Source: Eubacteriales bacterium (GTDB lineage Bacteria > Bacillota > Clostridia > Oscillospirales > CAG-272). Taken from it: a DNA stretch of 59,472 nt. Both the position numbers and the translations under genes were made by a program. The notes beneath the pieces were generated by a model. That model did not search any database and had not been told where the DNA came from. It was given only the letters and a program-made list of their open reading frames with translations. The stretch lies in assembly GCA_045594745.1 (NCBI GenBank), contig JAZNZC010000001.1:1-59472 (forward strand), given 5' to 3'. Positions 1 to 59,472 of this stretch are shown here, in pieces. Numbering within the stretch: the first letter of the stretch is position 1; every line of letters begins with the position of its first letter.

Positions 1-32
1 CCTTCAAAAAAGCACTCACAAAAACAATATTT

Positions 33-198
33 GTAGGGGACGACGTCGCGTAACGGCGTGAGCGTAATGAATGACAGTCCGGTGGACTGTCAGAACGTGA
101 GCGCGACCGAGCCGCAGCGAGACCCTCGGCGTCCCACCACAAAGAAGTTATTGCGCACAAATAATCAATCGGTAGGGGACGACGCCCTCGGCGTCCCG
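33..198 (+). repeat. Two GTAG-family REP-like palindromes; the first is interrupted by a ~75-bp insert
   Basis: gtaggggacgacgccctcggcgtcccg at 172-198; same motif at 33-135 split by an insert containing the hairpin tgacagtcc-ggt-ggactgtca. Confidence 0.7.
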
Positions 199-235
199 AG
201 AAAACAAACGCACACCAAGTAACAAAACCACTGTA

Positions 236-467
236 TGTCATCCTGAGCGGAGTCGAAATTTCTCCGAGCGAGGAGCGAGGAGAAATCGAGGAGCGTAAGC
301 GACGAAGGGATCTCCAAACGAGTTTGGGTGACTTTTGAACTGATGTAACATCCCATTGGCAAGCCACCGAGATTTGTTAAGAGATCCCGCTTCGGCTAAA
401 AAGCCTCGCGCTTCTGCTTGTTCGCTTACGCTCAACCCGCAGAAGTTCGACTGCGCTCAGGATGACA
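236..467. repeat. Palindromic REP/MITE-like element with terminal inverted repeats
   Basis: tgtcatcctgagcg(g)agtcgaa ... ttcgact(g)cgctcaggatgaca termini; internal gatctc/gagatc pair. Confidence 0.7.
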
Positions 468-526
468 GGCTGACGGTGATTTGGCTAAAATTTTCAGGTC
501 TTTTTTTGTAAAAAGTTCCCCCTCTG

Positions 527-555
527 TTGACAATTCCATCCAAATGCGGTATAAT
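527..555 (+). promoter_or_regulatory. Sigma-A promoter
   Basis: TTGACA-17 bp-TATAAT. Confidence 0.8.
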
Positions 556-609
556 AATCTTGTTAACAAGATTAAACGGCGAGAGCCGCCACAAAAAAGG
601 AGACAGATT

Positions 610-1335
610 ATGGAATACGGATTGCAATTATACAGTGTTAGAGACATTACACAAAGCGGTCTTGAGAAAGCGATGAAAAAGGTTGCCGACCTTGGCTACA
701 GCTTTGTTGAGTTCGCAGGCTTCTTTGGCAACAGCGCCACCGAGGTTCGCCGTATGCTGCGCGATACAGGTCTGCGTGTCAGCGGTACGCACACGGGTTG
801 GGAAGAGCTCACCCCCGACCGCATTATGAATACCATTCTTTATCACAAGATCATCGGCAACAAGAACATCATCATCCCGTGGGCTGATCTTTCCGATAGA
901 CTCAAGCTGAACACGTTTATCGCAACCGTCAACGCGGCACAACCTGTTCTTGCCGAGCACGGCATTACGCTCTCTTATCACAACCACAAGGACGAGTTCC
1001 TTCCCAATAAATTCGGTCAGATCCCTCACGCAGAGCTTGAGAAAAAAACCAATATCAAGTTTGAGATCGATACCTTCTGGGCATACGCTGCAGGAAAAGA
1101 TCCCATCGCGCTTCTCGAGCGTCTTGGCGACCGCGTCAGCGTCATTCACCTCAAGGACGGTCTTGCAAACGGACAAGGCAAAGCACTTGGCGAGGGAACT
1201 GCTCCCGTTGCCGCTGTTCGCGAGTACGCCATTGCTCACGGTCTTGAGATGGTGGTTGAGAGCGAAACGCTCGATCCCACGGGCATCAAAGAGGTAGAGC
1301 GTTGCATCAAGTATCTGCGCTCGCTGGAGGCCTGA
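610..1335 (+). CDS. Sugar phosphate isomerase/epimerase (xylose isomerase-like TIM barrel)
   Basis: GLQLYSVRD, YHNH, EIDTFW, HLKD motifs; AAAGGAG RBS before ATG 610. Confidence 0.85.
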   Translation: MEYGLQLYSVRDITQSGLEKAMKKVADLGYSFVEFAGFFGNSATEVRRMLRDTGLRVSGTHTGWEELTPDRIMNTILYHKIIGNKNIIIPWADLSDRLKLNTFIATVNAAQPVLAEHGITLSYHNHKDEFLPNKFGQIPHAELEKKTNIKFEIDTFWAYAAGKDPIALLERLGDRVSVIHLKDGLANGQGKALGEGTAPVAAVREYAIAHGLEMVVESETLDPTGIKEVERCIKYLRSLEA

Positions 1336-1592
1336 TGCGTTGCATCTGCAAGCTTTGGGCAGCTGTGTTGGCTCTTGTGTTGTGCTTGATGCTCGCATCC
1401 TGTATGTTTTCCCCACCCGAGCAAAGTGAAGAAAAAAACACCACGGATGCCGCGCCCACGCTGACGACTCCCGAAGAGACTACTCCTGCGGAGACGACTG
1501 CGGCAGAAACGACCACGGCAGAAACGACCACCGCGATGCCCGAGCCGGATTTTTCCAACACGCCCGAACCCGATGGCACAAAGAGATATTGA
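1335..1592 (+). CDS. Small lipoprotein with Thr-rich ETTxA repeats
   Basis: Hydrophobic signal ending in LASC lipobox; ETTPA/ETTAA/ETTTA repeats; TGATG coupling to upstream gene. Confidence 0.7.
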   Translation: MRCICKLWAAVLALVLCLMLASCMFSPPEQSEEKNTTDAAPTLTTPEETTPAETTAAETTTAETTTAMPEPDFSNTPEPDGTKRY

Positions 1593-1626
1593 AAAAAGTG
1601 CCAAATTCCACACAAAGGAAAAGGAT

Positions 1627-2970
1627 ATGATCCCACTTGAATTGCGACTGAGCCAAAACCTCTCGTTGCGGCTCTGTCAAACAGAAAAATTCAAAACCGA
1701 AATGCTCTCACTTTCGGCGGTTTTGCCGATCGCAGGGCAAAAACCCTATATGACCTCGCTTCTTTTGTCCGTGCTCTTGCGCGGAACAAAGAACTATTCC
1801 GATATTTCCGCACTCAACCGTCGCCTCGATTATTTGTTTGGCACGGAGCTTTCGGTGCGGAACTTCTATCGCGGAGACGCGCAGGTGTTCGGCCTTTGCG
1901 CCAACATTTTGGGCAAGGAATATCTCCCTGACGATATCCCCGAGCGCGAAACGCTCCTTGGTGACGTTGTAGAGATCATGCGAGAGGTGTTCTTCTCGCC
2001 CGCTTTGGACGAGAACGGACTGCTCCTTTCTCACTACGTTGAGAGTGAAAAGCAGCTCCAACGCGATGCCATTCGCGCCAAAAAGAACCATCCCCAAAGC
2101 TATGCAATGGACCGTCTGCGCAAGCTGATGTTTGCAAATGAGCCCTGTGGCACGCCTCTTTACGGAACAGAGGAAGAGGTGATGGCAGTCACGCCTGAGG
2201 AGCTGACCGCATATTGGAGATCGCTTTATCAAGATCTTTCCCTGCACGCCTTTTACGTTGGCGCGGCAGATACCGATAGCGTTGTTGCCGCTCTTGCAAA
2301 GGGACTTGGCGTCAAAGAGATCAATGTGGAAACGATAGAAAGAAACTCTACCGCCATTCCGCTCACCGATGTTGCCAGTATCCAACGTCGTGAGGGTGAG
2401 CAGAGGATCTGCGAGGATCTGCCTGTTCATCAAAGTGCTTTGGTGATCGGTTTGCGTACCTCTGCCGCCGTGCAGGATGAGGACTTTTTTGCCGTTGCTC
2501 TTTATAACGAGCTGTTGGGTTCGTCCTCTCCCGTTTCCAAGCTGTTTATCAACGTGCGTGAAAAATTGGGGCTTTGCTATTCCTGTTTTTCCGCTTACAA
2601 TGCTTACAAGGCGGCTCTGACGATCTGCTGTAGCCTTGAGGACGACCGCCGCGAAGAGGCCGAAGCCGAGATCCGCCGACAGATTGCCGCTATGGCAGCA
2701 GGCGACATCAGCGACGCCGAGTGGCAGGCGGCACAAAAATCGATGGCGAACGCCTACCGTCAGCTCTCCGATAGCCCCTCGGCTATGGAGGTCTACTATC
2801 TCGGACGCGCCCTGGCAGGTGTTTCGATCTCTCCCGAGGAGGGGAGCGCCCGTATCGCATCCTTGAAACGCGGGGATGTTGTCCGCGTAGCACAAAAAAT
2901 GAGAATCGATACCGTTTTTGTCCTGCATCCAACGGCCACGGGAGAGGAGAGAAGCGATGAAGAAAATTGA
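1627..2970 (+). CDS. M16 family peptidase, non-catalytic partner (YmfF-like)
   Basis: TEKFKT, LLRGT and SKLFINVREKLGLCY motifs; no HxxEH; overlaps next M16 gene. Confidence 0.8.
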   Translation: MIPLELRLSQNLSLRLCQTEKFKTEMLSLSAVLPIAGQKPYMTSLLLSVLLRGTKNYSDISALNRRLDYLFGTELSVRNFYRGDAQVFGLCANILGKEYLPDDIPERETLLGDVVEIMREVFFSPALDENGLLLSHYVESEKQLQRDAIRAKKNHPQSYAMDRLRKLMFANEPCGTPLYGTEEEVMAVTPEELTAYWRSLYQDLSLHAFYVGAADTDSVVAALAKGLGVKEINVETIERNSTAIPLTDVASIQRREGEQRICEDLPVHQSALVIGLRTSAAVQDEDFFAVALYNELLGSSSPVSKLFINVREKLGLCYSCFSAYNAYKAALTICCSLEDDRREEAEAEIRRQIAAMAAGDISDAEWQAAQKSMANAYRQLSDSPSAMEVYYLGRALAGVSISPEEGSARIASLKRGDVVRVAQKMRIDTVFVLHPTATGEERSDEEN

Positions 2971-4240
2971 ATACACGTCCGCGCTATTGCGCGAAAAATA
3001 CACCTATATCGAGCACGCAAGCGGATTGCCCATTTATGTGTTCCCAAAACAAATGTCGGGCACGTATGCGCTGTTTGCCGCCAAATACGGCTCTCTCGAT
3101 ACCACCTTTGCGCAAGGGGAAGGGAAGCCTGTAAAGGTCCCGGACGGCATCGCTCACTTTCTTGAGCACAAGCTCTTTGAAGCCCCCGACGGCACCGATA
3201 CCTTTTCCCGCTTTTCGGCACTTGGGGCAGATTCCAACGCCTACACCGACTACAACAAAACGGCATACCTTTTTGGCTGTACCGAAAACGTAGAAGAAGC
3301 CCTTGAGGAGCTTTTGACTTTTGTTACGCAACCGCACTTTACCGCCGAATCGGTAAGGCGCGAGAGGGGCATTATTGCCGAGGAGATCCGCGAGGATGAG
3401 GATAGCCCATGGGAGCAAGCGTACCTGAACTTGCTTGCATCCCTCTATCACAAAAACCCCGTTCGCGTCAGCATTGGCGGTACGGTCAAATCCATTCAAA
3501 AGATCACACCAAAGCTGCTCTATCAGTGCTATGACGCCTTCTATCGCCTTGACAATATGGCGCTTGTGGTGTGCGGAAACGTCACACCCGAAGCTGTTGT
3601 GGCCGTTGCTGACCGCGTTTTACCCACCACACGTGAAGAAAAAGAGCCCGTGCGCCGCATCTATCCCCAAGAGCCCGATGGCGTGCGTTGCGCGCGAGCA
3701 GAAGCCAAAATGCAGGTGGCAAAGCCCATCTTCAACATTGGCATCAAGGATAACGTGATCCCCAAAGAATCCAAGGAGCGTTTGCGCCGTGACCTCTGTA
3801 TCACCCTGCTCAACGAGATCTTGTTCTCGCAAGCAGGCCCGTTCTATGCGAAGCTGTTCGAAGAGGGGCTGATATCCCCCTCGTTCTCACACGGCTATTC
3901 TTCCACCGAGCATTTTGCATTCAACTGCATTTCGGGAGATTCGGATAACCCCGAAGCGGTATACGATGCCCTGATCGATTATTTGGAAGATGTCAAGCAA
4001 AAGGGACTTTCAGAGGAAGATTTTGAGCGTTGCCGCCGCGTCATGTACGCCGACGAGATCCGCGCTTATGATTCCACCGACGAGATCGCAAACAGGCTTC
4101 TGTCTTTCGTGTTTGACGGATCGGAACTGTTTGAGGTTCCCACGGTGCTTCAATCGATCAAAAAGGAAGAGCTCGAAGCGCTTTTGCACACGCTCTATCA
4201 GCCCGAGTACTTTGCAATGTCTGTTGTCCGCCCTCTGTAA
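2957..4240 (+). CDS. M16 family zinc peptidase (YmfH-like)
   Basis: PDGIAHFLEHKLFE inverted zinc motif; NAYT; ERGIIAEEI. Confidence 0.9.
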   Translation: MKKIEYTSALLREKYTYIEHASGLPIYVFPKQMSGTYALFAAKYGSLDTTFAQGEGKPVKVPDGIAHFLEHKLFEAPDGTDTFSRFSALGADSNAYTDYNKTAYLFGCTENVEEALEELLTFVTQPHFTAESVRRERGIIAEEIREDEDSPWEQAYLNLLASLYHKNPVRVSIGGTVKSIQKITPKLLYQCYDAFYRLDNMALVVCGNVTPEAVVAVADRVLPTTREEKEPVRRIYPQEPDGVRCARAEAKMQVAKPIFNIGIKDNVIPKESKERLRRDLCITLLNEILFSQAGPFYAKLFEEGLISPSFSHGYSSTEHFAFNCISGDSDNPEAVYDALIDYLEDVKQKGLSEEDFERCRRVMYADEIRAYDSTDEIANRLLSFVFDGSELFEVPTVLQSIKKEELEALLHTLYQPEYFAMSVVRPL

Positions 4241-4267
4241 GGCGACACGGACGGAAAGGATAAAACT

Positions 4268-5431
4268 ATGTTCGATAAAACCATCGTCTCTTTCCCCGGT
4301 CTTGGCATTGGGGAAATGGAACTGAACAAAATTGCTTTCACGCTCTTTGGCAAGCTCGAGGTGCGTTGGTACGGATTGATCATTACGCTCGGCATCATTG
4401 CCGCTGCGGCGTACGTCATTTTCCGCGGCAAAAAAAGCGAGCACGTCATTTCCGATGACATCATCGATATCGGACTTCTCACGGTCATTCTCGGCGTCAT
4501 TGGCGCGCGCGCCTATTACGTCCTGACGACGCTCGACCAATACGAAACCTTTGGCGAGGCCATTGCTATTTGGAATGGCGGTCTTGGCATTTATGGCGGT
4601 ATCATTGGCGGATGCCTTGGCATTGTCATTATGTGTTATTTCAAAAAGATCTCCTGGCGTAAGCTGTTCGATATGGCAGCCCCCGGTGTTATGATCGCGC
4701 AAGCGATGGGACGTTGGGGCAACTTTTTCAACGGCGAGGCATACGGCTATGAGATCGGTGAGACCACACGCTTCTTCTTTTTCAACTGGGAGTTCGTCCT
4801 GACCTCGGATAAGGGAACGATCTTTGACGTTTTCCGTATGGGGCTTCAAGAGTATGGGTACACGACCTTCTATCACCCCACGTTCCTCTATGAGAGCGTG
4901 TGGAACATTCTTGGCTTTGTGGTTGCCAACCTCATTTATAAGCACAAGAGATTCCACGGGCAGATCGCGCTATTCTACTTTACGTGGTACGGCTTTGGCC
5001 GTATGTTCATCGAGGGCTTCCGCACCGATAGCCTTTACGTTCCCGGCACAGCAGTGCGCATTTCGCAGCTGCTGGGATTGCTCTGCTTTGTAGGAGCAGG
5101 TACGGCATTGCTCGTTTTGAGCATCCTGACACGCAAGCGCGCCCCCCTGCTCGTTATTGAGGATGCCGCATACGAGGCCGCAAAGAAGGTAGAGGCAGAG
5201 CTCGCCGAGTCTGCAACAGAGGAAAAACCGGAGGAAACTGTTTCCGCCGAAACCGATACTGCAGAACAAACAAACGACATGACAGAAACAAAGAATAAAA
5301 CGCAAAAACCGCTTGATTCGATTGTGAGAATCTGGCAACAGATGGTACAAAAAATAAAGAATCTGTTCAAAAAACAATCGGACGAGAACAACTCTACACA
5401 GGAGGAAACAAAAGATGGCAACGAGAATTGA
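4268..5431 (+). CDS. lgt: Prolipoprotein diacylglyceryl transferase with long C-terminal tail
   Basis: VRWYG, IGARAYY, GRWGNFFNGEAYG, HPTFLYES, EGFRTD motifs. Confidence 0.95.
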   Translation: MFDKTIVSFPGLGIGEMELNKIAFTLFGKLEVRWYGLIITLGIIAAAAYVIFRGKKSEHVISDDIIDIGLLTVILGVIGARAYYVLTTLDQYETFGEAIAIWNGGLGIYGGIIGGCLGIVIMCYFKKISWRKLFDMAAPGVMIAQAMGRWGNFFNGEAYGYEIGETTRFFFFNWEFVLTSDKGTIFDVFRMGLQEYGYTTFYHPTFLYESVWNILGFVVANLIYKHKRFHGQIALFYFTWYGFGRMFIEGFRTDSLYVPGTAVRISQLLGLLCFVGAGTALLVLSILTRKRAPLLVIEDAAYEAAKKVEAELAESATEEKPEETVSAETDTAEQTNDMTETKNKTQKPLDSIVRIWQQMVQKIKNLFKKQSDENNSTQEETKDGNEN

Positions 5432-6269
5432 CGGCAAACTGATCTCGGCACAGATCCGTGAGGAGATCAAGGCCGAGACGGTACAATTTGAAAAAGAAAA
5501 CGGCTTTTTGCCAGGCCTTGCGGTTATTATCGTGGGTGAAAATCCCGCATCGCAGGTCTACGTCAGAAATAAAAAGAAGGCTTGCGAGGAGGTCGGATTT
5601 TACTCCCGCGTATATGAGTTGCCCTACTGTATTACACAAATGGAGCTGAACGCGCTTGTCGATTCCTTGAACCGCGACAATGAAATTCACGGTATCCTTG
5701 TCCAACTCCCTCTGCCCAAGCATCTTGATGAAAATGAGGTACTCCTTCGCATCAACCCCGAAAAGGACGTGGATGCTTTCCACCCCTACAACGTTGGCAA
5801 AATTATGATCGGCGATTATAGCTTTTTGCCCTGCACCCCCGCAGGCGTTATGGCGCTCCTCGAGCGCACGGGTGTCGAGATCGCAGGCAAACAGTGCGTG
5901 GTCATTGGGCGCTCCAACATTGTTGGCAAGCCTATGGCAATGCTGCTGCTCCACGCAAACGGAACGGTCACCGTGTGCCACAGCCGCACAAAGAACCTCG
6001 CGGAAGTCACACGCCAGGCGGATATTTTGGTGGTTGCCATCGGCAAAGCCGATTTTGTCACAGCCGATATGGTCAAGCCCGGAGCGGTCGTCATCGACGT
6101 TGGCATGAACCGCCGCGAGGACGGCAAGCTGACGGGCGACGTCGACTTCGCATCGGTCGAGCCCATCGCCTCTGCCATCACCCCCGTACCCGGCGGAGTA
6201 GGACCGATGACTATCACAATGCTGCTCAAAAATACGCTGACTGCCGCGAGAAATAGAGCAGGGAAGTAA
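5415..6269 (+). CDS. folD: Methylenetetrahydrofolate dehydrogenase/cyclohydrolase
   Basis: YVRNK, GILVQLPLP, KDVDAFHP, PCTPAG, TPVPGGVGPMT. Confidence 0.97.
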   Translation: MATRIDGKLISAQIREEIKAETVQFEKENGFLPGLAVIIVGENPASQVYVRNKKKACEEVGFYSRVYELPYCITQMELNALVDSLNRDNEIHGILVQLPLPKHLDENEVLLRINPEKDVDAFHPYNVGKIMIGDYSFLPCTPAGVMALLERTGVEIAGKQCVVIGRSNIVGKPMAMLLLHANGTVTVCHSRTKNLAEVTRQADILVVAIGKADFVTADMVKPGAVVIDVGMNRREDGKLTGDVDFASVEPIASAITPVPGGVGPMTITMLLKNTLTAARNRAGK

Positions 6270-6283
6270 ATTGAAAAGATAAG

Positions 6284-6311
6284 AAAAAGCCACTCAAGAG
6301 AGTGGCTTTTC
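6284..6311. terminator. Intrinsic terminator after folD (likely bidirectional)
   Basis: aaaaagccactc-aaga-gagtggctttt. Confidence 0.75.
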
Positions 6312-6410
6312 TGCTACGTTTTGATGAAAAGGGGCGACAAACGATTTGTTTGTTGCCCCTGAAATTAGCATTGGAATAATATAATTGTTAGTTGGAGTTC
6401 GATGCAAGTA

Positions 6411-8408
6411 TTACTCACCGTGAAATCCATACCACTCTCCGTTTGCAACACCTAAAGGAGCTTGGTTTTTGTAATGTCCGCGCAGTCCGGGAGTTCCGTT
6501 TGTTCCATTTGTACCTACGGTGCCGTTTTTAATGCCATTGCCGCCATTGCCGCCCTTACCACCAGTGCCTTTATCGCCGCCATTTGCGACGGCAGATTGA
6601 GCTCCCCAACCTGCCCAAATAGAAGTTTCGTAATAGCCGCCATTGCCGCCATTGCCGCCATTACCGCCATTACCGCCATTACCGCCGTTACCTTGTTGCC
6701 CGTTAGTAACATTGTAATTTGTCGATTGCTGAATTTCACACGATGTTGCATTTCCTGCTGCACCGCCATTACCACCGTTACCGCCATGGCCACCATTGCC
6801 GCCTTTGCCGCCATTTAGAACATCCACGCGATATTCGCGTGCACCATTTCCTTCGCCGCCATTACCGCCATAACCACCATTACCGCCATTGCCTCCGTGG
6901 CCACCGGATCCGCCGGTAATTTTGATTGTTCCGTTTGAGAGAAGACTGATTGCTTCGGCTTTTATTGCAAATCCACCATTGCCACCATTTGCACCATGAC
7001 CACCACAACTTCCGTTGAGGGCACGATTTTCTTGACCGGCATGTTGATTTTTGCCGGTCCAAGATGAATTATAATTGAAAGGGGGAGCAGTATTGTAACC
7101 CAATTCGCCGCCGTCGTCTCTGTAATAGATCCAATAGGTTCCGTCTCCGTTAATTCCATTTGCGCCACTACCGCCATTACCGCCATTGCCACCTGTTATT
7201 TCGCACGATATGTCTCCAATTATGGCAACCGCTTCTGCAATAATAGCGTGACCGCCATTTGTGCCGTTCGTTCCGTTTGCACCGGATTCTCCGTCAGGGC
7301 CGATTGTTCCATATGTAGGGGTACTTCCATCTATTCCGTTTCCTGCTCTGATATCCAAGTTTCCAGTACCTTTAATTTCTAACGAGGATTTGCCTATATC
7401 AATAACATTGCCGCCTGCGATAGATGTTGTAATAGAAGAATTACCTTTTGTGACAATTGTGAGTCTTATATTTCCACAATTGGTAAGAACAAAGGCGGAT
7501 TTTTCGTTGGTTACAAAATTAAAGTCTTCGAGATGTATAACTAATTCTTGACCTTCACTAAAATCAAGTAATTCAATGTACAGATTAGTGAATGTTTTTC
7601 GAGCAGTGCCAATCAAAAAAACTTCACAAACAGTATTTGTTATAGTGATACTATTGCGCGCCGCATCATGATTTAGGAAATTAGTATCTGCCTCTCTTGC
7701 CAAATCAATAGTGTTGGAACCACTTTCTAATTTGAAAGGGATAGCATCAATTGATCCGTAAGGTTTTGTTTTCCATTTTGCATACAAATTCAGCTCTCTT
7801 GGGTTTGTAAGCAAATTGTTTTCAAATGGAATTGTGTATGCATTGTCCTCATACCAGCCCAAAAAAAGATTAGATTCCGGATCAATATCATACTCCACTT
7901 GGGGAATGGTTACATTGTTTTCAATAGTATATTTTGCGGGGTAGTTGTTTCCTTTTATATAAGTTCCACCATTAAGATGATACTTGATTTTATATGTGTG
8001 AAGTTCCCACATTGCTTTAAGCGTGATAGTTTGACCTTCAGCAGCAAGATTCTTTACAGACTGTTCATCAGAAAAATGGGAAACACCGCTTTCTGTTTCC
8101 AATTCCCATCCCACAAAGTCGTATCCCGGTTTGGTAAACTTATTTTTGGCTAAATTTTGGGGTTGGTTGATGCGATGTATAGTAGTGTTTGTATTACCCG
8201 TACCACCGTTTGCATCGTAATTTACGTAGTAAAGAGGTTCTTCAAAAATTTCAAGGTCAATTCCAATTTTGCTCAACAAAGAGCCGATGATTGAGTAAAA
8301 GGGTTCATCATTGCCTGAAGATAGCGCATCCCCTACTATATTAAAAATCAAAAATATAGTAAAAGCTACACCAACAATCCATATCAAAACTTTTGCTTTA
8401 CGATTCAT
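6411..8408 (-). CDS. Membrane-anchored surface protein: two InlB-B/Listeria-Bacteroides repeats plus PGRS-like glycine-rich C-terminus
   Basis: N-terminal TM helix; YDANGGTG...GYDFVGW and YHLNGG...FLGWY...LYAKW; many GGNGG repeats; AGGAGG RBS. Confidence 0.8.
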
Positions 8409-8443
8409 TCTCTCATCCTCCTAAAATAAAATTCGCCCTTTCT

Positions 8444-8496
8444 AATATCCCAAATTGGAATATTAGAATTATACCATAATGGTATAATAATGTCAA
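8444..8496. promoter_or_regulatory. Divergent promoter with two palindromic operators (copy 1)
   Basis: Minus-strand TTGACA-17-TATAAT (8496-8468); palindromes tatccc-N5-ggaata and tatacc-N5-ggtata. Confidence 0.7.
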
Positions 8497-8521
8497 GGAT
8501 TTTTGAAAAAAAGGAGAAAAA

Positions 8522-8725
8522 ATGGAATTTCGGCTCAAAGAATTGCGAAAAAAGAAGAAAATATCGCAGCTTAAATTGGCTCTTGACTTAAATATGAACC
8601 AAAATACCATCTCTCGTTATGAAACGATGGAACGCGAGGCGGACTATGAAACGCTAATCAAATTAGCGGACTATTTTGGTGTTTCCATCGACTATCTTCT
8701 CGGCAGAGAAGAGAATAAAAAATAA
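8522..8725 (+). CDS. XRE-family HTH regulator (copy 1)
   Basis: RLKELRKKKKISQLKLA...TISRYE...LADYFGVSIDYLLG. Confidence 0.92.
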   Translation: MEFRLKELRKKKKISQLKLALDLNMNQNTISRYETMEREADYETLIKLADYFGVSIDYLLGREENKK

Positions 8726-8765
8726 AAGGTTTTACCAATCACGAAGATCGGTAAAACCTTTTTGT
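8724..8765. terminator. Bidirectional terminator (copy 1)
   Basis: aaaaggttttacc...ggtaaaacctttt. Confidence 0.8.
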
Positions 8766-8782
8766 TTGTGTTGTAATACTAT

Positions 8783-10975
8783 TTAATAGAGAGTAATTTC
8801 AAATTCGGGGTCATCGATATAATTGAAGTAGAAGGATCCCTCTAGGATGACTTCGCCGTCTTGCACTTCGGTAATGTTCACCTCAATGTAAGCGTAATCG
8901 GGGTCATCGCAAAGAGCATATTGGTATTGTGTTTCGGCTCCTTCTTCGCCCACCACGGTAAAGATAACGATAAGTTCGCCAAAGAAGTCATCGTAGGTGC
9001 AACGCAGATCAGAGATCTCTTCTTTTTTCGCAAGGTAAATCGGCAGAAGCTGCTCTACCATAGAGAAAGCCGATAGGAACTCTTCATCTGCATCAACCTC
9101 GTAAGTGGTGCCGTCAATGGCACTGTAGCCCTTGCCGTCAATCAACCATTGTTCCATATCAAGATCGCCTTGCACGATCCAAACGTATTTATCTTCACCG
9201 GACAAGCAATAATTCATCCAGAAGTCTTCTCCAAGATCACAAAACACGTCATACGCCTCGGCATTTTGCAGAGTTGTGCAGAGATCAACGTAAAGCGCGT
9301 AGATTTCATCCTCTGTTTTGGGGAGCTCAGGGGTGACTGTGTCATCGGGAATTTCATCAGCAGTGATGTATTCATCCGCATCCTCGGGCGGCAGAATTTC
9401 AACGGGCTCGCCGTAGCTGTTAATGGTATACATTACATAGGTCTCATTGGTTTGGTCAATTATGGAAACAACCTTTCCGTTCTCGTCAAAAATGACAGTT
9501 TCGCTAAAGAATTCGCCATCAACCTCCATCGAGATGATAAAGAAATAGCATTCCTCATAATAGTAAAGCTGTGCGTTGTCAACAAAGGAGTAATATTCAT
9601 CGGGCATTTCGCGAATAATGGAGTTGATGATTGTTTCAAAGGAGGAGAGGTCAAAAGCATCCTCTGCATCGCCATTCTCTTGCTTGATTTTTTGACCGTC
9701 AACATTTATATAAGCAGTCGAACCGATTACCCACATTTCCATCATTTCGGAGTCTGTTTCCATCAAAAAATACAAAGCATTCTCGCCCAGCTTAACTGCC
9801 GTAACAAAGTTGATGATCTCGTCATCAATATATTGCTGTGTTAGCACTTCAATATCAAAGGTAGTGCATTTAGGATATTCCTCAAGGAACTTGTTAAGCA
9901 GGTCTCTGCAAGTCATACCGTTGAGCGTATCCACGGGAACGGCACCTTCGGGAACATTGGAGTTATTGTTGCCGGGCAAAATATAGTCGTCGGCATCAGC
10001 GGGGGGCGCAATTTCTACGGGCTTGTTGTAGCTGTTAAAGATAAAGGTCGCATGCTCTGTTTCACTAAGGCCTTCTATGCGGATCAATTCTCCTGTGTTG
10101 TTGAAATAGTAACGTTCCGTTTCATCCTCACCGGTTTCGTCATCAGTTGTGTGGAGTGTTACGATGTAAACGCCGTCTAACAGATAAATGTTAGCATTGG
10201 CGGCATTCTCCAATTTTTCATCCGAAAACTTGGGCAATGCTTCTTTTTGGAAAGAGGAAATGAAATCTTCTCCCCAAATTTCTTCAATGCTTTCGGCAGG
10301 CTTTCTGAATTTTTGACCGCCCATGTTTGTGTAGCACATTCCGTCAACAAACCAGATATCAGCAGTCGTCTCGGCGGTTTGCATCGAGAGATAAAGATTG
10401 CCGTCATAAATTTTGAAGCAAACAGATTCGGTGGTTGTAACCCCATCCTCGGTGTTTTCCCTCGTGGCAGAAAAATCATAGCTCTCGGCAGCTGCAGAAT
10501 CGCTTACGAATTGCTCGAGCAGATCTGCGGCATTTTTGCCATTTACCGACTCAACGAAAACCGCGCCCTCGGGCTTGTCGGGGTCGTCGAGCTTGGAAAT
10601 TGAAGATGTTTCTGTTTCCTCGCAGTTTGAACAAGAACGAGTCTGTTCGCCTTCCTCCTTAATTGTGGGGGCTTTGGTTTCAACCCATTCTCCAAAAGAG
10701 TGACCTGTTGCAGCAATCTCTTCTTGAGGCACAAGGATTTTGCCGCAAGCAGAGCACTTTTTGCCCTCGGCAAGGCCGGTTTCTGTGCAGGAAGGGGCTA
10801 CCGCAGGAATCACTTCCTCGGTATGTACGTGGGGAGGAGTAGTCGGTTCCGGAGTGGTTTGCTCGGGAGTAGTTACAGCGGGTGTACTATGAGGTGTCTT
10901 GTCACACGCCGCAAATATCAGTAAGATACTGATCACCAAGCAAAGTAAGGTAGCAATTTTGAATGTTTTTTTCAT
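8783..10975 (-). CDS. Large acidic lipoprotein with Cys/His-rich module and internally repeated ~200-aa domains
   Basis: MKK signal with FAAC lipobox; HVHTEEVIPAVAPSCTETG...CSACG; repeats PEGAV.V...NG ... SY..PVEI.PP.DAD.YI; AAGGAG RBS. Confidence 0.8.
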   Translation of the reverse strand: MKKTFKIATLLCLVISILLIFAACDKTPHSTPAVTTPEQTTPEPTTPPHVHTEEVIPAVAPSCTETGLAEGKKCSACGKILVPQEEIAATGHSFGEWVETKAPTIKEEGEQTRSCSNCEETETSSISKLDDPDKPEGAVFVESVNGKNAADLLEQFVSDSAAAESYDFSATRENTEDGVTTTESVCFKIYDGNLYLSMQTAETTADIWFVDGMCYTNMGGQKFRKPAESIEEIWGEDFISSFQKEALPKFSDEKLENAANANIYLLDGVYIVTLHTTDDETGEDETERYYFNNTGELIRIEGLSETEHATFIFNSYNKPVEIAPPADADDYILPGNNNSNVPEGAVPVDTLNGMTCRDLLNKFLEEYPKCTTFDIEVLTQQYIDDEIINFVTAVKLGENALYFLMETDSEMMEMWVIGSTAYINVDGQKIKQENGDAEDAFDLSSFETIINSIIREMPDEYYSFVDNAQLYYYEECYFFIISMEVDGEFFSETVIFDENGKVVSIIDQTNETYVMYTINSYGEPVEILPPEDADEYITADEIPDDTVTPELPKTEDEIYALYVDLCTTLQNAEAYDVFCDLGEDFWMNYCLSGEDKYVWIVQGDLDMEQWLIDGKGYSAIDGTTYEVDADEEFLSAFSMVEQLLPIYLAKKEEISDLRCTYDDFFGELIVIFTVVGEEGAETQYQYALCDDPDYAYIEVNITEVQDGEVILEGSFYFNYIDDPEFEITLY

Positions 10976-11122
10976 TTTCGTTTTCTCCTTTTCTGTTGTT
11001 TTTTGTTTTTGGACCTCTACCTTAATAAACAAGAAATGTGATGTGAATATCACTCAAACACCGAAAAAACACAAAATTATTTTTTGGGGAATTGAGTGAT
11101 TACCGAGAGCCGATGCACATAC

Positions 11123-11151
11123 AGTGTAGCATATCACATAGCAAGTGTCAA
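11123..11151 (-). promoter_or_regulatory. Sigma-A promoter for the lipoprotein gene
   Basis: TTGACA-17-TACACT with TG extension on the minus strand. Confidence 0.6.
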
Positions 11152-11259
11152 TGTTTGAAAGCGTTTTATTTAATTGGGGATAACAAAAAGTTATTGGTAG
11201 ATAATGTGATATACTTTTTTACTTCGAGTGTTCCTTCTTTTTCATTCCCACTTTTTTGC

Positions 11260-11312
11260 AATATACCAAAACGGGATATTATAATTATACCATAATGGTA
11301 TAATAATGTCAA
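11260..11312. promoter_or_regulatory. Divergent promoter with two palindromic operators (copy 2)
   Basis: Near-identical to 8444-8496. Confidence 0.7.
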
Positions 11313-11339
11313 GAGGATTTTGAGAAAAAAGGAGAAAAA

Positions 11340-11543
11340 ATGGAATTTCGGCTCAAAGAATTGCGAAAAAAGAAGAAGATATCACAGCTTAAATTGGCGC
11401 TTGACCTAAATATGAATCAAAATACCATCTCTCGCTACGAAACAATGGAGCGCGAGGCAGATTACGAAACGCTGATAAAATTAGCAGACTATTTTGATGT
11501 TTCCATCGACTATTTGCTTGGCAGAGAAGAGAACAAAAAATAA
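11340..11543 (+). CDS. XRE-family HTH regulator (copy 2)
   Basis: One aa difference from copy 1 (G to D) and many synonymous differences. Confidence 0.92.
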   Translation: MEFRLKELRKKKKISQLKLALDLNMNQNTISRYETMEREADYETLIKLADYFDVSIDYLLGREENKK

Positions 11544-11582
11544 AAGGTTTTACCAATCGCAGGATCGGTAAAACCTTTTTGT
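11542..11582. terminator. Bidirectional terminator (copy 2), also ends ygiQ
   Basis: aaaaggttttacc...ggtaaaacctttt. Confidence 0.8.
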
Positions 11583-13552
11583 TATCTCTTTCTCTTTGCC
11601 TGTCCGCTTTTTTTGGTTGTCGGCTTGTTGGTAGAACGTGTGCCGCTTTTTGCACCACGTGTGGCACCTTTTGCGCCTTTTGCGTCTTTTTGGGGTGCTT
11701 TTTTGCTGTCTCTTTGTGGTGCGTTTGGCTTTTTGCCACTATCTCTCTTTGGAGCGTGCGTGTTCGCGGGGCGAACAAGACAATCGGGCGTGTGACCGAT
11801 GAGGTCGGTGCGTCCTGCTTTTGTCAGCGCTTCGCGCACAAGGTCAGCATTTTGCGGGCGGTTGTATTGCAACAGCGCACGTTGCAGTTGCTTTTCGTGG
11901 TAGTCGGTGGCAACGTAAACAGGCTTCATCGTCAAGGGATTGATGCCCGTGTAATACATCACCGTCGACGCCGTTCCCGGGGTGGGGTAGTAGTCCTGCA
12001 CCTGCTCGGGAGCGTAGCCGTTCTTCTTCAGGCAAACGGCAAGCTCAATGGCATCATTCAGCGTTGAGCCCGGGTGGCTGGACATCAGATAGGGAACAAG
12101 ATATTGCTCTTTTCCAATCTCGTGGGTGATGTCGAAAAACTTCTTGCGGAACTTTTCATAGACCTCAAAATTGGGTTTTCCCATACAGGAAAGCACCGCC
12201 GACGAGCAATGCTCGGGCGCGACCTTGAGCTGACCGCTGACGTTATCTTTGACAAGCTTGCGGAAGAACGCATCGTTTTTATCCTCGAGCAGGTAGTCAA
12301 AGCGGATGCCGCTGCGAATGAACACCTTTTTGATGCGCGGCAGAGCCTCGATCTCTTCGATCAGGTGTTGATATTCGGTGTGGTCGACCTCAAGATTGGG
12401 GCAGGGCTTGGGAGCAAGACATTTGCGTGTTGCACAAACGCCGTCCTTGAGCTGTTTTTTGCAGGCGGGGTAGCGGAAATTGGCAGTCGGGCCGCCAACG
12501 TCGTGGATGTAGCCCTTAAAATCGGGGAGCGCGGTGATCTTTCTTGCTTCCTCAATGACACTCTGCACACTGCGCGAGCGAACGGTTCTGCCTTGATGGA
12601 AGGCGAGGGCGCAGAAGTTGCATCCACCAAAGCAACCGCGGTTGTGCGTAATCGAGAATTTGACCTCTTCGATGCCGGGCACACCGCCTTTTTCCTTGTA
12701 CGTAGGATGATAATCGCGCATATATGGCAGGGCATACACGCGATCGAGCTCGGAACGTTCAAGAGGGGGCATCGGCGGATTTTGTACCAACATCTTGCCG
12801 TCGTAAAGCTCGCAAATTGCGCGACCGTTGATGGCATCTTGATTTTTGTATTGCACGCCAAAAGCCTCGGCGTACTTGCGTTTGTCGTTTTTGAGTTCGT
12901 TATAATCAAAGGTTGCGGCCACGTCGTAGTGGACAGCATCCTCGGGTTTGCAAAGGTAAACGGTTCCCCGCACGTCGCGGATCTTTTTGATCGGCACACC
13001 GCGGGAGAGTAGCTCCGCGATGCGCAAAAGGATATTTTCCCCCATACCGTATGTGAGAATATCGGCGGTACTATCCACAAGAACCGAGCGGCGCACCTTG
13101 TTATCCCAATAGTCGTAGTGGGCAAAGCGACGGAGAGAGGCTTCAAGACCGCCAATGATGATCGGCACGTCGCCGTACGCTTCGCGGATGCGGTTGGAGT
13201 AGACGATGACAGCGCGGTCGGGGCGTTTTCCCATCTCGCCGCCGGGGGAGTAATAGTCAAAGCTGCGGCGTTTTTTAGAGGCGGTGTAATGTGCCACCAT
13301 ACTGTCGATATTGCCGGACGTTACAAGAAAACCGAGGCGCGGACGGCCGTATTCGCGAAAGGCGTCACAGCTTTTGTAATCGGGTTGCGAGAGGATAGCA
13401 ACGCGATAGCCCGCGGCTTCGAGGACGCGAGAGATGATGGCAACGCCAAAGGACGGATGATCGACATAAGCGTCACCCGTAACGTAAACAAAATCAGGTT
13501 TATCCCAGCTGCGCGCCACCATATCCGCGCGAGAGAGTGGTAGAAAGTTCAT
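11582..13552 (-). CDS. ygiQ: YgiQ-family radical SAM protein
   Basis: GDAYVDHPSFG, RGCFGGCNFC, SGIRFD, QVQDYYPTP. Confidence 0.92.
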   Translation of the reverse strand: MNFLPLSRADMVARSWDKPDFVYVTGDAYVDHPSFGVAIISRVLEAAGYRVAILSQPDYKSCDAFREYGRPRLGFLVTSGNIDSMVAHYTASKKRRSFDYYSPGGEMGKRPDRAVIVYSNRIREAYGDVPIIIGGLEASLRRFAHYDYWDNKVRRSVLVDSTADILTYGMGENILLRIAELLSRGVPIKKIRDVRGTVYLCKPEDAVHYDVAATFDYNELKNDKRKYAEAFGVQYKNQDAINGRAICELYDGKMLVQNPPMPPLERSELDRVYALPYMRDYHPTYKEKGGVPGIEEVKFSITHNRGCFGGCNFCALAFHQGRTVRSRSVQSVIEEARKITALPDFKGYIHDVGGPTANFRYPACKKQLKDGVCATRKCLAPKPCPNLEVDHTEYQHLIEEIEALPRIKKVFIRSGIRFDYLLEDKNDAFFRKLVKDNVSGQLKVAPEHCSSAVLSCMGKPNFEVYEKFRKKFFDITHEIGKEQYLVPYLMSSHPGSTLNDAIELAVCLKKNGYAPEQVQDYYPTPGTASTVMYYTGINPLTMKPVYVATDYHEKQLQRALLQYNRPQNADLVREALTKAGRTDLIGHTPDCLVRPANTHAPKRDSGKKPNAPQRDSKKAPQKDAKGAKGATRGAKSGTRSTNKPTTKKSGQAKRKR

Positions 13553-13592
13553 TTTGGTTCCTCTCTTAAAAGTTTTAGTGTCTTTGTTAGAA

Positions 13593-13907
13593 AAGTTTTC
13601 GTCCACCTTTTTCAAAAGGTGGCGGGGTGGAGGGGCAGCGCCCTCCGTTTGCGGCGTTTTTCTTTTTGCTAACTTTTTCTTTTGCGCCTACGATGCCAAA
13701 AGAAAAAGTGGCTAACAGTTTTTTGAGTGCGAACGACGTGTTTGTTTTCATAAACTCCATAGTCGGTTTTTCTTTGCAAAGTGGAGGCGCAAAGAAAAAC
13801 CTATTAAAAAGAAACGCCGAGGCTTTGTTTCGCCCCGTGCGCGAGGCGACAAGGGCTGCGCGCCCTTGATGGCGGAAACTTTTTGAAAAAAGTTTCATCA
13901 AAAACTT
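13593..13907. repeat. Palindromic MITE-like intergenic element (inverted dimer)
   Basis: Left half (aagttttcgtccaccttttt-caaaaggtgg; ttttctttt-gcgcct..aaaagaaaaa) mirrors right half in reverse complement. Confidence 0.6.
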
Positions 13908-13937
13908 GCTAACGGTGCGCGAAAAGTTTGAGCAGCG

Positions 13938-14708
13938 TCACTCGCCGTCCTCTTCCTCATACGCCTTAATGCCTTGCATGCCGGGGGTGAGCTTAAAACC
14001 GTCGATCTCGCCGCGTTGCATCGCTCCGAAGATGCGATAGCGCAAGCCGTTGTGCTCGCGGTCAAGCTTTGCGAGGAGCTGCTTCATCTCCTCGCGCTGC
14101 GTGTTTCCGTCGGCAGGGCAGGGAGATTTGATTACAGGCAAGTCCACCTTGTTTGCAAAGTAACGTACCTCTTTTTCGGGCATATAGATCATTGGGCGAA
14201 TGAGTGTGATGTCCATTCGCGATAAGTATGTCACAGGCGAGAAGCATCCCAAACGTCCCTCAAAAAAGAGATTGAGCATAAAGGTCTCCACGGCATCGTC
14301 AAAATGATGTCCGAGCGCTACCACGTTGCATCCGAGATCCTTTGCTGCGCGATGGAGCGCACCGCGGCGCATCTTGGCGCAAAGAGAGCAAGGCGATTTC
14401 TCCTGACGAATGTCAAAAATGATTTTTGCAATCTCGGTCTTGGTGATGTGATAGGGAACGTTCAACTCGTCGCACAGCTTTTGGATGGGGGCAAAATCCA
14501 TTCCACCCTCAAAACCCATATCCACGGTGATGGCAATCAGCTCAAAAGGAACGGGATAAAAGCGGCGAAGCTCCGCCATGGCGCACAAAAGCGTGAGCGA
14601 ATCCTTTCCGGCGGAAACCCCCACAGCGATCTTATCACCCGGACGGATCATTCCATAATCATCCAAAGCTCTGCGCGTATAACTTAAAATTCGTTTGATA
14701 TGTTCCAT
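13938..14708 (-). CDS. ttcA: tRNA 2-thiocytidine biosynthesis protein (PP-loop)
   Basis: SAGKDS, CSLCAKMRRG, GHHFDD, IRPM; GGAG RBS. Confidence 0.85.
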   Translation of the reverse strand: MEHIKRILSYTRRALDDYGMIRPGDKIAVGVSAGKDSLTLLCAMAELRRFYPVPFELIAITVDMGFEGGMDFAPIQKLCDELNVPYHITKTEIAKIIFDIRQEKSPCSLCAKMRRGALHRAAKDLGCNVVALGHHFDDAVETFMLNLFFEGRLGCFSPVTYLSRMDITLIRPMIYMPEKEVRYFANKVDLPVIKSPCPADGNTQREEMKQLLAKLDREHNGLRYRIFGAMQRGEIDGFKLTPGMQGIKAYEEEDGE

Positions 14709-14720
14709 TTCTCCAACAGG

Positions 14721-14751
14721 CAAAAAGAGAACCTTGGCGGTTCTCTTTTTG
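14721..14751. terminator. Intrinsic terminator
   Basis: caaaaagagaacc-ttggc-ggttctctttttg. Confidence 0.75.
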
Positions 14752-14768
14752 CTTACCCTTTGCTGTTA

Positions 14769-14960
14769 TTAAGCTTCTTCAACAACCTCTTCTGCTGCCT
14801 CTTCAATGAGGTCATCTGCTTGGGGCTCTTCGTCGTTGTCGATGTCAACTGTCAGCTTTCTGATTGCTCTGAGCTCAAAAGCTACGCCTGCAACAAAAGC
14901 GGCAACTGCGGTAACGGCTACGGATGCGATGATCCACTTTGCAATGGTTTTCTTTTCCAT
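14769..14960 (-). CDS. Small single-TM protein with acidic tail
   Basis: AAGGAG RBS; hydrophobic N-terminus; followed by terminator. Confidence 0.7.
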   Translation of the reverse strand: MEKKTIAKWIIASVAVTAVAAFVAGVAFELRAIRKLTVDIDNDEEPQADDLIEEAAEEVVEEA

Positions 14961-15038
14961 GGTTCTGTTCTCCTTTTATGTTTGATTTATTTTCATTTAA
15001 TAGCGTTCAATGTTCAGTTTTTGCAGCAATGGGGGAAT

Positions 15039-15833
15039 TTAATCATCAAAGCTGCAAGTCTCATATATCTTTTGTGCCGAGGGTGTCAAGCGGCGCACCT
15101 TTTCGTCTTCTTTTCGTGCTTCATAAAGGATGAGCGGCTTTGATACGCGCACCGACGGAGCACCGCCCTTTATGGCTTCGATCAGCACACTGCAAGGCTC
15201 GCTCTGGGCATCGGCATAAACGAACGTCATTCGCTTGGGCTCGAGCCTGTGGTCGTGCATTGCACAGAGCAGATCGGTCAGGCGGTCCGGACGCCAGACG
15301 CATACGAATTTTCCGCCGTGCTTGAGAAGTCGCGCGGCACACGCACAAAAGTCGGCAATGTTTCCGCAAACCTCGTGGCGGGCTATGTATTTTTCGTCGC
15401 TCTCATTTCGTTTGCCCGATGTGCATTTCATATAGGGCGGATTGGAGATCACCAAGCCGCCCTCGCCGCCGATACTTTCGGGGCGCACATCGCGCACGTC
15501 AGCACAAAGAGGTGTGATGTGATCGGAAAAGCTGTTGACTGCGGCATTTCGCGCGATCAACTCTGCAAATGCAGGCTGAACCTCAACTGCGGTAGCACAT
15601 TTGATCTTTCCCTTTGCCAAAAGCAAGAGGGGAAGGATGCCCGTGCCGCTGCCAAGATCGACCATGTGCGCCTTTGGCGCAGATTTTACAAATGCCGCGA
15701 GCAGGAACGCGTCGGTCCCAAACGTCAAACCGTTCTTTTTTTGAATCAGTCGGATCTCTTCGTTCACCGTGTCGAATCGTTCATCATCGGCAAGACGGAT
15801 GTCGAAGAGGGGGGAGGTGGAAAGATCTGTCAT
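15039..15833 (-). CDS. SAM-dependent methyltransferase, tRNA1(Val) m6A37 (YabB-like)
   Basis: FGTDAFLLA, VDLGSGTG, SNPPY, IARHE. Confidence 0.88.
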   Translation of the reverse strand: MTDLSTSPLFDIRLADDERFDTVNEEIRLIQKKNGLTFGTDAFLLAAFVKSAPKAHMVDLGSGTGILPLLLLAKGKIKCATAVEVQPAFAELIARNAAVNSFSDHITPLCADVRDVRPESIGGEGGLVISNPPYMKCTSGKRNESDEKYIARHEVCGNIADFCACAARLLKHGGKFVCVWRPDRLTDLLCAMHDHRLEPKRMTFVYADAQSEPCSVLIEAIKGGAPSVRVSKPLILYEARKEDEKVRRLTPSAQKIYETCSFDD

Positions 15834-15917
15834 GCTCCGACTCCTTTAGAGAATTGGAAGAGCGAAGAGGAACGGTAGAGAGTACCGCCCGCTTCGCTCT
15901 TAGGTAGCAAAGATGTA

Positions 15918-16088
15918 TTATGCTTCCTGGGGAGCGCCAACAGGGCAAGCCTCAGCACAAGCACCGCAAGATACGCAGGTATCTGCATCGATCTCATACT
16001 TGCCGTCACCTTCGGTGATGCAGCCCATAGGGCAAGCCTCAACGCAAGCGCCGCATGCTACGCAATCGTCACTGATCTTGTATGCCAT
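15918..16088 (-). CDS. Clostridial 2[4Fe-4S] ferredoxin, 56 aa (below ORF-track cutoff)
   Basis: Hand translation MAYKISDDCVACGACVEACPMGCITEGDGKYEIDADTCVSCGACAEACPVGAPQEA; two CxxCxxCxxxCP; AGGAGG RBS. Confidence 0.95.
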   Translation of the reverse strand: MAYKISDDCVACGACVEACPMGCITEGDGKYEIDADTCVSCGACAEACPVGAPQEA

Positions 16089-16224
16089 ACTATTTTCCTC
16101 CTGTTATATTTGGGATACTTATATTGTATCACAATTTTTTGTTTTTGCAACTGTTTTTTGATATTTTTTTCAAAAAAATATTAGAAATCGAAAAAACGGG
16201 GATTTTGTCGAAAAAAAGAGTGCA

Positions 16225-17598
16225 TCAATCTTCCTTTTCTTCCGCTTTTTCGGCGTTTTTGGGGGCTTTGCCCAGGGGTGTGACCTCACTGCGATGATAT
16301 TGCTTGGGCGGCGTGTCGGGGGAATCCTTGAAAATAACGCGGATCGTGCCTGCCAAGGGATTGGTGGAAATGACCGTTCCCACGCCGTCCTCGGTTTTGA
16401 CGAGCGAATCGATAGCAGGCGTGCGACGGATCTCCTCGGCGTAGGTTTCGGATTCAAAGTGCAAGCAGCACATAAGTCTGCCGCACATACCCGAAATTTT
16501 TGCCGAGTTGAGCGAGAGTCCTTGCTCTTTTGCCATTTTAATGGATACCTGTGCAAAATCGGGCAAGAAGGTGGAGCAGCACAGCATACGGCCGCAAGAG
16601 CCGATACCGCCAAGCATCTTGGCTTCATCACGGATGCCGATCTGACGCAGCTCAATGCGTGTGCGGAATACCGATGCCAGATCCTTGACAAGCTCGCGGA
16701 AGTCGACGCGGCCCTCGGACGAGAAATAGAAGAGCAGCTTGGAGTTATCGAACGCGTATTGCACGTCGATAAGCTTCATATCCAGTTTATGCGCCTCGAT
16801 CTTTTGTTGACAAACGACAAGGGCATTTTTTTCCTTTTCGCGGTTCTCGGCGTTGTGCTCCACATCGGCGGGAGTAGCTACGCGAATCAGAGGACGCAGA
16901 GGGGTAACGGTCTCACTGACGTTGACCATTGTGTTCTCGAGGCTGACCTCGCCAAATTCGGGTCCTCTTGCCGTTTCGACAATGGCAAACTCGCCCTTTT
17001 TGATCTTTTGACCGCGCGGATCAAAGTAATAGACCTTGCCCGCAGAGCGGAAACGGATGCCGATGACCTCGACCTTTTCCTCACTTTCGTCGGAAGCAAT
17101 GGTAGAGGTGGCTACGGGAGAAGCAAAGAGCTCTTCGTCGCTCAACTGCGGCATAGGTTCATCATTCTTTTCGGGTTCCTTCTCGATGGGAGCGGCGGTA
17201 GCTGCAGCGGAATTGAGCACGATCTTTGCACGCCATTCGGCAAGCTCTTTTTCTTCCTTGGTATCGCCGTAGATATCATCCTTTTGCTGGATGCGGTCTG
17301 GCTGCTTTTTGGCATCCCTTTGATGGCGCCCCGAACGGTTTCTGTTGTCATTCTTTTTGTCTTTTGCGGGAGCGTTTTTTGATGCCGTAGGTGCGTTTTT
17401 CTCGCTTTTTTGAGGGGCATCTTCGCCTTTTTGCGCGTTTTCGGCGGCAGCCGCTGCGGCAGCCGCCGCGCGTTGCTTCTTTTCCTGGTGCTTCTTGCCG
17501 CCGCGATGTCCTCTGCGACGGCGGTTTTTATTTTCACCGCCCGAGGCTTGGTTGCCTTGTGCGTTTTGCGCGGGGGCGGTCTTGTTATTGTCTTCCAT
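16225..17598 (-). CDS. ricT: RicT/YaaT (PSP1) family protein with long disordered N-terminus
   Basis: GRVDFRELVKDLA, RIELRQIGIRDEAK, GSCGRMLCC, SGMCGRLMCCL. Confidence 0.9.
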   Translation of the reverse strand: MEDNNKTAPAQNAQGNQASGGENKNRRRRGHRGGKKHQEKKQRAAAAAAAAAENAQKGEDAPQKSEKNAPTASKNAPAKDKKNDNRNRSGRHQRDAKKQPDRIQQKDDIYGDTKEEKELAEWRAKIVLNSAAATAAPIEKEPEKNDEPMPQLSDEELFASPVATSTIASDESEEKVEVIGIRFRSAGKVYYFDPRGQKIKKGEFAIVETARGPEFGEVSLENTMVNVSETVTPLRPLIRVATPADVEHNAENREKEKNALVVCQQKIEAHKLDMKLIDVQYAFDNSKLLFYFSSEGRVDFRELVKDLASVFRTRIELRQIGIRDEAKMLGGIGSCGRMLCCSTFLPDFAQVSIKMAKEQGLSLNSAKISGMCGRLMCCLHFESETYAEEIRRTPAIDSLVKTEDGVGTVISTNPLAGTIRVIFKDSPDTPPKQYHRSEVTPLGKAPKNAEKAEEKED

Positions 17599-17638
17599 AT
17601 TGTTTCCTTTCTCCCCAAGGTTGGGGAACGTGTATCAC

Positions 17639-18670
17639 TCAGAGCAGATCGCACTCTTGCGCCATAGCCGTAACGGTCAGGCGCACGTTTGCGTTTGCAC
17701 GCAAGCGATCTGTTGCTTCACTCACACTGTCACACAGAGAGAGAAGCGTAGGGGTGGTAAAAGTATATGCCAACGTCGATGCCTCCTCACGGTCGGAGAA
17801 AAAGCAAAGCGGTGCATTTTCTGTTTGTTTGGAGAGTAAAAGATCGCGCAAGCAGAGAAGAATGGTGCTCAGTTGCTCGATCAATTCGTCGCGGCGTGCG
17901 CCCAGACTGTTCAGGACGCGCATCGTTTCCCCCGTGTTTTTGGGGGATGCACATAAGCGAACAAAGGTGCGAGCGATCTCACGGCGCTCGGAGAGAGGCT
18001 TGTAGAGCTTGGGATCAAGCAATTCAAGGGCTCGTCCAATACTGCCGTCGGCGGCAACTGCGATCTCCTCAAGCGCGGCTCTGTCATCCTCCCACATCCG
18101 TTTCGCTTCGGGCACTTTTTTACAGATGTGTTGCAAAATCAGCTCTTTTTCGATGGGTTCAAGGCGCAAAACGGGCGCGCGACTGCGAACGGTCTCCAAA
18201 AGGAGAGATGGATTTTCGCACAGCAGAAGGAACAGCACGTAGGCGGGGGGCTCTTCAAGCGTGAGTAGAAAAGCATTTTGCGCCTGCGGTGTCATCAGGT
18301 GCGCTTCCTCGATGATATAAATCTTTACCGAAAGATCGTTTGGCGGAATGTAAACATCCTGCCGCAGCTCGCGAATGGGATCAACGCCAAGCGTTGCTTT
18401 GTCACCGCGGTTGACATAGATCACATCGGGGGAATTTCCCTCGAGGATTTTGCGGCAAGCGGAGCAGGTAAGGCAGGGCAGGGGAAGGGATGCATCCCCT
18501 CCTCTCTCGCAGGCAAGAGCTGCCGCAAGATTGAGGGCTAAGGTGTGCTTTCCAATTCCGCGTTCGCCTGAAAGAATATAGGCGTGCGAAAGCTTGCCCG
18601 CCAAAAGCTCATCGCCAAGGCGAGAGCGAAGGCGCTCATTTGCAACTACGTCTGTCAGTATTGGGCGCAT
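17639..18670 (-). CDS. holB: DNA polymerase III delta' subunit
   Basis: HAYILSGERGIGK, zinc Cys cluster, AQNAFLLTLEEPP, TVRSR; upstream of ricT. Confidence 0.88.
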   Translation of the reverse strand: MRPILTDVVANERLRSRLGDELLAGKLSHAYILSGERGIGKHTLALNLAAALACERGGDASLPLPCLTCSACRKILEGNSPDVIYVNRGDKATLGVDPIRELRQDVYIPPNDLSVKIYIIEEAHLMTPQAQNAFLLTLEEPPAYVLFLLLCENPSLLLETVRSRAPVLRLEPIEKELILQHICKKVPEAKRMWEDDRAALEEIAVAADGSIGRALELLDPKLYKPLSERREIARTFVRLCASPKNTGETMRVLNSLGARRDELIEQLSTILLCLRDLLLSKQTENAPLCFFSDREEASTLAYTFTTPTLLSLCDSVSEATDRLRANANVRLTVTAMAQECDLL

Positions 18671-18717
18671 ACGCACACCTCCTTTCAGTCACAATGTGAC
18701 ATATCACTCCAACATAA

Positions 18718-18746
18718 ATTATAGCAGTTTTTTTCGTCTTTGTCAA
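18718..18746 (-). promoter_or_regulatory. Sigma-A promoter of holB-ricT
   Basis: TTGACA-17-TATAAT on the minus strand. Confidence 0.75.
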
Positions 18747-18808
18747 GACGAGAGCACTTGGTAAAGTCAATTTTTTTATGCTTTTTTCTAAAAATACCGA
18801 CAGAGACA

Positions 18809-18837
18809 TTGACACGGGGAAAGAAATAGGTTATAAT
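18809..18837 (+). promoter_or_regulatory. Sigma-A promoter
   Basis: TTGACA-17-TATAAT. Confidence 0.8.
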
Positions 18838-18891
18838 AGTCTATGTATATCGTAAATATACAATAAAGCCACAAAGAAAGGAGATTGCAAA

Positions 18892-19095
18892 ATGAAAGTT
18901 ACAAAGCAATCCATCATCGGCGATATTCTTGATTACGATCGCGAGACCGCGCAATTCTTTTTTGCTATCGGTATGCATTGTCTGGGCTGTCCCGCTTCTC
19001 GCGGTGAGTCCATTGAGGATGCCTGCGCCGTACACGGAACCGACGCCGACGCTCTGGTAGAGGCTATCAACAAGTTCCTCGCCGAAAAGGAATAA
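18892..19095 (+). CDS. DUF1858 domain protein
   Basis: GMHCLGCP...ESIEDACAVHG. Confidence 0.88.
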   Translation: MKVTKQSIIGDILDYDRETAQFFFAIGMHCLGCPASRGESIEDACAVHGTDADALVEAINKFLAEKE

Positions 19096-19174
19096 TTGGC
19101 ACAGGGGTGCCGTACTGTTTGTGCGGCACCCTTTTTTCACAAAAAATGACAAAAAGCCGTCTGAAAGGAAACTT

Positions 19175-19867
19175 ATGCAGATCATACCCACTCCGTCGGA
19201 GCGTCTTTTAAGTGCTGTCCCATATTTGACGAAGGGCGGCGCTGTGATCGACGTTGGAACCGACCACGCATACCTGCCCATCCATCTCGTTGGGCAGAAT
19301 ATTTCTTCGCGCGCGCTCGCGTGCGATATCAACCAAGGACCCATTGAGAGCGCACGGCGCAATATTGCCGCCGCGCATCTTTCCCGAAGAATTGATACTC
19401 TTTGCACCGACGGACTTCACGGTGCCGAGAATTTTGATCCCGACGACATCCTGATCTTTGGAATGGGTGGGGAGCTCATTATCCGAATCCTCTCCGAAGC
19501 GCCGTGGGTGAAAGATCCTAATATTGGTCTGGTCCTGCAACCCATGACGCGCGCGCATCTGTTGCGCCGCTGGCTGCTTGAGAACGGCTTTGACATTGTG
19601 GGTGAGACCATCACGCACGAGGATAGATACTACCAAACCGTTGCCGCACGTTATAGCGGCAAGAGTGAAGAATACACCGAAGAGGAGCTTCTCCTCGGTC
19701 GATTGAATATACAAAACAACGCGCCGAACCTTTGCGGCTTTGTTGAGCACGAGATCGGCGTTTGGGAGGCGATACGGCGCGGCAAGGCACTTTCCGCAAC
19801 AAGGGACACACGCGACGAGGATCGCATCCTGAAATTTTTGAATGATAGATTGGAGACACTGAAATGA
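19175..19867 (+). CDS. trmK: tRNA (adenine22-N1) methyltransferase
   Basis: DVGTDHAYLP, GMGGELI, LVLQPM; adjacent to Nif3-like gene. Confidence 0.9.
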   Translation: MQIIPTPSERLLSAVPYLTKGGAVIDVGTDHAYLPIHLVGQNISSRALACDINQGPIESARRNIAAAHLSRRIDTLCTDGLHGAENFDPDDILIFGMGGELIIRILSEAPWVKDPNIGLVLQPMTRAHLLRRWLLENGFDIVGETITHEDRYYQTVAARYSGKSEEYTEEELLLGRLNIQNNAPNLCGFVEHEIGVWEAIRRGKALSATRDTRDEDRILKFLNDRLETLK

Positions 19868-20631
19868 CAGTAAGAGAACTTTACGCGTTTTTGGAAGAGA
19901 AGATGCCGCGCGCTCTTTCTTGCGATTGGGATAATGACGGCCTGATGGTCTCTGCCGATGACACAAAAGAGGTTCGCCGCGTGCTGGTTGCACTTGATAT
20001 TACCGCCGCGGTGGCAGAGCACGCTATCAAAGAGGGGTACGACCTTGTCGTATCGCATCACCCCCTTATTTTCCATGCCATCAAAGCGGTGTGCCCGGGG
20101 GATGTTACGGTCAATAAGGTTATTCGTCTGCTTACGTCGGGCGTTTCGGCTATGAGCTTTCATACCCGTCTCGATGCGGTGAGCGGCGGCGTGAACGACG
20201 TTCTCGCAAATGCCATCGGACTTTGCGACGTTACGCCCTTTGGCAAAGATGGCGAAGAGATTGGTCGCATCGGCAATCTTCCCAAGCCAATGTCGCTCAA
20301 GGATTTTGCCGCGCTTGTCAAAGAGGCAACGGGTGCAAAATACGTACAAATCAGTGATGGTGGCAAGCCTGTCTCTCGCGTAGCCGTATTGGGCGGCGGC
20401 GGAGCAGGTGAATCAGGTGCGGCAGCAGCCGCAGGCGCGGATACGTATCTGACGGGAGATCTTCGCCACGACCAACTCACCGAAGCCCCTGAGCGAGGTA
20501 TGAACCTCGTTCAAGGCGGACACTTTTATACCGAAAACCTCGTGTGTGAGCGCATTCGCGAAATGCTTCACGAGGCTGATGCAACCATTGCGGTGGATAT
20601 TATTGACAGCTACCCCGCAGAATTTGTTTGA
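19864..20631 (+). CDS. Nif3-like dinuclear metal protein
   Basis: WDNDGL, SHHPLIF, HTRLD, GHFYTE. Confidence 0.9.
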   Translation: MTVRELYAFLEEKMPRALSCDWDNDGLMVSADDTKEVRRVLVALDITAAVAEHAIKEGYDLVVSHHPLIFHAIKAVCPGDVTVNKVIRLLTSGVSAMSFHTRLDAVSGGVNDVLANAIGLCDVTPFGKDGEEIGRIGNLPKPMSLKDFAALVKEATGAKYVQISDGGKPVSRVAVLGGGGAGESGAAAAAGADTYLTGDLRHDQLTEAPERGMNLVQGGHFYTENLVCERIREMLHEADATIAVDIIDSYPAEFV

Positions 20632-20648
20632 TATCAAGGAGAAAAGCG

Positions 20649-21302
20649 ATGACTTACGTAATTTCGGATATTTGCGGCAACTATCAAAAATTCAAGGAGC
20701 TGATGGATAACGTTCTCATCAGCGATAGCGATACGCTCTACATTCTCGGCAACACCGTTGATTTTGGCGACGAGCCGATGGAGCTGATCGAGGACATCAG
20801 TATGCGCGCAAACGTCTACGCAGTAGCAGGCGAGCGCGACTATCTTGCCGCACGTATGCTGTACGGCTTTGATAAGATGCTCAAGGGTGGCACCACGCCC
20901 GATGCAAATTATATTTCCGAGATGACCGCATGGGTCGCCGAGGGCGGACAAACCACTCTCGACGGCTTCCGTGCACTCGATGCCGACTCCCGTGAGGGTG
21001 TGCTCGATTATCTTGCCGAAATGACGCTTTACGAAGAAGCAGACGTGAAGGGCAAAACATACATTCTGATGAGTCGCGGCATTGCAAATTACGACCCGGA
21101 TACCGATCTTGAGGACTACGAGCCCGAGGACTTTTTCGCGCCCGACGCAACCGCTCCAGAGATCGAGGATGCCATTGTTGTAGTTGGCGGAGAGCCCACC
21201 AAGAGCGGCAAGATCGAGCGAGAGGGCAGCGTGATTCGCATCAACTGCGGTGCAAAACTCGCGTGCCTCTGCCTTGAGACCGGCAAGGAGTTCTACGTCT
21301 GA
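20649..21302 (+). CDS. Calcineurin-like metallophosphoesterase homolog with degenerate active site
   Basis: YVISDICG, LYILGNTVDFG, GERD in place of SDxHG, GDxxDRG, GNHE. Confidence 0.7.
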   Translation: MTYVISDICGNYQKFKELMDNVLISDSDTLYILGNTVDFGDEPMELIEDISMRANVYAVAGERDYLAARMLYGFDKMLKGGTTPDANYISEMTAWVAEGGQTTLDGFRALDADSREGVLDYLAEMTLYEEADVKGKTYILMSRGIANYDPDTDLEDYEPEDFFAPDATAPEIEDAIVVVGGEPTKSGKIEREGSVIRINCGAKLACLCLETGKEFYV

Positions 21303-22696
21303 TGCAAAAAAATGATATTTTGCGTGTCCGCATCGAGGAGATCAACAATCTCGGCTTTGGCGTGGCACACGCAGAAGAGAAGAACGGCACGCGCGGCAAG
21401 GTCATTTTTGTGCGCGATGCTGTCACCGATGATGTGCTGGATGCGCGTATCATCAAAGTGAATAAAAGTTATCTCATTGCAAAAATTGAAAGAATGATAG
21501 AGCCCTCTGCGCTTCGCGCAACCGAGGGCGTTTGCACCGCCGCGGGATGCGGAGGGTGCGTTTATCAGCATATCCAGTATGAGCACGAAGCCGCCCTCAA
21601 GCGCGACTACGTCGAAAATGCATTCCGCAAAGCGGGGCTTTCGGATGTGAAAGTGGGCGAGCTTCGCCACACGGGAGAACTGACACGCTACCGCAACAAG
21701 GCGCAGTATCCCGTTGCTAACGGCAAGGCGGGAATGGTCGCGGGCTTTTATGCCACGGGTACACATCGCATCGTGCCTATGTCCGATTGCGCGCTTCAGC
21801 CCGAGGTGTTTGGCAAAATCGTGAACTACATCTGCGCGTTTTGCGACCGTAACGGCATTCGCGCCTACGAAGAAGAAAACGGATGCGGCGAATTGCGCCA
21901 CATTTATCTGCGCACGGGCGCCGAGACGGGCGAGGTGATGGTTTGCCTCGTTGTCAACGGCAAACATCTCAAAAACGAGGATACCCTCGCACGCGAATTG
22001 ACAGAGTATTTCCCCTCTGTCAAGAGTGTGATGCTCAATGTCAACCACGAGAATACCAACGTCGTCCTTGGCGATGACTACCGCTGCATCGGCGGCCACG
22101 ATTATATCGAGGATGTTTTGTGCGGACTGACATTCCGCATCTCCGCGGGAGCATTTTATCAGGTCAATCACAACGCCTGCGAGCTGCTTTACGGCATCGC
22201 GCGCGAGCGCGCAAAACTGACAGGAAAAGAGACCGTCCTCGACCTTTACTGCGGCATTGGCACCATCGGGCTTTCGATGGCAAAGGAGACGGAGAAGGTC
22301 ATCGGTATTGAGATCGTCGAAGAAGCCGTCACACGCGCTGCCGAGAATGCCGCGCGCAACAACATAACAAACGCCTATTTTTATTGCGGTGACGCTTCAA
22401 ACGCCGAAAAGCTGTTGGAGCGAACAGAGGCCGCCCACGGCGATATCTCGGGAGCAACCGTCATTATGGACCCCCCTCGCAAGGGAAGCACGCCCGAGCT
22501 CATCACCTACCTCGCCAAGCGCAACTTCGCGCGCATCGTCTACGTCTCCTGCAACCCCGACACCCTCGCCCGCGATTGCGTGCTGTTCAGAGAATTGGGA
22601 TACGAAATTGGAGAGGTAACGCCTGTGGATATGTTCCCGAGGACAGGACACGTGGAAAGTGTCGTTTGTCTGACGCGGTCAGACAAAGCGACGTGA
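21302..22696 (+). CDS. rlmD: 23S rRNA m5U1939 methyltransferase
   Basis: TRAM domain, CGGC, YRNKAQ, FYQVN, DLYCGIGTIG, DPPRKG, YVSCNP, VDMFPRTGHVE. Confidence 0.95.
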   Translation: MQKNDILRVRIEEINNLGFGVAHAEEKNGTRGKVIFVRDAVTDDVLDARIIKVNKSYLIAKIERMIEPSALRATEGVCTAAGCGGCVYQHIQYEHEAALKRDYVENAFRKAGLSDVKVGELRHTGELTRYRNKAQYPVANGKAGMVAGFYATGTHRIVPMSDCALQPEVFGKIVNYICAFCDRNGIRAYEEENGCGELRHIYLRTGAETGEVMVCLVVNGKHLKNEDTLARELTEYFPSVKSVMLNVNHENTNVVLGDDYRCIGGHDYIEDVLCGLTFRISAGAFYQVNHNACELLYGIARERAKLTGKETVLDLYCGIGTIGLSMAKETEKVIGIEIVEEAVTRAAENAARNNITNAYFYCGDASNAEKLLERTEAAHGDISGATVIMDPPRKGSTPELITYLAKRNFARIVYVSCNPDTLARDCVLFRELGYEIGEVTPVDMFPRTGHVESVVCLTRSDKAT

Positions 22697-22961
22697 TATA
22701 ACGCCTTACGGCGCGTGATATAGAACGCTTCGCGTTCGTGATATGCACCCTTCGGGTGCGTGATATGTCGCTTGCGCGACGTAAGGCGATGGCGTTCCAC
22801 GCTCGGCTTTGCCGAGCATATCACGCCGAGCAACGCGAGGCTATATCACGCTTGGCGCAGCCAAGCATATCACGAAAGCCAACGGCTTTCCATATCACGC
22901 GCGACGAAGTTGCGCTATATCACGACGGCAACGCCGTCTATATCACTCCACCGTAGGTGGA
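22692..22961. repeat. Hairpin array: 4x CGTGATAT then 6x ATATCAC linkers separating 11 sequence-variable stem-loops
   Basis: e.g. gcaccc-ttc-gggtgc, gctcggc-ttt-gccgagc, gcttggc-gca-gccaagc, gaaagcc-aac-ggctttc, tccacc-gta-ggtgga. Confidence 0.9.
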
Positions 22962-22976
22962 CCAAAAGGAGTATTT

Positions 22977-23330
22977 ATGGCAAAAACCTCACACGAACTC
23001 GCGATTGAATTTGCAGTTGAGATTACTGAATTATGCTCAAGAATAAAAGGGCGACCTGAATATACAAAGCAACTTATTCGCAGTGCATCTTCGATTAGTG
23101 CGAATATTGCTGAAGCTAAATATGCCGAGAGTAATGCTGACTTTGTTCATAAGCTCGAAATAGCCCAAAAGGAAGCAAACGAAACCGAAACTTGGCTTAG
23201 TGTTTTGTGTAAGAGCGGTATTATTGATGAGCTCACTTTCAAATCTTTACGAAACAAGTGTGGTAAGATCAGAAGAATGTTGATTGCTTCTATTACGACT
23301 GTTAAATCAAAATCTAACAGACAAAAGTGA
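22977..23330 (+). CDS. Four-helix bundle protein (23S rRNA IVP / Avd-like family)
   Basis: QLIRSASSISANIAEA...DFVHKLEIAQKEANETETWL signature; AAGGAG RBS. Confidence 0.88.
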   Translation: MAKTSHELAIEFAVEITELCSRIKGRPEYTKQLIRSASSISANIAEAKYAESNADFVHKLEIAQKEANETETWLSVLCKSGIIDELTFKSLRNKCGKIRRMLIASITTVKSKSNRQK

Positions 23331-23387
23331 TTTTTGAGCAAAACTCGAAATTCTTATTTACAGCTGTTTGGTATAACATATCGAAAG
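23328..23387 (+). repeat. Repeat B copy 1 (pre-ORF motif, possible extended -10 promoter)
   Basis: ttttgagcaa.actc.aaa...tttaca.ctgtttggtataacatatcgaaag, also at 26118-26176. Confidence 0.7.
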
Positions 23388-23412
23388 TTTTTTCATAAAG
23401 GGGGAACGAAAA

Positions 23413-23679
23413 TTGACAAATAAAGAAATGATTTTAGATAGCTTAATTGACGATGACGAAGCATTTACTCAAATAGTGGAATATTTTGAGTTGGTTGCCG
23501 AAATCAAAATATCTCATCAAGAAGTTGAAAAATTATTAGAAGAAATGTTAGATGAAGGCTATATTTCTATAAATTATAGCTGGAAAAATGAACATGGTGA
23601 ATACCCATATTCGTTGACTGAAAAAGGCAAAAAGGCTTGGGAAGAAATAAAGGAGTTATATATAGTCATCCATTTATAA
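23413..23679 (+). CDS. Cassette cargo: small winged-helix-like protein
   Basis: TTG start after AAGGGGG; LLEEMLDEGYI...YSLTEKGK wing motif. Confidence 0.65.
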   Translation: MTNKEMILDSLIDDDEAFTQIVEYFELVAEIKISHQEVEKLLEEMLDEGYISINYSWKNEHGEYPYSLTEKGKKAWEEIKELYIVIHL

Positions 23680-23680
23680 A

Positions 23681-23815
23681 ATGAGACTTTAAGGTAAGCA
23701 ACCTTTCGGAGAGGGAGCAAAATATACCTTTTGGCTTTACAACCCCCGTTTTTGACACAAAAATATACCTTTTGGTCTTATGACCCATGTTGAGTCCGTC
23801 GTTTGTCTGACGCGG
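23681..23815 (+). repeat. Cassette junction 1 (three boxes plus rlmD tail)
   Basis: Boxes at 23683, 23723, 23764; tail catgttgagtccgtcgtttgtctgacgcgg at 23786. Confidence 0.85.
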
Positions 23816-23826
23816 AAGGAGTAAGT

Positions 23827-24192
23827 ATGGATAATATTTTTACAACAATTCAAAAATTAACCGAATTAAATGACTTTTACTCGGTCTTATCCTTTCTTCG
23901 TGAAAAGGAAAAGGAGGGCGATATTGTTTTATATGCAGGAACATATTGTTTTGAAATGGCTTTAGAACGTTTTGGTAATTACGATGATGCTTCTTTTTAC
24001 ATTTACACTACGCAAGATAAGAGCGGGTATTGTGTTTACATAAATAGAATGGGGTGTGGAATCCGTGAGGATAACAAAATCTTTAAATTTTCTCACCGTT
24101 ATCTATACAATAAAAACCATTTAAGTAACTGTTTCTTTGGAGAAAAGGATTGCCGTTCTGGCGAATATTTTAAGAAAAAGAGTAAAAAGTGA
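23827..24192 (+). CDS. Cassette cargo: hypothetical protein
   Basis: AAGGAG RBS inside the tail repeat; stop inside next arm. Confidence 0.7.
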   Translation: MDNIFTTIQKLTELNDFYSVLSFLREKEKEGDIVLYAGTYCFEMALERFGNYDDASFYIYTTQDKSGYCVYINRMGCGIREDNKIFKFSHRYLYNKNHLSNCFFGEKDCRSGEYFKKKSKK

Positions 24193-24243
24193 GACCTTTT
24201 GCTTTCACAACCCCCATTTTTGACAGGTTTTGAGACCTTTTGC
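24185..24243 (+). repeat. Truncated junction (two boxes, no rlmD tail)
   Basis: gagaccttttg at 24191 and 24232 with caaccccc between. Confidence 0.8.
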
Positions 24244-24284
24244 GAAGCAAAAACTTCACCAATCAACAAAAAGGAGAAAGCAAT

Positions 24285-24743
24285 ATGAGAAAAAAACGCA
24301 CATTTGCCTTTCATAGCAGATTAGATCCACGCAATTTTGGTGTAAGAATGCAAGAAGAAGCGAAACAAGCACGTTTACCAATTGAGCAATCCGAAAATGC
24401 ATTTAATTTGCGTATTGACGGCAATCACGGTGGTCAAGTTTTCTATCAGGCTCGCATATCCGCAGACGAATATGGTGGCTCTCTTATAGAAGGGGAGATA
24501 ATCACCATTCCTTGGAATGAGGGTGAAAATAAAACTAAGTTCGAAAAAGTTATGGAAGTGATTGGTTACGTACTTGGTGGTATTGTTTTGTCACCTATTA
24601 TCATTTTGGTTTTTCTAATTTTGGGATTTGATGAATTGTTTTGTCTTTTTAAAAACAAGGGCAAAAGAGAATTGCCAAGAGAAGAGAAAAAACTTCTTGA
24701 TTTTATGCTCAATAAACTATGTTGTACTCAAATTACGGATTAA
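24285..24743 (+). CDS. Cassette cargo: hypothetical membrane protein
   Basis: AAGGAG RBS; one C-terminal hydrophobic segment. Confidence 0.7.
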   Translation: MRKKRTFAFHSRLDPRNFGVRMQEEAKQARLPIEQSENAFNLRIDGNHGGQVFYQARISADEYGGSLIEGEIITIPWNEGENKTKFEKVMEVIGYVLGGIVLSPIIILVFLILGFDELFCLFKNKGKRELPREEKKLLDFMLNKLCCTQITD

Positions 24744-24751
24744 GTCGCGGT

Positions 24752-24849
24752 AAAAATATACCTTTTGTAGTTTCCACCCCCGTTTTTGGCACAAAAATAT
24801 ACCTTTTGGAGTCTTAACCCACGTCGAGTCCGTCGTGTGTCTCACAAGG
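24752..24849 (+). repeat. Cassette junction 2
   Basis: Boxes at 24757, 24798; tail at 24820. Confidence 0.85.
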
Positions 24850-24857
24850 AGATAATT

Positions 24858-25250
24858 ATGGAGTTTAGCGAAATTTATAAAACAGTTTTTGAAATCAATC
24901 CCAGCTTGAAAGACAAGATTGAAAACGACGCAAAAGACTTTTGCGTCATCAAATTTCATGAATATTTGACGATTGGATTTGATGATGATTATGTTGATAT
25001 CAATCAAGGATTCACGCATGCGCATCTTGATGGAGTGGATAACAAGCTATTTTTTGATATTATTCAAGGAAATATGGTTTTTGTGCAAGACACGCGAAAG
25101 TTTTCAATAAAAATGTTTTCCTTGTTGCAACCCTGGAATTTGAAAATAACGAGCAAACAAAAATTTGAAACTAAAAAAGCTTCACTTATGAAGAAGAAGT
25201 ATTTGCGCATATATACAGCAAATGAAATCATAAAAAGAAGCGAAAAGTGA
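24858..25250 (+). CDS. Cassette cargo: hypothetical protein
   Basis: AAGGAG RBS in tail; stop inside next arm. Confidence 0.7.
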   Translation: MEFSEIYKTVFEINPSLKDKIENDAKDFCVIKFHEYLTIGFDDDYVDINQGFTHAHLDGVDNKLFFDIIQGNMVFVQDTRKFSIKMFSLLQPWNLKITSKQKFETKKASLMKKKYLRIYTANEIIKRSEK

Positions 25251-25341
25251 GATTTTAAGGTATTACACCCCCCATTTTTGACCGATTTTGAGACCTTTTG
25301 GAGTCTTGACCCATGTCGAGAGTGTCGTTTGTCTGACGAGA
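25243..25341 (+). repeat. Cassette junction 3
   Basis: Boxes at 25249, 25290; tail at 25312. Confidence 0.85.
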
Positions 25342-25354
25342 GAGGAGTAATGAT

Positions 25355-25843
25355 ATGGAAAATCTTTTATTTAGTGATGTTCCGCAAAACGATGCCAAGG
25401 TTATGAAAAGTATGAAAGTAACACGAATTGTGTTAATTATTTTTTGTGCCATTGTTTTGCTTTTTGCGGTGCTTGGCTTGATTTTGAAAGACATTGTCAT
25501 CGTGATTGATTCGGTAATTGGAATTGTGCTTTTCTTTTCTCTTTTTATAACTTGCTTGTGTATGGAACAGCAGTATTTGCTTGTTTTTACTGATAAAATC
25601 AAGTATAAAAAGGGGCTCTCAGGAAAAGAAAAGCAGTTGACAATTGCTCCAAGTCAATACAAAATCAAATTGAGAAGGCTAACCACCCGAGGCGGCTATA
25701 CGGTTTGGATGTTGTTCTACAACCAAAAAGGCAAAAGGGTGTTGTCATATAAACTGTGCCAACCCCTCACGGACAAAAGAAAATATGATTTGAGCAAAAT
25801 AGGCTGTGAAATCATTGACCGGCAAAAAGTGATAAAGCAATAA
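25355..25843 (+). CDS. Cassette cargo: two-TM membrane protein with basic soluble domain
   Basis: GAGGAG RBS; two hydrophobic helices. Confidence 0.75.
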   Translation: MENLLFSDVPQNDAKVMKSMKVTRIVLIIFCAIVLLFAVLGLILKDIVIVIDSVIGIVLFFSLFITCLCMEQQYLLVFTDKIKYKKGLSGKEKQLTIAPSQYKIKLRRLTTRGGYTVWMLFYNQKGKRVLSYKLCQPLTDKRKYDLSKIGCEIIDRQKVIKQ

Positions 25844-25872
25844 AATTGACAGAGCGGTTTCAATAAAAAGGC

Positions 25873-25972
25873 AAAAGGTGAGACTTTAAAGTATTACACC
25901 CCCTGTTTTTCGACCATTTTGAGACCTTTTGTACTCTTGATCCACGTCGAGAGTGTCGTTTGTCTGACGAGA
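25873..25972 (+). repeat. Cassette junction 4
   Basis: Boxes at 25880, 25921; tail at 25943. Confidence 0.85.
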
Positions 25973-25985
25973 AAAATTTAACCTT

Positions 25986-26063
25986 GTAGGGACCGGCCTC
26001 CCGGACGGTCCGTTGAAAAGATAAAGGCCGTTGTTGCGGACCGTCGAGGACGCCGGTCCCTAC
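25986..26063. repeat. REPIN-like inverted pair of GTAG REPs
   Basis: gtagggaccggcctcccggacggtccg ... cggaccgtcgaggacgccggtccctac. Confidence 0.8.
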
Positions 26064-26117
26064 CAAAATCGGTGTTCAAAATCAAAAAATGCCCCAATTT
26101 TGCGTTGGGACAAATGA

Positions 26118-26176
26118 TGATTTTGAGCAATACTCAAAAGTACATTTTACATCTGTTTGGTATAACATATCGAAAG
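26118..26176 (+). repeat. Repeat B copy 2
   Basis: Matches 23328-23387; degenerate third copy at about 26767-26800. Confidence 0.7.
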
Positions 26177-26184
26177 GGGATTTC

Positions 26185-26652
26185 ATGAAAAAAAGCAAAT
26201 TAAACATCATTCAAAATGAAAACAAAATTACGGTCAAGAAAAAACCTGATGTTTCAAATTGTGTTATTTTCGCAGGGGTATTTCTTGCAGGAATTTTGCT
26301 TCCCATCATTTTTGGAGAATTAAGAGATGTTCCTTTGTTTTGGGTTGTATATGCGTTTTGCATGTTAGCAAACATTGCACATTTTACATCGACATTCTTT
26401 GGGAAAGTCGTGGTTGACTCGGAAAAACGAGAAATCAACATATATAATCTGTGTAAAGAAACATACCGTTTTGATGAACTGAAAGAGCTGAAAAGTTTCT
26501 TCCAAGAAGGAGACTCGGACGGTGGAATGGACACTCATAAGGTGTTGTTTATCTTTACAAACGGGCATAAAAGCGAAATACAAACAACAAGTAAAGAACA
26601 AACCCAAGAACTCATTGATGTGTTGAACGGGGTCATATTTCCGCAAAAGTGA
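26185..26652 (+). CDS. Cassette cargo: two-TM protein with possible PH-like C-terminal domain
   Basis: AAGGGG RBS; two TM helices; stop inside next arm. Confidence 0.7.
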   Translation: MKKSKLNIIQNENKITVKKKPDVSNCVIFAGVFLAGILLPIIFGELRDVPLFWVVYAFCMLANIAHFTSTFFGKVVVDSEKREINIYNLCKETYRFDELKELKSFFQEGDSDGGMDTHKVLFIFTNGHKSEIQTTSKEQTQELIDVLNGVIFPQK

Positions 26653-26743
26653 GACTTTAAGGTATTACAACCCCCATTTTCAGCCCATTTTGAGACCTTT
26701 TGTACTCTTGATCCACGTCGAGAGTGTCGTTTGTCTGACGAGA
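26645..26743 (+). repeat. Cassette junction 5 (near-identical to junction 4)
   Basis: Boxes at 26651, 26692; tail at 26714. Confidence 0.85.
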
Positions 26744-26806
26744 AAACAACCCCGCCCTACGAAAATATTTTACAATAGTACAAGTTAACATACCGAAAGG
26801 ATAATT

Positions 26807-27361
26807 ATGATTTCTGACGAAGGAAGTAGATTCAAATCTTGGAGCAACCTAAAAAAGCAGATGAATGATTTACTTTGCGATTCACTCAAGGGGAAAATTT
26901 CGTATTTTTATACCTGTTATCACGAAGTTCACAACGCTTACGGCAGAGCGACTATCAATTATTGCAAGAACGAAATTGTCGCCTTTTCGTGGGTGGAGCG
27001 ATATCACCAGATGTACGATATGAGTGAGCAATACAAAAAGATGGATGATGGTTCACGCCCACCTGCGAATTATGAAGATGCTGTAGATGCTTATATGGCA
27101 GCCAGTGCTGTGGTCACGAAAGAAAAATGGATGCCGAATTGTACTTTGTGCGAGGCGGATTTCATCAATTCCATTACCGTTTATCTCAAGACAAATATCT
27201 CAACCGCTCTTCAATCGGATAATTATCTGTTGCGCGTATTTGCCTACATGGATAGAAGAGTTGGTAAACGAACGCTTATAAAAATCAAAGATGATGTGGA
27301 AAAGCTGCCTGAATGGGTAAGGCAGTTCTATCGCATACGCTGTGAAGCTGAGAAAGTTTGA
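26807..27361 (+). CDS. Cassette cargo: conserved hypothetical protein (resembles SF0329-type family)
   Basis: WSNLKKQ...LCDSLKGKI and DRRVGKRTL motifs recalled from a widespread uncharacterised family. Confidence 0.7.
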   Translation: MISDEGSRFKSWSNLKKQMNDLLCDSLKGKISYFYTCYHEVHNAYGRATINYCKNEIVAFSWVERYHQMYDMSEQYKKMDDGSRPPANYEDAVDAYMAASAVVTKEKWMPNCTLCEADFINSITVYLKTNISTALQSDNYLLRVFAYMDRRVGKRTLIKIKDDVEKLPEWVRQFYRIRCEAEKV

Positions 27362-27415
27362 AATATACCTTTTGACTTTATGGTCCACGTTGAGAGTGTC
27401 GTTTGTCTTTCGCGA
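27361..27415 (+). repeat. Cassette junction 6 (one box plus tail)
   Basis: Box at 27364; tail at 27386. Confidence 0.8.
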
Positions 27416-27435
27416 AAATAATATGAGGTACATTT

Positions 27436-27789
27436 ATGAATGACATTGAACTTATCTACAATGAATTAAAAGACAAGTACAAATTGCTTTTAACCAATAG
27501 TTTCGCATTAAATGAAGGGTTTACGTGGGATGTTCCCGTTATTTGTGGCAAATCTCCATCGGGCAAATTTTGGCTCTACGCCGATGAAGATATTCCCGAT
27601 CCACACGGTATTGAATTTGTTTTCTCTGTAGAATACGAAAAGCGAACTCGGTTCAGAAAGCGCTTGGTTAAATGTCACACCCATTGGCATCCGCAGACTA
27701 TAGAGCAAGCTATTGCGGATGTTGAAGACTTTATGGATGGCAAAATTCATTTTTCGCAGACACTTACGGGAGTTTTGATCAAACGTTGA
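27436..27789 (+). CDS. Cassette cargo: hypothetical protein
   Basis: GAGG RBS; runs into the last junction. Confidence 0.65.
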   Translation: MNDIELIYNELKDKYKLLLTNSFALNEGFTWDVPVICGKSPSGKFWLYADEDIPDPHGIEFVFSVEYEKRTRFRKRLVKCHTHWHPQTIEQAIADVEDFMDGKIHFSQTLTGVLIKR

Positions 27790-27811
27790 AAGTGTCGTTT
27801 GTCTCACGAGG
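27759..27811 (+). repeat. Cassette junction 7 (degenerate; probable oldest rlmD tail)
   Basis: gacacttacgggagttttgatc-a-aacgttgaaagtgtcgtttgtctcacgagg. Confidence 0.75.
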
Positions 27812-27824
27812 CAAATCCAACCTT

Positions 27825-28000
27825 GTAGGGGGCGACGTCCTCGACGCCCCGAGAACAAACGGATTTTTGATTGTTAAAAAAGAAAACCGCATGAGAAAGA
27901 CACGCCGTCTGATTTATTTGTGCTTTTTACAACGGGTCGTCGAGGACGTCGACCCCTACAAAAGTTGTTTTCCCCGTAGGGGCGATTCACAAATCGCCCG
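27825..28000. repeat. Cluster of three GTAG REP-like palindromes
   Basis: 27825-27851 (+), 27933-27959 (-), 27976-28000 (+). Confidence 0.8.
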
Positions 28001-28041
28001 CAAAGAGACGAACATTTATCAATTCAGAAAGGACGCCTATT

Positions 28042-29559
28042 ATGAAAATTGCAAGCATTATGAATTTTGCGCGGCAGATCGATCAGCGTATGGAGGATAG
28101 CGAAAATATCCTCTTTAACGCAACGCGTGCCGAACTCGAAATGGTCAACGAATTTGGCTTTGAGAATACCTTCCTTTTGCAATACGACGTCCTTTGTGAT
28201 CCGCGCTATGCGGAACTGTTCCGCGAAAAGGGAACCGAGCGTACCGAGCTTGGCATTTGGTACGAGATCGTCGAGCCTCTGACCTCTGCCTGCGGACTCC
28301 CTTACAAGAGCGAGCGCGGCTGGCGTTGGGATTGGCATATCGTTCCAGGCTTTTCAATGGCTTATACCCCTCGGGAGCGCGAAATGCTCATCGACGAGGC
28401 GATGCGAAAATTCAAAGAGGTCTACGGTTATTATCCGCGCACTGTGGCAAGCTGGCTGATCGACACACACACGGTTCGCTATCTTGCAGAGCATTACGAC
28501 GTCGATGCTATCGCAATCTGCCGCGATCAGACCAACACAGATGCCTACACGCTCCACGGCGGATATTTCAATCAAGCATACTATCCCTGCAAGAACAATA
28601 TCTTCACCCCCGCGCAAAGCGAGGGAGAGCAGGTGAATGTTCCTGTGTTCCGTCTTTTGGGGCCTTGTCCCATTCACAACTATGACAACAAAAAATACCT
28701 CACCCACGCGTGGGATGCGCGCCTGCACTGCGGTTGCTTTACAATGGAGCCCGTTGGCTCTGTCGGCGCCGCGCCCGAGAACGTGGATTGGTTCTATAAA
28801 ACATTTTATCAAAACGAGGATCTTGGATTTTCCTGGACGCAGATCGGTCAGGAGAACAGCTTTGGCTACACCGAGTTTTTGCCGCAGCTGCGTATGCAGA
28901 TCGAAAAACTGACAGAGCAAAAGAATGTTCAAGTAATGAAGATGTGCGACGCGGGCGCGTGGTTCAAAAAGACTTACCCGAGCACGCCTGCTACGTCGGT
29001 GGTCGCTCTGGACAACTGGGACAGAGGAAGTGATGCGCAATCGGTTTGGTACGATTGCCAAAGCTTTTCTGCAAATCTCTTCCGCTTCGAGCGGAGCATC
29101 TTTATTCGCTCGTGGCATCTGTTCGACGAGCGCGTGCCCGAGCATTACATCACTGAAAAATGCACCACATTCGATGCGGTGTATGAAAATTTGCCTCTTG
29201 TCGACGCTCTGTTCTGGAATGACGGCGAAAATTACAAGAGCGGCATTCAAATTGACGCCGATGCGTCGTCTTTTGCGGTCGAGCGCCGCGGCGAGGACTC
29301 CTTGGCAGTCAAATGGAGCGGTGGCGAGGTGATATTCCTTCCCGACCGCATCAAAATCACTGCTCCCGTGCTTCGCTTTTGGGCGAGTCGCGCAAAGTGC
29401 TTGACGGTGGCAGGGAATACCATTCAGTACAACTATAAAGGAACGCCTTATACATTGGAGATTATCAGCGCCGATGTCCACGAGGAAGCCGATCATATCT
29501 CCATCACGCCAACGAGCGGCCTGTGCGAGCTCATCCCACGCCGCGCCGAAACTGTTTGA
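28042..29559 (+). CDS. Uncharacterised protein, possibly glycoside hydrolase/deacetylase barrel
   Basis: Long ORF with RBS; TFLLQYD, ELGIWYE, KFKEVYGYYP motifs. Confidence 0.6.
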   Translation: MKIASIMNFARQIDQRMEDSENILFNATRAELEMVNEFGFENTFLLQYDVLCDPRYAELFREKGTERTELGIWYEIVEPLTSACGLPYKSERGWRWDWHIVPGFSMAYTPREREMLIDEAMRKFKEVYGYYPRTVASWLIDTHTVRYLAEHYDVDAIAICRDQTNTDAYTLHGGYFNQAYYPCKNNIFTPAQSEGEQVNVPVFRLLGPCPIHNYDNKKYLTHAWDARLHCGCFTMEPVGSVGAAPENVDWFYKTFYQNEDLGFSWTQIGQENSFGYTEFLPQLRMQIEKLTEQKNVQVMKMCDAGAWFKKTYPSTPATSVVALDNWDRGSDAQSVWYDCQSFSANLFRFERSIFIRSWHLFDERVPEHYITEKCTTFDAVYENLPLVDALFWNDGENYKSGIQIDADASSFAVERRGEDSLAVKWSGGEVIFLPDRIKITAPVLRFWASRAKCLTVAGNTIQYNYKGTPYTLEIISADVHEEADHISITPTSGLCELIPRRAETV

Positions 29560-29620
29560 GGAACAAGACCTTTTGAGCCTTTGCGTTGTTTACCAAAGAG
29601 AAAGGTAGGAAAAAGCACCA

Positions 29621-32260
29621 ATGATCAAAGTACAGGATCTAACCAAAATTTACAAAAGCAAAAATCGTACAAATTGCATAGCACTCGACCACGTTTCGTT
29701 CACCCTGCCCGATAATGGAATGGTGTTCGTTCTGGGTAAGAGCGGCAGTGGCAAGTCCACACTTCTCAACCTGCTCGGCGGTCTTGACGGCTTTGAATTT
29801 GGAGAGATCTTTTTTGAAAACGAACGACTTTCCAAGTTCACAAAATACGACTTTTATGATTACCGTTGCCGCCACATCGGATTTGTGTTCCAAGACTTCC
29901 ATCTGCTCGAGGAGCTGACGGTTGAAGAAAATATTGCCCTGGTGCTTGATCTGGAGAGTGCCGAGCACGGTGACCTGATCGTTAACGCCTTGAAAAAGGT
30001 TGGACTAGAGGAGTATGCTTCCCGTTATCCGCGCGAGCTCTCGGGCGGACAAAAGCAACGTGTTGCAATGGCGCGCGCCATTGTTAAAAACCCCGAGGTC
30101 ATCCTGTGCGACGAGCCTACGGGCAACCTCGATGCCGACAACTCGCGTCAGATCTTGAATCTGCTCAAGGAGTTTTCCAAAACCAAGCTGGTTATCATCG
30201 TGTCTCACAACATCCCCGATGCAGAGACATATGCCGATCGCATTTTGGAGCTGCGCGACGGTCAGATCATTCGCGACGAGGTGCGCCGCGACGGCTACGC
30301 CAATGCGTTCGACATCAACGAGGAGGGAACCTTGACTCTGCCTTACAACAAGACGCTTTCCGGCAAGCAGATCGATGAAATGGTGGAAGGCATCCGTTCG
30401 GGTGAGGTAAAAAAGGTCGTGCAAAACGACGACGGCTTCCACAAGATCGACTCAAAGAATATGGAGCTGCGCGGTCGCCCTTATGCGCGCCGCAATGCGG
30501 GAATGTCCCTCAAAAAGACACTTTTCCTCACAAAAACAATGATGAGGGGAAAGTATATGCGCTTTTTGGTGGCGGCTATTACGGCAACGCTTATCGTTTC
30601 CTGTTTTGCCGTTTTCCAATCCTTCTTGAACTACAACGTCAACACGTCTCTTTCGCACGCGATGATCGCGAACAATGAGCCTATTATGGCTTATCAAAAG
30701 GCAACCATCAGCGGCGGCACCAATATGCTGGACACAACAAGTCTTATCCATATCAATGCCGAGGATTTAGAAGCCTTCCGCAATACCAAATACGGCGACC
30801 GTATGCATATTTTGTACGATCATGCGTTGCCTGCATTGTCCGGTATAAGTGATAACACCGGTGCTAAGAGGTCATTTGATGCTTTGAAGAACGTGGAAAA
30901 ATTCTACATTGGCGAGACCTACGGCGTTTTGCAATGTGATCGCGATTTGTTGAAGCATCTCTTTGGTGACGACATTGAAAACCGCGTGCTGGCGGGTAGC
31001 TTGGATTGCCCCAATCGCGGCATCATTATTACCGACTACGTGGCAGATTCCATTCTTCACGGAAATCCTTCCCGTTATGAAAATTATGAATCGATCATCG
31101 GCGTTTACCATTCTCCTATGGACAAAAAGTATGGCGTTATCGATGCCATCATCGAAACGGGCTACCACAAAAAATACGATGACCTAAAGGCGCGTATGGA
31201 TGCTTTGGAGGCCGAAGGCGATAAAGACGGTCTTGAGGCTCTGCGAGATTCGGATGAATTTTTGTATTTTGCAGAGTACGTACAGCTTGTGCTGGGCATC
31301 AGCTATACCTTCTCCGAGGATTACATAGCCGATATGAGCTCTTCCACAGATTTTTTGGAGCTCGGAATTCCCGCCGGTCTTAGCTTTGATGCCGGCAACG
31401 GCGTATATCAACCCTTCAGCTCGCCGCGCATTTACGACGGCCCGAGTATGCAGATGGACATTGCTCAGGGAGAGGCAGTTCTTCCCGTTTCACTTTTTAA
31501 CAGCATCGCAGGTACAAAATATAATAAGGGCAATTTAGGAGATTTTACACCCACCGATATCACCATTACCTTTTATTCCCGCGATAAGGTAGAACTCGGA
31601 AAACGTTCTTTCAAGGTTACGAGGCTGACAGAAACCAATAATAACACGGGCGTATTCCTCAGCACAGAGGACTTCTTGGCGGCAAGACCCTTGATGACCT
31701 CTCCTTACGCTCTCTATTTTGACGATGTGCACTCTGCAACTGTGCTCAATAGCATTGCGGCAGAACGTGATTTTGTGGTCAGAAACGTAGAAAACAATAT
31801 GGCAACAAAGCTCTACCGTTTGATCATTACCTTTTCCGACTTGTTCCGCCTGTTCGAGGCATTCCTCTTGGCGATCTGTGTGATCTACCTTGGCGCGTTT
31901 GGTTCAAATGTTATTCAAAGACACAAATATCAGGTTGGTATCATCAAGTCGCTCGGCGGCAAAACGAGCCAAATTGCAAAGATCTTCTTGGCACAGCCCT
32001 TGGTAGTTGGAGCCTTCATTATCGGGCTTTCCGGCTTTGGCATCTGGGGAGCTACGGCGGCGGCAAATGCCATTCTGCTCAACTCTATGCAAACACACAT
32101 GGAGCTTGAGATCCGCCTGTTTGAAATCATCGAGTTCTATCCGTATTTGGCGGCGATCGACCTTGCCCTGGTCGTTATTCTGACAATGATCTCGGCACTC
32201 GCACCCGTTTGGGCAATTCACAACATCAAGCCCATTAACATTATTAAGGCAAAAGAATGA
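29621..32260 (+). CDS. Fused ABC ATPase/FtsX-type permease (MacB-like)
   Basis: [25 protein letters not shown]; 1+3 TM topology. Confidence 0.88.
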
Positions 32261-32323
32261 TAACAACAGTGGGGATGCCACACCTTGGCACCCCCACTCA
32301 AACCAAGTAATTTTGATAACAGT

Positions 32324-33112
32324 ATGAAAAAAACGAAATTGACGATTCTTCCAAACGATATTCCCGAGCGGCTGATACCGCTCCTCTGTGGCGCACCGAT
32401 TTGGGATAGCAGTTGTTCTCCCGAGGCGCGTGTGCTTTTCATAGAAAGAGATGGCGGCATCTATCTCAAATCCGCTGAGGCGGGAACGCTCTCGCGCGAA
32501 GCGGAAATGACACGCTTTTTCCATTCCCGAGGAATGGGAACAGAGGTCCTTGACTATTTTTGCGAGGGCGGCAAGGATTGGCTTCTGACTGCGGCTGTTA
32601 GGGGTGAGGACCTTACCCACGAGTTTTACACAAGCGAACCGAAGCGCCTTTGCGATACCTTGGCGGAGCGCTTGCGCTTGCTTCACGAGTGCCCGACAGA
32701 GGGCTGTCCCGTGCCCGATCACACCGCCGGATATCTCGCACGCGCCGAGAAAAACTATCGAACCGGCAACTATGACAGCACGCATTTCCCCGATAATTGG
32801 GGCTATGCATCTGCCGAGGAGGCGTGGTCTGTATTGGAGAAAAACGGGCACCTGCTCGAGAAAAACACGCTGCTCCACGGCGACTATTGTCTGCCAAATG
32901 TCATGTATAACGGTTGGGAGTTCAGATCCTTTATCGATGTTGGCAACGGCGGCGTGGGAGACCGCCACGTAGACCTCTTTTGGGGCGCGTGGACGCTGTT
33001 TTTCAATTTGCACACCGATGCCTACCGCGACCGCTTCTTCGATGCCTACGGGCGCGACCGCGTAGATGAGGACATCCTACGCATCGTAGCGGCGGCAGAA
33101 GTATTTGGGTGA
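32324..33112 (+). CDS. Aminoglycoside phosphotransferase APH(3')-like
   Basis: YLK, LLHGDYCLPNV, FIDVGNGGVGDRHVDL, FFDAYG. Confidence 0.85.
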   Translation: MKKTKLTILPNDIPERLIPLLCGAPIWDSSCSPEARVLFIERDGGIYLKSAEAGTLSREAEMTRFFHSRGMGTEVLDYFCEGGKDWLLTAAVRGEDLTHEFYTSEPKRLCDTLAERLRLLHECPTEGCPVPDHTAGYLARAEKNYRTGNYDSTHFPDNWGYASAEEAWSVLEKNGHLLEKNTLLHGDYCLPNVMYNGWEFRSFIDVGNGGVGDRHVDLFWGAWTLFFNLHTDAYRDRFFDAYGRDRVDEDILRIVAAAEVFG

Positions 33113-33149
33113 TCTTTTGAGGAAAACGGTGTTGCAGGTATGCATTCAA

Positions 33150-33309
33150 GCCCTCCTCCGGGAGGAGGGAAAACACCGCATAGCGGTGTAGGGAGGAGCC
33201 CGCGCAACTAAGGCAGCTCAAGTTCAAACGGCGAGCAGATTTTCTTGTACACGGAAGGCTCCTTCCGTCATTTTCTTGCGAAAATGCCACCTCCCTCTCG
33301 GAGGGAGGC
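33150..33309. repeat. Palindromic intergenic repeat element
   Basis: Terminal hairpins ccctcctc-cgg-gaggaggg and cctccctc-tcg-gagggagg; internal gagcc/ggctc pair. Confidence 0.65.
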
Positions 33310-33401
33310 ATAAAAGTAGAGCCGCATCGCGGCGAATTGTATTGGCGAATAACACGAGATATTTCAAATCAATTTCACTTCCTCTACAAAGGAGAAAAGC
33401 A

Positions 33402-33872
33402 ATGAACATTAGAAGAGCCAACGAGCGTGATATTGCGGGCATCAACAAGCTGCTTTACCAGGTGCATCGCATTCACGCCGAGGGACGCCCCGACATCTTT
33501 CGTCTGGGCAACAAAAAATACAACGACAAGGAGCTTTGCGCCATCCTCGCGTGCGACACCACCCCCATTTTTGTGGCGGTGGATGACGAGGAAAAGGTGC
33601 TGGGCTATGCCTTTTGCATCTACGAGGAAACAAAGAATAACCCCTCGCTGATGGATCGCAAAACCGTTTACATCGACGACCTTTGCGTAGATGCTACCGA
33701 GCGCGGTCAGCACATCGGCACAGCCCTCTACGACCACGTTAAAGACGAGGCAAAGAAAGAGGGATGCTCTGCCGTTACCCTCAACGTATGGTGCCTTAAC
33801 GAGGGCGCGATGCGCTTCTACGAAAAGTGCGGCATGAAACCGCTGAAGGTGGTTATGGAGGATACACTCTAA
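33402..33872 (+). CDS. GNAT acetyltransferase
   Basis: YIDDLCV...RGQHIGTAL, LNVW..N..A..FYEKCGM. Confidence 0.9.
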   Translation: MNIRRANERDIAGINKLLYQVHRIHAEGRPDIFRLGNKKYNDKELCAILACDTTPIFVAVDDEEKVLGYAFCIYEETKNNPSLMDRKTVYIDDLCVDATERGQHIGTALYDHVKDEAKKEGCSAVTLNVWCLNEGAMRFYEKCGMKPLKVVMEDTL

Positions 33873-33906
33873 CGACAGCAACAAAATTATAGAAAGGAGG
33901 CAAGAA

Positions 33907-34605
33907 ATGCGCTATTTCAAATACAAGGGCTTACAAACAACCGAAAATCCTGTTTTGCGGGCGCAGTACGCTGAATATCAAAAACAAGAAGAAAGACTTG
34001 CGCGCAGAAATATGGCATTAGGCGGTATTGGATGTGGTCTGTTTCTTCTTGTCACTGGAGCCGGTTTTGGCTTTTTTATCTGGGGATTGACACGAATTCC
34101 GAAACCTGAAGGAAATGTCTTTTTAATGATTGCATATATGTTGGGAATCGCAATTTTGGGTATGGTAGGAATGGTTCTTATCATTGTCATCGGGTTGCTC
34201 ATTTCTGTTCCGATTTGGAAGCGGACGAACAGAAGAACAATATCACGGCAAGACATTTTATCCAAAGCCTGCGAACACCTGCGCGAGTATTACGGCTTGC
34301 AAGAGCCCTGCATCGTCACAAAATGCTATGATGCAAGCGATAAAAAATTCAAAAACCACGACGTTTGCATTTTTGTTGTCGGTGACGAATTGCGCATCAC
34401 CACCAATCTAAAAAACGGCTTTTTCCGCGAGGAAAAGGATTTGGGGTGCCACGCCTTTTTGCGCGACGAGATCACGATTGACAAAATCGAGGGCGAAAAG
34501 TTCCTGATGGCAGAGCTCAGGGCAGGGGAGACGACTTTTCTGCTCGGCTATCGCGCCAAAGGGTTTATCGAAAAGAATTTTTTGACAGTGGAAAATGATG
34601 CGTAA
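33907..34605 (+). CDS. Hypothetical two-TM membrane protein
   Basis: AGGAGG RBS; two hydrophobic helices. Confidence 0.75.
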   Translation: MRYFKYKGLQTTENPVLRAQYAEYQKQEERLARRNMALGGIGCGLFLLVTGAGFGFFIWGLTRIPKPEGNVFLMIAYMLGIAILGMVGMVLIIVIGLLISVPIWKRTNRRTISRQDILSKACEHLREYYGLQEPCIVTKCYDASDKKFKNHDVCIFVVGDELRITTNLKNGFFREEKDLGCHAFLRDEITIDKIEGEKFLMAELRAGETTFLLGYRAKGFIEKNFLTVENDA

Positions 34606-34712
34606 AAAACAATTTACGGGCGACAAGAGTCGCCCGTTTTTTCTATCGACAACAACAAAACAATAAATCAGCCTGTCATCCTGATTTTTACTTCTCGATA
34701 ACCGTTTGTTTT

Positions 34713-34845
34713 CGGGGCGTCGAGGACATCGCCCCCTACGAAAGTTGTTTTTCTTTGTCGGTACAAACACTTATTAGATTTCAATGAAAGAAAAGCAATT
34801 TGAGGCGCTACTTTTCTTGTAGGGGGCGACGTCCTCGACGCCCCG
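34713..34845. repeat. Two GTAG REP-like palindromes
   Basis: 34713-34739 (-) and 34819-34845 (+); the latter is identical to 27825-27851. Confidence 0.8.
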
Positions 34846-34982
34846 CCACAAGCGACTTCTTTGGTTTGTTCAAAATTGCCCAAGTAATACATCTTGTTTC
34901 TCGTTTTTCTTCAAAACACAATATCTTGTAGGAAACGTCCAAGATTGTATAAAAAATAACAATAAAAATTCGACAAAATTTA

Positions 34983-35011
34983 TTGACAAAAGGATGTTGG
35001 AATGATATAAT
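34983..35011 (+). promoter_or_regulatory. Sigma-A promoter of pflBA
   Basis: TTGACA-17-TATAAT with TG extension. Confidence 0.85.
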
Positions 35012-35029
35012 AAAAGGCGTACGAATAAC

Positions 35030-35104
35030 GTTCCCGCGTGACTGACGGAAATAGTGGATTTTTACCACGTGGAGCCGGGAATTTGAACGCCGACCGTCTG
35101 GGCA
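35030..35104 (+). ncRNA. ZMP/ZTP riboswitch (pfl motif)
   Basis: cgtgactgacg...gtgg..ccac...gccgaccgtctgggca upstream of pflB; 3' end overlaps a terminator. Confidence 0.85.
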
Positions 35105-35133
35105 GTTTTGCACGCAACAAAACTGTCCTTTTG
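35100..35133 (+). terminator. Riboswitch expression-platform terminator
   Basis: gggcagttttg-cacgcaa-caaaactgtcc-tttt. Confidence 0.75.
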
Positions 35134-35177
35134 TTGTCTGTGGGAATCGATATGAGCGAGAAAGAGAGGTATAAACA

Positions 35178-37415
35178 ATGGGAAATTTTGCAAAAGCATG
35201 GGTGGGCTTCACCCTTGGTGATTGGTGCGAACGCATCGACGTAAGAGATTTTATTCAAAAGAATTATACACCCTACGAGGGAGACGAGAGCTTTTTGGCA
35301 TCTCCCACCGCGCGCACGCTTCGCCTGAAGGCAAAGTTGGACGAAAAACTGAAAGAAGAAAGAGAAAAGGGCGGTGTGATCGGTATCGACACCGAAACCG
35401 TTACGTCTCTTACCGCATATCCTGCGGCTTATCTTGATAAAGACGACGAGCTCATTGTGGGCTTGCAGACTGCCGAGCCATTGGTTCGCTCTGTCAACCC
35501 CTTTGGCGGCATCCGCATGGCGAGAAGCGCTTGCAAGGCTTACGGAACAGAGCTTTCCGACGAGATCGAAAAAGCATTCCGATTCCGCACCACGCACAAC
35601 GACGGTGTCTTCCGTGTTTATACCGACACCATGCGCGCTATGCGCCACGCGGGTATTCTGACGGGGCTTCCCGATGCTTACGGTCGCGGACGTATCATTG
35701 GCGATTACCGCCGCATAGCCCTCTACGGCATTGATTTTTTGATCGAAGAAAAGAAAAAAGACAAGCAAGAGCTTGGCAAAAAGGGAATGACCGAGGAGGT
35801 CATGCGCCTTTCGGAAGAGCTCTATAAGCAGATCTCTTTCCTTGGCAAGCTCAAGGAGATGGCGGCTCTTTATGGCTGTGATATCTCTCGCTCTGCCGAG
35901 AATGCACAGGAAGCCATCCAATGGGTCTATTTTGGCTACCTTGCCGCAAACAAGGAGCAAAACGGCGCGGCTATGTCACTTGGTCGTGTTGGCACGTTCC
36001 TCGATATTTACATTGAAAGAGACATCCAAAACGGCATTCTGACCGAGGAAGGCGCACAAGAGCTGATCGACCAATTCGTTATGAAGCTGCGTATGATCCG
36101 CCACCTGCGTACTCCCGAATATAACGAGCTCTTTGGCGGCGACCCGATGTGGATCACCGAAGCCGTTGGCGGCGTTGGAGAGGATGGAAGACCTCTTGTC
36201 ACAAAGAACGCCTACCGCTTCCTGCACACGCTCTACAACCTCGGCTCGGCTCCCGAGCCCAACCTTACGGTTCTGTGGTCTAACAAGCTACCCGAGCCTT
36301 TTAAGCGCTACTGTGCGCGCGTTTCCATCGACACCGACTCCATTCAATACGAGAGCGACGACCTGATGCGCCCTCGCTTCGGTGACGATTACGCCATTGC
36401 TTGTTGCGTGAGTGCTATGAAGGTTGGCAAGCAGATGCAGTTCTTTGGCGCTCGTTGCAACCTTCCCAAGATCCTTCTTATGGCGCTCAACGGTGGCCGT
36501 GATGAAAAATACGATATGCAGATCGGTCCCGAAATGCCCGTTATGGACGACGAGATCCTGGACTTTGACAAAGTGCGCCAACGCCTCGATTTTTATATGA
36601 ACTGGCTGGCAGGTGAATACGTCAACACGATGAACGTCATTCACTATATGCATGATAAATACGCTTACGAAAAGACACAGCTCGCGCTTCACGATACCGA
36701 CGTAGAGCGCCTGATGGCGTTCGGAGCAGCAGGTCTTTCGGTTATTGCCGATAGCCTTTCTGCCATCAAGTTTGCAAAGGTACGTCCCATTCGCGACGAG
36801 CGCGGACTCATCAGCGACTTTGAAGTGGAGGGAGACTTCCCGAAATTTGGCAACGACGACGGACGTGTTGACTCGATTGCCGAAGAGCTGCTTGATAAAT
36901 TTATTGCGGCTCTGCGCCAAACGCCTACCTATCGCAACGCCGTGCACACCCTTTCGGTTCTTACCATTACAAGCAACGTCGTTTACGGCAAAAAGACGGG
37001 AGCGACTCCCGACGGACGCCACGCAGGTGAGCCCTTTGCCCCGGGTGCCAATCCGATGCACAACCGCGAGACCTGCGGTGCGCTTGCATCTCTGAACTCG
37101 GTAGCAAAGCTTTCCTACGACTCTTGCCGTGACGGTATTTCCAACACCTTCTCCATTGTCCCCGAGGCACTCGGCAAAACACACGAGGAACGCATCGACA
37201 ATCTTGTTGCGATTCTGGGCGGTTACTTCAATCGCAATGCGCACCACATCAACGTCAACGTCCTCAACCGTCAAAAGCTGATAGACGCAATGGAAAATCC
37301 AGAGCTTTATCCCAACCTTACCATCCGTGTTTCGGGTTACGCGGTCAACTTCCATAAGCTCTCGCGCGAGCAGCAAAAAGAGGTCATCAGCCGCACCTTC
37401 CACGAAACGATGTAA
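35178..37415 (+). CDS. pflB: Pyruvate formate-lyase
   Basis: IACCVS active-site Cys pair; TIRVSGY glycyl radical motif. Confidence 0.97.
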
Positions 37416-37418
37416 CCG

Positions 37419-38132
37419 ATGAAAGGTTACGTTCACAGTATCCAATCCCTTGGCACGGTCGACGGGCCGGGCGTGCGCTCGGTCGTCTTCCTGTCGGGGT
37501 GTCCCTTGCGGTGCATCTACTGCCACAATCCCGATACGTGGGAGCGGCAGGAGAGCCAACTGACCGATGCCGACGCACTTGCCGAGCGGCTTTTACGCTT
37601 TTACCCGTACATCAAAAACGGGGGCGTGACCTTTTCGGGCGGCGAGCCGTTACTCCAAGCAGAGTTCGTTTGCGAGGCGGCAAACATCCTCAAAAAAGAG
37701 GGATTGCATATCGCCGTCGACACCTGCGGCACGCCCATAACACCTGCCGCCGAGCGATTGCTCGAGGTTGCAGATCTCTTCCTTTTGGACATCAAAATGA
37801 CCACCGAAGAGGACTATAAACGCCACACGGGTGGCAGTTTAGCCACAACAATGGCGTTTTTGGATCGCCTCGAGGAAATGAAAAAAGATGTTTGGATCCG
37901 CCATGTGGTTGTTCCGAACATCAATGATAATGAAGAAGATATCCAACGATTAGCCGATCTGATACGCGGATATCGTTGTATCAAAAAGGTTGAGCTTTTG
38001 CCGTTCAAGAATCTATGCCTTGAAAAATACCGTGCGATGGGTATTCCGTTCGCGCTCGAAGAAACACCGCCGATGAGGGCGGATGCCGTAGAGGTACTTG
38101 AAAGAGTGTTGACGGAAGCACTAAAGTCTTAA
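37419..38132 (+). CDS. pflA: Pyruvate formate-lyase activating enzyme
   Basis: GTVDGPG, GCPLRCIYCHNPDTW, SGGEPL. Confidence 0.95.
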   Translation: MKGYVHSIQSLGTVDGPGVRSVVFLSGCPLRCIYCHNPDTWERQESQLTDADALAERLLRFYPYIKNGGVTFSGGEPLLQAEFVCEAANILKKEGLHIAVDTCGTPITPAAERLLEVADLFLLDIKMTTEEDYKRHTGGSLATTMAFLDRLEEMKKDVWIRHVVVPNINDNEEDIQRLADLIRGYRCIKKVELLPFKNLCLEKYRAMGIPFALEETPPMRADAVEVLERVLTEALKS

Positions 38133-38175
38133 AATGCAAAAATGGGTTGCCGAGTTTTACTCGACAACCCAAAAA

Positions 38176-38829
38176 TCACTTTTGACAGAGGATCTCAGCA
38201 AGCGCATCCCATGTCGCTTCAAATTCCATCGTTTTTCGCGTCACGGGGTGCAAAAACGCAAGACGTGTGGCAAAAAGCGCGATTGGTCTATTATCTCCGC
38301 GCGCTCCGTATTTGCCGTCGCCCAAGAGCGTATGCCCACGCGAAGCAAACTGAACGCGTATCTGATGCGTTCTTCCCGTATGCAGCAAAACGTGCACCAG
38401 CGTACATTCTTCGCTGCGCGCCGTTACAAGATGCTTTATGGTGTCATACTCCAAAAGAGCTTCTTTTACGCCTGCGCGCGTTCGGTCGACAACAAAAGTT
38501 TTGTTCTGCCTTCTATCGTGGAAGAGCAGATCTCGCATCTCGCCACACTCGGGATCGGGTGCGCCGCGCACCACGGCAAGGTATTCTTTTTTTAGCTCTC
38601 GCGCCTGCACGGCCGCCGAAAGCTTCGCCGCTGCTGTTGGCGTTTTGGCATACACCATTACGCCGCCCACGCCGCGGTCAAGCCGATGAATAGTGCCAAT
38701 ATATCCGCCCGTCCGTTCGGACAGAATGTCGGCAAGCCCATCCTTCGCGGCGGTCGACTCGCAAACAAGAGCGGGTGGTTTTAGGACGACGAGGATATGT
38801 GCGTCCTCATATAAAACAGAAATATCCAT
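38176..38829 (-). CDS. RluA-family pseudouridine synthase
   Basis: HRLDR, TGRTHQIRV, GDGKYG. Confidence 0.92.
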   Translation of the reverse strand: MDISVLYEDAHILVVLKPPALVCESTAAKDGLADILSERTGGYIGTIHRLDRGVGGVMVYAKTPTAAAKLSAAVQARELKKEYLAVVRGAPDPECGEMRDLLFHDRRQNKTFVVDRTRAGVKEALLEYDTIKHLVTARSEECTLVHVLLHTGRTHQIRVQFASRGHTLLGDGKYGARGDNRPIALFATRLAFLHPVTRKTMEFEATWDALAEILCQK

Positions 38830-38883
38830 AAAAAACATCCTTTACAGATTGATTTTTGAAAGAAGAAAAAGGGGAGTGAAGCC

Positions 38884-39669
38884 ATGTCAAAAATGCAGGA
38901 AAACGCATCACGTGTATGCAAAAACGCGCTAAATGACGCTCTCGGGGCGCAATTTGAGGGCGTTTTTGTTCGCGTATTCGACGAGATCGACTCCACCAAC
39001 ACCGAGGCCAAACGAATGGCAGTCGATGGCTTTCGGGGCGATGCACTCCTTGTTGCGCATAGCCAAACGGCAGGCCGCGGTCGCATGGGGCGCAGCTTTT
39101 ACTCACCCGCCCGGACGGGTGCATATTTCAGCATCCTGCACACCTTGAATGCCCCTCTCTGTGATGCGGTTGCCATCACCTCGGCGGCATCGGTTGCCGT
39201 TATGCGTGCCATCCGCAACCTTACCGGCATTCAAACCGACATCAAATGGGTCAACGACCTCTATTACAATAAAAAGAAGATTTGCGGTATTCTCACCGAG
39301 GCTGTCAGCACAGGAGAGGGCACGCACGTCATTGTGGGTATCGGAATCAACCTTGATACTGTCAACTTTCCCGAAGAACTGAAAGATATTGCCGGCTCGC
39401 TCGACACGCAAATTGATATTTGTGAACTCATTGCCGAGATCTATCGAGAGATCTTCATCTATCTGCAAGACCCGAGCAATCGGGAATGGCTCGACGACTA
39501 CCGCACTCATTCCTTGGTTCTTGGTCGCCGCGTGGCTTGGATAGATGCCGAAACCACACGCACAGGCATTGCCGAAGCCATCGACGAGGATGGTGCACTC
39601 TTCATTCGAGACGAGAAAAACGAGCTTGTTCGACTCCATACGGGAGAGATCTCTCTGCGTCCCTTGTAA
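38884..39669 (+). CDS. birA: Biotin-protein ligase lacking the N-terminal HTH
   Basis: DSTN, QTAGRGR, IKWVND, KICGIL, GIGIN. Confidence 0.9.
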   Translation: MSKMQENASRVCKNALNDALGAQFEGVFVRVFDEIDSTNTEAKRMAVDGFRGDALLVAHSQTAGRGRMGRSFYSPARTGAYFSILHTLNAPLCDAVAITSAASVAVMRAIRNLTGIQTDIKWVNDLYYNKKKICGILTEAVSTGEGTHVIVGIGINLDTVNFPEELKDIAGSLDTQIDICELIAEIYREIFIYLQDPSNREWLDDYRTHSLVLGRRVAWIDAETTRTGIAEAIDEDGALFIRDEKNELVRLHTGEISLRPL

Positions 39670-39889
39670 TCATTCAATTTTAGAATAAGTCTAATTCTCA
39701 TTCTAAAATATAGGCTAAAAAGTCAAGAAAACGTCTATTTTTACCCAATTATACCACAAAAACAGCCCTTCTCTTTCTTTGTTCATAAAAAGTTAACATT
39801 CAAAATGCGATCTCGGTATTGCAATTCTGTAAGAAAAAAGATACAATAATATGATAAATTAAAAAATTAACAAAGAAAAGGAAATATAA

Positions 39890-40606
39890 ATGTTAGAATT
39901 CAGAAACGTCTCTTATGTGACGCCGGATGGGAAGACGATCCTGCGTGACGTAAGTCTTAAAATCGACGATCGCTTTGTGGCAGTGACCGGTCCAAACGGA
40001 AGCGGAAAATCTACAATGGCAAAGCTGATCGCGGGTATCTATACCCCTACGTCCGGTCAGATCCTTCTGGACGGCGTTGACATCACCAATCTTTCCATTA
40101 CCGAGCGCGCCAAGGGGGGCATCAGCTTTGCCTTCCAGCAGCCCGTGCGATTCAAGGGTATTACCGTTAAGGAGCTCATTTCCATTGCATCGGGCAAGAA
40201 CATCTCGGTTGCCGAGGCCTGCTCTTATCTCTCCGAGGTAGGGCTTTGCGCCAAGGATTACGTAAACCGCGAGGTGGACGGCTCTCTTTCGGGCGGCGAG
40301 CTCAAGAGAATCGAGATCGCAATGATCAATGCACGCGGCACAAAGCTCTCTGTTTTCGACGAGCCCGAGGCGGGAATTGACCTGTGGAGCTTTAACAATT
40401 TGATTCAGGTTTTTCGCAATATGTATGAAAAAACCAAGGGTACCATCGTCATTATCTCGCACCAGGAACGCATTCTCGACATTGCCGATAAGATCATCGT
40501 CATTGCCGACGGACGTGTGGCTGCTTACGGCACCAAAAACGAGATTTTGCCCGAGCTTTTGAACGCGCAGGTGGGATGCCGCTTTTTTGAGGAGGTGCGC
40601 AAATAA
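39890..40606 (+). CDS. sufC: SufC-like ABC ATPase
   Basis: GPNGSGKST, FQQP, LSGGELKRIE, DEPEAGID; adjacent SufBD gene. Confidence 0.85.
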   Translation: MLEFRNVSYVTPDGKTILRDVSLKIDDRFVAVTGPNGSGKSTMAKLIAGIYTPTSGQILLDGVDITNLSITERAKGGISFAFQQPVRFKGITVKELISIASGKNISVAEACSYLSEVGLCAKDYVNREVDGSLSGGELKRIEIAMINARGTKLSVFDEPEAGIDLWSFNNLIQVFRNMYEKTKGTIVIISHQERILDIADKIIVIADGRVAAYGTKNEILPELLNAQVGCRFFEEVRK

Positions 40607-41526
40607 TGATGGACGCTATTCAAAAAAAGCTGCTTGAGCAGGTGGCAGACCTGCATGACGTGCCCCAAGGTGCATATTCCTTGCGCATTAACGGCAACCT
40701 GTACGGCAAAAACGACTCCGAAAACATCACCATTGTTGCAAAAACCGACAAAGCGGGCATAGATATTTACGTCAAACCCGGAACCAAAAATGAAAGCTTG
40801 CACATTCCCGTTTTGCTTGCGCAATCGGGCCTGAAAGAGCTGGTGTATAACGATTTTCACATCGGCGCAGATTGCGACGTTACCATCGTCGCGGGCTGCG
40901 GAATCCACAACAGCGGTAGTGAAGAAAGCGAGCACAGCGGCATTCACGCCTTCTATCTTGATGAAGGTGCGCGTGTCAAATATGTAGAAAAGCACTACGG
41001 TCAGGGAGACGGAACGGGCAAGCGCGTAATGAATCCCACAACCGTTGCCGTTCTTGGTAAAAACAGCTACATGGAGATGGAAACCGCACAAATCAAGGGC
41101 GTCGATTCCACTCGCCGTGATACCACCGCAACCCTCGATGAGGGTGCAACTCTGATCGTGCGTGAGAAGATTATGACACACGGTACGCAATTTGCCGAGA
41201 CCAACTTTACGGTCGATCTCAACGGAGAGGGAAGTGCCACACACGTGATCTCCCGTTCGGTGGCAAAGGATAAGAGCAGACAGAGCTTTTTGTCACACGT
41301 CAACGGAAATAACCGTTGCTCGGGACATACCGAGTGCGATGCCATTATTATGGGAGAAGCACAGGTCATCGCTCTGCCGCAGATCGAGGCGAACCACGTC
41401 GACGCGTCGCTCATTCACGAGGCGGCAATCGGCAAGATCGCAGGGGAACAACTCATCAAGCTGATGACCTTGGGACTTACCGAGGCTGAGGCAGAAGAGC
41501 ATATTGTTAATGGATTCCTGAAGTAA
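40606..41526 (+). CDS. SufB/SufD-family Fe-S assembly protein
   Basis: GHTECDAII and HEAAIGKIA motifs. Confidence 0.88.
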   Translation: MMDAIQKKLLEQVADLHDVPQGAYSLRINGNLYGKNDSENITIVAKTDKAGIDIYVKPGTKNESLHIPVLLAQSGLKELVYNDFHIGADCDVTIVAGCGIHNSGSEESEHSGIHAFYLDEGARVKYVEKHYGQGDGTGKRVMNPTTVAVLGKNSYMEMETAQIKGVDSTRRDTTATLDEGATLIVREKIMTHGTQFAETNFTVDLNGEGSATHVISRSVAKDKSRQSFLSHVNGNNRCSGHTECDAIIMGEAQVIALPQIEANHVDASLIHEAAIGKIAGEQLIKLMTLGLTEAEAEEHIVNGFLK

Positions 41527-41613
41527 GGACCGTCACAATTTGCGCAGAACAAAAGCCACACGAAAGGGCAACCCACGATCAATTAAATTTGTTAGCAAAA
41601 TTTGCATTAGGTT

Positions 41614-41652
41614 GAAATCCGCCGGAATTTTTTCGGCGGATTTCTTCGTTTT
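41614..41652 (+). terminator. Probable terminator after suf pair
   Basis: gaaatccgccgga...ttcggcggatttc followed by T-rich tract. Confidence 0.55.
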
Positions 41653-42191
41653 TATGTGGCTTTTTAGACGCGCTCGACCTCTCTGCCGTACCCTTGTACG
41701 ACGACGAGTGGCCGATCGCACCTTCTGCATCAAATTGAGTCGGCCCTTTTCTGTTCTTTGCACAAAATGTTGAATTTTCGGGAAACAAGGTTTGAAATCG
41801 GCTATGCAGAGCCGATTTTTTGATTTTCTATCTATCCCACTATGTGTAGAAAATGCGCCTCGAAAATTGTGCAACTCTCACAAAAAAGTGAGAATTTTCC
41901 TTTTTCAAAAGATTTTTTCGAACCCTTCAAAATAGGTAAATAAAATTTACCAATTTGAAACTTTCTGTTTTTGTGCAGTAAAAATAGACAAAAATGTGCA
42001 CAAAAACCACTCTTTCGAGGTGTTTTGGGACGCAAAACGGGTAAATTTTATTTACAAAAGGCAAATATGACTCCCGAAAGCAAAAAAACCCTTTCGAAAA
42101 TTGTAAACTTTTTGAAAAGACGCTTTGTCCGACGCGTGAATTGAAAGCTTTTTTTGGAAGCGTTGGGGGAATTTTTTTGAGATAGTTTTTC

Positions 42192-42220
42192 TTGACAACT
42201 CTCGCGTGTTGTGATATTAT
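42192..42220 (+). promoter_or_regulatory. Sigma-A promoter of the carbohydrate uptake operon
   Basis: TTGACA-17-TATTAT with TG extension. Confidence 0.75.
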
Positions 42221-42252
42221 ATTATATATATTTGGGAAAACTCTGCCCAAAA

Positions 42253-42401
42253 TCGCCCGATTGGTGGAGTTTGTTTGACCCGTTCGCTCAAGCGCGACAC
42301 GCGGAGCCGCTATCCGCGCGTGCGTGCAAGGCAACGGCGCCCGACCGCGAAAGTGATTTGCGAGCACTGACGCGGGAGCAAACGAAAACAATTATGGGCG
42401 A
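42253..42401 (+). ncRNA. Candidate structured 5' leader RNA
   Basis: Nested pairings tcgccc/gggcga, tttgtttg/caaacgaa, cccg/cggg, gctc/gagc enclosing two branches. Confidence 0.4.
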
Positions 42402-42432
42402 AAGTGTTAATTTCTTTCAGGAGGAAACGCAA

Positions 42433-45400
42433 ATGAGAAACAAAACTTTCACAAGACTGCTCTGTCTGGCTCTGGCCATGTTGCTTCTTGTGAGTGGTGC
42501 CGTGACCGTTGTGAGTGCACAGGAGATTCAGCACGACAACCTTACGGACAAAACGATTGCAGACTACAAGGAAACCTTGGATCTGATCTCTTACGCCGAG
42601 TATCAAACCTTGTACTATGCAAACGCCCAAAAGGCCACCGAAGAGATCTCTCTTATGCTGACCGAGAATTGGAAGTACGTATGGGACGATACTGTCATCA
42701 CCATGACCGATGGGGTTTGGAAGATGATCGTTCTTGCCGATGCGCACTATGCAAACTTGGATGAGGCAAAGAAGGCCGGTATAGCCACAGAGAATCTTCA
42801 CCGTCTGGACGATGGCCGTTACCGCGAGATCGTAGAAACCTACGATTCCCCCGAGGCGGCAAAAGCGGTAAAGGATGACAAGGGCGTTGCAAAGTATGAC
42901 GACTCCAACATGGCGTACGTCACCGAAGAGTACGATGGCAAAAAGGCTGTCTACACTCCCGGCAGAGGTGCGATCACTTGGACGATCGATCTGGCAGCAA
43001 ACGGCATCGATGTTGCAACACTGTTCAGCCTCGGCTTGGACTACTATCCCGTTGTAGCAAGATCCACGCCTATCGAGCGTGAGTTCTACATCAATGGTAA
43101 GCCTACCTTCTCCGAGGCCTACATTCTCTCCTTCTCCAAGGTATGGGGTATGTATGCACAGGGAAGCAGCACCGAAGCAGGTGGAGTCAAGTATGATTCA
43201 AGTGCAAAATATACGCTCTCCAAAAAGGATAACCTCGAAAGTATCATCGCAGCGGCAAAGGATGCCGGATACGTCTCCGAGGCAGGTGTCAGCACGTCCG
43301 GTGCTCCCGTTTACACCGTAGCGGCAGACAATTCCTACATTACCTTCACGCAGCCTGCGTACACTACGGCTAAGCTCAGCGAGTTTATTGCAGCGTACGG
43401 ACTCCGCTTTTTCCCCGTAGACTTCAATAGCAACGAGATCCGTCCCACGCAGCTGCAGGCTCCCGAGTGGAGACGCTACATCATTAGCGATAGTGACGGT
43501 TATACCCATTCCTACGAGCTCGCAAATGCGCAGGGTGGAACCGATGTTTATGATAGCGAATATTTCGGCTTTGTTTTGACGCCCGACGAGGACGGCAAGG
43601 TTACTATGACGCTTGAGAGTGTCAACGAGCCTATGGCGCTCTCTACCCTCACGCTTATGCCTTATAAGGCTGCCGACACTTATGCAGTCTATCGCGAAAA
43701 GCTCAAGGCAATGGGTATTAGCGACGAGCAGGGCACCAGTGTTATTAAACTTGAGGCTGAAAATCCCACCAGAACCTCTTCCAACGTTGTATACCCGGTT
43801 GAGGACCGTGCATCGGCACTCACCTCTCCCGTTGACCCCAGCGTTCAGCTCCTGAACACCATCGGCGGTGAAAAGTGGGCAACTCCCGGTCAGTGGGTAG
43901 AATATAGCTTCTCCGTAAGTTCCTCCGGTTGGTACGATATCTATACGAGATTCAAGCAGAGCTATCTGGACGGTATGTACACCAGCCGTGCGCTGACTAT
44001 TACCACTAACTACGATAGCGAAGAAGCTTACGCAGAAAAATATGGCAACACAGCAGGTTATTATGACGGTCTGCCTTTCTCCGAGGCATCCGGCCTGCGT
44101 TACGATTACAGCTCCGATTGGCAAGTGACCAAGCTGAGCTCCACCGGTAGATTGGATGACAAGACCTACCAGCTCTATTTCCAGGAGGGTGTTGTTTATA
44201 CCATCAATCTCAAGGTTACATTCGGTACGATGAGTGCGACCGTTCGTGAGATCGAGCGTATCCTGAACGCTCTGAATGACGCTTATCTGAGCATCGTTCA
44301 GTACACCGGTCCTACACCCGACGCTTACCGTGACTATAACTTCTACCGTATGCTTCCCGATACGCTGGACACTCTGTTTGCAGAGAAAGAGGCACTCTCC
44401 AACCTCTCCAAGTTCCTGCGCGAGGGTGCAGGTGTATCTTCTACCTACACCGGTACCTGCGATAAGCTCATCGACCTGATCGGCAAGATGGTTGTTCGCG
44501 GCGGTGAAGGCATTGCATCGGGACTTACCAACTTCAAAGCCTACTCCGGCGGTATCGGTACCTTCCTTGGTGACGTTAAGACACAGCCGTTGCAGATCGA
44601 CTACCTTATGGTTCAACCCGCAACTGCTGAGGCTCCCAAGGCAACACCGAATTTCTTCCAGGCATTCATTCACGAGATCAAGAGCTTCTTCTGGACCTTC
44701 TTCCGTGACTACAACAGCATGGGTACCACCCAGGATTACGATAAGGATCCTTCCGTTGTTGTTGTATGGCTTCCTTCCGGTCGTGACCAGGCAAACGTTG
44801 TTCGTAATATGACTGTTAACGGTTTTACGCAAAAAACCGGTACTGCTGTAAACCTTAAGCTGGTCAACGGCGGTACGTTGCTTCCTTCTATTTTGGCAGG
44901 TATGGGTCCCGACGTTTACCACGGACTTGGTGACGATACGGTTATCAACTACGCAATTCGTGGCGCCTTGATGGAAATCGAGGAAATGGACACTCCCGAA
45001 AACTGGGAAAAGGTTACCTCTTACTTTAATGAATCCGCTATGCTCGTATTCGGTGTTCCGGACGCAGACGACGAGTGGCACTACTACGGACTTCCCGAGT
45101 CGCAGTCCTTCTCGATGATGTTCTTGCGTTTGGATATTCTAAACGAGATCGAAATTGAGATCCCCAAAACGTGGGATGACCTTTACGTAGCACAATCCAA
45201 GCTCCAATCTCACAACATGGAGATCGGTGTTGGTGCAGACTATATGCCTTTCCTCTATCAGAGTGGCGGTAGCATTTGGGCAGACGATGGTATGAGAATC
45301 AACCTCGACTCCGAGGTCGCTCTGTTCGCGTTCAACAAGATGTGTAATATGTTTACGCAGTATTCCTTCCCCTACGACTACAGCGGTGCAAACCGTTTCA

Positions 45401-46368
45401 GAACGGGTGAAATGCCTATTCTGCTTTCCGGTTACACAGGTCTTTACAACCAGCTCAAGGTATTTGCTACCGAGCTTGACGGTTGCTGGACATTCGTTCC
45501 CGTTCCCGGTACGATGAACGCTGACGGAACCATCAATAACAAGGTCCTTGCAGGTTCTTCCGCTCTGGTTATGGTCAGCGGTGCAAAGCATACCGAGGAT
45601 GCTTGGGAATACATGAAGTGGTACACCGGTGCTGAAGCACAGACCACCTACGCAAACGAAATGGTTGCGATCATGGGTGAATCTGCAAAGCACGCAACGG
45701 CAAACAGAGAGGCACTCAAGAGTATGCCTTGGACAGCCGATGAGTTGGTAGAGGTAGAAAAGCAGTTCAATAACCTCTTGGCTATTGAGAACTATCCCGG
45801 CTTCTATTATGTGGGTCGTCACACGCAGTTCGCTTTCCTTGCGGCTTACAACGATGATAAGGATCCCACCACCGAGCTTCTCCGTTACGTTAATACCATT
45901 AACGCAGAAATTACCCGTAAGCGTGAAGAGTTCAACCTCGAAACCGTTGAGCTTGGTAGCACGCTTGCAGAAAAGAGATCTAACCAGATCCGTGAGGCAC
46001 TTGATGCACTTGAGGGTCTTGACAAGATCTCCGAAGACAGTGAAATTTACAGACAGGCAATGTACGGTATTGTAAACCAAAATGTTGAAACCTTGAGAAT
46101 TGCATCTCAAATGTTCGAGGATCTGTTGATGTCCAAGTACGATGGCAGCTCCACCAAAGAGATCACCAAGGTCAGTGGCAAAAAGGCAACCGTACCGACC
46201 TACTTTGTAAACGTTAATAAGCAGACTCTTCCCGAGGCAAAGGACGGTAGCGGCGGATACGAGATCGCATCTCTCGACGAGCTTCAGTTGCTTTACTTCA
46301 TTGCAGAGGCTCTGGAGGATACCGCAAATGCGTATGAATCCTACCGAGTTTCCGCACCGAAATCTTAA
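42433..46368 (+). CDS. Very large extracellular solute-binding protein with N-terminal CBM-like domains
   Basis: Signal peptide; LEAE and W..PGQWVEY motifs; C-terminal SBP (GRDQ, NRFRTGEMP, EITRKREEF). Confidence 0.85.
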   Translation: MRNKTFTRLLCLALAMLLLVSGAVTVVSAQEIQHDNLTDKTIADYKETLDLISYAEYQTLYYANAQKATEEISLMLTENWKYVWDDTVITMTDGVWKMIVLADAHYANLDEAKKAGIATENLHRLDDGRYREIVETYDSPEAAKAVKDDKGVAKYDDSNMAYVTEEYDGKKAVYTPGRGAITWTIDLAANGIDVATLFSLGLDYYPVVARSTPIEREFYINGKPTFSEAYILSFSKVWGMYAQGSSTEAGGVKYDSSAKYTLSKKDNLESIIAAAKDAGYVSEAGVSTSGAPVYTVAADNSYITFTQPAYTTAKLSEFIAAYGLRFFPVDFNSNEIRPTQLQAPEWRRYIISDSDGYTHSYELANAQGGTDVYDSEYFGFVLTPDEDGKVTMTLESVNEPMALSTLTLMPYKAADTYAVYREKLKAMGISDEQGTSVIKLEAENPTRTSSNVVYPVEDRASALTSPVDPSVQLLNTIGGEKWATPGQWVEYSFSVSSSGWYDIYTRFKQSYLDGMYTSRALTITTNYDSEEAYAEKYGNTAGYYDGLPFSEASGLRYDYSSDWQVTKLSSTGRLDDKTYQLYFQEGVVYTINLKVTFGTMSATVREIERILNALNDAYLSIVQYTGPTPDAYRDYNFYRMLPDTLDTLFAEKEALSNLSKFLREGAGVSSTYTGTCDKLIDLIGKMVVRGGEGIASGLTNFKAYSGGIGTFLGDVKTQPLQIDYLMVQPATAEAPKATPNFFQAFIHEIKSFFWTFFRDYNSMGTTQDYDKDPSVVVVWLPSGRDQANVVRNMTVNGFTQKTGTAVNLKLVNGGTLLPSILAGMGPDVYHGLGDDTVINYAIRGALMEIEEMDTPENWEKVTSYFNESAMLVFGVPDADDEWHYYGLPESQSFSMMFLRLDILNEIEIEIPKTWDDLYVAQSKLQSHNMEIGVGADYMPFLYQSGGSIWADDGMRINLDSEVALFAFNKMCNMFTQYSFPYDYSGANRFRTGEMPILLSGYTGLYNQLKVFATELDGCWTFVPVPGTMNADGTINNKVLAGSSALVMVSGAKHTEDAWEYMKWYTGAEAQTTYANEMVAIMGESAKHATANREALKSMPWTADELVEVEKQFNNLLAIENYPGFYYVGRHTQFAFLAAYNDDKDPTTELLRYVNTINAEITRKREEFNLETVELGSTLAEKRSNQIREALDALEGLDKISEDSEIYRQAMYGIVNQNVETLRIASQMFEDLLMSKYDGSSTKEITKVSGKKATVPTYFVNVNKQTLPEAKDGSGGYEIASLDELQLLYFIAEALEDTANAYESYRVSAPKS

Positions 46369-46380
46369 TAAGGAGGAAAA

Positions 46381-47334
46381 ATGAAAATGGCAAGACAAAA
46401 AGCAGAGCAAAAAGCAGTTGCCAGAAAAGACATTTCCTATTGGGAATATACCCGTAGAGAAATGAAGCGCAACTGGATCGCTTATGTTATGATCCTTCCT
46501 TATGTTGTAATCTTCTCGCTGTTCACCCTTTGTCCCGTTATCCTATCCTTTGTTGTTGGTTTTACCGACTTCAACATGCTTCAATGGCCCAACTTCGTTT
46601 GGCTTGAAAACTACATCAACCTGTTCTTTGCAGACGACATCTTCCTGATCGCCTGCAAGAACACCTTGATCTTTGCAGCAATCGTAGGACCTTCCTCCTA
46701 CATTATGTCCTTCTTGGTCGCTTGGTTCATCAACGAGCTTCCTCCCCGTATTCGTGCAATCATTACCTTGGTCTTCTATGCGCCCTCCATCGCGGGTGGT
46801 GTATATATGATTTGGGGTACGTTGTTTGATGCCGACACCTACGGTTGGGTCAACGCAACCCTGATCGAGCTGGGTATCATCACAGACCCGATTGCATGGT
46901 TTAAGGATGCGGACTACATTATGCCCCTTTGTATCGTTGTTGCTCTTTGGACGTCTCTCGGTACTTCCTTCCTTTCCTTTATTGCAGGTTTGCAGGGCGT
47001 TGACCGCTCCCTGTATGAGGCAGGCGCCGTTGACGGCGTTAAGAACCGTTGGCAAGAGCTTTGGTACATCACATTGCCCAGCATGAAGCCTCAGCTGATG
47101 TTCGGTGCAATTATGGCAATCACAGGCTCCTTCGGCTTTGGCGGCGTTGTAACCGCTCTTTGCGGCTTCCCGTCTGTTGACTATGCGGCACACACCATCA
47201 CCCACCATTTGGACGACTACGGCGGAGCGCGTTACGAGATCGGTTACGCATCCGCGATCGCAACAGTGCTGTTTGCAATTCAGATCTTTGCAAACAAGGT
47301 CGTCTCCAAGGCTCTCTCAAAGGTAGGTACGTAA
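46381..47334 (+). CDS. Carbohydrate ABC permease
   Basis: LYEAGAVDG EAA motif; multiple TMs. Confidence 0.92.
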   Translation: MKMARQKAEQKAVARKDISYWEYTRREMKRNWIAYVMILPYVVIFSLFTLCPVILSFVVGFTDFNMLQWPNFVWLENYINLFFADDIFLIACKNTLIFAAIVGPSSYIMSFLVAWFINELPPRIRAIITLVFYAPSIAGGVYMIWGTLFDADTYGWVNATLIELGIITDPIAWFKDADYIMPLCIVVALWTSLGTSFLSFIAGLQGVDRSLYEAGAVDGVKNRWQELWYITLPSMKPQLMFGAIMAITGSFGFGGVVTALCGFPSVDYAAHTITHHLDDYGGARYEIGYASAIATVLFAIQIFANKVVSKALSKVGT

Positions 47335-47335
47335 T

Positions 47336-48208
47336 ATGGCAAAATTAAGAACAAGACGACACAGAGTTGTATTATCCCGTTCTGCGGGTGGCGACGCCGG
47401 TATTACCGTTGTATTGACGATCCTCGGCGTATTCATGTTCCTTCCTATGGTGTATGCGATCTCTCAAGCATTCAAGCCCTTGGATGAGTTGTGGATGTAT
47501 CCTCCGCGATTCTTTGTAAGAAATCCTACACTCAAAAACTTCTCCGACCTGTTTACCTTGATGAATGACTCTTGGGTTCCTTTCTCCCGTTACATCTTCA
47601 ACACGGTATTCACCTCGGTTATGGGTACGTTCGGACACTTGTTTATTGCATCGATGTGTGCATACGCACTGGCGAAGATCAAATTTCCCGGTGGCAAATT
47701 CGTGTTCAAAACCATTCGTTCGTCCCTGATGTTCTCGTCCACCGTCGGCGGTATCACCAGCTTCATGATCATGACCGCTCTGCACTTGGTAGATAGCTAC
47801 CTTGCTATCATCATTCCCGCATGGGGCGCAACTCTGGGTCTGTACCTGATGAAGCAGCATATGGACTCTACTGTTCCCGATACGGTGCTTGAAAGTGCAC
47901 GTCTCGACGGTGCGAGCGAAATCCGCACCTATTGGACCATTGCAATGCCTATGGTTAAGCCTGCATGGCTGACGTTGATCATTTTCTCGTTCCAGGGACT
48001 TTGGAACCAAGGCTCTTCTATTTACATTTATTCCGAACAACTTAAATCCATCAACTACGCAATCGGTCAGATTATGGCCGGTGGTATCAAGCGTGCAGGT
48101 GCATCTTCTGCATCCTCGGTACTTATGATGATGGTACCTATCACGGTATTCGTTATTTCGCAGTCGAATATCATTGAAACGATGGGTTCGAGCGGTATGA
48201 AAGACTAA
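47336..48208 (+). CDS. Carbohydrate ABC permease
   Basis: LESARLDGAS EAA motif. Confidence 0.92.
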   Translation: MAKLRTRRHRVVLSRSAGGDAGITVVLTILGVFMFLPMVYAISQAFKPLDELWMYPPRFFVRNPTLKNFSDLFTLMNDSWVPFSRYIFNTVFTSVMGTFGHLFIASMCAYALAKIKFPGGKFVFKTIRSSLMFSSTVGGITSFMIMTALHLVDSYLAIIIPAWGATLGLYLMKQHMDSTVPDTVLESARLDGASEIRTYWTIAMPMVKPAWLTLIIFSFQGLWNQGSSIYIYSEQLKSINYAIGQIMAGGIKRAGASSASSVLMMMVPITVFVISQSNIIETMGSSGMKD

Positions 48209-48219
48209 AGGAGGACAAT

Positions 48220-50349
48220 ATGAAAAAGTTTACATCTGTAATATTGCTGATATTGTCTCTCGTTATGATCGTATCTGCAATGACCATTGGTGCTTCGGCA
48301 TCCTCTGCATACCAAACCTACACCTATTCCATTAGCGGTTTCGCTCTGTATTCTCCCGACGCTTACTCCGCAGAGCAAGCATTGGTTTATACAGATATGG
48401 GACTGCCGATGGATTTCAAGAATCCGAAGGATATGATTACGGATAAGGACGGCAACATTTATATTGCCGACACCGATAATAACCAGATCGCGATTCTGAA
48501 CCGTTATTTTGAATTCCAAACCTACATCACCACCTTCTACAACGCAGCGGGTAACAACGACCGTTTGGTAGCGCCCCAGGGTGTATTCGTTACCGACGAT
48601 TCCATTTGGGTGTGCGACACCGGTAACAACCGTTTGGTAGAGTTTGATAAGAAGACGCTGGAATTCAAGCAGATCATCGACCCGCCCGAAAGCCAACTGC
48701 TTTCCGACAACGCAGCCTACAAGCCGGTTGCTATGGCAATCGACCCCTACGGCAGAATTTACGTTGTTTCTTCCTCCACCAACCAGGGTATCATCGTTAT
48801 GAACTCTGAAGGAGACTTCGTTGGCTTTATTGGTGCACAGGCGGTTACTATTTCCGCATGGGAGATCCTTTGGAGATCCATTCAGACCGATGCACAAAGA
48901 AAGGCGAGTGCAACAAAAACTTCCGTTATTTATAACAACATCGCAATCAGCGACGAGGGCTTTATCTACGTTACCACATCGGGTATCAAAGAATCCTCTG
49001 TTGCAACTGCTATTACCGGCAAAGACCGTACAGGCAAGTATGCTCCCGTTAAGATGCTCAACCCCTCGGGTGATGAGATCATGAGACGTAACGGCTTCTG
49101 GCCTCCGGCAGGTGAAATCAACTTCAAAACCAGCGGCGGCGTTTCTACCCTCGTAGACGTTGCAACCGGTCCCGAGAAGACTTGGTCTATTGTGGATACC
49201 AAGCGCGAAAAGATCTACACCTACGACTTTAACGGCAACCTGTTGTTCGCTTTTGGCGACACGGGTACAATGCTTGGTAGTATTTCTAACGTATGTGCCA
49301 TCGCTTATCAGGGAACCAAGATGCTCATTCTTGACTCCGGTTCCAAGAGTATCATTGTTTACAACCGCACCGAGTACGGTGACTTGCTGATTCAGGCAAT
49401 CGCAGCGGAGAACTCTTTGGACTATGACTACGCAATTCAATGTTGGGAAAAGGTTCTGCAAAGAAACTCCAACTTTGACGCAGCATACGTTGGTATCGGT
49501 AATGCGCTTTACCGTAGTGCCGATTACGAAGAGGCTCTTGAATATTATGAAAAGGCGTACGACACCACCAACTGGTCCGAATCCTATAAGATGGTTCGTA
49601 AGGAATGGATGTCTGTTTGGCTGTTGCCTATCGTTGGTCTGATCATCGTTTTGGTAGTTCTGATCATCAAGTTCCTTGGTTGGGCTGCAAAGGTCAACAA
49701 GCGTGCCGCAACCGACGGACGTGAAAGAAAGAGCTTCTGGGAAGAGATCATCTACGGCTTCTACGTTATCTTCCACCCGTTTGACGGTTTCTACGACCTC
49801 AAGCATGAAAAACGCGGCTCTGTTCGCGCATCCCTTGTCTTTATTGGTTTAACCATTCTTTCCTTCTTCTATCAAGGTATCGGTCAAGGATACGTTGTGA
49901 ACCCCACCGGCGGTACTGCCACGTTGTGGTCGCAGGCCATCTCTATTTTGGTTCCTCTGTTCCTGTTTGTACTTGCAAACTGGTGCTTGACGACCTTGTT
50001 CGAAGGTGAAGGAAGCTTTAAGGACATCTTTATTGCATCCTCTTACTCGCTCTTGCCCCTTATTCTGTTTGTCGTTCCCGCTACTTTGGGATCTAACTGG
50101 GTAAGCTTGAGTGAGGTACAGCTTATTGATTTGCTCATAGGCATTGCATTTGTTTGGACGATCATGCTGTTGTTCTTTGGAACGATGGTTACGCACGATT
50201 ATCCTCTTTTCAAGAACCTGATCATTATTCTTTTCACAATTGTTGCTATGGCGTTTATCGTCTTCCTGGTACTCTTGTTCGGTATGCTGTTGTCAAAGCT
50301 CGTCAGCCTTGTAACCAATATCGTTACAGAGATCCAGTACCGTGCATAA
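48220..50349 (+). CDS. NHL-repeat/TPR/Yip1 fusion membrane protein
   Basis: IYIADTDN and IWVCDTGN NHL repeats; TPR-like helices; HPFDGFYDLK then Yip1-like TMs. Confidence 0.8.
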   Translation: MKKFTSVILLILSLVMIVSAMTIGASASSAYQTYTYSISGFALYSPDAYSAEQALVYTDMGLPMDFKNPKDMITDKDGNIYIADTDNNQIAILNRYFEFQTYITTFYNAAGNNDRLVAPQGVFVTDDSIWVCDTGNNRLVEFDKKTLEFKQIIDPPESQLLSDNAAYKPVAMAIDPYGRIYVVSSSTNQGIIVMNSEGDFVGFIGAQAVTISAWEILWRSIQTDAQRKASATKTSVIYNNIAISDEGFIYVTTSGIKESSVATAITGKDRTGKYAPVKMLNPSGDEIMRRNGFWPPAGEINFKTSGGVSTLVDVATGPEKTWSIVDTKREKIYTYDFNGNLLFAFGDTGTMLGSISNVCAIAYQGTKMLILDSGSKSIIVYNRTEYGDLLIQAIAAENSLDYDYAIQCWEKVLQRNSNFDAAYVGIGNALYRSADYEEALEYYEKAYDTTNWSESYKMVRKEWMSVWLLPIVGLIIVLVVLIIKFLGWAAKVNKRAATDGRERKSFWEEIIYGFYVIFHPFDGFYDLKHEKRGSVRASLVFIGLTILSFFYQGIGQGYVVNPTGGTATLWSQAISILVPLFLFVLANWCLTTLFEGEGSFKDIFIASSYSLLPLILFVVPATLGSNWVSLSEVQLIDLLIGIAFVWTIMLLFFGTMVTHDYPLFKNLIIILFTIVAMAFIVFLVLLFGMLLSKLVSLVTNIVTEIQYRA

Positions 50350-50371
50350 CGATGGATAGGAGGTAGAAAAA

Positions 50372-53300
50372 ATGAATATTACAAAACGCATACTTTCGAC
50401 ACTCTTAGCCATTGCTATGGTGCTGAGCGCCTTTGCTACCCTCTTTACTGTGCAGGTGTTTGCTGCCGAAGAGGAAACGACACCCCCTGCAGAAGAAATC
50501 ACGCAGGTTAAGGATTACGTTACCAAGGTTTACAATAACCCCGAAGAAAAATTGCAAACGATGGAGCCGATGCGTACTGCCGGCAATTATCAGTTGTGGG
50601 TAGATAAGCGTAGCGGCGAGGTAGCGTGGGTAGAAATCAATGCAGATGGAAATCCCACTGAGAACATTCTGTTCACCAACCCCTATGATGTAGCAGCTTC
50701 CAAGGGTTCCAAAAATACCAAGCAGGAACTGCTTTCTCAAATCATCGTTTCCTTTACCGACACAACGGGTACATCCAAGCAGCTTTACAGCTATACGGAT
50801 GCAGCTCTCAATGACCAGATCACCGTACAGCTCATCAAGGGCGGTGTTCGCGTTGAGTACATTATCGGTCGTGAGGACGGCAGAAAGCTGATCCCCAAGC
50901 TGATTTTCGATGAAAGCTTCCAAGAAAACATTCTGGTCAACATTCAAGCCGCTATCGATAGAGGCGACTTGGTTGAGGATAAGGCCTATGAATGGTTCTT
51001 GAATGCTTGGCAGGAATTCAACCCCAACAAGATGTCTCCCGGTATGAGAATGGAGATGATCAAGAGATATCCTGCTCTGGGTGAGTATTACACCGATGAA
51101 AACGGTAATACCGTTTATCCCGTTTTGTGGTCTTGGCTTCCCAAAATGTCCAACGTTGCCGATACGCTCAAGCGTGAGGCTTGGATCAAAATGTACTGCC
51201 CCGACTATACGTTCGAGCAGTTGGACGCTGACCACGAGGCAACCGGCTACGTAGCCGAGGACGAAAAGTATCCCGTATTCAAAATGGCTTTGGAGTATTA
51301 CCTGAGCGAAGATGAGGGACTGACCGTTCGTCTGCCTTGTAACGGTCTTCGTTACGATGCCGCTGCCTACACCCTGCAAAATCTGACTGTGCTTCCTTAT
51401 ATGGGCGCGGGCAACTACAAAAATGCAGGTGTTTCCTACGAGACGGTAGGGGAGGATGGACTTCCCACAACCGAAGTGACACAAAGCTACACCTTCTTCC
51501 CGGATGGCTCCGGCGCACTCTTTGATCACGCTGAGCTGGGCAACTCCACCGAGAAGTTGTTGGGATACGTTTACGGTGAGGACTTTGCTTATCACCAACT
51601 GATCGGTTTGAAATTCCATAAGGCTGTTCGTTATCCCGTTTACGGTGTTGTCAGCAACGAGCTCTTCTATGAGTTCACCTACAACGGACTCGATGAAGAG
51701 GGCAATTCTGCCGATTTTACCGAACGTGTCTCCTGTGCTGTTAAATCTGCCGACGATATTATGAAAGAGCTCGACGAAAAGAACGCAGTGCTGAAGAGTG
51801 GCGATCTTGAGGATTCGATCGTTGCATATCAACGTGGCTATGTCGCTATCGTCGAGGCAGCAGATTCCTTTACCAGACTCCAGCTCTATCACGGCGGTGC
51901 ATTGCACAATTACAGCACTGTATTCCCATACTTCAATCCCAAAGCAAGTGATACGTATAGTCTTTCCGGTTCTATCGCCAGTAGCGCAGAAAGCGTAGGC
52001 ATTAGCTCGGATAGAAAGTACACCGGCAGCTTCAAGCTTCGTTACGTTATGCTGACGGATAACAAGCTTGCCGATGAAAGAAAAGCAAGCAACCCTGACT
52101 ATAAGTACTACAATTCCTCTTGGTTGGGTATGGCAGAGGCTTATCGCGACTATCTGTGCCGCGAGGGCAAGCTGACCGGTGCCCTGACGCAGGATGACGT
52201 AAAGGCTGATATTCCGCTCTACATCGAAGCATTCGGTGCTTTGGAGACGCAGGAGACCATTGCAACCATCCCCGTATGGGTAATGACTCCCCTGACCACG
52301 TTTGAAAACGTATGGACAATGTACTCGGAATTGAGCGATCTGAATGTTAAAAACATCAATTTCAAGCTTACGGGTTTTGCAAACGGCGGTATGTACTCCA
52401 CAATGCCCTATAACTTGAAATGGGAAAAGAATCTTGGCGGCTCCAAGGGCTTTGAAGAGCTTATTGCAAAAGCCGATGAGATCAATGCAAAGACCGACGG
52501 TTCCCACCTTGGTCTGTATCCCGACTTTGATTTTGCATATGTGCAAGCAGATGCTGCTTTTGACGGCATGACCTTGAAGAAGGATGCTGTAAAGACGCTT
52601 GACAACCGTTACACGTCTTACCGTTACTATGATGCATCCATTCAAGATTTTGTCGGCTTCTACAAGCTGGCAATCTCTCCCGCACGTTACAGCAGATTCT
52701 ATGAAAAGTTGATTTCCAAATACGAGGATTATAAGCTTGCATCTATGTCGGTTGCTTCTCTGGGTAATGCCCTGAACTCCGACTTTGATGAAGATGATCC
52801 CTATAACCGCGAGCAGAGCAAGGATCTGACGCAAAAAGCCCTTTCGGACATTCAAAAGGCAGGTTACAGTCTGATGACCGATGGCGGTAACGCTTACACA
52901 TGGGCGTATGTTGATCACATCTTGAATGTAGAGCTTGACTCCAGCCGTTATCTGATTGCAAGCGCAACCGTTCCGTTCATCGGCTCGGTACTGCACGGCT
53001 ACGTTCAGTTTGCAGGCGCTCCTCTGAACGAAGAGGGTGACGTAAACTACGCAATGCTTCGCGCAATCGAAAACGGCGCAGGTCTGTACTTCATTCTTTC
53101 TTATCAAAACACCACCGAGCTCAAAGAAGATGCGTTCTTGATGGAATACTATTCCATTCGCTACGACATTTGGCTCGAGGACGTTGCAAAGTATTACAAC
53201 CAGTTGAATACTGTTCTCAAGGATGTTCAAACCAAGGTCATCATCAACCACGAATTTTTGGTTGGCGAACGCATTTTGGATTTGGATGAGCTCGAAGCGG

Positions 53301-54409
53301 ATATCGAAAACCGTTTGGAAGAGGCTATCAAGGATCAGGATAAGATCCAAGCTAACCTCGATACCAGCGAAGCGGTTGCAGTTGCCGAAGCGTGGAACCT
53401 GCTTTACAACGCAGAAGCTACGATGAAGGAAATGTCCAAAAAGGTTGATGAAATCAACGAAAAGCTCACCGAAATGTATATCATGACCGAGAATGCTTCC
53501 GGCGAAATTGAGGTTAAGATCAAAGATGCAGATTATGCGGACCTGAAGAATTTCAAGAGAGCTCTTGATAATCGCGGATCCCAATTGGGTGGAGGCACGG
53601 GTGTTATACCGACATACATTGCGATGAAAATTTATAGCAGTGGCACATCGTCCTATGAGAATGCTATTGGCAATGTTGCAACCCAATTTGAAAAATTGCG
53701 TGATGCAGCGATCTTCTTTGCACAGAGCAGTGTTGACCTGCAAGCTATCAAGACAAGAACCTTAAATATTGAGGATGAAATGCAGGCTGCTATTGAGTTG
53801 GTCAGAACCACATCCATCTACAATGATAAGGAAGAAGTCAGAACCGCATTGCTCAAAGATATGGAAGAGTGGATCACTAGCGTAGAGCAATACGTTGAAG
53901 GTATTGTTTCCGGTTGTGAGCTCTATATGGAGACCCCCGGTAAGGATTTCCTGAATAAGGAAAGCGAGCTGTACTTCATGACTGACATTATGGAATCGAT
54001 CGACCAGACCTTCAATCTTGATTTTGGGGAAGGCGGTCAGTATTACGAGTACTACAAAGAAGGCGGTAAATACTACGAGGATTATGCGAATGCCGCAGAT
54101 GCTCCCGTAGATCTGCGTAGAATCCAAATGGATCTTAAGTCTGCATGTCCTTTCTTCACCGAAGAATACATTTGGGCACAGGTAGAAGGTTCTGAGGAGT
54201 CTGATGATGAAGAAATCGATTCCGGAGCTGTCAACAACAACCAAATCGTTGTAGTAACCTACGGTGACCGTAACAGTGAAACCTTTGAGAAGACGCCTTT
54301 CAAGAGCATCATCCTGAACTACAATAGTTATGCTGTTCGTGTTACCTACAACGGTACGTTGTATACGGTTCCCAGCGGCGGATACGTCGTTATTGATTAT
54401 GATAACTGA
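50372..54409 (+). CDS. DUF5696-like secreted protein with large C-terminal helical insertion
   Basis: Signal peptide; FFPDGSGALF, VYGED, PVYG, VPFIGSVLHG, LRAIENGA; operon position. Confidence 0.75.
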   Translation: MNITKRILSTLLAIAMVLSAFATLFTVQVFAAEEETTPPAEEITQVKDYVTKVYNNPEEKLQTMEPMRTAGNYQLWVDKRSGEVAWVEINADGNPTENILFTNPYDVAASKGSKNTKQELLSQIIVSFTDTTGTSKQLYSYTDAALNDQITVQLIKGGVRVEYIIGREDGRKLIPKLIFDESFQENILVNIQAAIDRGDLVEDKAYEWFLNAWQEFNPNKMSPGMRMEMIKRYPALGEYYTDENGNTVYPVLWSWLPKMSNVADTLKREAWIKMYCPDYTFEQLDADHEATGYVAEDEKYPVFKMALEYYLSEDEGLTVRLPCNGLRYDAAAYTLQNLTVLPYMGAGNYKNAGVSYETVGEDGLPTTEVTQSYTFFPDGSGALFDHAELGNSTEKLLGYVYGEDFAYHQLIGLKFHKAVRYPVYGVVSNELFYEFTYNGLDEEGNSADFTERVSCAVKSADDIMKELDEKNAVLKSGDLEDSIVAYQRGYVAIVEAADSFTRLQLYHGGALHNYSTVFPYFNPKASDTYSLSGSIASSAESVGISSDRKYTGSFKLRYVMLTDNKLADERKASNPDYKYYNSSWLGMAEAYRDYLCREGKLTGALTQDDVKADIPLYIEAFGALETQETIATIPVWVMTPLTTFENVWTMYSELSDLNVKNINFKLTGFANGGMYSTMPYNLKWEKNLGGSKGFEELIAKADEINAKTDGSHLGLYPDFDFAYVQADAAFDGMTLKKDAVKTLDNRYTSYRYYDASIQDFVGFYKLAISPARYSRFYEKLISKYEDYKLASMSVASLGNALNSDFDEDDPYNREQSKDLTQKALSDIQKAGYSLMTDGGNAYTWAYVDHILNVELDSSRYLIASATVPFIGSVLHGYVQFAGAPLNEEGDVNYAMLRAIENGAGLYFILSYQNTTELKEDAFLMEYYSIRYDIWLEDVAKYYNQLNTVLKDVQTKVIINHEFLVGERILDLDELEADIENRLEEAIKDQDKIQANLDTSEAVAVAEAWNLLYNAEATMKEMSKKVDEINEKLTEMYIMTENASGEIEVKIKDADYADLKNFKRALDNRGSQLGGGTGVIPTYIAMKIYSSGTSSYENAIGNVATQFEKLRDAAIFFAQSSVDLQAIKTRTLNIEDEMQAAIELVRTTSIYNDKEEVRTALLKDMEEWITSVEQYVEGIVSGCELYMETPGKDFLNKESELYFMTDIMESIDQTFNLDFGEGGQYYEYYKEGGKYYEDYANAADAPVDLRRIQMDLKSACPFFTEEYIWAQVEGSEESDDEEIDSGAVNNNQIVVVTYGDRNSETFEKTPFKSIILNYNSYAVRVTYNGTLYTVPSGGYVVIDYDN

Positions 54410-54426
54410 GAGGAGGGCAACGCATT

Positions 54427-55392
54427 ATGACAAATGATGTAAACATGAGCGCACCTAAGCGCAAAAGAAAAATTGCCTCCCTTGACCGCCGTAAGGCGCG
54501 TGCCGGTTGGTTTTTCGTACTCCCGTTCCTGATTGGATTCGTACTCATTTACCTGCCTATGGTTTGGCAATCTCTGCAGATCAGCTTTTCTAAAATTGTT
54601 ATCGGCGGTGCCAGCGGTACTTATGATATGGTTTGGGTTGGTTTTCAGAACTACAGTGATGCCATTCAGGTAGACCCCGAGTTTACCCGCGTTTTGTTAG
54701 AACAAGGTCTACCCAGTTTGGCAATTGATATTCCCGCTATTCTGATCTTCTCGCTCTTTATGGCAATTATGCTGAACCAGAAAATGGTCGGTAGAGCAGT
54801 TTTCCGTTCCATCTTCTTCATTCCCGTTGTCCTTTCCACGGGTATTATGGAGAGCATTGCGGCAATGGACGTTCTGACCGACTATATGGAAAGCGGAGAA
54901 GGTATCGATGACGGTTCAGGACAAACGCAAGATGCGTTGGTTTCTGCCGATGATTTGGCACTTCTGTTTGCAAATATGAAGGTTGGTACTGAGCTTGTAA
55001 AGACTATTACCGATATCGTTAATAATATTTTCGATATTGTAAACCGTTCCGGCGTACAGATGCTGATCTTCTTGGCGGCATTGCAGTCCATTTCTCCGGC
55101 AATTTACGAGTCCTGTAAGATCGACGGTGCAACGGCATGGGAGACTTTCTGGAAGATCACCCTGCCTATGATCAGTCCGATGATCTTGGTAAACGGCGTT
55201 TACACAATCATCGACTCCTTTACCACCGAAAGCAACCCCGTTATGGTATACGTACAAAAGGCATATACCGAGTCTTCGCAAGAGATCAGTACGGCAATGG
55301 CATGGATCTACTTTGCCATCGTTGGTTTGATCGTTGCATTGATTGCGGCAATCTTGTCCGGCTTCGTATTCTATCAACGCAAGAATGACTAA
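54427..55392 (+). CDS. Carbohydrate ABC permease
   Basis: IYESCKIDGAT EAA motif. Confidence 0.92.
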   Translation: MTNDVNMSAPKRKRKIASLDRRKARAGWFFVLPFLIGFVLIYLPMVWQSLQISFSKIVIGGASGTYDMVWVGFQNYSDAIQVDPEFTRVLLEQGLPSLAIDIPAILIFSLFMAIMLNQKMVGRAVFRSIFFIPVVLSTGIMESIAAMDVLTDYMESGEGIDDGSGQTQDALVSADDLALLFANMKVGTELVKTITDIVNNIFDIVNRSGVQMLIFLAALQSISPAIYESCKIDGATAWETFWKITLPMISPMILVNGVYTIIDSFTTESNPVMVYVQKAYTESSQEISTAMAWIYFAIVGLIVALIAAILSGFVFYQRKND

Positions 55393-55409
55393 GAAAGGAG
55401 GAGAAAACT

Positions 55410-56588
55410 ATGAACGCACAAAACACCGAAAAGAAACCCGTTGTCAAACACGAAACAAAGAATAAGATTCGCGTTGAGTTTGACCGTACACCTCTTAAGG
55501 AAAGATTGAAAGCGAAGTTCCTCTCCTTCTACTTTCTGCAAAAGGTTGCCATTGCCATTTTCCGTCTGGTGCTGATGGTAGGTATTTCCTACATTGTTAT
55601 CTTCCCGTTTATCAGTAAGATCACCAGCTCGATCATGGCGCCCGAGGACTTCATCGACGTAACCGTTCGCCTTATTCCTAAAAACATCTCCTTCGATATT
55701 TACGAGGCGATCGTTAAAGAGCTTGGATACTTCGATGCCCTTGGCAACACGTTTGTTCTTTCGTTCTCCACAGCAGTCATACAGATGTTGATTTGTAGCT
55801 TGATCGGATACGGATTTGCAAAGTTCAAATTCCGCGGCCGCAATCTCATCTTCGTATTGGTTATGGTTACCATGATCATTCCTCACCAAACACTGCAGCA
55901 TTCTATGTACCTTGAGTTCCGTAACTTCGATATTCTCGGTATCGTTCGTTTGCTCAAGGGTGGCGGAATCCAGATTGGCGATTGGAACGTTATGGAGCTG
56001 GGCGAGGGCGTTGCAAACTTCTTCGCAAGTCTCAACATTCTGCCTGATGGTATTCAGGTTGGCACCGATACTTACGGCGAGCCGATCATGATGCAGTTCA
56101 AGCAGTCGGGTATGAATATTGCAAACTCCTATCTGCCGCTGATTTTGATGTCGGCAACAGGTTTGGCATTTAAGAACGGCTTGTATATCTTTATGCTTCG
56201 TCAGTTCTTCCGCGGAATTCCGGATGAGCTTGAAGAATCCGCATATATGGATGGTTGCGGTACGTTCCGTACGTTCATCCAAATTATCCTGCCGCTCTCC
56301 ATCCCCATGATGATAACCGTGTTCCTGTTTGCATTCTGCTGGCAGTGGACCGATGACTTCTACGTAGGCTTGCTCAATACGGGCGTCGAAACCTCCAATC
56401 AGTTGCTCGTTGACTTGGTTGGTGCGGTTCCTCCGTCTCTCAAGCTTGGCTACGCAGGACAAACGCTTTATGAGACCGCTATTCGTAACACCTGTGGTCT
56501 TATGATCATTGCGCCTCTGGTAATTCTCTATGCCTTCTGCCAGAACTTCCTGGTACAAGGTATTGAGCATTCCGGTATCGCAAACTGA
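55410..56588 (+). CDS. Carbohydrate ABC permease with extended loop
   Basis: LEESAYMDGC EAA motif. Confidence 0.92.
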   Translation: MNAQNTEKKPVVKHETKNKIRVEFDRTPLKERLKAKFLSFYFLQKVAIAIFRLVLMVGISYIVIFPFISKITSSIMAPEDFIDVTVRLIPKNISFDIYEAIVKELGYFDALGNTFVLSFSTAVIQMLICSLIGYGFAKFKFRGRNLIFVLVMVTMIIPHQTLQHSMYLEFRNFDILGIVRLLKGGGIQIGDWNVMELGEGVANFFASLNILPDGIQVGTDTYGEPIMMQFKQSGMNIANSYLPLILMSATGLAFKNGLYIFMLRQFFRGIPDELEESAYMDGCGTFRTFIQIILPLSIPMMITVFLFAFCWQWTDDFYVGLLNTGVETSNQLLVDLVGAVPPSLKLGYAGQTLYETAIRNTCGLMIIAPLVILYAFCQNFLVQGIEHSGIAN

Positions 56589-56602
56589 TAATTTACACAA
56601 AC

Positions 56603-56638
56603 AAGTGCCGTCGATTTCGATCGACGGCACTTTCTTTT
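56603..56638 (+). terminator. Intrinsic terminator
   Basis: aagtgccgtcgat-ttcg-atcgacggcactt-tctttt. Confidence 0.85.
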
Positions 56639-56854
56639 GGGGGCTGTCATATTTGGCGAGACCAAAGAAGTCCGCAAGTGCGGACTTCTTTTATCGTTCT
56701 TCTCAAGGCTCGACGTACCTTTGTACGCCCTTTCCTTGAGAACGACGATTCTCATCCAAATCTGACAGCCCTCGGGGATTTGGATGTTCGTTTTGCAATT
56801 TCCACATGTATGCCAAAAAAGTCGCACAAAACGCAACAAAATCTCTCCAAATGA

Positions 56855-56883
56855 TTGACAAAAACGCTTTTATATGGTAAAAT
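56855..56883 (+). promoter_or_regulatory. Sigma-A promoter of GH31 gene
   Basis: TTGACA-17-TAAAAT with TG extension. Confidence 0.7.
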
Positions 56884-56957
56884 GTGAGCAACGGATATCT
56901 ATTCATCCGCATCCTCTTTATGAGGAAATTTATACAGCAAAAAAGGAATATGCAATT

Positions 56958-59354
56958 ATGAAAAAAGCACCCTGCAAGACCGATATTAAGGTTAGTCGCG
57001 GCGCGGCTGTAAAGGATGTGAAAGCATCCGCAAAGGCGTTGATTTTTCAAAACGCCACGGGTATTTCTTTCCGTTTGACCTTTGAAGGTATTCACGGTTG
57101 GAGATTGCAAAGCAGCAAGAATGGCAAATTTGACGATATGGGCGCTTGCCAAATGCTCGCTCAGTTTATGAACGAGGAGCTCAAGGGCAAAGCACAAAAG
57201 CTCACCATCGTTGCAGATAAAAACACGGTAACCATCGCCGAAAAGAAGGGAACAAAGGCGATTCTGTCTTTGGGCAAAGAGTTCTCCCTGCAGTTCTGTA
57301 CTCCTGACGGCAAGGTAATCACAGAGCTGACCGACATCTCTTATGTAGGTAAGAGAACCGTTGTAAAGGGAACGCTGAACGATGGCGAGGCCATCTACGG
57401 TGGTGGCGAGCGTTTGGACGCCCTCAATAAGAGAGGCAGTGCATTTGAACTGCGTACCTGCGACGGTTGGAACAACTCGAGCACGACCTACGTGGTCATT
57501 CCTACGTTCCTGACCACACGCGGTGGAGGTATGTTTTTCAACCGCAACGAGGCGGCAAATGTTGACTTCGGTAAGGCAGTAGAGAACGAGTGGTTCTATT
57601 CTGTTCGCGAGAGCGAGATCGACTGCTACTTCTATCCTACGGGTAGCATGGCAGATGTTCTGCAAGGCTACACCGAGCTGGCGGGCCACGCATATATGCC
57701 AACGCCTTGGATGCAGGGTATGCACCTTTGCCGCTACACCCCCGACTTTTGCTGGTTCGAAAAGGACTACAAGTATGAGTCCCTCGAGGCAGTTGAAAAC
57801 TGGCAGGATCTTTACGTAGCATCAGGTAAGGAATACGTTTCCGTTACCACGCTTGACGAAGCTGCACGCGCAGCAGAGAAGATCTACTTTGCAAAAAAGG
57901 ACGACGGTTCCTTTGTTCGCAAGTACGTTAGAAACGATGCAGGCGAGCTGATGAACAGTGGTCCCAAGGGCAACCCCGGCGGTAGCAGCTGCAAGACCAT
58001 TATGACCAACTACATCAACGCAGATATGAAGCCTGAGGCTGCAAGCATGGAAGCACGCGAGTGGGCACAGTGCTTTAACGATACCGATGCAAGCCGCGCC
58101 AACAAAGAGGATCTGCGCAAGTCTATTGAGTGGTTACACGATCACGGTATGCACGCAATGGTCTACATTCGCGTAGGCGGCATTTACAACACCAACATTG
58201 GCTACAAGGATGAATATCGCGTACATGCTGACGTAGAAGTTACCAACGAGGACGGCACCGTTACCGTTCGTGAGAACACCACAGGTATCCCGTGGATCCT
58301 TGGTACCGGTGACAACCCCGACGTTGTTCGCGGTTCCGCTGACATCAAGACCTGCGATTATCTCGACATCACCAACGAAGAAGCTACCGACTGGTACTTC
58401 GGCAAGATCTGGGGTGAGATGATCGAGATGGGTATGGATGGCGTTAAGATCGACTTCTGCGAGGTTATGCCCGAGGGCGAAAAGCAGATCGGTATTACCA
58501 AGACGCACTATAAGTGGAAGAGACCCGAGTTCTTCACTCCCGGCACCGAGCACCACGCATATCCCGTATATTTCATTTCCGCATTCTATAAGAAGATGAT
58601 CGAGCTCAAGGCACAAAAGGGACTCAAGGACGGCTTTATGGTCTTTGTACGCGGCGGCGGCATTGGCTCGCAGCGTAATCCCTATATGTGGTCGGGCGAC
58701 CAAGCACGCGACTACGTAAAGCTTGACGACCAACTCTTTGCAACCGTCAACTGCGGTCTGTCGGGTCTGCCGTATATGTCCTTCGATATGTCCGGTTATG
58801 CTTACTACCGCACCGACTACCACAAGATCGGCAAAGAGAAGGAATCCGCTGTTTTCGTACGCGGCCTCGAGTTCACTACCTTCCTGACACAAATGCAAAC
58901 ACACGGCGACGTTCGTCACGCGTATGAGATGACCGAGGATGCACAGCAGATCTACCGCAACTACACGCGTCTGCACACCGAGCTCATCCCCTATATGCAA
59001 AAGTATTCCAAGATCGCGTGCGACACGGGTATGCCTCCCGTACGTCACCTCGTTCTCAACTATATGAATGATGCAAACGTCTACAACATTGAGGACGAAT
59101 TCCTGCTGGGTGAAGGCTTGCTCGTTGCTCCCATCTTGACAGAAGAGACCTTCGAACGCGATGTTTACCTGCCTGCAGGCGAGTGGATCGACCTGCTCAC
59201 AGGCGAAACTCTTGAGGGCGGCAAGACTGTTCACGCAAAAGCGAACATCGGTCAGATCCCCGTATACCTCAACAATTCCTCCAAGGATGCCGCCGAGCTG
59301 AAGCCCATCTTCGATGGCATCAACTGGTATAACATCAAGCATTGGCAAGCATAA
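56958..59354 (+). CDS. Glycoside hydrolase family 31
   Basis: IYGGGE, GVKIDFCE nucleophile, WSGD acid/base, LIPY, FLLGEGLLVAPI, VYLPAGEW. Confidence 0.9.
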   Translation: MKKAPCKTDIKVSRGAAVKDVKASAKALIFQNATGISFRLTFEGIHGWRLQSSKNGKFDDMGACQMLAQFMNEELKGKAQKLTIVADKNTVTIAEKKGTKAILSLGKEFSLQFCTPDGKVITELTDISYVGKRTVVKGTLNDGEAIYGGGERLDALNKRGSAFELRTCDGWNNSSTTYVVIPTFLTTRGGGMFFNRNEAANVDFGKAVENEWFYSVRESEIDCYFYPTGSMADVLQGYTELAGHAYMPTPWMQGMHLCRYTPDFCWFEKDYKYESLEAVENWQDLYVASGKEYVSVTTLDEAARAAEKIYFAKKDDGSFVRKYVRNDAGELMNSGPKGNPGGSSCKTIMTNYINADMKPEAASMEAREWAQCFNDTDASRANKEDLRKSIEWLHDHGMHAMVYIRVGGIYNTNIGYKDEYRVHADVEVTNEDGTVTVRENTTGIPWILGTGDNPDVVRGSADIKTCDYLDITNEEATDWYFGKIWGEMIEMGMDGVKIDFCEVMPEGEKQIGITKTHYKWKRPEFFTPGTEHHAYPVYFISAFYKKMIELKAQKGLKDGFMVFVRGGGIGSQRNPYMWSGDQARDYVKLDDQLFATVNCGLSGLPYMSFDMSGYAYYRTDYHKIGKEKESAVFVRGLEFTTFLTQMQTHGDVRHAYEMTEDAQQIYRNYTRLHTELIPYMQKYSKIACDTGMPPVRHLVLNYMNDANVYNIEDEFLLGEGLLVAPILTEETFERDVYLPAGEWIDLLTGETLEGGKTVHAKANIGQIPVYLNNSSKDAAELKPIFDGINWYNIKHWQA

Positions 59355-59397
59355 AACGCAATACGCATTGTAAAAAACGCATCATATAATATAAAAT

Positions 59398-59437
59398 CCC
59401 CCGCGCCCGGGAACTCCCCGCCCGGGGGGTTTTTTTA
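59398..59437 (+). terminator. Probable intrinsic terminator
   Basis: GC-rich imperfect stem followed by T8. Confidence 0.55.
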
Positions 59438-59472
59438 TTTCTGGGGGGGTGTATTGATATTTGTGAAACAAA

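What the first reader, a model, noticed from the sequence alone, without database searches (positions are those of the whole stretch)
22649..27811. Integron-like gene-cassette array built on the 3' end of rlmD
Seen: the last conserved 10 codons of rlmD (22649-22678) recur seven more times (23786, 24820, 25312, 25943, 26714, 27386, 27782). They delimit units of 1137, 1034, 492, 631, 771, 672 and 396 bp, each with one or two unrelated, co-oriented, AT-rich ORFs. No integrase, relaxase or transposase is present. Established: rumA/rlmD 3' ends are targets of serine-integrase ICEs/IMEs in Firmicutes, but those are large self-encoding elements. Inference: these are minimal non-autonomous cassettes. 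Each brings its own rlmD tail, so integration restores both the gene and the target and cassettes stack with the newest next to rlmD. This would be functionally an integron whose attI is a housekeeping gene and whose recombinase acts in trans.
Basis: partly seen in the sequence, partly recalled or inferred. Interest (0 to 1): 0.92.

Follow-up and report, generated by a model that had tools for sequence, protein, structure and literature searches.

The report
Integrase-less gene-cassette array behind rlmD
Behind a ribosomal-RNA methylase gene, this gut bacterium has stacked seven small foreign gene cassettes, each bounded by a copy of the gene's last ten codons. Most also carry the same roughly 70-base signal, an integron-like layout with no recombinase nearby that recurs in many related gut genomes.

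Summary
The last ten conserved codons of rlmD (22649-22678) recur seven more times at the stated coordinates (8 matches, 0 expected) and nowhere else in the 2.26-Mb assembly.

Copies 2-6 are each preceded by a conserved ~68-nt "arm" with two direct ACCTTTTG boxes. Copy 7 keeps half an arm and copy 8 none.

The layout is widespread:
- Arm plus tail was found in at least 118 genome stretches and 41 metagenome contigs.
- It sits behind RlmD proteins only 32-93% identical to this one.
- The other arrays give 111 units of 287-6609 bp, median 847.

Identical cassettes occur tail-to-tail at different ranks in different genomes. They are more alike (77-97%) than the adjacent rlmD ends (49-88%) in 10 of 10 pairs. 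No tyrosine or serine recombinase lies in any of about 140 loci.

Best reading: non-autonomous, mostly single-gene cassettes inserted by site-specific recombination at the rlmD end by an unidentified enzyme acting in trans. The enzyme, the exact crossover and circular intermediates are not shown. I found no published description.

The parts
21302..22696 (+). rlmD (23S rRNA U1939 methyltransferase). Its last codons after ...VVCLTR (SDKAT*) come from the first cassette.
   Evidence: ORF; TIGR00479 rumA 376 bits against cut-off 183.55; translation of the tail.
22649..22678 (+). Tail copy 1, the working end of rlmD. It is preceded by gene sequence, not by an arm.
22679..23785 (+). Cassette 1. It holds an inverted copy of the tail; a long GTGATAT/ATATCAC palindrome (about 22691-22946, Gut-1-like); a four-helix-bundle 23S_rRNA_IVP gene (22977-23330); a promoter-like module (23320-23387); a small winged-helix ORF (23413-23679); and an arm (23718-23785).
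   Evidence: Pfam PF05635 1.3e-25 and weak HTH_34; TIGR02436; Rfam Gut-1 34.2 bits below the gathering score; 86% identical over 733 bp to the first unit of G014.
23786..23815 (+). Tail copy 2 (HVESVVCLTR, TCC serine), followed by KE* and by an RBS and ATG.
23816..24819 (+). Cassette 2, which is two fused cassettes. ORF 23827-24192 (121 aa) ends at an arm without a tail (24191-24242). Then come ORF 24285-24743 (152 aa, membrane segment) and an arm (24752-24819).
   Evidence: Internal arm found. Contigs of runs X1 and X2 join 24180 to 24754, so they lack the second ORF (table 5). No Pfam match.
24820..24849 (+). Tail copy 3
24850..25311 (+). Cassette 3: RBS, ORF 24858-25250 (130 aa, no family) and arm 25244-25311.
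   Evidence: A 537-nt contig of run X11 spans 24786-25320 (record 13).
25312..25341 (+). Tail copy 4
25342..25942 (+). Cassette 4: RBS, ORF 25355-25843 (162 aa, membrane protein) and arm 25875-25942.
   Evidence: The same cassette, tail to tail, is in G028 (96.7%, rank 1 of 1) and in G014 (93.8%, last unit).
25943..25972 (+). Tail copy 5
25973..26713 (+). Cassette 5: REP-like palindrome 25986-26063, promoter-like module 26109-26176, ORF 26185-26652 (155 aa, membrane protein) and arm 26646-26713.
   Evidence: (I3, D5)
26714..26743 (+). Tail copy 6
26744..27385 (+). Cassette 6: ORF 26807-27361 (184 aa, SF0329 family). Only the proximal 25 nt of an arm remain (27361-27385).
   Evidence: PF25753 1.4e-44; NF049912; arm score 0.53.
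27386..27415 (+). Tail copy 7 (HVESVVCLSR)
27416..27781 (+). Cassette 7, decayed. ORF 27436-27789 (117 aa) runs into the last tail and there is no arm.
   Evidence: Homologues in L054, L073, L076, L109 and L062 are all followed by a normal arm. Arm score here is 0.18, at background level. A contig of run X1 joins 27408 to 28040 with 146 other letters between, so it lacks this unit.
27782..27811 (+). Tail copy 8 (NVESVVCLTR), followed by the REP-like palindrome 27810-27974. This is probably the displaced original gene end and terminator.
   Evidence: (I1). The same tail-plus-GTAGGG hairpin layout is seen where relatives show a single tail.
28042..29559 (+). Conserved downstream host gene (505 aa, no family). 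It marks the far end of the variable region.
   Evidence: 90-95% identical protein downstream of rlmD in G003, G004, G028, L053 and L060; no Pfam or NCBIfam match.

Best explanation
The region 22649-27811 is a tandem array of small, non-autonomous gene cassettes, built by site-specific recombination at the 3' end of rlmD.

A cassette consists of three things: a few codons plus a stop that finish rlmD; usually one cargo gene, either promoterless with an RBS right behind the tail or carrying a conserved promoter-like module; and a conserved ~68-nt arm. The arm reads box ACCTTTTG - CCCCCNTTTTT - box ACCTTTTG - 11 nt, and abuts the conserved tail CAYGTNGARWSNGTCGTKTGTCT.

Arm plus tail is the cassette's attachment site. 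The same tail inside rlmD is the chromosomal target. Each insertion therefore recreates an intact gene and a new target, and cassettes pile up.

Shown here: the anatomy, its recurrence behind very different rlmD genes, cassette-wise presence, absence and re-ranking with break points in the tail, and horizontal transfer of single cassettes.

Inferred: that the joining is done by a recombinase encoded elsewhere (type unknown); that the crossover lies near the arm/tail border, around CAYGT; and that insertion is at the gene-proximal site with decay at the far end.
For: Anatomy:
- 8 tails and 5 full arms in this array.
- The arm consensus from 103 non-redundant arms of other genomes is conserved over about 68 nt.
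- 111 units elsewhere measure 287-6609 bp, median 847. A few are counted twice, because 4 loci duplicate genomes already held.

Spread:
- 13 of 20 fetched loci of relatives hold 2 or more tails.
- There are at least 118 stretches in genome contigs and 41 in metagenome contigs.
- They sit behind RlmD proteins 32-93% identical to this one in 62 of 100 other stretches.

Modularity and mobility:
- 10 cassette families are shared tail-to-tail between different genomes at different ranks.
- In 10 of 10 pairs the cassette is more alike than the neighbouring rlmD end (77-97% against 49-88%).
- Contigs of other gut metagenomes lack single units, with joints at 27408 and at 24180/24754.

Coding imprint on the tails:
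- 61 of 103 arm-adjacent tails encode HVESVVCLTR exactly.
- In the part not fixed by my search pattern (positions 17-29), third codon positions vary most.

No recombinase in cis:
- 0 phmmer hits among 4,686 and 681 ORFs, while the control found 24 of 25 known recombinase loci.
- None appears among the 25 displayed of the 57 Pfam families hit by 82 cargo representatives.

Crossover placement:
- Linkage of tail variants to the left cassette ends near position 8, and to the right cassette starts near positions 8-9.
- There is a weak dyad, TCTTGAC-CCAY-GTCGAGA, centred on CA.

Distal decay: arm scores along the array are 0.97, 0.97, 0.92, 0.84, 0.92, 0.53 and 0.18.
Against: - No recombinase was identified. 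Five other array-bearing genomes share only a Xer-like tyrosine recombinase. One of them shows that enzyme plus a 226-aa resolvase only, and another shows no serine recombinase. All are draft genomes.
- No autonomous element with this attachment site was found. Scans of viral contigs gave one hit that I read as a chance match in coding sequence, and plasmid and phage searches gave nothing.
- No circle or empty-site read could be looked for, because only contigs were served.
- Tail variants are not cleanly linked to either neighbouring cassette. Over 12 high-identity pairs I counted 48 mismatches in left tails and 34 in right tails, by hand. The 11 nt between box 2 and the tail are also near baseline. 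That fits more than one crossover point, or frequent homologous exchange, as well as it fits a single site.
- The dyad signal is modest: 0.396 mean complementarity, with the next centres at 0.38 and 0.37.
- The pairs are few and not independent.
- The loci were selected by the arm-plus-tail pattern itself.
Confidence: 0.6

Rival explanations
1. Homologous exchange, not site-specific recombination. The conserved tail (30 nt) and arm (68 nt) act as short homology patches. Through them, DNA taken up from other gut Clostridia is inserted, swapped or deleted by the host's general recombination. The arm would be kept for another reason, such as a regulatory or terminator-like signal.
For: Tail variants, and the 11 nt in front of them, are hardly linked to either flanking cassette, as expected if crossovers fall anywhere in the conserved block. 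No recombinase is found in cis or shared among array genomes. A terminator-like hairpin spans the arm/tail border at 25931-25956 and 26702-26727.
Against: This does not explain how arm-plus-tail ends arose on more than 80 unrelated cargo families. It also does not explain why cassette limits are so sharp, with identity starting 0-6 nt behind TGTCT and ending in the tail. Thirty bases of imperfect identity is at the lower limit for RecA-type exchange (general knowledge, recalled). The hairpin is not kept by compensating changes, because arm variants and AGT/TCC tails combine freely. RNAalifold finds no consensus structure on either strand.
Confidence: 0.2
2. Accretion of decayed integrative elements (CIME-like). 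Each unit is what is left of a larger ICE, IME or prophage that integrated at the rlmD end with its own integrase and then lost almost everything.
For: Site-specific accretion with integrase-less remnants is established in streptococci (passages of PMC5704250). rlmD is listed among integration hotspots (passage of PMC13651849). One unit in G031 is 6.6 kb and carries a restriction-modification system. Low-GC ORFs without recognisable tails lie beyond the last tail in G003, G004, L053 and G028.
Against: Of 111 units, none shows a recombinase or a fragment of one. Sizes cluster at one gene, median 847 bp. The same cassettes recur tail-to-tail in different genomes, which independent decay would not give. 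Cargo ORFs often start at an RBS directly behind the tail. No phage or plasmid record carries the site: 0 of 2.9 million viral contigs hold the tail, and blastn of the arm finds nothing.
Confidence: 0.12
3. Assembly artefact. Strains with different single cassettes behind rlmD were threaded into one chain through the shared arm-plus-tail repeat.
For: The genome is a draft of 153 contigs, 80.65% complete. Many relatives' contigs end inside their arrays. No run holds more than 0.29 of the sampled words of the region.
Against: The longest exact run that I saw shared by two junctions is about 60 nt, read by eye. Arrays of 3-5 tails occur in many records whose contig names differ in style, which suggests different assemblers. 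Contigs from two other runs bridge the arm/tail junctions at 24820 and 25312 in the same order as here (records 13 and 20). The distal decay gradient and the fused cassette 2 are not what a chain of live alleles would give.
Confidence: 0.05

Closest known systems
Integrons, and CALINs (attC clusters lacking an integrase)
   Same: Arrays of small, mostly single-gene, co-oriented cassettes, many of them promoterless. Each ends in a conserved recombination signal. Cargo is very diverse and mostly of unknown function. CALINs give a precedent for arrays without an adjacent integrase (recalled, not from a call).
   Different: There is no intI next to the array. The signal is a double-strand-type arm with direct repeat boxes, not a folding attC hairpin. 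The platform is the coding end of a housekeeping gene, which every insertion must rebuild. The hosts are Clostridia.
Site-specific accretion and cis-mobilizable elements (CIMEs) of streptococcal ICEs and IMEs
   Same: Tandem elements are bounded by direct repeats that contain the end of a target gene. Members without integrase keep attL and attR and depend on a relative's enzyme (passages of PMC5704250; PMC13651849).
   Different: CIMEs are decayed ICEs or IMEs of several kb, sitting beside an integrase-bearing partner. Here the units are gene-sized and uniform, shared across families of hosts, and no partner element was found in about 140 loci.
SCC and pseudo-SCC composite islands at rlmH in staphylococci
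   Same: Elements stack at the 3' end of a 23S rRNA methyltransferase gene. Each is bounded by a repeat of the integration site, and some lack recombinase genes. I saw only abstracts in the listing (10.1101/336396 and PMC13739063).
   Different: The target there is rlmH, not rlmD. The elements are 3-60 kb and the Ccr serine recombinases are carried by the elements. No Ccr-like gene lies in or beside any array here. The three large serine recombinases of this genome sit on other contigs.
dif modules (pdif) of Acinetobacter plasmids, and Xer-exploiting elements
   Same: Small cargo modules without their own recombinase, bounded by recombination sites and thought to be moved by a housekeeping enzyme acting in trans. 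I saw only abstract starts in the listing (PMC6449649, PMC13141974).
   Different: Here all sites are direct, carry a one-sided 68-nt arm, and show no dif-like 11-6-11 layout. A crude dif search in this genome gave nothing convincing.
Tycheposons of Prochlorococcus and the ssrA islands of Dehalococcoides
   Same: Tandem arrays at the 3' end of a conserved gene, with a partial gene repeat between units. As I recall, these include cargo-only units. I saw only abstract starts in the listings (10.1101/2020.12.28.424599; PMC3146451); the details are recalled.
   Different: The targets there are tRNA or tmRNA genes. The units are kb-sized islands, most of them with their own recombinase.

Membership tests
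Integron | intI tyrosine recombinase gene next to the attI site and cassette array | tested here: not met
   No PF00589 match anywhere on the window contig C1. 0 recombinase hits in 141 other array loci.
Integron | attC sites: imperfect inverted repeats that fold as single-strand hairpins | tested here: not met
   The arm holds direct repeat boxes. RNAalifold on 103 arm+tail sequences gives -0.75 and 0.0 kcal/mol on the two strands, so no consensus structure.
Integron | Small, co-oriented, mostly promoterless cassettes read from the platform side | tested here: inconclusive
   Size and orientation fit. An RBS and start codon lie 4-25 nt behind the tail in cassettes 2, 3, 4 and 7. Cassettes 5 and 6, and the second ORF of cassette 1, carry a promoter-like module (D5). 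No expression data were available.
CIME / ICE-IME accretion | [quoted passage not shown] | tested here: met
CIME / ICE-IME accretion | Units derive from ICEs or IMEs, shown by remnants of integration or transfer genes or by an intact relative with the same att sites | tested here: not met
   No such remnants among the displayed families for 82 cargo representatives (25 of 57 shown). No intact relative in the genome, viral, plasmid or phage collections searched.
SCC elements | Integration into the rlmH end by Ccr large serine recombinases carried by the elements | tested here: not met
   The target is rlmD. No serine recombinase lies in or beside the arrays.
dif modules / IMEX | Bounded by dif-like XerC-spacer-XerD sites | tested here: not met
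   The tail and arm have no 11-6-11 dif layout. There is only a weak dyad centred on CA. The dif-like scan found no convincing site in this genome to compare with.
dif modules / IMEX | Moved by the host's housekeeping Xer enzyme | not testable with these tools
   A Xer-like recombinase (orthologue of C153:20339-21388) is the only tyrosine recombinase shared by this genome and five other array-bearing genomes. That shows compatibility only.
Site-specific recombination cassette system (generic) | Excised circular form and restored empty site | not testable with these tools
   Only contigs of public runs were served, with no raw reads.

The most novel reading that the evidence does not exclude
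Gut Clostridia from several families share a pool of single-gene cassettes run by a still unidentified recombinase acting in trans. This would be a Firmicute counterpart of the integron. Its attI is the coding end of rlmD. Its cassette signal is a double-stranded, one-sided arm with two ACCTTTTG boxes. Its enzyme is not linked to the array, and could be a host Xer-like enzyme or a new family. A second arm class with the same boxes, found at other loci (C27, C78, C151), would mean the system serves several platforms. The very frequent four-helix-bundle (IVP) cassettes with a Gut-1-like palindrome might be part of the machinery rather than cargo.
Probability: 0.4. Interest if true: 0.9.

Novelty: new variant of a known kind. 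Interest (0 to 1): 0.8.

Why it matters
If the reading holds, integron-style gene capture is not confined to intI/attC systems of Gram-negative bacteria. Uncultured gut Clostridia would exchange single genes across family borders through a housekeeping-gene platform. The cargo includes restriction enzymes, methylases, nucleases, esterases and many membrane proteins of unknown function.

It would give a defined, short DNA substrate (about 100 bp of arm plus tail, and the rlmD end) with which to fish for a new site-specific recombinase. Such enzymes are useful tools.

It would also explain why metagenome contigs of these organisms so often break behind rlmD. It places a relative of the orphan Rfam motif Gut-1 in a genomic setting. 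And it offers a marker locus for strain typing in rumen and hindgut communities.

Tried and rejected
Recombinase hunt.
- phmmer with this genome's 11 recombinase ORFs found nothing in the array loci or in the 18 type-2 loci.
- Five other array genomes share only a Xer-like enzyme.
- NCBIfam naming of the genome's recombinases gave only generic Xer-like and Ccr/XisF-like matches below cut-off.
- The core palindrome and the tail occur nowhere else in the genome.
- One 14-mer of the arm recurs 158 nt upstream of the serine recombinase gene at C151:71087-72610. The local alignment is only 18 nt, score 31 against a shuffled maximum of 25. I treat it as a weak lead, not evidence.

Autonomous element.
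- Viral-contig scans gave 0 hits for arm+tail, 0 for the tail alone, and 1 chance hit for the arm alone (L204, in AT-rich coding sequence).
- The type-2 boxes gave 1 hit (L205), which is three direct AAAAAGACACCTTTTG repeats in a phage intergenic region next to a weak winged-helix ORF, with no integrase.
- blastn of the arm against plasmids and phages gave no match.

Other ideas considered and set aside.
- attC-like or structured-RNA arm: rejected. Rfam finds nothing on the arms.
- Target-site duplication by a transposase or Cas1-like integrase: the 11 nt in front of the tail at right-hand junctions are never the host's own, and tails within one array differ by AGT/TCC.
- dif and Xer: a crude dif scan gave four weak candidates and none convincing.
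- Defence content of the window's cargo: PADLOC and PHROGs gave only weak hits for the 88-aa winged-helix ORF.

Runs. No run holds more than 0.29 of the sampled words. Parts without cover are not interpreted. The 'goes back' joints (24808 to 22658, and 26615 to 24754) carry other letters that differ from this array, so they are other genomes' arrangements and not circles.

Class-wide sample. Arm+tail was found in 2 of 400 other genomes. This is 'not found in those searched', not 'absent'.

Supplementary files of papers were not opened. Those of PMC13651849 (its data S2 and S3 list att sites, including rlmD) might bear on whether rlmD-end elements of Clostridia were catalogued.

Claim of 'not in print'. 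This rests on searches only, and the library lacks most subscription journals.

Full report
WHAT IS THERE.

The ORF 21302-22696 is rlmD (TIGR00479, 376 bits against a cut-off of 183.55). Its last conserved ten codons, 22649-22678, recur seven times downstream at 23786, 24820, 25312, 25943, 26714, 27386 and 27782 (family D4). The pattern finds 8 sites with at most 1 mismatch, against 0.00 expected in 100 shuffles. In the whole 2.26-Mb draft genome the motif occurs only here, apart from one mismatched chance site.

Seven copies translate as HVESVVCL(T/S)R and the last as NVESVVCLTR, and each meets a stop 1-21 codons later. The copies differ mainly at third codon positions (8, against 4 first and 1 second), and serine is AGT in some and TCC in others. 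GC drops from 0.51-0.55 in the flanks to 0.34-0.42 across the array. The ORFs all point the same way. The window is the whole contig C1, and it has no tyrosine or serine recombinase.

Copies 2-6 are each preceded by a conserved arm (families D1-D3). Anchored on the tail, 103 non-redundant arms from other genomes give this consensus:

aaAa..A.ACcTTTtGg..TTaCaACCCCCnTTTTTngccnatttttAtACCTTTTGgagTCtTGACC | CACGTcGAgagTGTCGTtTGTCTgAC

That is two direct ACCTTTTG boxes 41 nt apart, a C5-T5 block between them, and 11 variable bases before the tail.
- Copy 7 keeps only the proximal 25 nt of an arm, and copy 8 has none. Arm scores along the array are 0.97, 0.97, 0.92, 0.84, 0.92, 0.53 and 0.18, against a background mean of 0.25.
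- An arm without a tail lies at 24191-24242, between the two ORFs of unit 2, so that unit is two cassettes that lost the site between them. Contigs of two other runs carry the first ORF joined directly to the distal arm (joint 24180 to 24754).
- Homologues of the cassette-7 gene in five other genomes are all followed by a normal arm, so the copy here has lost its arm.
- In cassettes 2, 3, 4 and 7 an RBS and start codon follow the tail within 4-25 nt, and in cassette 2 the stop that closes rlmD sits between the RBS and the ATG.
- Cassettes 5 and 6 and the second ORF of cassette 1 instead carry a conserved promoter-like module (D5), which also turns up in other genomes' cassettes.

CARGO.

In the window:
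- a four-helix-bundle '23S rRNA IVP' protein plus a small winged-helix ORF (cassette 1);
- an SF0329-family protein (cassette 6);
- six ORFs with no family, three of them with membrane segments.

In the other arrays, 158 ORFs fall into 82 families, and the largest (21 members) is again the four-helix-bundle protein. Pfam on the 82 representatives hit 57 families, of which 25 were displayed. These include HpaII, MvaI/BcnI, Bpu10I and Mrr restriction enzymes, a C5 methylase, GIY-YIG, HNH and T5orf172 nucleases, a SASA esterase, GH43, peptidase C26 and a metallo-beta-lactamase fold. No recombinase or transposase was among them.

IS IT A FAMILY OF MOBILE UNITS?

Spread in relatives. The tail pattern matched in 21 of 36 genomes of the same genus and in 2 of 24 genomes of other families of the order. 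I fetched 20 of the 23 loci. Thirteen hold 2-5 tails with arms, and 7 hold one tail.

Spread in public collections. Their record titles name Clostridia, Oscillospiraceae, Christensenellaceae and similar metagenome-assembled genomes, mostly from ruminant guts. Metagenome contigs added 41 more. An even sample of the class gave only 2 of 400 other genomes, so the distribution is patchy.

Host diversity. In 62 of 100 other stretches RlmD was found beside the array, and it is only 32-93% identical to the window's protein.

Unit size. The 111 units measure 287-6609 bp, median 847. A few are counted twice, because four loci duplicate genomes already held.

Shared cassettes. Ten cassette families occur tail-to-tail in different genomes, at different ranks and with different neighbours. 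For example, cassette 4 of the window is the only unit in G028 (96.7%) and the last unit in G014 (93.8%). In 10 of 10 pairs the cassette is more alike (77-97%) than the last 279-393 nt of the neighbouring rlmD (49-88%). That means horizontal transfer of single cassettes.

Independent contigs. Contigs of four gut-metagenome runs from four studies carry parts of the array in other combinations. One joins 27408 to 28040 and so lacks cassette 7. Two bridge the junctions at 24820 and 25312 in the same order as here. No run holds more than 0.29 of the region's sampled words.

Beyond the last tail. In relatives this stretch is still low in GC and holds homologues of cassette genes without recognisable tails. 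The far end of the region is therefore a graveyard of older units, and 'single-tail' loci are not truly empty.

WHERE IS THE CROSSOVER, AND WHAT MAKES IT?

Cassette limits. Among high-identity cassette pairs, cassette-specific sequence starts 0-6 nt behind TGTCT on the left. On the right it runs through the arm into the tail.

Linkage along the tail. Over 23 non-independent pairs, linkage to the left-hand cassette fades by about position 8 of the tail. Linkage to the right-hand cassette begins weakly at positions 8-9 and is strong from position 26.

Symmetry. There is a weak dyad, TCTTGAC-CCAY-GTCGAGA, centred on the CA of CAYGT, with a second symmetric patch about 20 nt out.

Taken together, this favours exchange near the arm/tail border. 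Each cassette would then carry its own tail, which would explain the codon-wise conservation.

The evidence is mixed, though:
- Some families share right-hand tails rather than left-hand ones.
- My hand count over 12 pairs gives 48 mismatches in left tails and 34 in right tails.
- The 11 nt before the tail are also near baseline.

More than one exchange point, or added homologous exchange between tails, cannot be excluded.

No enzyme was found:
- There were no phmmer hits in about 140 loci, while the same queries recovered 24 of 25 control loci.
- There is no second copy of the site in this genome.
- No phage or plasmid carries it.
- Five other array genomes share only a Xer-like tyrosine recombinase with this one.

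The arm does not fold, so an attC-type single-strand mechanism is unlikely. Direct repeat boxes on one side of a core are what arm-binding tyrosine integrases or accessory-protein sites look like (general knowledge, recalled). A roughly 50-bp weakly symmetric site would also suit a large serine recombinase. I leave the type open.

COMPARISON AND VERDICT.

In function the locus works like an integron: small cassettes, one signal each, stacked at one platform, with highly diverse cargo. It fails the two defining membership tests, which are intI in cis and folding attC sites.

It shares one trait with CIMEs, pseudo-SCC elements, dif modules and cargo-only tycheposons, namely recombinase-less units that stack at a regenerated target. 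It differs from each of them in target, unit size, site structure and the absence of any autonomous partner (the details of some are recalled).

Four literature searches found no description of such arrays.

I rate it a new variant of a known kind, well supported as a mobile cassette system and open as to mechanism. Confidence is 0.6 for trans-acting site-specific recombination, 0.2 for mainly homologous exchange, 0.12 for decayed larger elements and 0.05 for an assembly artefact.

Noticed in passing
window 22691-22946; also L038 2645-2714, L034 5017-5089, L042 4469-4541, L093 2766-2850, L035 3800-3880: A long imperfect palindrome lies directly behind a tail and in front of the four-helix-bundle (IVP) gene. 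It has GTGATAT four times on one arm and ATATCAC six times on the other, with small hairpins between. It gives sub-threshold matches to the orphan Rfam motif Gut-1 (RF01706): 34-43 bits against a gathering score of 50. This holds here on both strands and in 5 of 6 other loci tested.
   Followed up: partly
G000 contigs C27:1987-2024, C78:77-114 and 1079-1115, C151:657-693 (loci L252, L262, L264): A second arm class with the same boxes: GACACCTTTTG, then 18-19 nt, then AGAYACCTTTT, then (A/C)TCACGTTTAAGGC and an intrinsic terminator. It ends small AT-rich units at several loci. It is present in 8 of 60 other genomes of the genus, on up to three contigs per genome. About half of the loci carry an IVP gene about 55% identical to those of the rlmD cassettes. 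No recombinase lies in the 18 loci.
   Followed up: partly
window 25986-26063 and 27810-27974: REP-like palindromes (GTAGGG...CCCTAC) behind tails 5 and 8. In metagenome contigs their summed depth is 10-100 times that of the neighbouring bins, so they are a widely dispersed repeat (I1 and I3, table 2). The same hairpin follows the single tail of relatives.
   Followed up: no
window 23320-23387, 26109-26176, and a degenerate copy near 26770-26806: A conserved ~65-nt promoter-like module (…TTTACAGCTGTTTGGTATAACATATCGAAAGG) in front of some cassette ORFs. It is also seen, read as spurious ORF starts, in cassettes of G005, G014, G018, G026 and G031 (D5).
   Followed up: no
L111 7114-7533: A tail followed by cassettes sits behind a different gene (a 381-aa ORF) and an intergenic stretch. 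There is no rlmD in the 7.1 kb upstream. This may be a translocated array or a secondary site.
   Followed up: partly
G000 C151:72768-72785: The arm's CCCCCGTTTTTGAC block recurs once outside the array, 158 nt upstream of a large serine recombinase gene (C151:71087-72610) at a low-GC contig end. The similarity is only 18 nt long.
   Followed up: partly
L041 (G031), 6.6-kb unit between tails: The largest unit seen carries a restriction-modification system: three C5-methylase-like ORFs, an HTH ORF, and HpaII- or MvaI-type endonuclease families among the cargo hits. So whole defence systems can ride as one cassette.
   Followed up: partly
G003, G004, L053 and G028, downstream of the last tail: A 91-aa zinc-ribbon-like ORF (MSKKKMCDGCK…GKFKKGK) lies beyond the last recognisable tail. 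It is homologous to the cargo of a cassette family that elsewhere is bounded by tails (G006, L050, L054, L121, L127). This suggests fossil cassettes.
   Followed up: partly

Follow-up and report, generated by a model that had tools for sequence, protein, structure and literature searches.

A strand-polarised hairpin-heptamer array of the Gut-1 family upstream of a PF05635 four-helix-bundle gene, and its possible role as a docking scaffold

The closest described systems

One of the closest described counterparts of the array studied here is Gut-1 (RF01706), which was first described by Weinberg et al. in 2010 and which, in an excerpt of that paper, consists of at least three small variable hairpins joined by one constant heptamer, GUGAAAU (PMC2864571). 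Rfam has held Gut-1 since 2010 as an RNA of unknown function, reported only from gut metagenomes, and classes it as sRNA. In the literature that was searched, neither a function nor a gene partner was found for it. On sequence grounds, the array found between rlmD and a small four-helix-bundle (4HB) protein gene in the window (the whole stretch of DNA that was analysed, 59,472 nt) is a variant of Gut-1 with GUGAUAU linkers. Both have the hairpin-and-heptamer architecture, the gut habitat and, for the gene-distal block, a position ahead of PF05635 genes. There is a single-base difference in the linker, and the covariance-model scores of the array, 34.2 bits (22691-22771, plus strand) and 25.9 bits (22838-22925, minus strand), lie below the Rfam gathering cut-off of 50 bits; other arrays in the genome scored 34-44 bits. 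The alignment spans positions 1-77 of the 77-nt model, and in 16 of 20 loci matches that pass the cut-off (at least 50 bits) precede PF05635 genes by 150-250 nt. The complete element, which has two inverted blocks, a centre and a closing helix, is about three times as long as the model, and the GNA loops lie on the strand complementary to that on which Rfam wrote its model. The motif in the catalogue makes up half of a larger array that is asymmetric and strand-polarised, and its model possibly represents the wrong strand, if not the wrong type of nucleic acid. The sequence-only reading, which had set its proposal against membership in a described repeat family, was therefore partly overtaken, as the array belongs, at sub-threshold scores, to RF01706.

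The neighbouring gene leads to two further systems. An S23p (PF05635) ORF is reportedly present in the 23S rRNA intervening sequences (IVSs) of Leptospira and Coxiella. The locus has in common with these IVSs the protein family, inverted hairpin-forming repeats and stable-RNA loci. However, the array lies between rlmD and the ORF, both repeat blocks are upstream of the ORF instead of enclosing it, and the blocks are combs of mini-hairpins and heptamers, whereas an IVS has one long stem. The ORF does belong to PF05635, but an ORF-bearing 23S rRNA IVS was rejected, because Rfam searches found no rRNA in 20000-26000. The second system is Avd of diversity-generating retroelements, a positively charged, pentameric four-helix-bundle barrel with equivalent hairpin contacts from several protomers; in an excerpt of the report on it, all five protomers of the pentamer take part in binding a stem-loop, with flipped-out bases in the crevices between protomers (bioRxiv 10.1101/2023.10.23.563531). 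The Avd ligand in that excerpt is a single stem-loop, whereas the ligand proposed here would be a repeat array. A diversity-generating retroelement (DGR) was rejected, as no DGR reverse transcriptase was found beside PF05635 genes, and the one RVT_1 match in the genome is on contig C74. The C74 ORF has 303 aa and an N-terminus that looks retron-like by eye, and is not near any PF05635 gene.

REP/BIME elements with RAYT transposases are hairpin repeats scattered between genes, close to gene ends, that can form clusters of alternating orientation. Their hairpins are conserved and their linkers variable, whereas the reverse is true of the array here. This class was rejected because the hairpins differ within arrays and the best PF01797 match in the 81%-complete genome reached 20.1 bits, below the cut-off of 23. 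In the case of TRAP on trp leader RNA, a ring oligomer reads evenly spaced short motifs, one per subunit. TRAP is an analogy of working only; it has an unrelated fold, 11 subunits, triplet motifs with 2-3 nt spacers, and no hairpins. The hairpins themselves resemble DNA mini-hairpins with a C-GNA-G triloop and a sheared G-A pair, which are far more stable as DNA than as RNA: according to excerpts of one article, d(GCGAAGC)-type mini-hairpins melt at 76.5 C compared with 39 C for the RNA r(GCGAAAGC), d(GCGNAGC) mini-hairpins occur in single-strand initiation signals and in the hairpin promoters of phage N4, and they are recognised by proteins on single-stranded DNA (PMC13037366). In those excerpts, the mini-hairpins stand singly or in sets of three at starts of replication or transcription, and arrays with constant linkers and a partner four-helix-bundle gene are not described (PMC13037366).

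Layout of the array and polarity of its hairpins

The rlmD gene (21302-22696, plus strand; 23S rRNA (uracil-1939-C5)-methyltransferase, TIGR00479, 376 bits, cut-off 183.55) ends with a TGA inside the first linker of the array. From 22692 to 22961, ten heptamers, four GTGATAT followed by six ATATCAC, stand between 11 mini-hairpins, far above chance expectation. The linker CGTGATAT occurs on the plus strand at 22692, 22714, 22737 and 22759 and its reverse complement at 22818, 22843, 22867, 22892 and 22917; a sixth reverse linker, ATATCAC at 22940, is without the final G. The whole window contains 11 matches to CGTGATAT, compared with 1.49 expected, nine of them inside the array, and none of 100 shuffles reached 11. 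The gene-distal block A (22692-22780), with GTGATAT linkers at 22693, 22715, 22738 and 22760, comprises hairpins 1-4; its structured strand appears to be the minus strand, on which the loops read GAA, GAA, GTAA and GCAA. The asymmetric centre GTAAGGCGATGGCGTTCCACG (22781-22801, no strand assigned) contains the 3' strand of the closing helix P1. The gene-proximal block B (22802-22961), for which the plus strand would be the structured one, comprises the six ATATCAC linkers and hairpins 5-11, and on the plus strand shows GCA, GAA and GTA loops, a hairpin with tandem G-A pairs (22825-22842) and one with a G-T wobble (22899-22916). Linkers recur every 22-23 nt in the first block and every 23-25 nt in the second, and the 51-nt middle segment consists of two hairpins and the 21-nt centre, which brings the total to 11 hairpins. 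The end of the last hairpin at 22961 is also the end of the array; a GGAG follows 6 nt further on, and the ATG of the 4HB gene is at 22977. The linker positions, the two inverted blocks and the 11 hairpins thus agreed, in the sequence and against shuffles, with what the sequence-only reading had described, as did the rlmD stop in the first linker and the last hairpin adjoining the next ribosome binding site. A CRISPR array was rejected: the repeats have 7-8 nt and the "spacers" are palindromes of 14-18 nt, compared with repeats of at least 23 nt and non-palindromic spacers of about 30 nt.

At least four contiguous Watson-Crick pairs were found in seven of the nine short inter-linker segments (2000 shuffles: mean 0.9, maximum 5), and at least five pairs in six of the nine (shuffle mean 0.16, maximum 2). 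The two remaining segments also form hairpins, 22899-22916 with the G-T wobble and 22825-22842 with a tandem G-A internal loop. The latter had been called weak (as 22825-22841); its tandem G-A internal loop was seen again in related arrays. When folding of the whole region was compared with that of shuffles, z was -8.1 and -8.9 on the two strands.

The loops are strongly polarised. In a family-wide sample of 367 hairpins from 433 unique units, the outward strand of each block, read 5' to 3' away from the centre, had GNA loops in 120 cases and TNC loops in 6; for tetraloops the ratio was 75 GNNA to 3 TNNC, and for tandem G-A pairs 26 to 0. Triloops outnumbered tetraloops (227 versus 120), and the loop-closing pair was C-G in 303 of the 367 hairpins. 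An excess of wobble pairs, sought as a marker of strand or RNA, was absent among about 2300 pairs (14 G-T versus 18 A-C, about 0.6%). In the window, seven of the 11 loops read on the outward strand have the form G...A (three GAA, GCA, GTA and the tetraloops GTAA and GCAA), and the remaining four are AAC (three times) and TTT. The hairpins thereby belong to the DNA mini-hairpin class, with C-G-closed C-GNA-G or C-GNNA-G loops on one strand. The loops, the C-G closing pairs and the absent wobble excess are DNA-type features, from which we infer that single-stranded DNA may be the active form.

Conservation, the closing helix and cassette mobility

The array of the window was compared with six orthologous arrays, one of which (G074) is cut off by a contig end. 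Block A did not differ at any of 89 positions from either G014 or G058, and the centre showed 0-2 differences in 21 columns across the six orthologues (0-1 of 21 in the selection comparison), while the four-fold sites of the adjacent 4HB gene differed at 24 of 41 (G014) and 18 of 42 positions (G058), i.e., 43-58%. Block A and the centre are under extreme purifying selection, and the invariance of block A next to saturated synonymous sites argues for a maintained function and not for parasite drift. Earlier, the stem sequences had been regarded as not conserved; this is true between the units of one array, but not across species, which share an almost unchanged first block. This block has four linkers in every array compared, whereas the second has four to six in complete orthologous arrays, with units gained and lost, and both unit number and loops of block B vary between orthologues.

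A long-range covarying helix, P1, closes the distal block. It comprises 9 bp (22702-22710 with 22780-22788), formed between the 5' portion of hairpin 1 and the centre, and closes the first block only. Within the orthologue set covariation is unreadable, because the sequences are too alike and block A is invariant. In 25 of 43 related arrays, however, a P1-like helix of at least 8 nt was found, with unrelated sequences, compared with 1 of 43 in a mirror control. The trunk of paired linkers that had been suggested for the two blocks was abandoned: because the first block always has four linkers and the second four to six, one-to-one linker pairing is not conserved. The minimum-free-energy fold does pair the linkers, as it would with any inverted repeat, but the comparative data lend it no support. 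Pairing of the centre with the end of rlmD (CGTGGAA/TTCCACG) was also rejected in favour of P1, as the left partner varies between orthologues without compensation. The broader suggestion of a structured single-strand scaffold or multivalent binding array, which slippage would not produce, was supported, and homologous arrays were present in 26 of 78 genomes of the genus; a reversed control pattern yielded no match in the same 78-genome search.

About 16 arrays are present in this 2.26-Mb genome, many of them at contig ends. The linkers are uniform within an array and differ between arrays (GTGATAT, [AG]TGATG, GTTATGA, GTGAAG and others), and the hairpins between identical linkers are not homogenised; this combination fits an array-specific reader better than concerted evolution. 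Hairpin-less variants keep both inverted heptamer blocks, with a heptamer period of 7-8 bp, which identifies the heptamer as the constant part.

The array and the 4HB gene travel together, forming a cassette that sits at the rlmD 3' end. The left border is an att-like 27-nt sequence that forms the 3' end of rlmD (22649-22675, plus strand) and recurs at cassette joints; the window contains seven copies, 70-93% identical to the copy at 22649-22675. In one relative (G044), an att-like copy precedes a cassette that is located away from rlmD, as the second in a cassette array. A 10-bp hairpin, TTTGTCTGAC/GTCAGACAAA (22665-22688, no strand assigned), takes its 5' half from the rlmD/att sequence and its 3' half from the cassette. 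It is near-invariant in the window and six orthologues, with a departure in the 3' half in G053, and the other six att-like copies of the window are without that half. A 68-nt segment at and after the 4HB stop (23320-23387, plus strand) recurs at 26109-26176 and in relatives, and in G053 it follows directly after the array, the intervening 4HB ORF being absent. Identity of rlmD is 64-71% in four of the five orthologous loci that carry this gene, compared with 80-93% for the cassette. The comb itself was rejected as the cassette joint, since the joints of the local cassette array are rlmD-end repeats.

The four-helix-bundle gene and readings of the array

The gene downstream of the array (22977-23330, plus strand) encodes a protein of 117 aa that matches PF05635 with 90.1 bits (cut-off 33.8) and TIGR02436 with 97.9 bits, the family of 23S rRNA-IVS and Avd-like proteins. 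Genes for such "four helix bundle" proteins rank among the most frequent of the unexplained small genes that bacterial genomes contain. The PDB relatives 2RLD (E = 4e-20) and 2GSC have five chains per entry and, by analogy, the protein is probably ring-forming and pentameric. An array immediately precedes each of the five PF05635 genes of the genome, and transcription of the gene leads away from the array. Among relatives, an array was found at 17 of 25 loci with a full upstream flank and at 1 of 28 downstream, and by inspection all eight array-negative loci carry variant heptamer arrays. In these bacteria, nearly all PF05635 genes are preceded by an array. In named gut genomes, arrays lie upstream of 53 of 74 PF05635 genes, versus 3 of 75 downstream. 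Closely related 4HB proteins accompany the same or similar linkers, a correspondence that is confounded by adjacency and co-inheritance. Eleven of the 16 arrays in the genome are gene-less, eight of these 11 share the linker type of resident 4HB-linked arrays, and in a sample of 25 GTGATAT arrays from other genomes of the genus, 22 stand without a 4HB gene beside them. As most arrays lack a 4HB neighbour and G053 keeps the orthologous array without the 4HB ORF, the array can persist alone.

We tentatively favour the reading that the comb may well be the nucleic-acid half of a two-part cassette, whose heptamers would dock the neighbouring Avd-like PF05635 protein. The likeliest function of the array would be that of a strand-specific scaffold that presents identical heptamers to a pentameric protein, and the 4HB protein is probably its binding partner. 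On the outward strand of each block, very stable mini-hairpins, closed by a C-G pair below GNA or GNNA loops and in some cases containing tandem G-A pairs, would keep the heptamers unpaired and evenly spaced. The heptamers, ATATCAC in this case, would offer a series of docking sites to the product of the adjacent gene, a ring-shaped protein and probably a pentamer, with one linker per protomer. The gene-distal block and the centre, closed by P1, would form the conserved core, the part modelled by Rfam as Gut-1, whereas the gene-proximal block would be a looser, expandable array. Gene-less arrays might be further targets, or decayed or propagated copies. Such binding, and an effect of the protein-array complex on the cell or the element, is what we infer from these features. 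Among the results that oppose this reading is the invariance of the block A stems between species, which exceeds what a role as mere spacers would need; others are the many arrays with no 4HB neighbour, the 15 of 41 related genomes in which PF05635 found no match, and the probable transcription of the array.

Transcription bears on an alternative that we consider unlikely, namely that the array acts as RNA. In the rlmD-4HB transcript or, elsewhere, in tRNA read-through transcripts it would form a structured leader or a structured element between cistrons. It could then be a processing or stability module, comparable to the stem that RNase III cuts in 23S rRNA intervening sequences, or a free sRNA, as Rfam classes it. 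Between rlmD, the array and the ribosome binding site of the 4HB gene no promoter or terminator was found in the window beyond shuffle expectation; the array is therefore probably part of the mRNA, and an RNA role is possible. Arrays immediately follow tRNA or RNase P RNA genes, in the same orientation, at 15 of 20 loci and at several places in the genome. P1 and its multiloop resemble an RNA motif, and GNRA-like loops and tandem G-A pairs are found in RNA too. However, G-U is not enriched (14 versus 18) and triloops exceed tetraloops, and for the conserved distal block the favoured strand is the one antisense to the tRNA and 4HB genes, on which sigma-70 promoters for a small RNA were not enriched (15 of 53 arrays versus 11 of 53 controls). 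A terminator-like hairpin is present ahead of about half of the arrays (26 of 53 versus 6 of 53 controls), and in a third (19 of 53 versus 6 of 53) a sigma-70-like promoter is present only beyond the last linker, which places these arrays outside the 4HB mRNA. Short RNA-library contigs from three studies cover 22689-22802 and 22867-22946 with 98-100% identity, in favour of an RNA, but their ends at about 22689 and about 22802 coincide with points at which variants diverge, and the contigs show neither strand nor RNA ends; they were rejected as evidence of expression.

Quite improbable, in our view, is a selfish dispersed repeat of the MITE or REP type, in which hairpins and heptamers serve the spread or insertion of the element itself, for example on lagging-strand DNA or at terminators, and the 4HB gene is cargo or a helper of the full-length element. 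The copy number of about 16 with many arrays at contig ends, the excess of gene-less over gene-linked arrays, the tRNA or terminator sites, the gain and loss of units, the higher identity of the cassette than of rlmD and its second place in the G044 array would all suit such an element. Yet no array-linked transposase and no Y1/HUH transposase above cut-off was found in the 81%-complete genome, neither target-site duplications nor empty sites of the array were seen, the cassette joints are rlmD-end repeats and not the comb, and block A is nearly totally invariant next to saturated synonymous sites. The selfish repeat and the docking scaffold are mutually compatible. The duplex heptamers, standing ahead of the 4HB promoter, might instead be an operator or iteron array to which a regulator binds, and this regulator could be the 4HB protein. 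The spacing of 22-25 bp corresponds to roughly two helical turns, the last linker directly adjoins the -35 box in 10 of 13 strong promoter cases and likewise in C78, C81 and C133, and two inverted blocks are reminiscent of partition and operator sites. This arrangement is nonetheless very improbable, as it gives no reason for palindromic spacers and leaves the loop strand bias (120:6), the tandem G-A bias (26:0) and the covarying helix P1 unexplained, and the 7-8 bp period of the hairpin-less variants implies a different helical phasing.

The docking scaffold can also be extended, although this is rather unlikely, to the proposal that Gut-1 arrays and PF05635 proteins form one widespread, undescribed recognition system, in which a pentameric four-helix-bundle ring would read identical heptamers, held out between ultra-stable DNA mini-hairpins, on transiently single-stranded DNA. 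This DNA might be the lagging-strand template or the non-template strand, and the inverted blocks would guarantee that one block is presented for either direction of the fork or polymerase. If true, both a very large orphan protein family (23S-IVS proteins and Avd relatives) and the 16-year-old orphan motif Gut-1 would gain their first function, and the system could be a route by which cassettes and gene-less copies persist or spread.

The distribution of the 4HB protein family was also analyzed. No PF05635 match was found in 15 of 41 related genomes. A role in anti-phage defence was rejected, as the protein matched none of the PADLOC families at E <= 0.01, and so was a phage origin, as only 12 relatives, seven of them full-length, were present in 2.9 million viral contigs. 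The relatives on viral contigs show the same layout of tRNA, array and gene.

Linkers, hairpins and a known motif

The array at 22692-22961 lies between rlmD and a gene on the plus strand (22977..23330) for a four-helix-bundle (4HB) protein. The sequence-only reading had described it as a comb of hairpins between constant linkers, and the comb is real. The linker CGTGATAT occurs four times on the plus strand (22692, 22714, 22737 and 22759), and its reverse complement five times in the array, with a sixth ATATCAC at 22940. The window contains 11 matches to CGTGATAT, against 1.49 expected and a count of 11 in none of 100 shuffles, and nine of the 11 are in the array. Of the nine short segments between linkers, seven contained a perfect stem of at least 4 bp (mean 0.9, maximum 5 in 2000 shuffles). 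The remaining two also form hairpins, in one case with a G-T wobble and in the other with an internal loop of tandem G-A. The latter hairpin had been regarded as weak; its tandem G-A type recurs widely in related arrays. The 51-nt middle segment is composed of two further hairpins and a 21-nt centre (22781-22801), which separates the gene-distal block A (22692-22780) from the gene-proximal block B (22802-22961). The array folded far better than shuffles on each of the two strands (z = -8.1 and -8.9). As had been claimed, the rlmD stop codon lies within the first linker, which was verified by the ORF and a gene match, and the final hairpin ends 6 nt 5' of the GGAG of the next gene.

Block A matched the Rfam family Gut-1 (RF01706) with 34.2 bits and the minus strand of block B with 25.9 bits, both below the cut-off of 50. 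Both alignments covered the full model length, but the GUGAAAU of the model is GUGAUAU in the array. The 2010 publication presents Gut-1 as a likely non-coding RNA, found only in human gut metagenomes (PMC2864571). In the literature searched, neither later functional work on Gut-1 nor a protein tied to the motif was found, and neither S23 nor an intervening sequence is mentioned in the 2010 supplement text with the alignment. The array represents a motif that is known yet unexplained, here with a new linker, and it forms part of a larger element; neither the build of this element nor its putative protein partner was found in print.

The GTGATAT array is single in the 2.26-Mb assembly. Scanning for any short word repeated with a period of 16-32 nt and followed by an inverted second block revealed about 16 similarly built arrays in the genome, with linkers including [AG]TGATG, GTGAAG, ATGAAGC, GTTATGA and ATATCGA. 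Several adjoin tRNA or RNase P RNA genes, and many are close to contig ends. Homologous arrays exist elsewhere as well: of 78 genomes searched within the genus, 26 had GTGATAT arrays, and none had the reversed control pattern.

Arrays and PF05635 genes

The gene following the array encodes a 117-aa four-helix-bundle protein (PF05635/TIGR02436). The genome contains exactly five PF05635 matches; in all five cases the gene directly adjoins an array, with transcription leading away from it. The family is present in 26 of 41 related genomes, where a simple two-block detector was positive upstream of 17 of the 25 loci whose flank on that side was complete, but downstream of only one of 28. Inspection of the eight misses revealed one comb with degenerate linkers, three cases with four tandem octamers directly 5' of the RBS, and four cases of tandem heptamers in two inverted blocks, lacking mini-hairpins and located behind a tRNA gene. 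The octamers (AGTGCAGA-type, for example, at L013, L015 and L020) abut the RBS, without hairpins and without an obvious inverted block. Because of these variants upstream of PF05635 genes, the constant feature is a heptamer repeated in two blocks of opposite orientation, and the mini-hairpins are an optional spacer. In the hairpin-less arrays behind tRNA genes (L025, L028, L032, L036, L163 and L165), the 3' half of the upstream terminator stem recurs in the centre, which gives the 5' half of that stem two possible partners, the local one and the one across the first block.

The association was also found in a set of 80 named genome records from gut and rumen, mostly Clostridia (including Oscillospiraceae, Acutalibacteraceae and Christensenellaceae) with a few bins labelled Bacteroidota or Verrucomicrobiota. 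At least six two-block copies were present upstream of 53 of the 74 genes with a full flank, compared to three of 75 downstream; with at least seven copies the numbers were 38 and 0. At 16 of 20 such loci, the above-cut-off Gut-1 matches are located in the gene-distal block. Just upstream of these 20 loci, on the same strand, there is a tRNA gene in 14 cases and RNase P RNA in one. The link is one-sided, as 11 of the 16 arrays in the genome and 22 of 25 GTGATAT arrays sampled in other genomes of the genus lack an adjoining PF05635 gene.

Two loci show rearrangements. At L016 (G026:C6) the 4HB gene lies between two distal-block copies, of which the upstream one is cut by the contig end and the downstream one has its proximal block; this layout suggests recombination between arrays. 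Two near-identical loci on viral contigs, L161 and L162, differ in that one has cleanly lost its terminator together with three distal units, so that the array is naturally truncated. A single reverse transcriptase match was obtained in the genome, a 303-aa ORF whose N-terminus looks retron-like (G000:C74:2698-3609); it is not near any four-helix-bundle gene.

Cassette context and selection

Orthologues of the array were found in six genomes. At four orthologous loci rlmD was 64-71% identical, the array 80-93% and the 4HB gene 84-86%. The close relative G058 showed the opposite pattern, with 91-92% identity for rlmD and 75%, with indels, for the array. The G044 cassette is not beside rlmD; it comes after another cassette, and a copy of the ~40 nt that end rlmD stands in front of it. 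G053 has kept the array but not the 4HB ORF; the segment found downstream of the ORF in the window there comes directly after the array. By sequence comparison, array and 4HB gene together represent a mobile cassette. The comb itself was ruled out as the cassette joint. The joints are copies of the 27-nt rlmD end, of which the window contains seven (22649, 23786, 24820, 25312, 25943, 26714 and 27386), each within a repeat of about 57-100 nt and each closing a small-ORF cassette.

The integron-like cassette string downstream of rlmD extends from 22649 to 27412. Its ORFs mostly lack a Pfam match; one matches a winged helix weakly (23413-23679). The 4HB gene end (23320-23387) and positions 26109-26176 form a direct repeat of 68 nt with 81% identity; it includes a promoter-like TTTACA...TATAAC and is present in several copies in relatives (L073, L076 and L077). 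The string also contains a GC-rich inverted repeat (25986-26063) with 27-nt arms, 89% complementary and 24 nt apart.

At four-fold degenerate sites of the 4HB gene, 24 of 41 differed from the window in the genus member G014 and 18 of 42 in G058. In contrast to these sites, block A had no differences in 89 positions to either genome, and the centre had one in 21 to G014 and none to G058. Judged from these near-zero differences, block A and the centre are under strong purifying selection, stems and loops included. Block B is looser, with 18 of 126 and 20 of 128 positions changed, respectively, and whole units gained or lost. The above-cut-off Gut-1 scores at PF05635 loci, 51-78 bits for distal blocks and 50-51 bits for three proximal-block matches, fit this tight distal and loose proximal constraint.

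Strand polarity and the possible active form

The trunk of paired linkers that had been proposed is not conserved as a one-to-one pairing, because complete orthologues always have four linkers in block A but four to six in block B. Instead, 25 of 43 arrays have at least 8 nt of complementarity between the start of the distal block and the centre (mirror control 1 of 43; shuffles average 5.0 nt). The 5' strand of this closing helix, P1, comprises the end of linker 1 and the 5' half of hairpin 1; in the window, 22702-22710 pairs with 22780-22788, in competition with hairpin 1. P1 sequences differ between array families.

Each unit was then counted on the strand running 5' to 3' away from the centre (433 unique units, 367 of them hairpins). 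On this outward strand, 120 GNA triloops were found versus six of the opposite type TNC, 75 GNNA tetraloops versus three TNNC, and 26 tandem G-A versus no tandem T-C, whereas G-T pairs (14) were not in excess over A-C pairs (18). The closing pair was C-G in 303 of the 367 hairpins, and 227 had triloops and 120 tetraloops. Across orthologues, the loop of one hairpin was GCA, GACA, GATA or GTA, with G...A kept throughout. The RF01706 model, aligned at 22691-22771, is written on the UNC-loop strand; as the loop counts across the family favour the opposite strand, the Rfam entry may represent the antisense strand. In 26 of 53 arrays (control 6) there is a terminator-like hairpin ahead of the first linker, and in 23 of these 26 the hairpin can be read as a terminator on either strand. 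After the last linker, 19 of 53 arrays (control 6) have a sigma-70-like promoter, and in 10 of the 13 strong cases its -35 box abuts that linker. For the array of the window, neither a preceding terminator-like hairpin nor a following sigma-70-like promoter was found.

A role solely as duplex and an origin by slippage were both ruled out by the single structured strand per block, the covarying P1, the invariant sequence, and identical linkers between hairpins that were not homogenised; the earlier argument against simple slippage was thus borne out. The hairpin type leans towards single-stranded DNA: the hairpins are C-GNA-G triloops on Watson-Crick-only stems without wobble excess, many arrays have a terminator on one side and a promoter on the other, and d(GCGAAGC)-type hairpins melt at 76.5 °C, versus 39 °C for the RNA r(GCGAAAGC) (PMC13037366). 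An RNA form is less probable, though most plausible in the window, where co-transcription of the array is probable.

No array-specific factor other than the adjacent protein is in view. Five chains per entry are recorded for the PDB relatives of this protein, 2RLD and 2GSC, and its relative Avd is described in a preprint as a pentamer whose five protomers all grip a stem-loop, with flipped-out bases in crevices between protomers (bioRxiv 10.1101/2023.10.23.563531). On these grounds, we propose that a ring of the 4HB protein would dock on the repeated unpaired heptamers of the array. Speculatively, with two blocks in opposite orientation, one of them would be displayed in the favoured strand sense regardless of the direction in which a replication fork or polymerase travels.

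Two further kinds of repeat were observed. Long runs with 9-nt and 12-nt periods (CCGCCATTA-type and ACCGGTGACAAT-type), at 6493-7187 in the window and at G000:C82:8933-9487, probably belong to the coding sequences of surface or secreted proteins. At one contig start (G000:C95:1-250), an inverted repeat that is near-perfect over about 100 nt may be an assembly fold-back.

Follow-up and report, generated by a model that had tools for sequence, protein, structure and literature searches.

The repeats that follow rlmD in the window (the whole 59,472-nucleotide stretch analysed, in whose positions all coordinates are given) are probably junctions between small mobile gene cassettes that form an integron-like array of low GC content. 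The array has a recurring anatomy of cassette and junction, its junctions carry the coding-frame signature of the RlmD C-terminus, and its cassettes move between genomes and between positions and replace the end of the gene. The gene at its start (rlmD, 21302..22696, + strand, 464 aa) encodes the 23S rRNA m5U1939 methyltransferase. It scored 376.2 bits against the TIGR00479 rumA equivalog model (cut-off 183.55), has the full Pfam domain set of TRAM and tRNA_U5-meth_tr, and aligned end to end, C-terminus included, with PDB 5xj1. Its last 15 codons are cassette-borne and consist of a tail copy followed by SDKAT and a stop. The array has a GC content of 0.34-0.42, against about 0.5-0.55 in the flanks, and every ORF in it lies on the rlmD strand. 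One junction comprises a conserved arm of about 69 nt and a 30-nt tail copy, and the arm is built of two direct units of about 30 nt, each with ACCTTTTG in arm 1 (repeat family D1). A pattern search of the 2.26-Mb assembly found no tail copy beyond the eight in the window.

All array features described here lie on the + strand unless stated otherwise. The functional rlmD end (tail copy 0, 22649..22678, HVESVVCLTR) is followed by cassette 1 (22679..23716), which contains two mirrored hairpin-repeat blocks with weak matches to Gut-1 RNA (22691-22771 on the + strand and 22838-22925 on the - strand), a four-helix-bundle ORF (22977-23330) and a winged-helix ORF (23413-23679). Junction arm 1 with its two direct units (23717..23785) leads into tail copy 1 (23786..23815, then KE-stop). 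Cassette 2 contains a first ORF of 121 aa (23827..24192) and a second of 152 aa (24285..24743), neither of which matched a family; a relative of the second occurs in the array of locus L021. The arm without a tail copy in this cassette (24175..24242, repeat family D3) is a worn junction that joins two former cassettes. Arm 2 (24751..24819) and tail copy 2 (24820..24849, then R-stop) precede the cassette 3 ORF (24858..25250, 130 aa, no family), which is followed by arm 3 (25243..25311) and tail copy 3 (25312..25341, then EE-stop). The cassette 4 ORF (25355..25843, 162 aa, no family) is followed by arm 4 (25874..25942) and tail copy 4 (25943..25972, then KI-stop), and the cassette 5 ORF (26185..26652, 155 aa, no family) by arm 5 (26645..26713) and tail copy 5 (26714..26743), which has an in-frame extension of 14 residues. 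A palindromic repeat and a promoter-like block (repeat families D5, D6 and D10) lie upstream of the cassette 5 ORF. The cassette 6 ORF (26807..27361, 184 aa) belongs to the SF0329 family and is followed by a short arm that has the second unit only (27361..27385, repeat family D2) and by tail copy 6 (27386..27415, HVESVVCLSR, then K-stop). The cassette 7 ORF (27436..27789, 117 aa, no family) crosses a degenerate arm and has its stop 8 nt inside tail copy 7 (27782..27811, NVESVVCLTR). This last copy, with an in-frame extension of 21 residues, forms the distal end of the array; 3' of it lie a palindromic repeat and then a resident gene at 28042, and the same flank also adjoins the last junction in a same-genus genome (locus L167).

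The eight 30-nt copies in the window, the rlmD tail and seven more, are all on the + strand. A degenerate 20-nt pattern matched eight times, against 0.04 matches expected by chance (maximum 1 in 100 shuffles). The seven further copies differ from the rlmD copy at 37 bases, which fall on codon positions 1, 2 and 3 in the ratio 9/2/26. Read in the rlmD frame, 28 of the 30 changed codons are synonymous, whereas in the two alternative frames the same differences leave 4 of 26 and none of 26 codons synonymous. The sequence-only reading had described the repeats as diverging synonymously, and they do so in the rlmD frame only. Its other details were also recovered: HVESVVCLTR is encoded by five of the seven, HVESVVCLSR and NVESVVCLTR by one copy each, the codon for Ser switches between AGT and TCC, and the in-frame extensions are those given above.

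The signature extends to a wider sample of at least 120 Clostridia contigs with arrays. As a correction for ascertainment, only the arm was used to find junctions, and for every scanned locus one junction matching the pattern was removed. Among the matches listed, this corrected set contained 99 junctions, of which 22 were first arm units, 13 were worn or of another type and 64 were in-register tails, all of them unique. For these 64, among the matches listed and counted as distinct sequences rather than independent events from genomes that are mostly incomplete MAGs, mean entropy by codon position was 0.45/0.27/1.04, and codons that differ from the consensus split 182:73 into synonymous and non-synonymous changes in the rlmD frame, but 35:200 and 12:219 in the alternative frames. 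A stop within three codons occurred in frame in 37 of these 64 listed tails and in 1 and 5 in the other frames. Substitutions spread evenly over codon positions, which would have spoken against the sequence-only reading, are thus not what the larger sample contains, and the frame-specific synonymous excess in both the window and the 64 junctions supports the proposed protein-level selection on the repeats.

A periodicity of this kind could also arise if a recombinase contacted codon positions 1 and 2 and left the wobble base free, at sites that were never translated. The arm and the start of the tail indeed form a dyad-symmetric consensus without compensatory change, like a protein-binding site. 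At junctions on rlmD, third-position entropy is 0.86, 1.64 and 1.0 at codons 1-3, like that of upstream rlmD codons, and low at codons 5-7 (0.82, 0.99 and 0.34). The wobble bases of codons 5-7 are therefore more uniform than the protein requires, so that DNA-level constraint or shared descent contributes, and the claim of protein-level selection stands with the qualification that part of the conservation lies at the DNA level. As a full explanation, however, recognition of the site by an enzyme is quite improbable. Among the matches listed, codon 4 encodes Ser in 166 of 176 junctions by two disjoint codon families (AGY 123, TCN 43). The third base of codon 10, a codon outside all search patterns, depends on the first: a purine end prevails 97:2 in A-first codons and 55:18 in C-first codons (Fisher 4e-6; among the matches listed). 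Stops within three codons are enriched in frame (95 of 176 junctions, compared with 3 and 15 out of frame, among the matches listed), and cassettes really do lie on rlmD and provide the gene's end. Some functional ends are degenerate (that of L023 has three residue changes and that of L043 reads HVESVVGIEK); therefore, selection on the tail is not strict.

It is extremely unlikely that the repeats are structural RNAs or terminators conserved by their folding, with an incidental likeness to rlmD. A terminator scan marks stems over the boundary of arm and tail, and the start of some cassettes can pair with the tail copy. However, 13 candidate pairs never pair above shuffled columns, most junctions have no downstream partner, and folding predicts neither the codon-frame signature nor the in-frame stops.

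Among the matches listed, 18 of the 33 cassette families seen in at least two loci sit both on rlmD and inside arrays, which confirms that cassettes in first position exist, and the longest ORF lies on the rlmD strand in 58 of 58 cassettes, with a median cassette of 702 nt. In other loci, cassette 1 adjoins rlmD twice and lies inside an array once, and cassette 4 recurs at an internal position in locus L041. The proposal that each copy once served as the real rlmD end is not demonstrable copy by copy; the first of the window's seven downstream cassettes is the only one seen first elsewhere. HVESVLRLAR is the functional end in L023 and the internal tail of the same 297-nt cassette in L013. The most distal junction of L021 has a different tail, HIETVVLLNRK-stop. 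The suggestion that the last residues of the enzyme are swapped was borne out by six same-genus genomes, in which the rlmD products, although their preceding residues are at least 96% identical, terminate in LTR-SDKAT-stop, LER-REL-stop or LTR-K-stop before five different downstream sequences. The window tail, which had been called native, is itself of the cassette type. This type was found in 22 of 30 same-genus rlmD genes, while the other 8 have retained different tails, such as HVESVCLLSK and HVECVVLMSK. Ten distant Bacillota genomes, some with a second copy, gave 13 rlmD-family loci, whose tails have nothing in common beyond H-[VI]-E-x-[VI].

The first 6 nt downstream vary in concert with positions 10-30 of the tail (seven of nine variable positions reach z 3.1-13.2; z is 0.8 and 1.2 at positions 15 and 25), whereas positions 3, 6 and 9 co-vary with neither flank. 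The opening nine bases of the tail copy, CAYGTNGAR, encode His-Val-Glu and are the sole tail part common to rlmD genes that were never hit. Judging from this linkage, the exchange zone would be these nine bases, and the cassette would therefore supply codons 4-10 and the stop. We propose that cassettes are inserted successively into the 3' end of rlmD. The upstream end of a cassette would encode S V V C L T R, codons 4-10 of the C-terminal strand conserved in RlmD, usually with a stop, and its downstream end would be the arm with its two direct units. The first-lying cassette would complete the rlmD frame, and the earlier end would be displaced downstream as a non-coding copy. As every cassette brings a working spare end and a stop, rlmD would survive any adjoining cassette, and the tail copy would remain under protein selection because any cassette may become first. 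Such selection would explain the synonymous divergence, the switches between AGY and TCN for Ser and between CGN and AGR for Arg, and the in-frame stops.

The exchange is presumably carried out by a site-specific recombinase acting in trans, and a tyrosine-type enzyme fits a nine-base zone that is linked to neither side. We detected no recombinase or transposase on the window's contig, including the 32 window ORFs, or among 84 array-internal ORF representatives from at least 120 loci. PF00589, which represents IntI-type tyrosine integrases, had no match in any of these sets, PF00239 had none on the contig or in array-internal ORFs, and neither a relaxase nor an integrase was seen in the array cargo. 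The only recombinases common to six array-bearing genomes are Xer-like, of the tyrosine type. These negative searches would suit a model without a dedicated enzyme, in which ordinary homologous recombination acts between junction repeats of about 100 nt after DNA uptake. The junctions are mosaic. Copies of a single cassette, although at least 97% identical, have tails that differ at positions 3-25, with exchange points in arm and tail, and either of two arm variants can occur on one cassette body. Either the exchange therefore strays from a single clean point or gene conversion is common. Nevertheless, such recombination is hardly likely to account for the arrays by itself. It would have only about 9-15 shared bases for a first insertion into unrelated hosts, and the likeness to the cassette pool begins at the same His codon in 64 of 64 tallied junctions on rlmD, a codon at which the locating pattern also starts. 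Furthermore, the conserved two-unit arm is typical of protein-binding sites, and junctions are barely more alike within one array (0.78) than between arrays (0.76).

Alternatively, a large serine recombinase of ICEs or IMEs that target rumA/rlmD could mobilise the cassettes in trans, as with SCC elements that lack ccr, the arm being a relic of the 3' part of the integrase gene with its attachment site. In the published parts consulted, streptococcal ICEs that have one serine integrase target rumA and exchange the 3' parts of that gene and the integrase gene (PMC4701971). Three large serine recombinases are encoded in this assembly, and at least one in 28 of 41 same-genus genomes. We consider this explanation unlikely, though less so than homologous recombination. 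PF07508 had no match near rlmD in 36 same-genus genomes, where no large serine recombinase adjoins the gene and the single one on an rlmD contig lies 63 kb upstream. None was found in the array-bearing MAG G401 or in G408, G409 and G418, same-genus assemblies with cassette-type tails (all four incomplete). The arm, searched against the genome, had no copy at other sites. Both the unlinked nine-base zone and the two direct arm units are at odds with a 2-bp serine crossover, and the RumA frame, altered in the ICEs as far as those published parts describe them, is retained here.

The textbook device for collecting single genes is the integron, which is not known to occur in Firmicutes. Integrons have an IntI-type tyrosine integrase beside the array, and their attC sites are folding imperfect palindromes in which structure rather than sequence is conserved. 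The window locus and at least 120 relatives form a comparable stockpile in gut Clostridia on a different principle, and we found no published description of this rlmD cassette family. Like integrons and CALINs, the arrays are one-directional and mobile at one fixed platform (58 of 58 on one strand and 18 of 33 families, as above, among the matches listed), with mostly promoter-less single-gene cassettes of unassigned function, a conserved site after each gene and cassettes common to several species. Unlike integrons, they have no IntI, they use the end of a housekeeping gene as platform, and their site also encodes part of a host protein. Junction sequence is conserved, and under the one pairing scheme used, its single dyad pairs no better than shuffles at 13 pairs. 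It is possible, and we suggest tentatively, that gut and rumen Clostridia own a functional counterpart of the integron without a linked integrase. The rlmD end would be its platform and probably its source of transcription, every cassette would bring the host gene seven codons in reserve together with a stop, the attachment site would be preserved by selection on a host protein, and a trans-acting enzyme, perhaps a host-encoded tyrosine recombinase, would exchange nine bases.

The cargo comprises small ORFs, restriction-modification genes and HNH genes, and its families include DMP19-like, DUF4304 and SF0329, which we take to be kinds found in immunity-gene arrays. Like the rAID clusters of Bacteroidales, the arrays occur in gut bacteria and line up small orphan genes whose GC is atypical, but rAID clusters, in the portion of the report consulted, adjoin a tyrosine recombinase (10.1101/471110) and the arrays here do not. 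ICEs and IMEs of streptococci and CTn5 of C. difficile share the target, the 3' part of rumA being replaced, according to the sections consulted (PMC4701971, PMC5704250). There, the elements are large, and the att site lies within an integrase gene of their own, one repeat of 2-21 bp lying in rumA and the other in the serine integrase gene in streptococcal ICEs (PMC4701971), and the RumA frame is changed and the gene described as disrupted. Here, insertion restores the reading frame together with the conserved strand, and array-internal ORFs included no integrase at an element end with att inside and no conjugation or mobilisation genes. SCC elements and their composite islands at rlmH of staphylococci are similar in layout to judge by the excerpts consulted: they likewise target the 3' end of a gene for an rRNA methyltransferase and have copies of this end between elements, tandem elements are separated by internal att sites with the outermost taken as oldest, and some lack a recombinase, with 450 att pairs without ccr (PMC13739063). 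The principle is, on that evidence, already known from these elements. The differences are the target (rlmH versus rlmD), the units, which here are mostly single genes (median 702 nt, among the matches listed), the CcrAB/CcrC large serine recombinases, as no ccr-like gene was seen in or near any array here, the 8-bp core motif instead of a 30-nt repeat and 69-nt arm, and the hosts, staphylococci rather than gut Clostridia.

The coding-frame signature of the junctions indicates that cassettes truly cycle through first position. It also narrows the exchange point to nine bases, a defined substrate for the enzyme hunt, and explains how an insertion hot spot persists in a conserved gene without gene loss. 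In the annotated RlmD proteins of these genomes, the last 7-15 residues are mobile DNA, and the tail copies may mislead gene callers.

The rlmD gene of the window (21302-22696, + strand; TIGR00479, 376 bits) aligns to the very end of a solved RlmCD structure, and bases 22649-22678 (+; tail copy 0) encode its last conserved strand. Seven further 30-nt copies of this tail start at 23786, 24820, 25312, 25943, 26714, 27386 and 27782, so that a degenerate tail pattern has eight matches in the window versus 0.04 expected. With the same pattern, no tail copies were found outside the array in the 2.26-Mb assembly; the single other match, on a different contig, is no tail copy. The seven copies show 37 base differences from the rlmD copy, with 9, 2 and 26 at codon positions 1, 2 and 3. 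In the rlmD frame 28 of the 30 changed codons are synonymous, whereas the same differences read in the other two frames give synonymous to non-synonymous ratios of 4:22 and 0:26. This confirms the synonymous divergence of the junction repeats described in a sequence-only reading, whose peptides, AGT/TCC serine switch and five short in-frame extensions were all correct on re-check. Its interpretation, that the repeats are replacement RlmD C-termini that were under protein-level selection, is supported by the analyses below.

The tail copies form the junctions of a low-GC island (GC 0.34-0.42 versus about 0.5-0.55 in the surroundings) with nine small ORFs, every one on the rlmD strand. At each junction a conserved arm of about 69 nt (family D1) precedes the tail copy. 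The arm consists of two direct units of about 30 nt that both contain ACCTTTTG; the first unit ends in CCCGT and the second in CACGT, which is the start of the tail copy. Worn forms also occur, namely an arm that has lost its tail copy (24175-24242), a junction with the second unit only (27361-27385), and a last, degenerate arm merged into the 3' end of an ORF (27436-27789). The cargo mostly lacks a family, the exceptions being a four-helix-bundle protein, a small winged-helix protein and an SF0329 protein. Three unrelated cassette ORFs share the terminal words AAAAGTGA (24187-24192, 25245-25250 and 26647-26652), and their stop codon falls inside the arm's first unit (GTGAGAC), so the arm also provides the end of the cassette gene.

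Next, we examined junctions in a wider sample. One genome per species was scanned for an arm word followed by a degenerate tail, and the matches listed comprise at least 120 contigs, all from Clostridia MAGs and many of ruminant gut origin. As this pattern itself selects synonymous-looking tails, we searched for junctions anew with an arm-only profile and removed one pattern-matching junction per scanned locus. Among the matches listed, the corrected set held 99 junction hits: 22 were the arm's first unit, 13 had worn or other-type tails (three without a tail, five truncated or degenerate, three with a 1-2-nt indel and two of another type), and 64 had in-register tails, all distinct. The substitutions in these 64 tails are again spread unevenly over the codon positions, with a mean entropy of 0.45, 0.27 and 1.04 for codons 1-8. 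Relative to the consensus, synonymous codon changes outnumber non-synonymous ones by 182 to 73 in the rlmD frame, versus 35:200 and 12:219 in the other frames.

Three further tests are independent of the scan pattern, or nearly so. Codon 4 encodes Ser in 166 of 176 distinct junctions (a count of distinct sequences rather than of independent events, as are all junction counts here), through two unconnected codon families, AGY (123) and TCN (43), and in 58/64 of the corrected set. Codon 10 lies outside every search pattern used; where it begins with A it ends in a purine in a ratio of 97:2, which keeps Arg or Lys, whereas codons that begin with C end in a purine at only 55:18 (Fisher 4e-6). Finally, an in-frame stop follows within three codons of the tail in 95/176 junctions, versus 3 and 15 in the other frames, and in 37/64 of the corrected set versus 1 and 5. 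In 70/107 junctions there is a start codon close to the in-frame stop; given how common start triplets are, this uncontrolled count does not indicate translational coupling, and we rejected that candidate.

If the repeats are replacement ends, cassettes should be found directly on rlmD. The sequence downstream of the tail copy in 258 junctions with full flanks, among the matches listed, fell into 191 families, 33 of which occurred in at least two loci. Of these recurrent families, 18 had members directly on rlmD as well as inside arrays, while 13 were confined to array interiors and two to the first position. Cassette 1 of the window recurs twice on rlmD and once internally, and two other window cassettes recur once each, internally; the remaining four showed no recurrence at the threshold used. 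At locus L023, the functional rlmD ends in HVESVLRLAR, which is the odd tail of the same 297-nt cassette where it lies inside the array of locus L013.

The exchange of the enzyme's last residues, as the sequence-only reading had claimed, is seen in an unselected sample of 30 rlmD ends from the same genus. In six of these genomes, which share at least 96% identity over the preceding 50 residues, the proteins end in LTR-SDKAT, LER-REL or LTR-K before the stop codon, ahead of five different downstream sequences. A cassette-type tail is present in 22/30 of the ends, while the other eight differ (HVESVCLLSK..., HVECVVLMSK..., HVETVVLMTK...). Across 13 rlmD-family loci from ten distant Bacillota genomes, which include second copies within one genome, the only common residues are H-[VI]-E-x-[VI]. 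From these differing ends, the tail that had been called native in the window itself belongs to the mobile pool.

There is modest support for older tails lying distally. Last visible junctions differ from the consensus by a median of 6 nt and the other junctions by 4 nt (one-sided p = 0.0055), but the consensus peptide is still intact in 38/100 last junctions. At locus L021, the most distal junction has a tail of another type, HIETVVLLNRK followed by a stop, which we infer may be the displaced original end of that host; a search for close relatives that would show this tail to be ancestral found only relatives of at most 53% identity. We rejected concerted evolution within arrays, where the excess of within-array similarity was only small.

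Two other forms of the gene's end were seen. The same-genus rlmD genes without a cassette tail at loci L188, L192 and L195 continue into a conserved C-terminal extension (...SKLNAKQHIEINLDMD...), with open frames of 549 and 559 residues in two of these genomes versus about 465 elsewhere; the extension is an extra C-terminal module. Locus L082 has a second tail copy 210 nt downstream of rlmD (6697-6940 of the oriented locus), preceded by seven more foreign-rlmD codons (D-I-F-P-Q-T-K) and not by an arm. This copy represents a longer stretch of an rlmD end captured from another genome.

Where in the junction exchange takes place can be approached from its variable positions. Variation at tail positions 10-30 is linked to that in the first six bases of the cassette downstream, with z between 3.1 and 13.2 at seven of nine variable positions and 0.8 and 1.2 at positions 15 and 25. 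No such linkage was seen at positions 3, 6 and 9, either to the downstream cassette or to the 11 upstream bases. Where a junction sits on rlmD, codons 1-3 vary at their wobble positions as freely as the rlmD codons before them, and codons 5-7 are unusually uniform at wobble (entropy 0.82, 0.99 and 0.34). Hosts that were never hit have only the first five codons in common. Taken together, the co-variation, the wobble freedom and the never-hit hosts would place exchange within the nine bases CAYGTNGAR of the tail copy, in which case the cassette would provide codons 4-10 and the stop. A zone that is unlinked to both flanks would fit the overlap region of a tyrosine recombinase. Two observations speak against a single clean crossover: one and the same cassette, in copies of 97% identity or more, carries tails that differ up to position 25, and one cassette body occurs joined to two arm variants. 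Mapping of breakpoints by change points was uninformative, since all junctions are alike and the change point lands on the edges of the conserved block. The end of the arm and the start of the tail form a 7-bp dyad, which could also be read as a hairpin. However, pairing at 13 positions of the dyad never rose above that of shuffled columns; we rejected the hairpin for this lack of covariation, which speaks for a protein site and not a fold.

We searched for the enzyme and a parent element. No recombinase was found on the window's contig (Pfam scan of the window; tyrosine and serine recombinase search of the contig) or by Pfam among 84 representatives of array-internal ORFs from the loci among the matches listed, which include restriction-modification, HNH, T5orf172 and DMP19-like genes and many without a family. 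When tyrosine and serine recombinases were compared between the window's own genome and five other array-bearing genomes, only Xer-like enzymes were common to all, and one array-bearing MAG had no serine recombinase at all. Among 41 same-genus genomes surveyed, the 36 with rlmD had no serine-recombinase domain near it. The arm profile had no match elsewhere in the genome, nor did the junction pattern in viral contigs or in plasmid or phage collections. As the genomes searched for recombinases are all incomplete MAGs, absence of a recombinase cannot be concluded. Contig C126 of genome G000 encodes a large serine recombinase of 576 aa (7582-9312) that ends in about 90 residues resembling read-through into non-coding DNA; such an ending would be expected of an integrase with its attachment site in its own gene, integrated elsewhere than rlmD.

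The principle that an element inserting into the 3' end of a gene brings a substitute end is already known. SCC elements at rlmH, in which att sites lie internally, some members lack a recombinase and the outermost element is the oldest (PMC13739063), are among the closest parallels, as are ICEs and IMEs that insert in rumA with a single serine integrase; in the latter, the reading frame is changed and the att site lies inside the integrase gene (PMC4701971, PMC5704250). Integrons share the array logic with the rlmD cassettes, but not the integrase and folded site. rAID clusters have the habitat in common with the rlmD arrays and perhaps the type of cargo. Our literature search, with supplements and most subscription journals outside its coverage, found no description of rlmD/rumA cassette arrays.

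A strict arm-only pattern matched 4/401 genomes sampled across the order and 0/25 other genomes of the same family, all of other genera. Single cassettes and junctions are present in ruminant-gut metagenome contigs from several studies. No public run contained more than 0.30 of the region's sampled words; in the contigs of four runs, which are short, single cassettes and junctions occur in other arrangements.

Directly after the rlmD stop, 22691-22771 (+) holds four GTGATAT units, each followed by a short GC hairpin of differing sequence, and 22838-22925 (-) holds six mirrored ATATCAC units. Matches to the Rfam Gut-1 RNA are weak for both blocks (34.2 and 25.9 bits, versus a gathering score of 50), and the same layout is found in other loci with other constant words, e.g., AACTAAGT or AATGAATTG. 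These hairpin-repeat modules begin with sequence complementary to a portion of the tail copy. A 68-nt block (family D5; 23320-23387 and 26109-26176) is 81% identical between two unrelated cassettes and is promoter-like (TTTACA, 17 nt, TATAAC), upstream of an ORF; metagenome contigs have loose ends at 26116 with the same block. Behind two tail copies lie palindromic repeats of the CCTTGTAGGG...CCCTACAA type (families D6 and D10; 25978-26066 and 27818-27963). Summed over contigs, the depth of these repeats in four metagenomes exceeds that of the cassette bodies 10-100-fold, which marks them as members of a very abundant repeat family; repeats of this kind also come after many last junctions in other loci.

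Follow-up and report, generated by a model that had tools for sequence, protein, structure and literature searches.

Tandem recombinase-less gene cassettes behind rlmD in gut Clostridia and the repeated site that joins them

In the stretch of DNA analysed here (the window; 59,472 nt of contig JAZNZC010000001.1, from a Eubacteriales bacterium), the 23S rRNA methyltransferase gene rlmD is followed by seven small cassettes on the same strand, bounded by eight tails that copy its last conserved codons (HVESVVCLT) (Table 1). This is an integron-like gene-capture locus without a recombinase of its own, common to many uncultured gut Clostridia. The explanation we prefer, with roughly even confidence for and against, is that of a tandem recombinase-less array of seven cassettes in the rlmD 3′ end, moved by a site-specific recombinase supplied in trans. 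It is built on four observations: the geometry of the junctions, the retention of that geometry in different genera, cassettes that have moved from one array position to another, and alleles whose linkage breaks at -13 to -7.

The rlmD product contains TRAM and tRNA_U5-meth_tr domains (Pfam). The last conserved codons of the gene are the target site, and its current 3′ end (from 22649) comes from cassette 0. The array is preceded by TrmK, NIF3 and rlmD and followed by a 505-aa ORF of unknown kind and an ABC transporter.

Table 1. Parts of the rlmD cassette array, in coordinates of the window
Feature	Coordinates	Strand	Details
rlmD (rumA), 23S rRNA (uracil-C5)-methyltransferase	21302..22696	+	TIGR00479 rumA, 376.2 bits against a cut-off of 183.55
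Junction 0	22649..22678	+	Native rlmD left half and tail 0 (CACGTGGAAAGTGTCGTTTGTCTGACGCGG); armless
Cassette 0	22679..23681	+	Four parts (following rows)
Cassette 0, Gut-1-like leader	22691-22771		
Cassette 0, four-helix-bundle gene	22809-23330		23S rRNA IVP family
Cassette 0, leader/promoter-like module	23320-23387		68 nt
Cassette 0, small winged-helix gene	23413-23679		
Junction 1	23682..23815	+	Boxes 23682, 23722, 23763; tail 1 (23786-23815)
Cassette 1	23816..24755	+	Composite: ORF 23803/23828-24192, tailless box pair 24190/24231, ORF 24240-24743
Junction 2	24756..24849	+	Boxes 24756 and 24797; tail 24820-24849
Cassette 2	24850..25247	+	ORF (24786/24859)-25250, without family match; its TGA stop codon falls within the distal box
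Junction 3	25248..25341	+	Distal box 25248 (1 mismatch), proximal box 25289, tail 25312-25341
Cassette 3	25342..25878	+	ORF 25355-25843, without family match
Junction 4	25879..25972	+	Distal box 25879 (1 mismatch), proximal box 25920, tail 25943-25972
Cassette 4	25973..26649	+	GC-rich palindromic repeat element (~25985-26065), 68-nt leader module (26109-26176), ORF 26089/26186-26652
Junction 5	26650..26743	+	Boxes 26650 and 26691; tail 26714-26743; 92% identity to junction 4
Cassette 5	26744..27362	+	SF0329-family gene 26807-27361 (PF25753 at 1.4e-44; NF049912)
Junction 6	27363..27415	+	Lone proximal box 27363, tail 27386-27415; minimal form of the site
Cassette 6	27416..27811	+	ORF 27436-27789, running into tail 7 (27783-27811)

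The 12-nt box WKAKACYTTWWG has 12 matches in the window, all on the + strand and all within 23682-27374, against a chance expectation of 0.37 (100 shuffles; sd 0.61, maximum 3). The tail pattern CAYGTNGARNNNGTCGTKTGTCT has 7 matches against 0.00 expected, the first of which is the true rlmD 3′ end. An earlier sequence-only reading had described box pairs 41 bp apart in six arms; this is exact at 23722/23763, 24190/24231, 24756/24797 and 26650/26691, while at 25248/25289 and 25879/25920 the spacing holds and the distal box is one base off the consensus given there (TGAGATTTTAAG, TGAGACTTTAAA). It had also placed the proximal box 22 bp ahead of a CAY codon in six junctions, as we find (K of the box at 23764, 24798, 25290, 25921, 26692 and 27364; CAY at 23786, 24820, 25312, 25943, 26714 and 27386). 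The sixth of these junctions is the single box at 27363, and the pair 24190/24231 has no following tail. A third box lies at 23682, 40 bp ahead of 23722, and the eighth tail (tail 7) has neither arm nor CA.

Of 401 genomes of the family 20 have the site, as do 14 of 97 genera (reversed-pattern control, 0), and in a scan of genome contigs from gut Clostridia at least 135 stretches contain it, always behind rlmD wherever the flank permits checking. Among 186 unique in-register sites, 134 have the distal box, at a spacing of 41 bp in 113 of the 134, and 185 of 190 sites have the same number of bases between box and His codon. Both the box ACCTTTTG and its distance to CA are near-invariant across the 14 genera while neighbouring positions vary, indicating selection for a protein-binding site. 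The conserved core runs from -36 to +20 (57 nt) and is centred near -8, i.e. near CACGT. For a large serine recombinase, an attachment site of ~40-50 bp with conservation centred on the crossover is expected, and ~57 bp is the size of a serine-integrase attP; the core fits in both size and centring. The tails differ from one another in synonymous rlmD codons (AGT/TCN, GTT/GTG, CTG/CTC), which would be expected were every tail required to be able to complete rlmD.

That arm and tail together form a recombination junction, as previously proposed, is supported by the occurrence of the same cassettes at different array positions in different genomes. The 98 unique cassettes measure 287 to 6609 bp (median 776); 67 contain a single ORF, 90 have ORFs on the rlmD strand alone, and 95% of the coding sequence is co-oriented with rlmD. 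Matches of cassettes across loci number 76 at a coverage of at least 70%, several of them at differing array positions, and identical cassettes occupy different positions in different genera. The cargo includes defence genes (restriction-modification systems, PDC-S57), and the cassettes examined yielded no genes for transfer, replication or recombinases. In metagenome contigs cassettes are present, absent or reordered. Cassette 0 lies behind a different arm in one of these contigs (joint 24808->22658), the GC-rich element of cassette 4 is skipped in another joint (25975->26065), and the inner unit of cassette 1 and a 41-bp distal unit are variably present in other organisms (joints 24180->24754 and 24180->24231). 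A 99%-identical copy of cassette 5 is the final cassette of another organism's contig, from which the cassette 6 stretch is missing (joint 27408->28040).

In the mechanism we propose, the junction would be a double-stranded attachment site consisting of an optional distal unit (box plus 29-bp spacer), the proximal box (A/G-ACCTTTTG), a 10-bp linker and a ~30-bp rlmD copy (codons H-V-E-S-V-V-C-L-T). A cassette circle would carry arm and tail as a single, attP-like site and would recombine with the rlmD end or with any array tail, at or next to the His codon (CACGT). The tail of the incoming cassette would then stay on rlmD, preserving the C-terminus of the gene, while its arm would join the previously resident tail. 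The reaction would be conservative and site-specific, with the recombinase provided in trans; the likeliest candidate is a large serine recombinase with specificity for rumA/rlmD, encoded by a visiting prophage or by a conjugative or mobilizable element. Cassettes may be transcribed from upstream or from promoters within the junctions.

The point of exchange was sought in the alleles of arm and tail, which are linked within each side and unlinked across -13 to -7 (CACGT, the His codon). With the limit that sites from related genomes are non-independent samples, linker alleles show no association with -7, -4, the Ser codon or +5 (p 0.29 to 0.97), and linkage is present within the tail (-7 with Ser, p 0.003; Ser with +5, p 6e-10) and within the arm (box type with linker, p 4e-4). 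Each tail moves together with the cassette downstream of it, and each arm with the cassette upstream. Homology of the arm sites to native rlmD begins at C-12, and the direct repeat flanking a helicase cassette in locus L052 begins exactly at that base. A large serine recombinase would exchange at a single fixed 2-bp position; the pair analysis permits an exchange point from -13 to -3. Its central dinucleotide would be non-palindromic and identical in both partner sites, and two candidates have this property, CA (-12/-11) and GA (-6/-5), neither of which varies among the 168 arm sites and 54 arm-less sites. The sequence-only reading put the crossover at CA; the linkage break supports the His-codon region, with GA at -6/-5 still a candidate. 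An exchange point left of -7 is favoured, and the reported target of rumA serine recombinases is the dinucleotide GA rather than CA (PMC4120198).

The site is also a mosaic, in which neither box type nor linker has more than a loose connection with the ORF upstream. Further break points lie after the distal box, within the spacer and after the proximal box, and in some cassette pairs the tail differences continue to +11, so that homologous exchange acts too and blurs the mapping. These break points, the decay of linkage with distance within both blocks, the box-to-box contig joints (24180->24754, 24180->24231) and the failure to find a recombinase at the arrays would all suit a locus with no dedicated enzyme today, in which ~100-bp junction repeats are relics of old integrations and homologous recombination shuffles cassettes after DNA uptake. 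We consider this improbable, since the near-invariance of ACCTTTTG and of the box-to-CA distance over 14 genera indicates selection for a protein-binding site, linkage vanishes within 6-12 bp at -13 to -7 but is kept over equal distances elsewhere, and 95% of the coding sequence lies on the rlmD strand.

An inverted repeat about CA, previously described as part of the site, is real in three junctions, with stems of 9 pairs (2 G-T) at 25932-25953 and 26703-26724 and of 7 pairs at 25304-25321 (in junction 4, ACTCTTGAT-CCAC-GTCGAGAGT). It appears weak, is not general to the site and seems to be absent from the native target, whereas a large-serine-recombinase site would have imperfect dyad symmetry about the crossover in attP and attB alike. 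Dyad complementarity in arm sites is 0.39 at CA and 0.40 at -4/-3 (range 0.11 to 0.40 over 42 centres), and 0.24 at CA in the native rlmD target. The 7-bp inner repeat requires the linker CTTGAC, found in 90 of 186 sites, and the junctions folded as DNA (8 strands) are no better than shuffles (z -1.80 to +0.55). These results bear on the view that the junction is mainly an expression signal, the CA hairpin followed by CGTTTGTCT forming a weak terminator or processing site, and TTTACA/TTGACA with the A/T-rich proximal box forming a promoter for the next cassette. A scan for terminator-like elements does list 25931-25956, 26702-26727 and 25304-25321, one for promoter-like elements lists 23736-23764, and TTGAC(A) occurs within the spacer. 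This view is nevertheless very improbable, given the folding result, the dependence of the stem on one linker type, and its silence on the copied rlmD codons and on cassette mobility. An expression role could be additional to recombination rather than an alternative to it.

The distal box had been taken for an accessory or directionality site, which its absence from 52 of 186 sites (28%) and its lower conservation do not support. Its appearance is that of a second copy of the site that has decayed, not of an accessory element that recombination needs, and in the proposed mechanism the distal unit would be such a duplicate in decay. Serine integrases are not known to use accessory DNA sites, and the conservation of the distal box is left unexplained by a serine-integrase model.

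An attachment site of a large serine recombinase would be expected to have the cognate gene on the element or next to the site, and none lies in or beside any array (116 ORFs, 127 loci). No recombinase gene of any kind was recognized by Pfam in or beside the arrays among the 116 ORFs scanned, and tblastn over the 127 loci (1.27 Mb), with 18 large-serine-recombinase ORFs and the tyrosine-recombinase locus ORFs as queries, gave as sole match one serine recombinase, 10.7 kb upstream of rlmD in locus L265. Large serine recombinases are not associated with the arrays: PF07508 matches occur in 13 of 19 array-bearing genomes, against 18 of 21 hand-picked controls of the same genera. The other 6 array-bearing genomes have no PF07508 match, and genome G075 (95% complete) has neither kind of serine recombinase domain. 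The two richest arrays share a serine recombinase at 98% identity, which has a 72% homologue in an array-free genome and no homologue in most array genomes. A serine recombinase acting in trans is our best guess.

The same array might instead be served by a tyrosine recombinase, either a helper-encoded integrase or a host Xer-like enzyme, which we regard as unlikely. The two boxes would then be helically phased arm-type binding sites, and the core would be TCTTGA-CCCACG-TCGAGA with a 6-bp overlap; the attP of lambda-type tyrosine integrases has arm-type repeats and inverted core sites, with an overlap of 6-8 bp shared with attB. The direct 12-bp repeats, which lie to one side of the core at a spacing of 41 bp, accord with such a site, although the opposite side has no boxes and 52 of 186 sites lack the distal one. 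The linkage break falls between the halves of the inner inverted repeat, which has a 4-6 bp spacer (90 of 186 sites contain TCTTGA/TCGAGA), and ~30 bp of identity to a target gene 3′ end is typical of tyrosine integrases. The putative overlap, however, is CCCACG in arm sites but GACACG or a variant of it in native rlmD, and includes the polymorphic -10. As to the enzyme, tyrosine recombinases occur in every array genome, some of which lack a serine recombinase, and one orthologue of ~330-350 aa was found in 5 of 5 genomes compared. But no array has an adjoining integrase, this sole shared orthologue has the look of a housekeeping Xer, and inspection of the site by eye revealed nothing resembling dif.

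A broader reading, about which we are doubtful, is that of an active capture platform of gut and rumen Clostridia that would function in the manner of an integron through a different chemistry, with a 57-bp double-stranded site, entry through a housekeeping gene and a recombinase that is never in the locus. If so, the recombinase would perhaps be a host enzyme reading the ACCTTTTG boxes rather than a classical large serine integrase, and restriction-modification and other defence genes would be stockpiled across genera.

Among known systems, the closest in target are the large-serine-recombinase elements of rumA/rlmD, comprising the vanG elements and ICE-r (PMC4120198) and IME_SpnAP200_rumA (PMC5704250). 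According to PMC4120198, serine-recombinase elements insert tandemly at a conserved dinucleotide 11 codons from the rumA end, bringing a replacement gene end. The array resembles them in target gene and region, tandem insertion and element-supplied gene end, and they are known in Firmicutes, including the gut Clostridium relative R. intestinalis. These elements measure tens of kb, with the recombinase at the right end fused to the rumA 3′ codons, and reportedly cross over at GA, whereas array linkage points to CACGT, 4 to 6 bp left of the Glu-codon GA. The array units are 0.3 to 6.6 kb long, usually with one gene and no recombinase, and share a conserved box-bearing arm.

The array also resembles the staphylococcal SCC composite islands and pseudo-SCC elements at rlmH, where an rRNA methyltransferase gene likewise has a stack of cassettes in its 3′ end, with a gene-end repeat bounding each one. 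Some of them lack the ccr serine recombinase and depend on ccr in trans. An SCC unit spans 10-60 kb and contains many genes, its island normally includes the recombinase, and SCC differs further in target gene, host group and the lack of a box-41 bp-box arm. With integrons the array shares mostly single-gene, co-oriented cassettes behind a fixed entry point, exchanged between arrays and positions, and defence genes among the cargo. Unlike integrons, it has its entry point inside a housekeeping gene and its hosts in Clostridia, no intI was found next to it (window neighbours; tblastn of 127 loci), and its junctions, unlike attC, do not fold as single-stranded hairpins (8 strands).

CIMEs and tandem accretion at att sites, as treated in PMC5704250, likewise involve att-flanked units without integration or transfer genes, in tandem at a gene 3′ end, and CIMEs are described there as decayed ICEs or IMEs adjoining a functional element. 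The array differs in having up to seven compact cassettes and one site family across 14 genera, and, against an origin by ICE or IME decay, neither relics of transfer genes nor a resident helper were seen in the cassettes and arrays examined.

The gene at the head of the array is rlmD (rumA), and its protein ends in ...DMFPRTG-HVESVVCLTR-SDKAT. Each tail copies the rlmD codons H to T/R, and the locus therefore consists of rlmD followed by seven units (cassettes), each of which closes with an arm plus a tail. All ORFs of the array lie on the rlmD strand; they are small and mostly lack a family match, those that have one being related to four-helix-bundle (23S rRNA IVP family), winged-helix and SF0329-family proteins. 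A tail might be a target-site duplication copied from the host at each insertion, but this is ruled out because the tails of one array differ (AGT vs TCC).

Site positions are counted from the G of GTCGT in the tail (position 0), placing the His codon CAY at -12 to -10, the Glu codon GAR at -6 to -4 and the proximal box ACCTTTTG, the one nearer the His codon, at -31 to -24. The box consensus WKAKACYTTWWG has 12 matches in the 59-kb window, all on one strand and in one region, vs a chance mean of 0.37 and maximum of 3 (100 dinucleotide-preserving shuffles), and the tail pattern has 7 matches vs 0.00 expected. The recurrent box of fixed geometry proposed in the sequence-only reading is borne out by these counts, as is its distance to the His codon, the proximal box lying 22 bp ahead of CAY in six junctions. 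That reading also listed six box pairs 41 bp apart; the spacing is exact in four, and in two others the distal box is one base off consensus. The cassette junction is a real recombination site of fixed geometry.

Coordinates of the array, its junctions and accompanying elements (a joint is a gut metagenome contig running from one window position straight to another)
Feature	Location	Strand	Details
rlmD (rumA)	window 21302-22696	+	TIGR00479, 376 bits (cut-off 183.55); Pfam TRAM and U5-methyltransferase domain
Gut-1-like match (RF01706)	window 22691-22771	+	34.2 bits vs gathering 50, E 7e-4; begins ~30 nt past the rlmD tail
68-nt module, two copies	window 23320-23387, 26109-26176		81% identical; end in TGGTATAACATATCGAAAG immediately ahead of ORF starts
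All 12 box matches	window 23682-27374	+	
Extra (third) box	window 23682	+	
Box pair	window 24190/24231	+	no tail
Box pairs	window 25248/25289, 25879/25920	+	distal box one base off consensus
Single box	window 27363	+	with tail
Eighth tail copy	window 27783		arm-less
GC-rich palindromic elements	window ~25985-26065, 27815-27990		in the array and past it, respectively
505-aa ORF	window 28042-29559		directly past the array
Joint	24808 to 22658		cassette 0 behind another arm
Joint	27408 to 28040		cassette 5 copy, 99% identical, as last unit
Joint	24180 to 24754		ORF2 unit missing
Joint	24180 to 24231		one contig; lacks exactly the 41-bp distal unit
Joint	25975 to 26065		one contig; skips a GC-rich element
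Array in L114 (Goat colon MAG contig)	L114 5902-7540		behind an aldose-1-epimerase gene
Second leader type in L052 (genome G244)	L052 7117-7350, 10213-10440		short hairpins, each hairpin then GTGAAGTT; duplicated
Serine recombinase genes on C49 (window's genome)	L195 7239-10127		
Arm-spacer 15-mer on C151 (window's genome)	C151 72768-72781 (L197)		~170 nt upstream of a 508-aa serine recombinase gene

A sub-threshold match to the orphan Gut-1 RNA motif makes up the leader of the cassette with the four-helix-bundle gene; the passage in PMC2864571 reports this motif only from human-gut metagenomes, with its context not known. A match with the same placement (33.8 to 38.5 bits) occurs in 5 of 7 related loci searched, such leaders being found in L062, L060 (two copies), L265 and L099. 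The 68-nt module, also present in L052 ahead of a helicase gene, resembles a portable promoter or leader that has an extended -10 and is common to unrelated cassettes. In four gut metagenomes, the summed contig depth over the GC-rich palindromic elements (GTAGGG...CCCTAC) exceeds that of adjacent bins by a factor of 10 to 100; they seem to be a REP/MITE-like repeat of high abundance. No Pfam, NCBIfam or PADLOC entry matches the 505-aa ORF, which is conserved (90% identity) as the downstream neighbour on a contig of another organism.

The anatomy of the site is defined by 168 unique sites with an arm and 54 without; of the latter, 45 come after the rlmD motif D/N-x-F-P. Arm sites resemble native rlmD from C-12 to ~+20, the most conserved positions being ACCTTTTG, T-20, TGACC, CA, GT, GA, GTCGT and TGTCT. 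Tail variation is confined to third codon positions and the Ser codon (AGT, AGC, TCN), and the tails therefore stay able to encode the rlmD end. The box-to-His distance is constant in 185 of 190 sites. A distal box is present in 134 of the 186 in-register sites and absent from 52, its spacing from the proximal box being 41 bp in 113 of the 134 and 40 bp in 13. The distal unit echoes the proximal pattern (box, ~9 nt, A-CCC-N-CGT) in less conserved form, and we infer that it may be a decaying duplicate of the site.

Alleles across the 186 sites fall into two linkage blocks, arm and tail. Since they come from related genomes, the sites are not independent samples for the following values: in the arm block, box type is linked to the linker between box and His codon (p 4e-4); in the tail block, -7 and -4 are each linked to Ser (p 0.003 for both), Ser to +5 (p 6e-10) and +5 to +11 (p 1.5e-5); and the linker (-19 to -13) shows no association with -10, -7, -4, Ser or +5 (p 0.29 to 0.97). 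Because equal distances within either block preserve strong linkage, the break at -13 to -7 (CACGT) is a specific one. No linkage to any other position is seen for -10 (C/T, in a CpG). Pairs of sites with a common upstream or a common downstream cassette, not both (57 and 148 pairs), show that the arm tracks the upstream cassette and the tail, from about -3 to +14, the downstream one. In L052, the direct repeat flanking the helicase cassette starts exactly at C-12. A putative exchange region near the His codon is thus supported by this break in allele linkage, in agreement with the crossover at the CA of that codon proposed earlier. The same pair analysis gives weak upstream linkage at -7 (0.63 to 0.68 vs 0.47 in random pairs), which would fit exchange at GA. 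A crossover at +10 to +12, suggested by single cassette pairs and by joints at 25334 and 27408, finds no support in the way -3 to +14 tracks the downstream cassette. Homologous exchange inside the repeats is clearly at work as well: neither box type nor linker is more than loosely coupled to the upstream ORF, several break points lie within the arm, and tail differences reach +11 in some cassette pairs.

The imperfect palindrome that the sequence-only reading had centred on CA holds in part. An inner repeat, TCTTGAC-CCAC-GTCGAGA, is present where the linker is CTTGAC (90 of 186 sites). Over 24 positions, the dyad complementarity of arm sites is 0.39 at CA and 0.40 at -4/-3, with values from 0.11 to 0.40 among 42 centres, and native rlmD sites give 0.24 at CA; as a general feature, the palindrome about CA is weak. 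Single strands of the junctions fold no better than shuffles (z -1.80 to +0.55), and the junctions are accordingly not attC-like.

The 98 unique cassettes range from 287 to 6609 bp (median 776) and are strongly oriented, with ORFs of at least 60 aa on the rlmD strand only in 90 and on the opposite strand only in none; 67 carry a single ORF. Cross-locus matches covering at least 70% of a cassette number 76, and an identical cassette occupies first, second or fourth place in different arrays. Rearrangement of the window's own units is seen in assembled contigs from four gut metagenomes (joints in the table); the best sequencing runs contained 0.25 to 0.28 of the words sampled. Among the genes that cassettes carry in relatives are those for three restriction-modification systems, an 875-aa helicase, a candidate defence protein (PDC-S57) and a patatin-like protein, together with many unknowns. 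The second cassette-leader type of L052 is present on both sides of the helicase cassette, and its downstream copy directly precedes another arm, forming in effect an 'empty' cassette.

The window's genome, an 80.65% complete MAG of 153 contigs, has the site at the rlmD locus only. Within the family it is present in 20 of 401 genomes, spread over 14 of 97 genera, at up to 6 copies each (reversed-pattern control, 0), and a scan of prokaryotes with one genome for each species finds it in at least 135 stretches. Among the matches listed, all titles are uncultured Clostridia MAGs (Eubacteriales, Oscillospiraceae, Christensenellaceae and similar labels) and every stated source is animal gut or faeces, including deer, sheep, goat and buffalo. 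A scan of metagenome contigs added 34 short contigs with the site and no helper element. Where the flank suffices, the site lies just 3' of rlmD, with 1 to 5 cassettes between. One exception is L114, in which the array follows only a relic gene end (…YHVESVVCLTRK) and no rlmD is found in the 7 kb upstream; this array has either moved or lost its target gene. A phage or plasmid origin of the site is rejected, since the box-plus-tail pattern has 0 matching stretches in viral contigs and the 111-nt site no plasmid or phage match by blastn; the tail alone has one match in viral contigs, a chance match inside a GC-rich gene.

Among 116 ORFs scanned in and around arrays, none has a recombinase or transposase domain, and a tblastn search of 127 loci (1.27 Mb) with recombinase queries gives a single large serine recombinase match, in L265, 10.7 kb upstream of rlmD. 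The large serine recombinases (three or four) and tyrosine recombinases (about seven) of the window's genome all lie on other contigs, none with an adjoining box or tail. On this ground the genome's own serine recombinases (contigs C49, C126 and C151) are rejected; the HVE[S]VV motif is absent near every recombinase locus examined, and an extra tail-like match on C150 sits inside a gene on the opposite strand. PF07508 matches occur in 13 of 19 other array-bearing genomes vs 18 of 21 controls chosen from the same genera, where array status is set by a strict pattern and controls may therefore include diverged sites. The array genomes lacking a match (G036, G075, G130, G186, G240 and G376) are 90-99% complete, and in G075 a resolvase domain is likewise not found. 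The only tyrosine recombinase orthologue common to all five genomes compared is Xer-like in size, and phage and plasmid collections yield no helper.

A 543-aa serine recombinase of C49 is 98% identical to one on contig C45 of G160; the window's genome and G160 have the two richest arrays. After this pair, the closest homologues occur in an array-free genome (72%) and few others, and the C49 enzyme is rejected as the array recombinase as it is not associated with arrays. On these contigs, a PemK toxin gene adjoins two tandem large-serine-recombinase genes, with a third beginning at the contig end. The 98% identity across genera points to recent transfer of this element, and no link to the rlmD array was found. 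On C151, the arm-spacer 15-mer CCCCCGTTTTTGACA lies near a serine recombinase gene beside TIR-domain genes; it may be a chance match because the genome has two extra matches, one of them inside a gene.

The rlmD locus is a sequence-defined, widespread gene-exchange site in almost wholly uncultured bacteria. With a near-invariant 57-bp site spanning -36 to +20 and a mapped exchange region, the identity of the cassette-moving enzyme becomes directly testable, and a trans-acting recombinase with so compact a site would also be a tool for inserting genes into gut Clostridia. The cargo (restriction-modification, PDC-S57, helicase, small unknowns) may constitute a defence or accessory-gene store akin to chromosomal integrons. 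In the literature searched (titles and selected passages), no description of recombinase-less cassette arrays at rlmD was found. Comparable to the array are the SCC composite islands at rlmH, besides elements that use rumA itself. In the relevant passage of PMC4120198, the serine-recombinase elements vanG and ICE-r, which can also insert in tandem, target a GA dinucleotide within codon 11 counted from the rumA end, and a replacement end is fused to rumA. IMEs with serine integrases target rumA too, and recombinase-less CIMEs are formed by accretion, as outlined in a section of PMC5704250.
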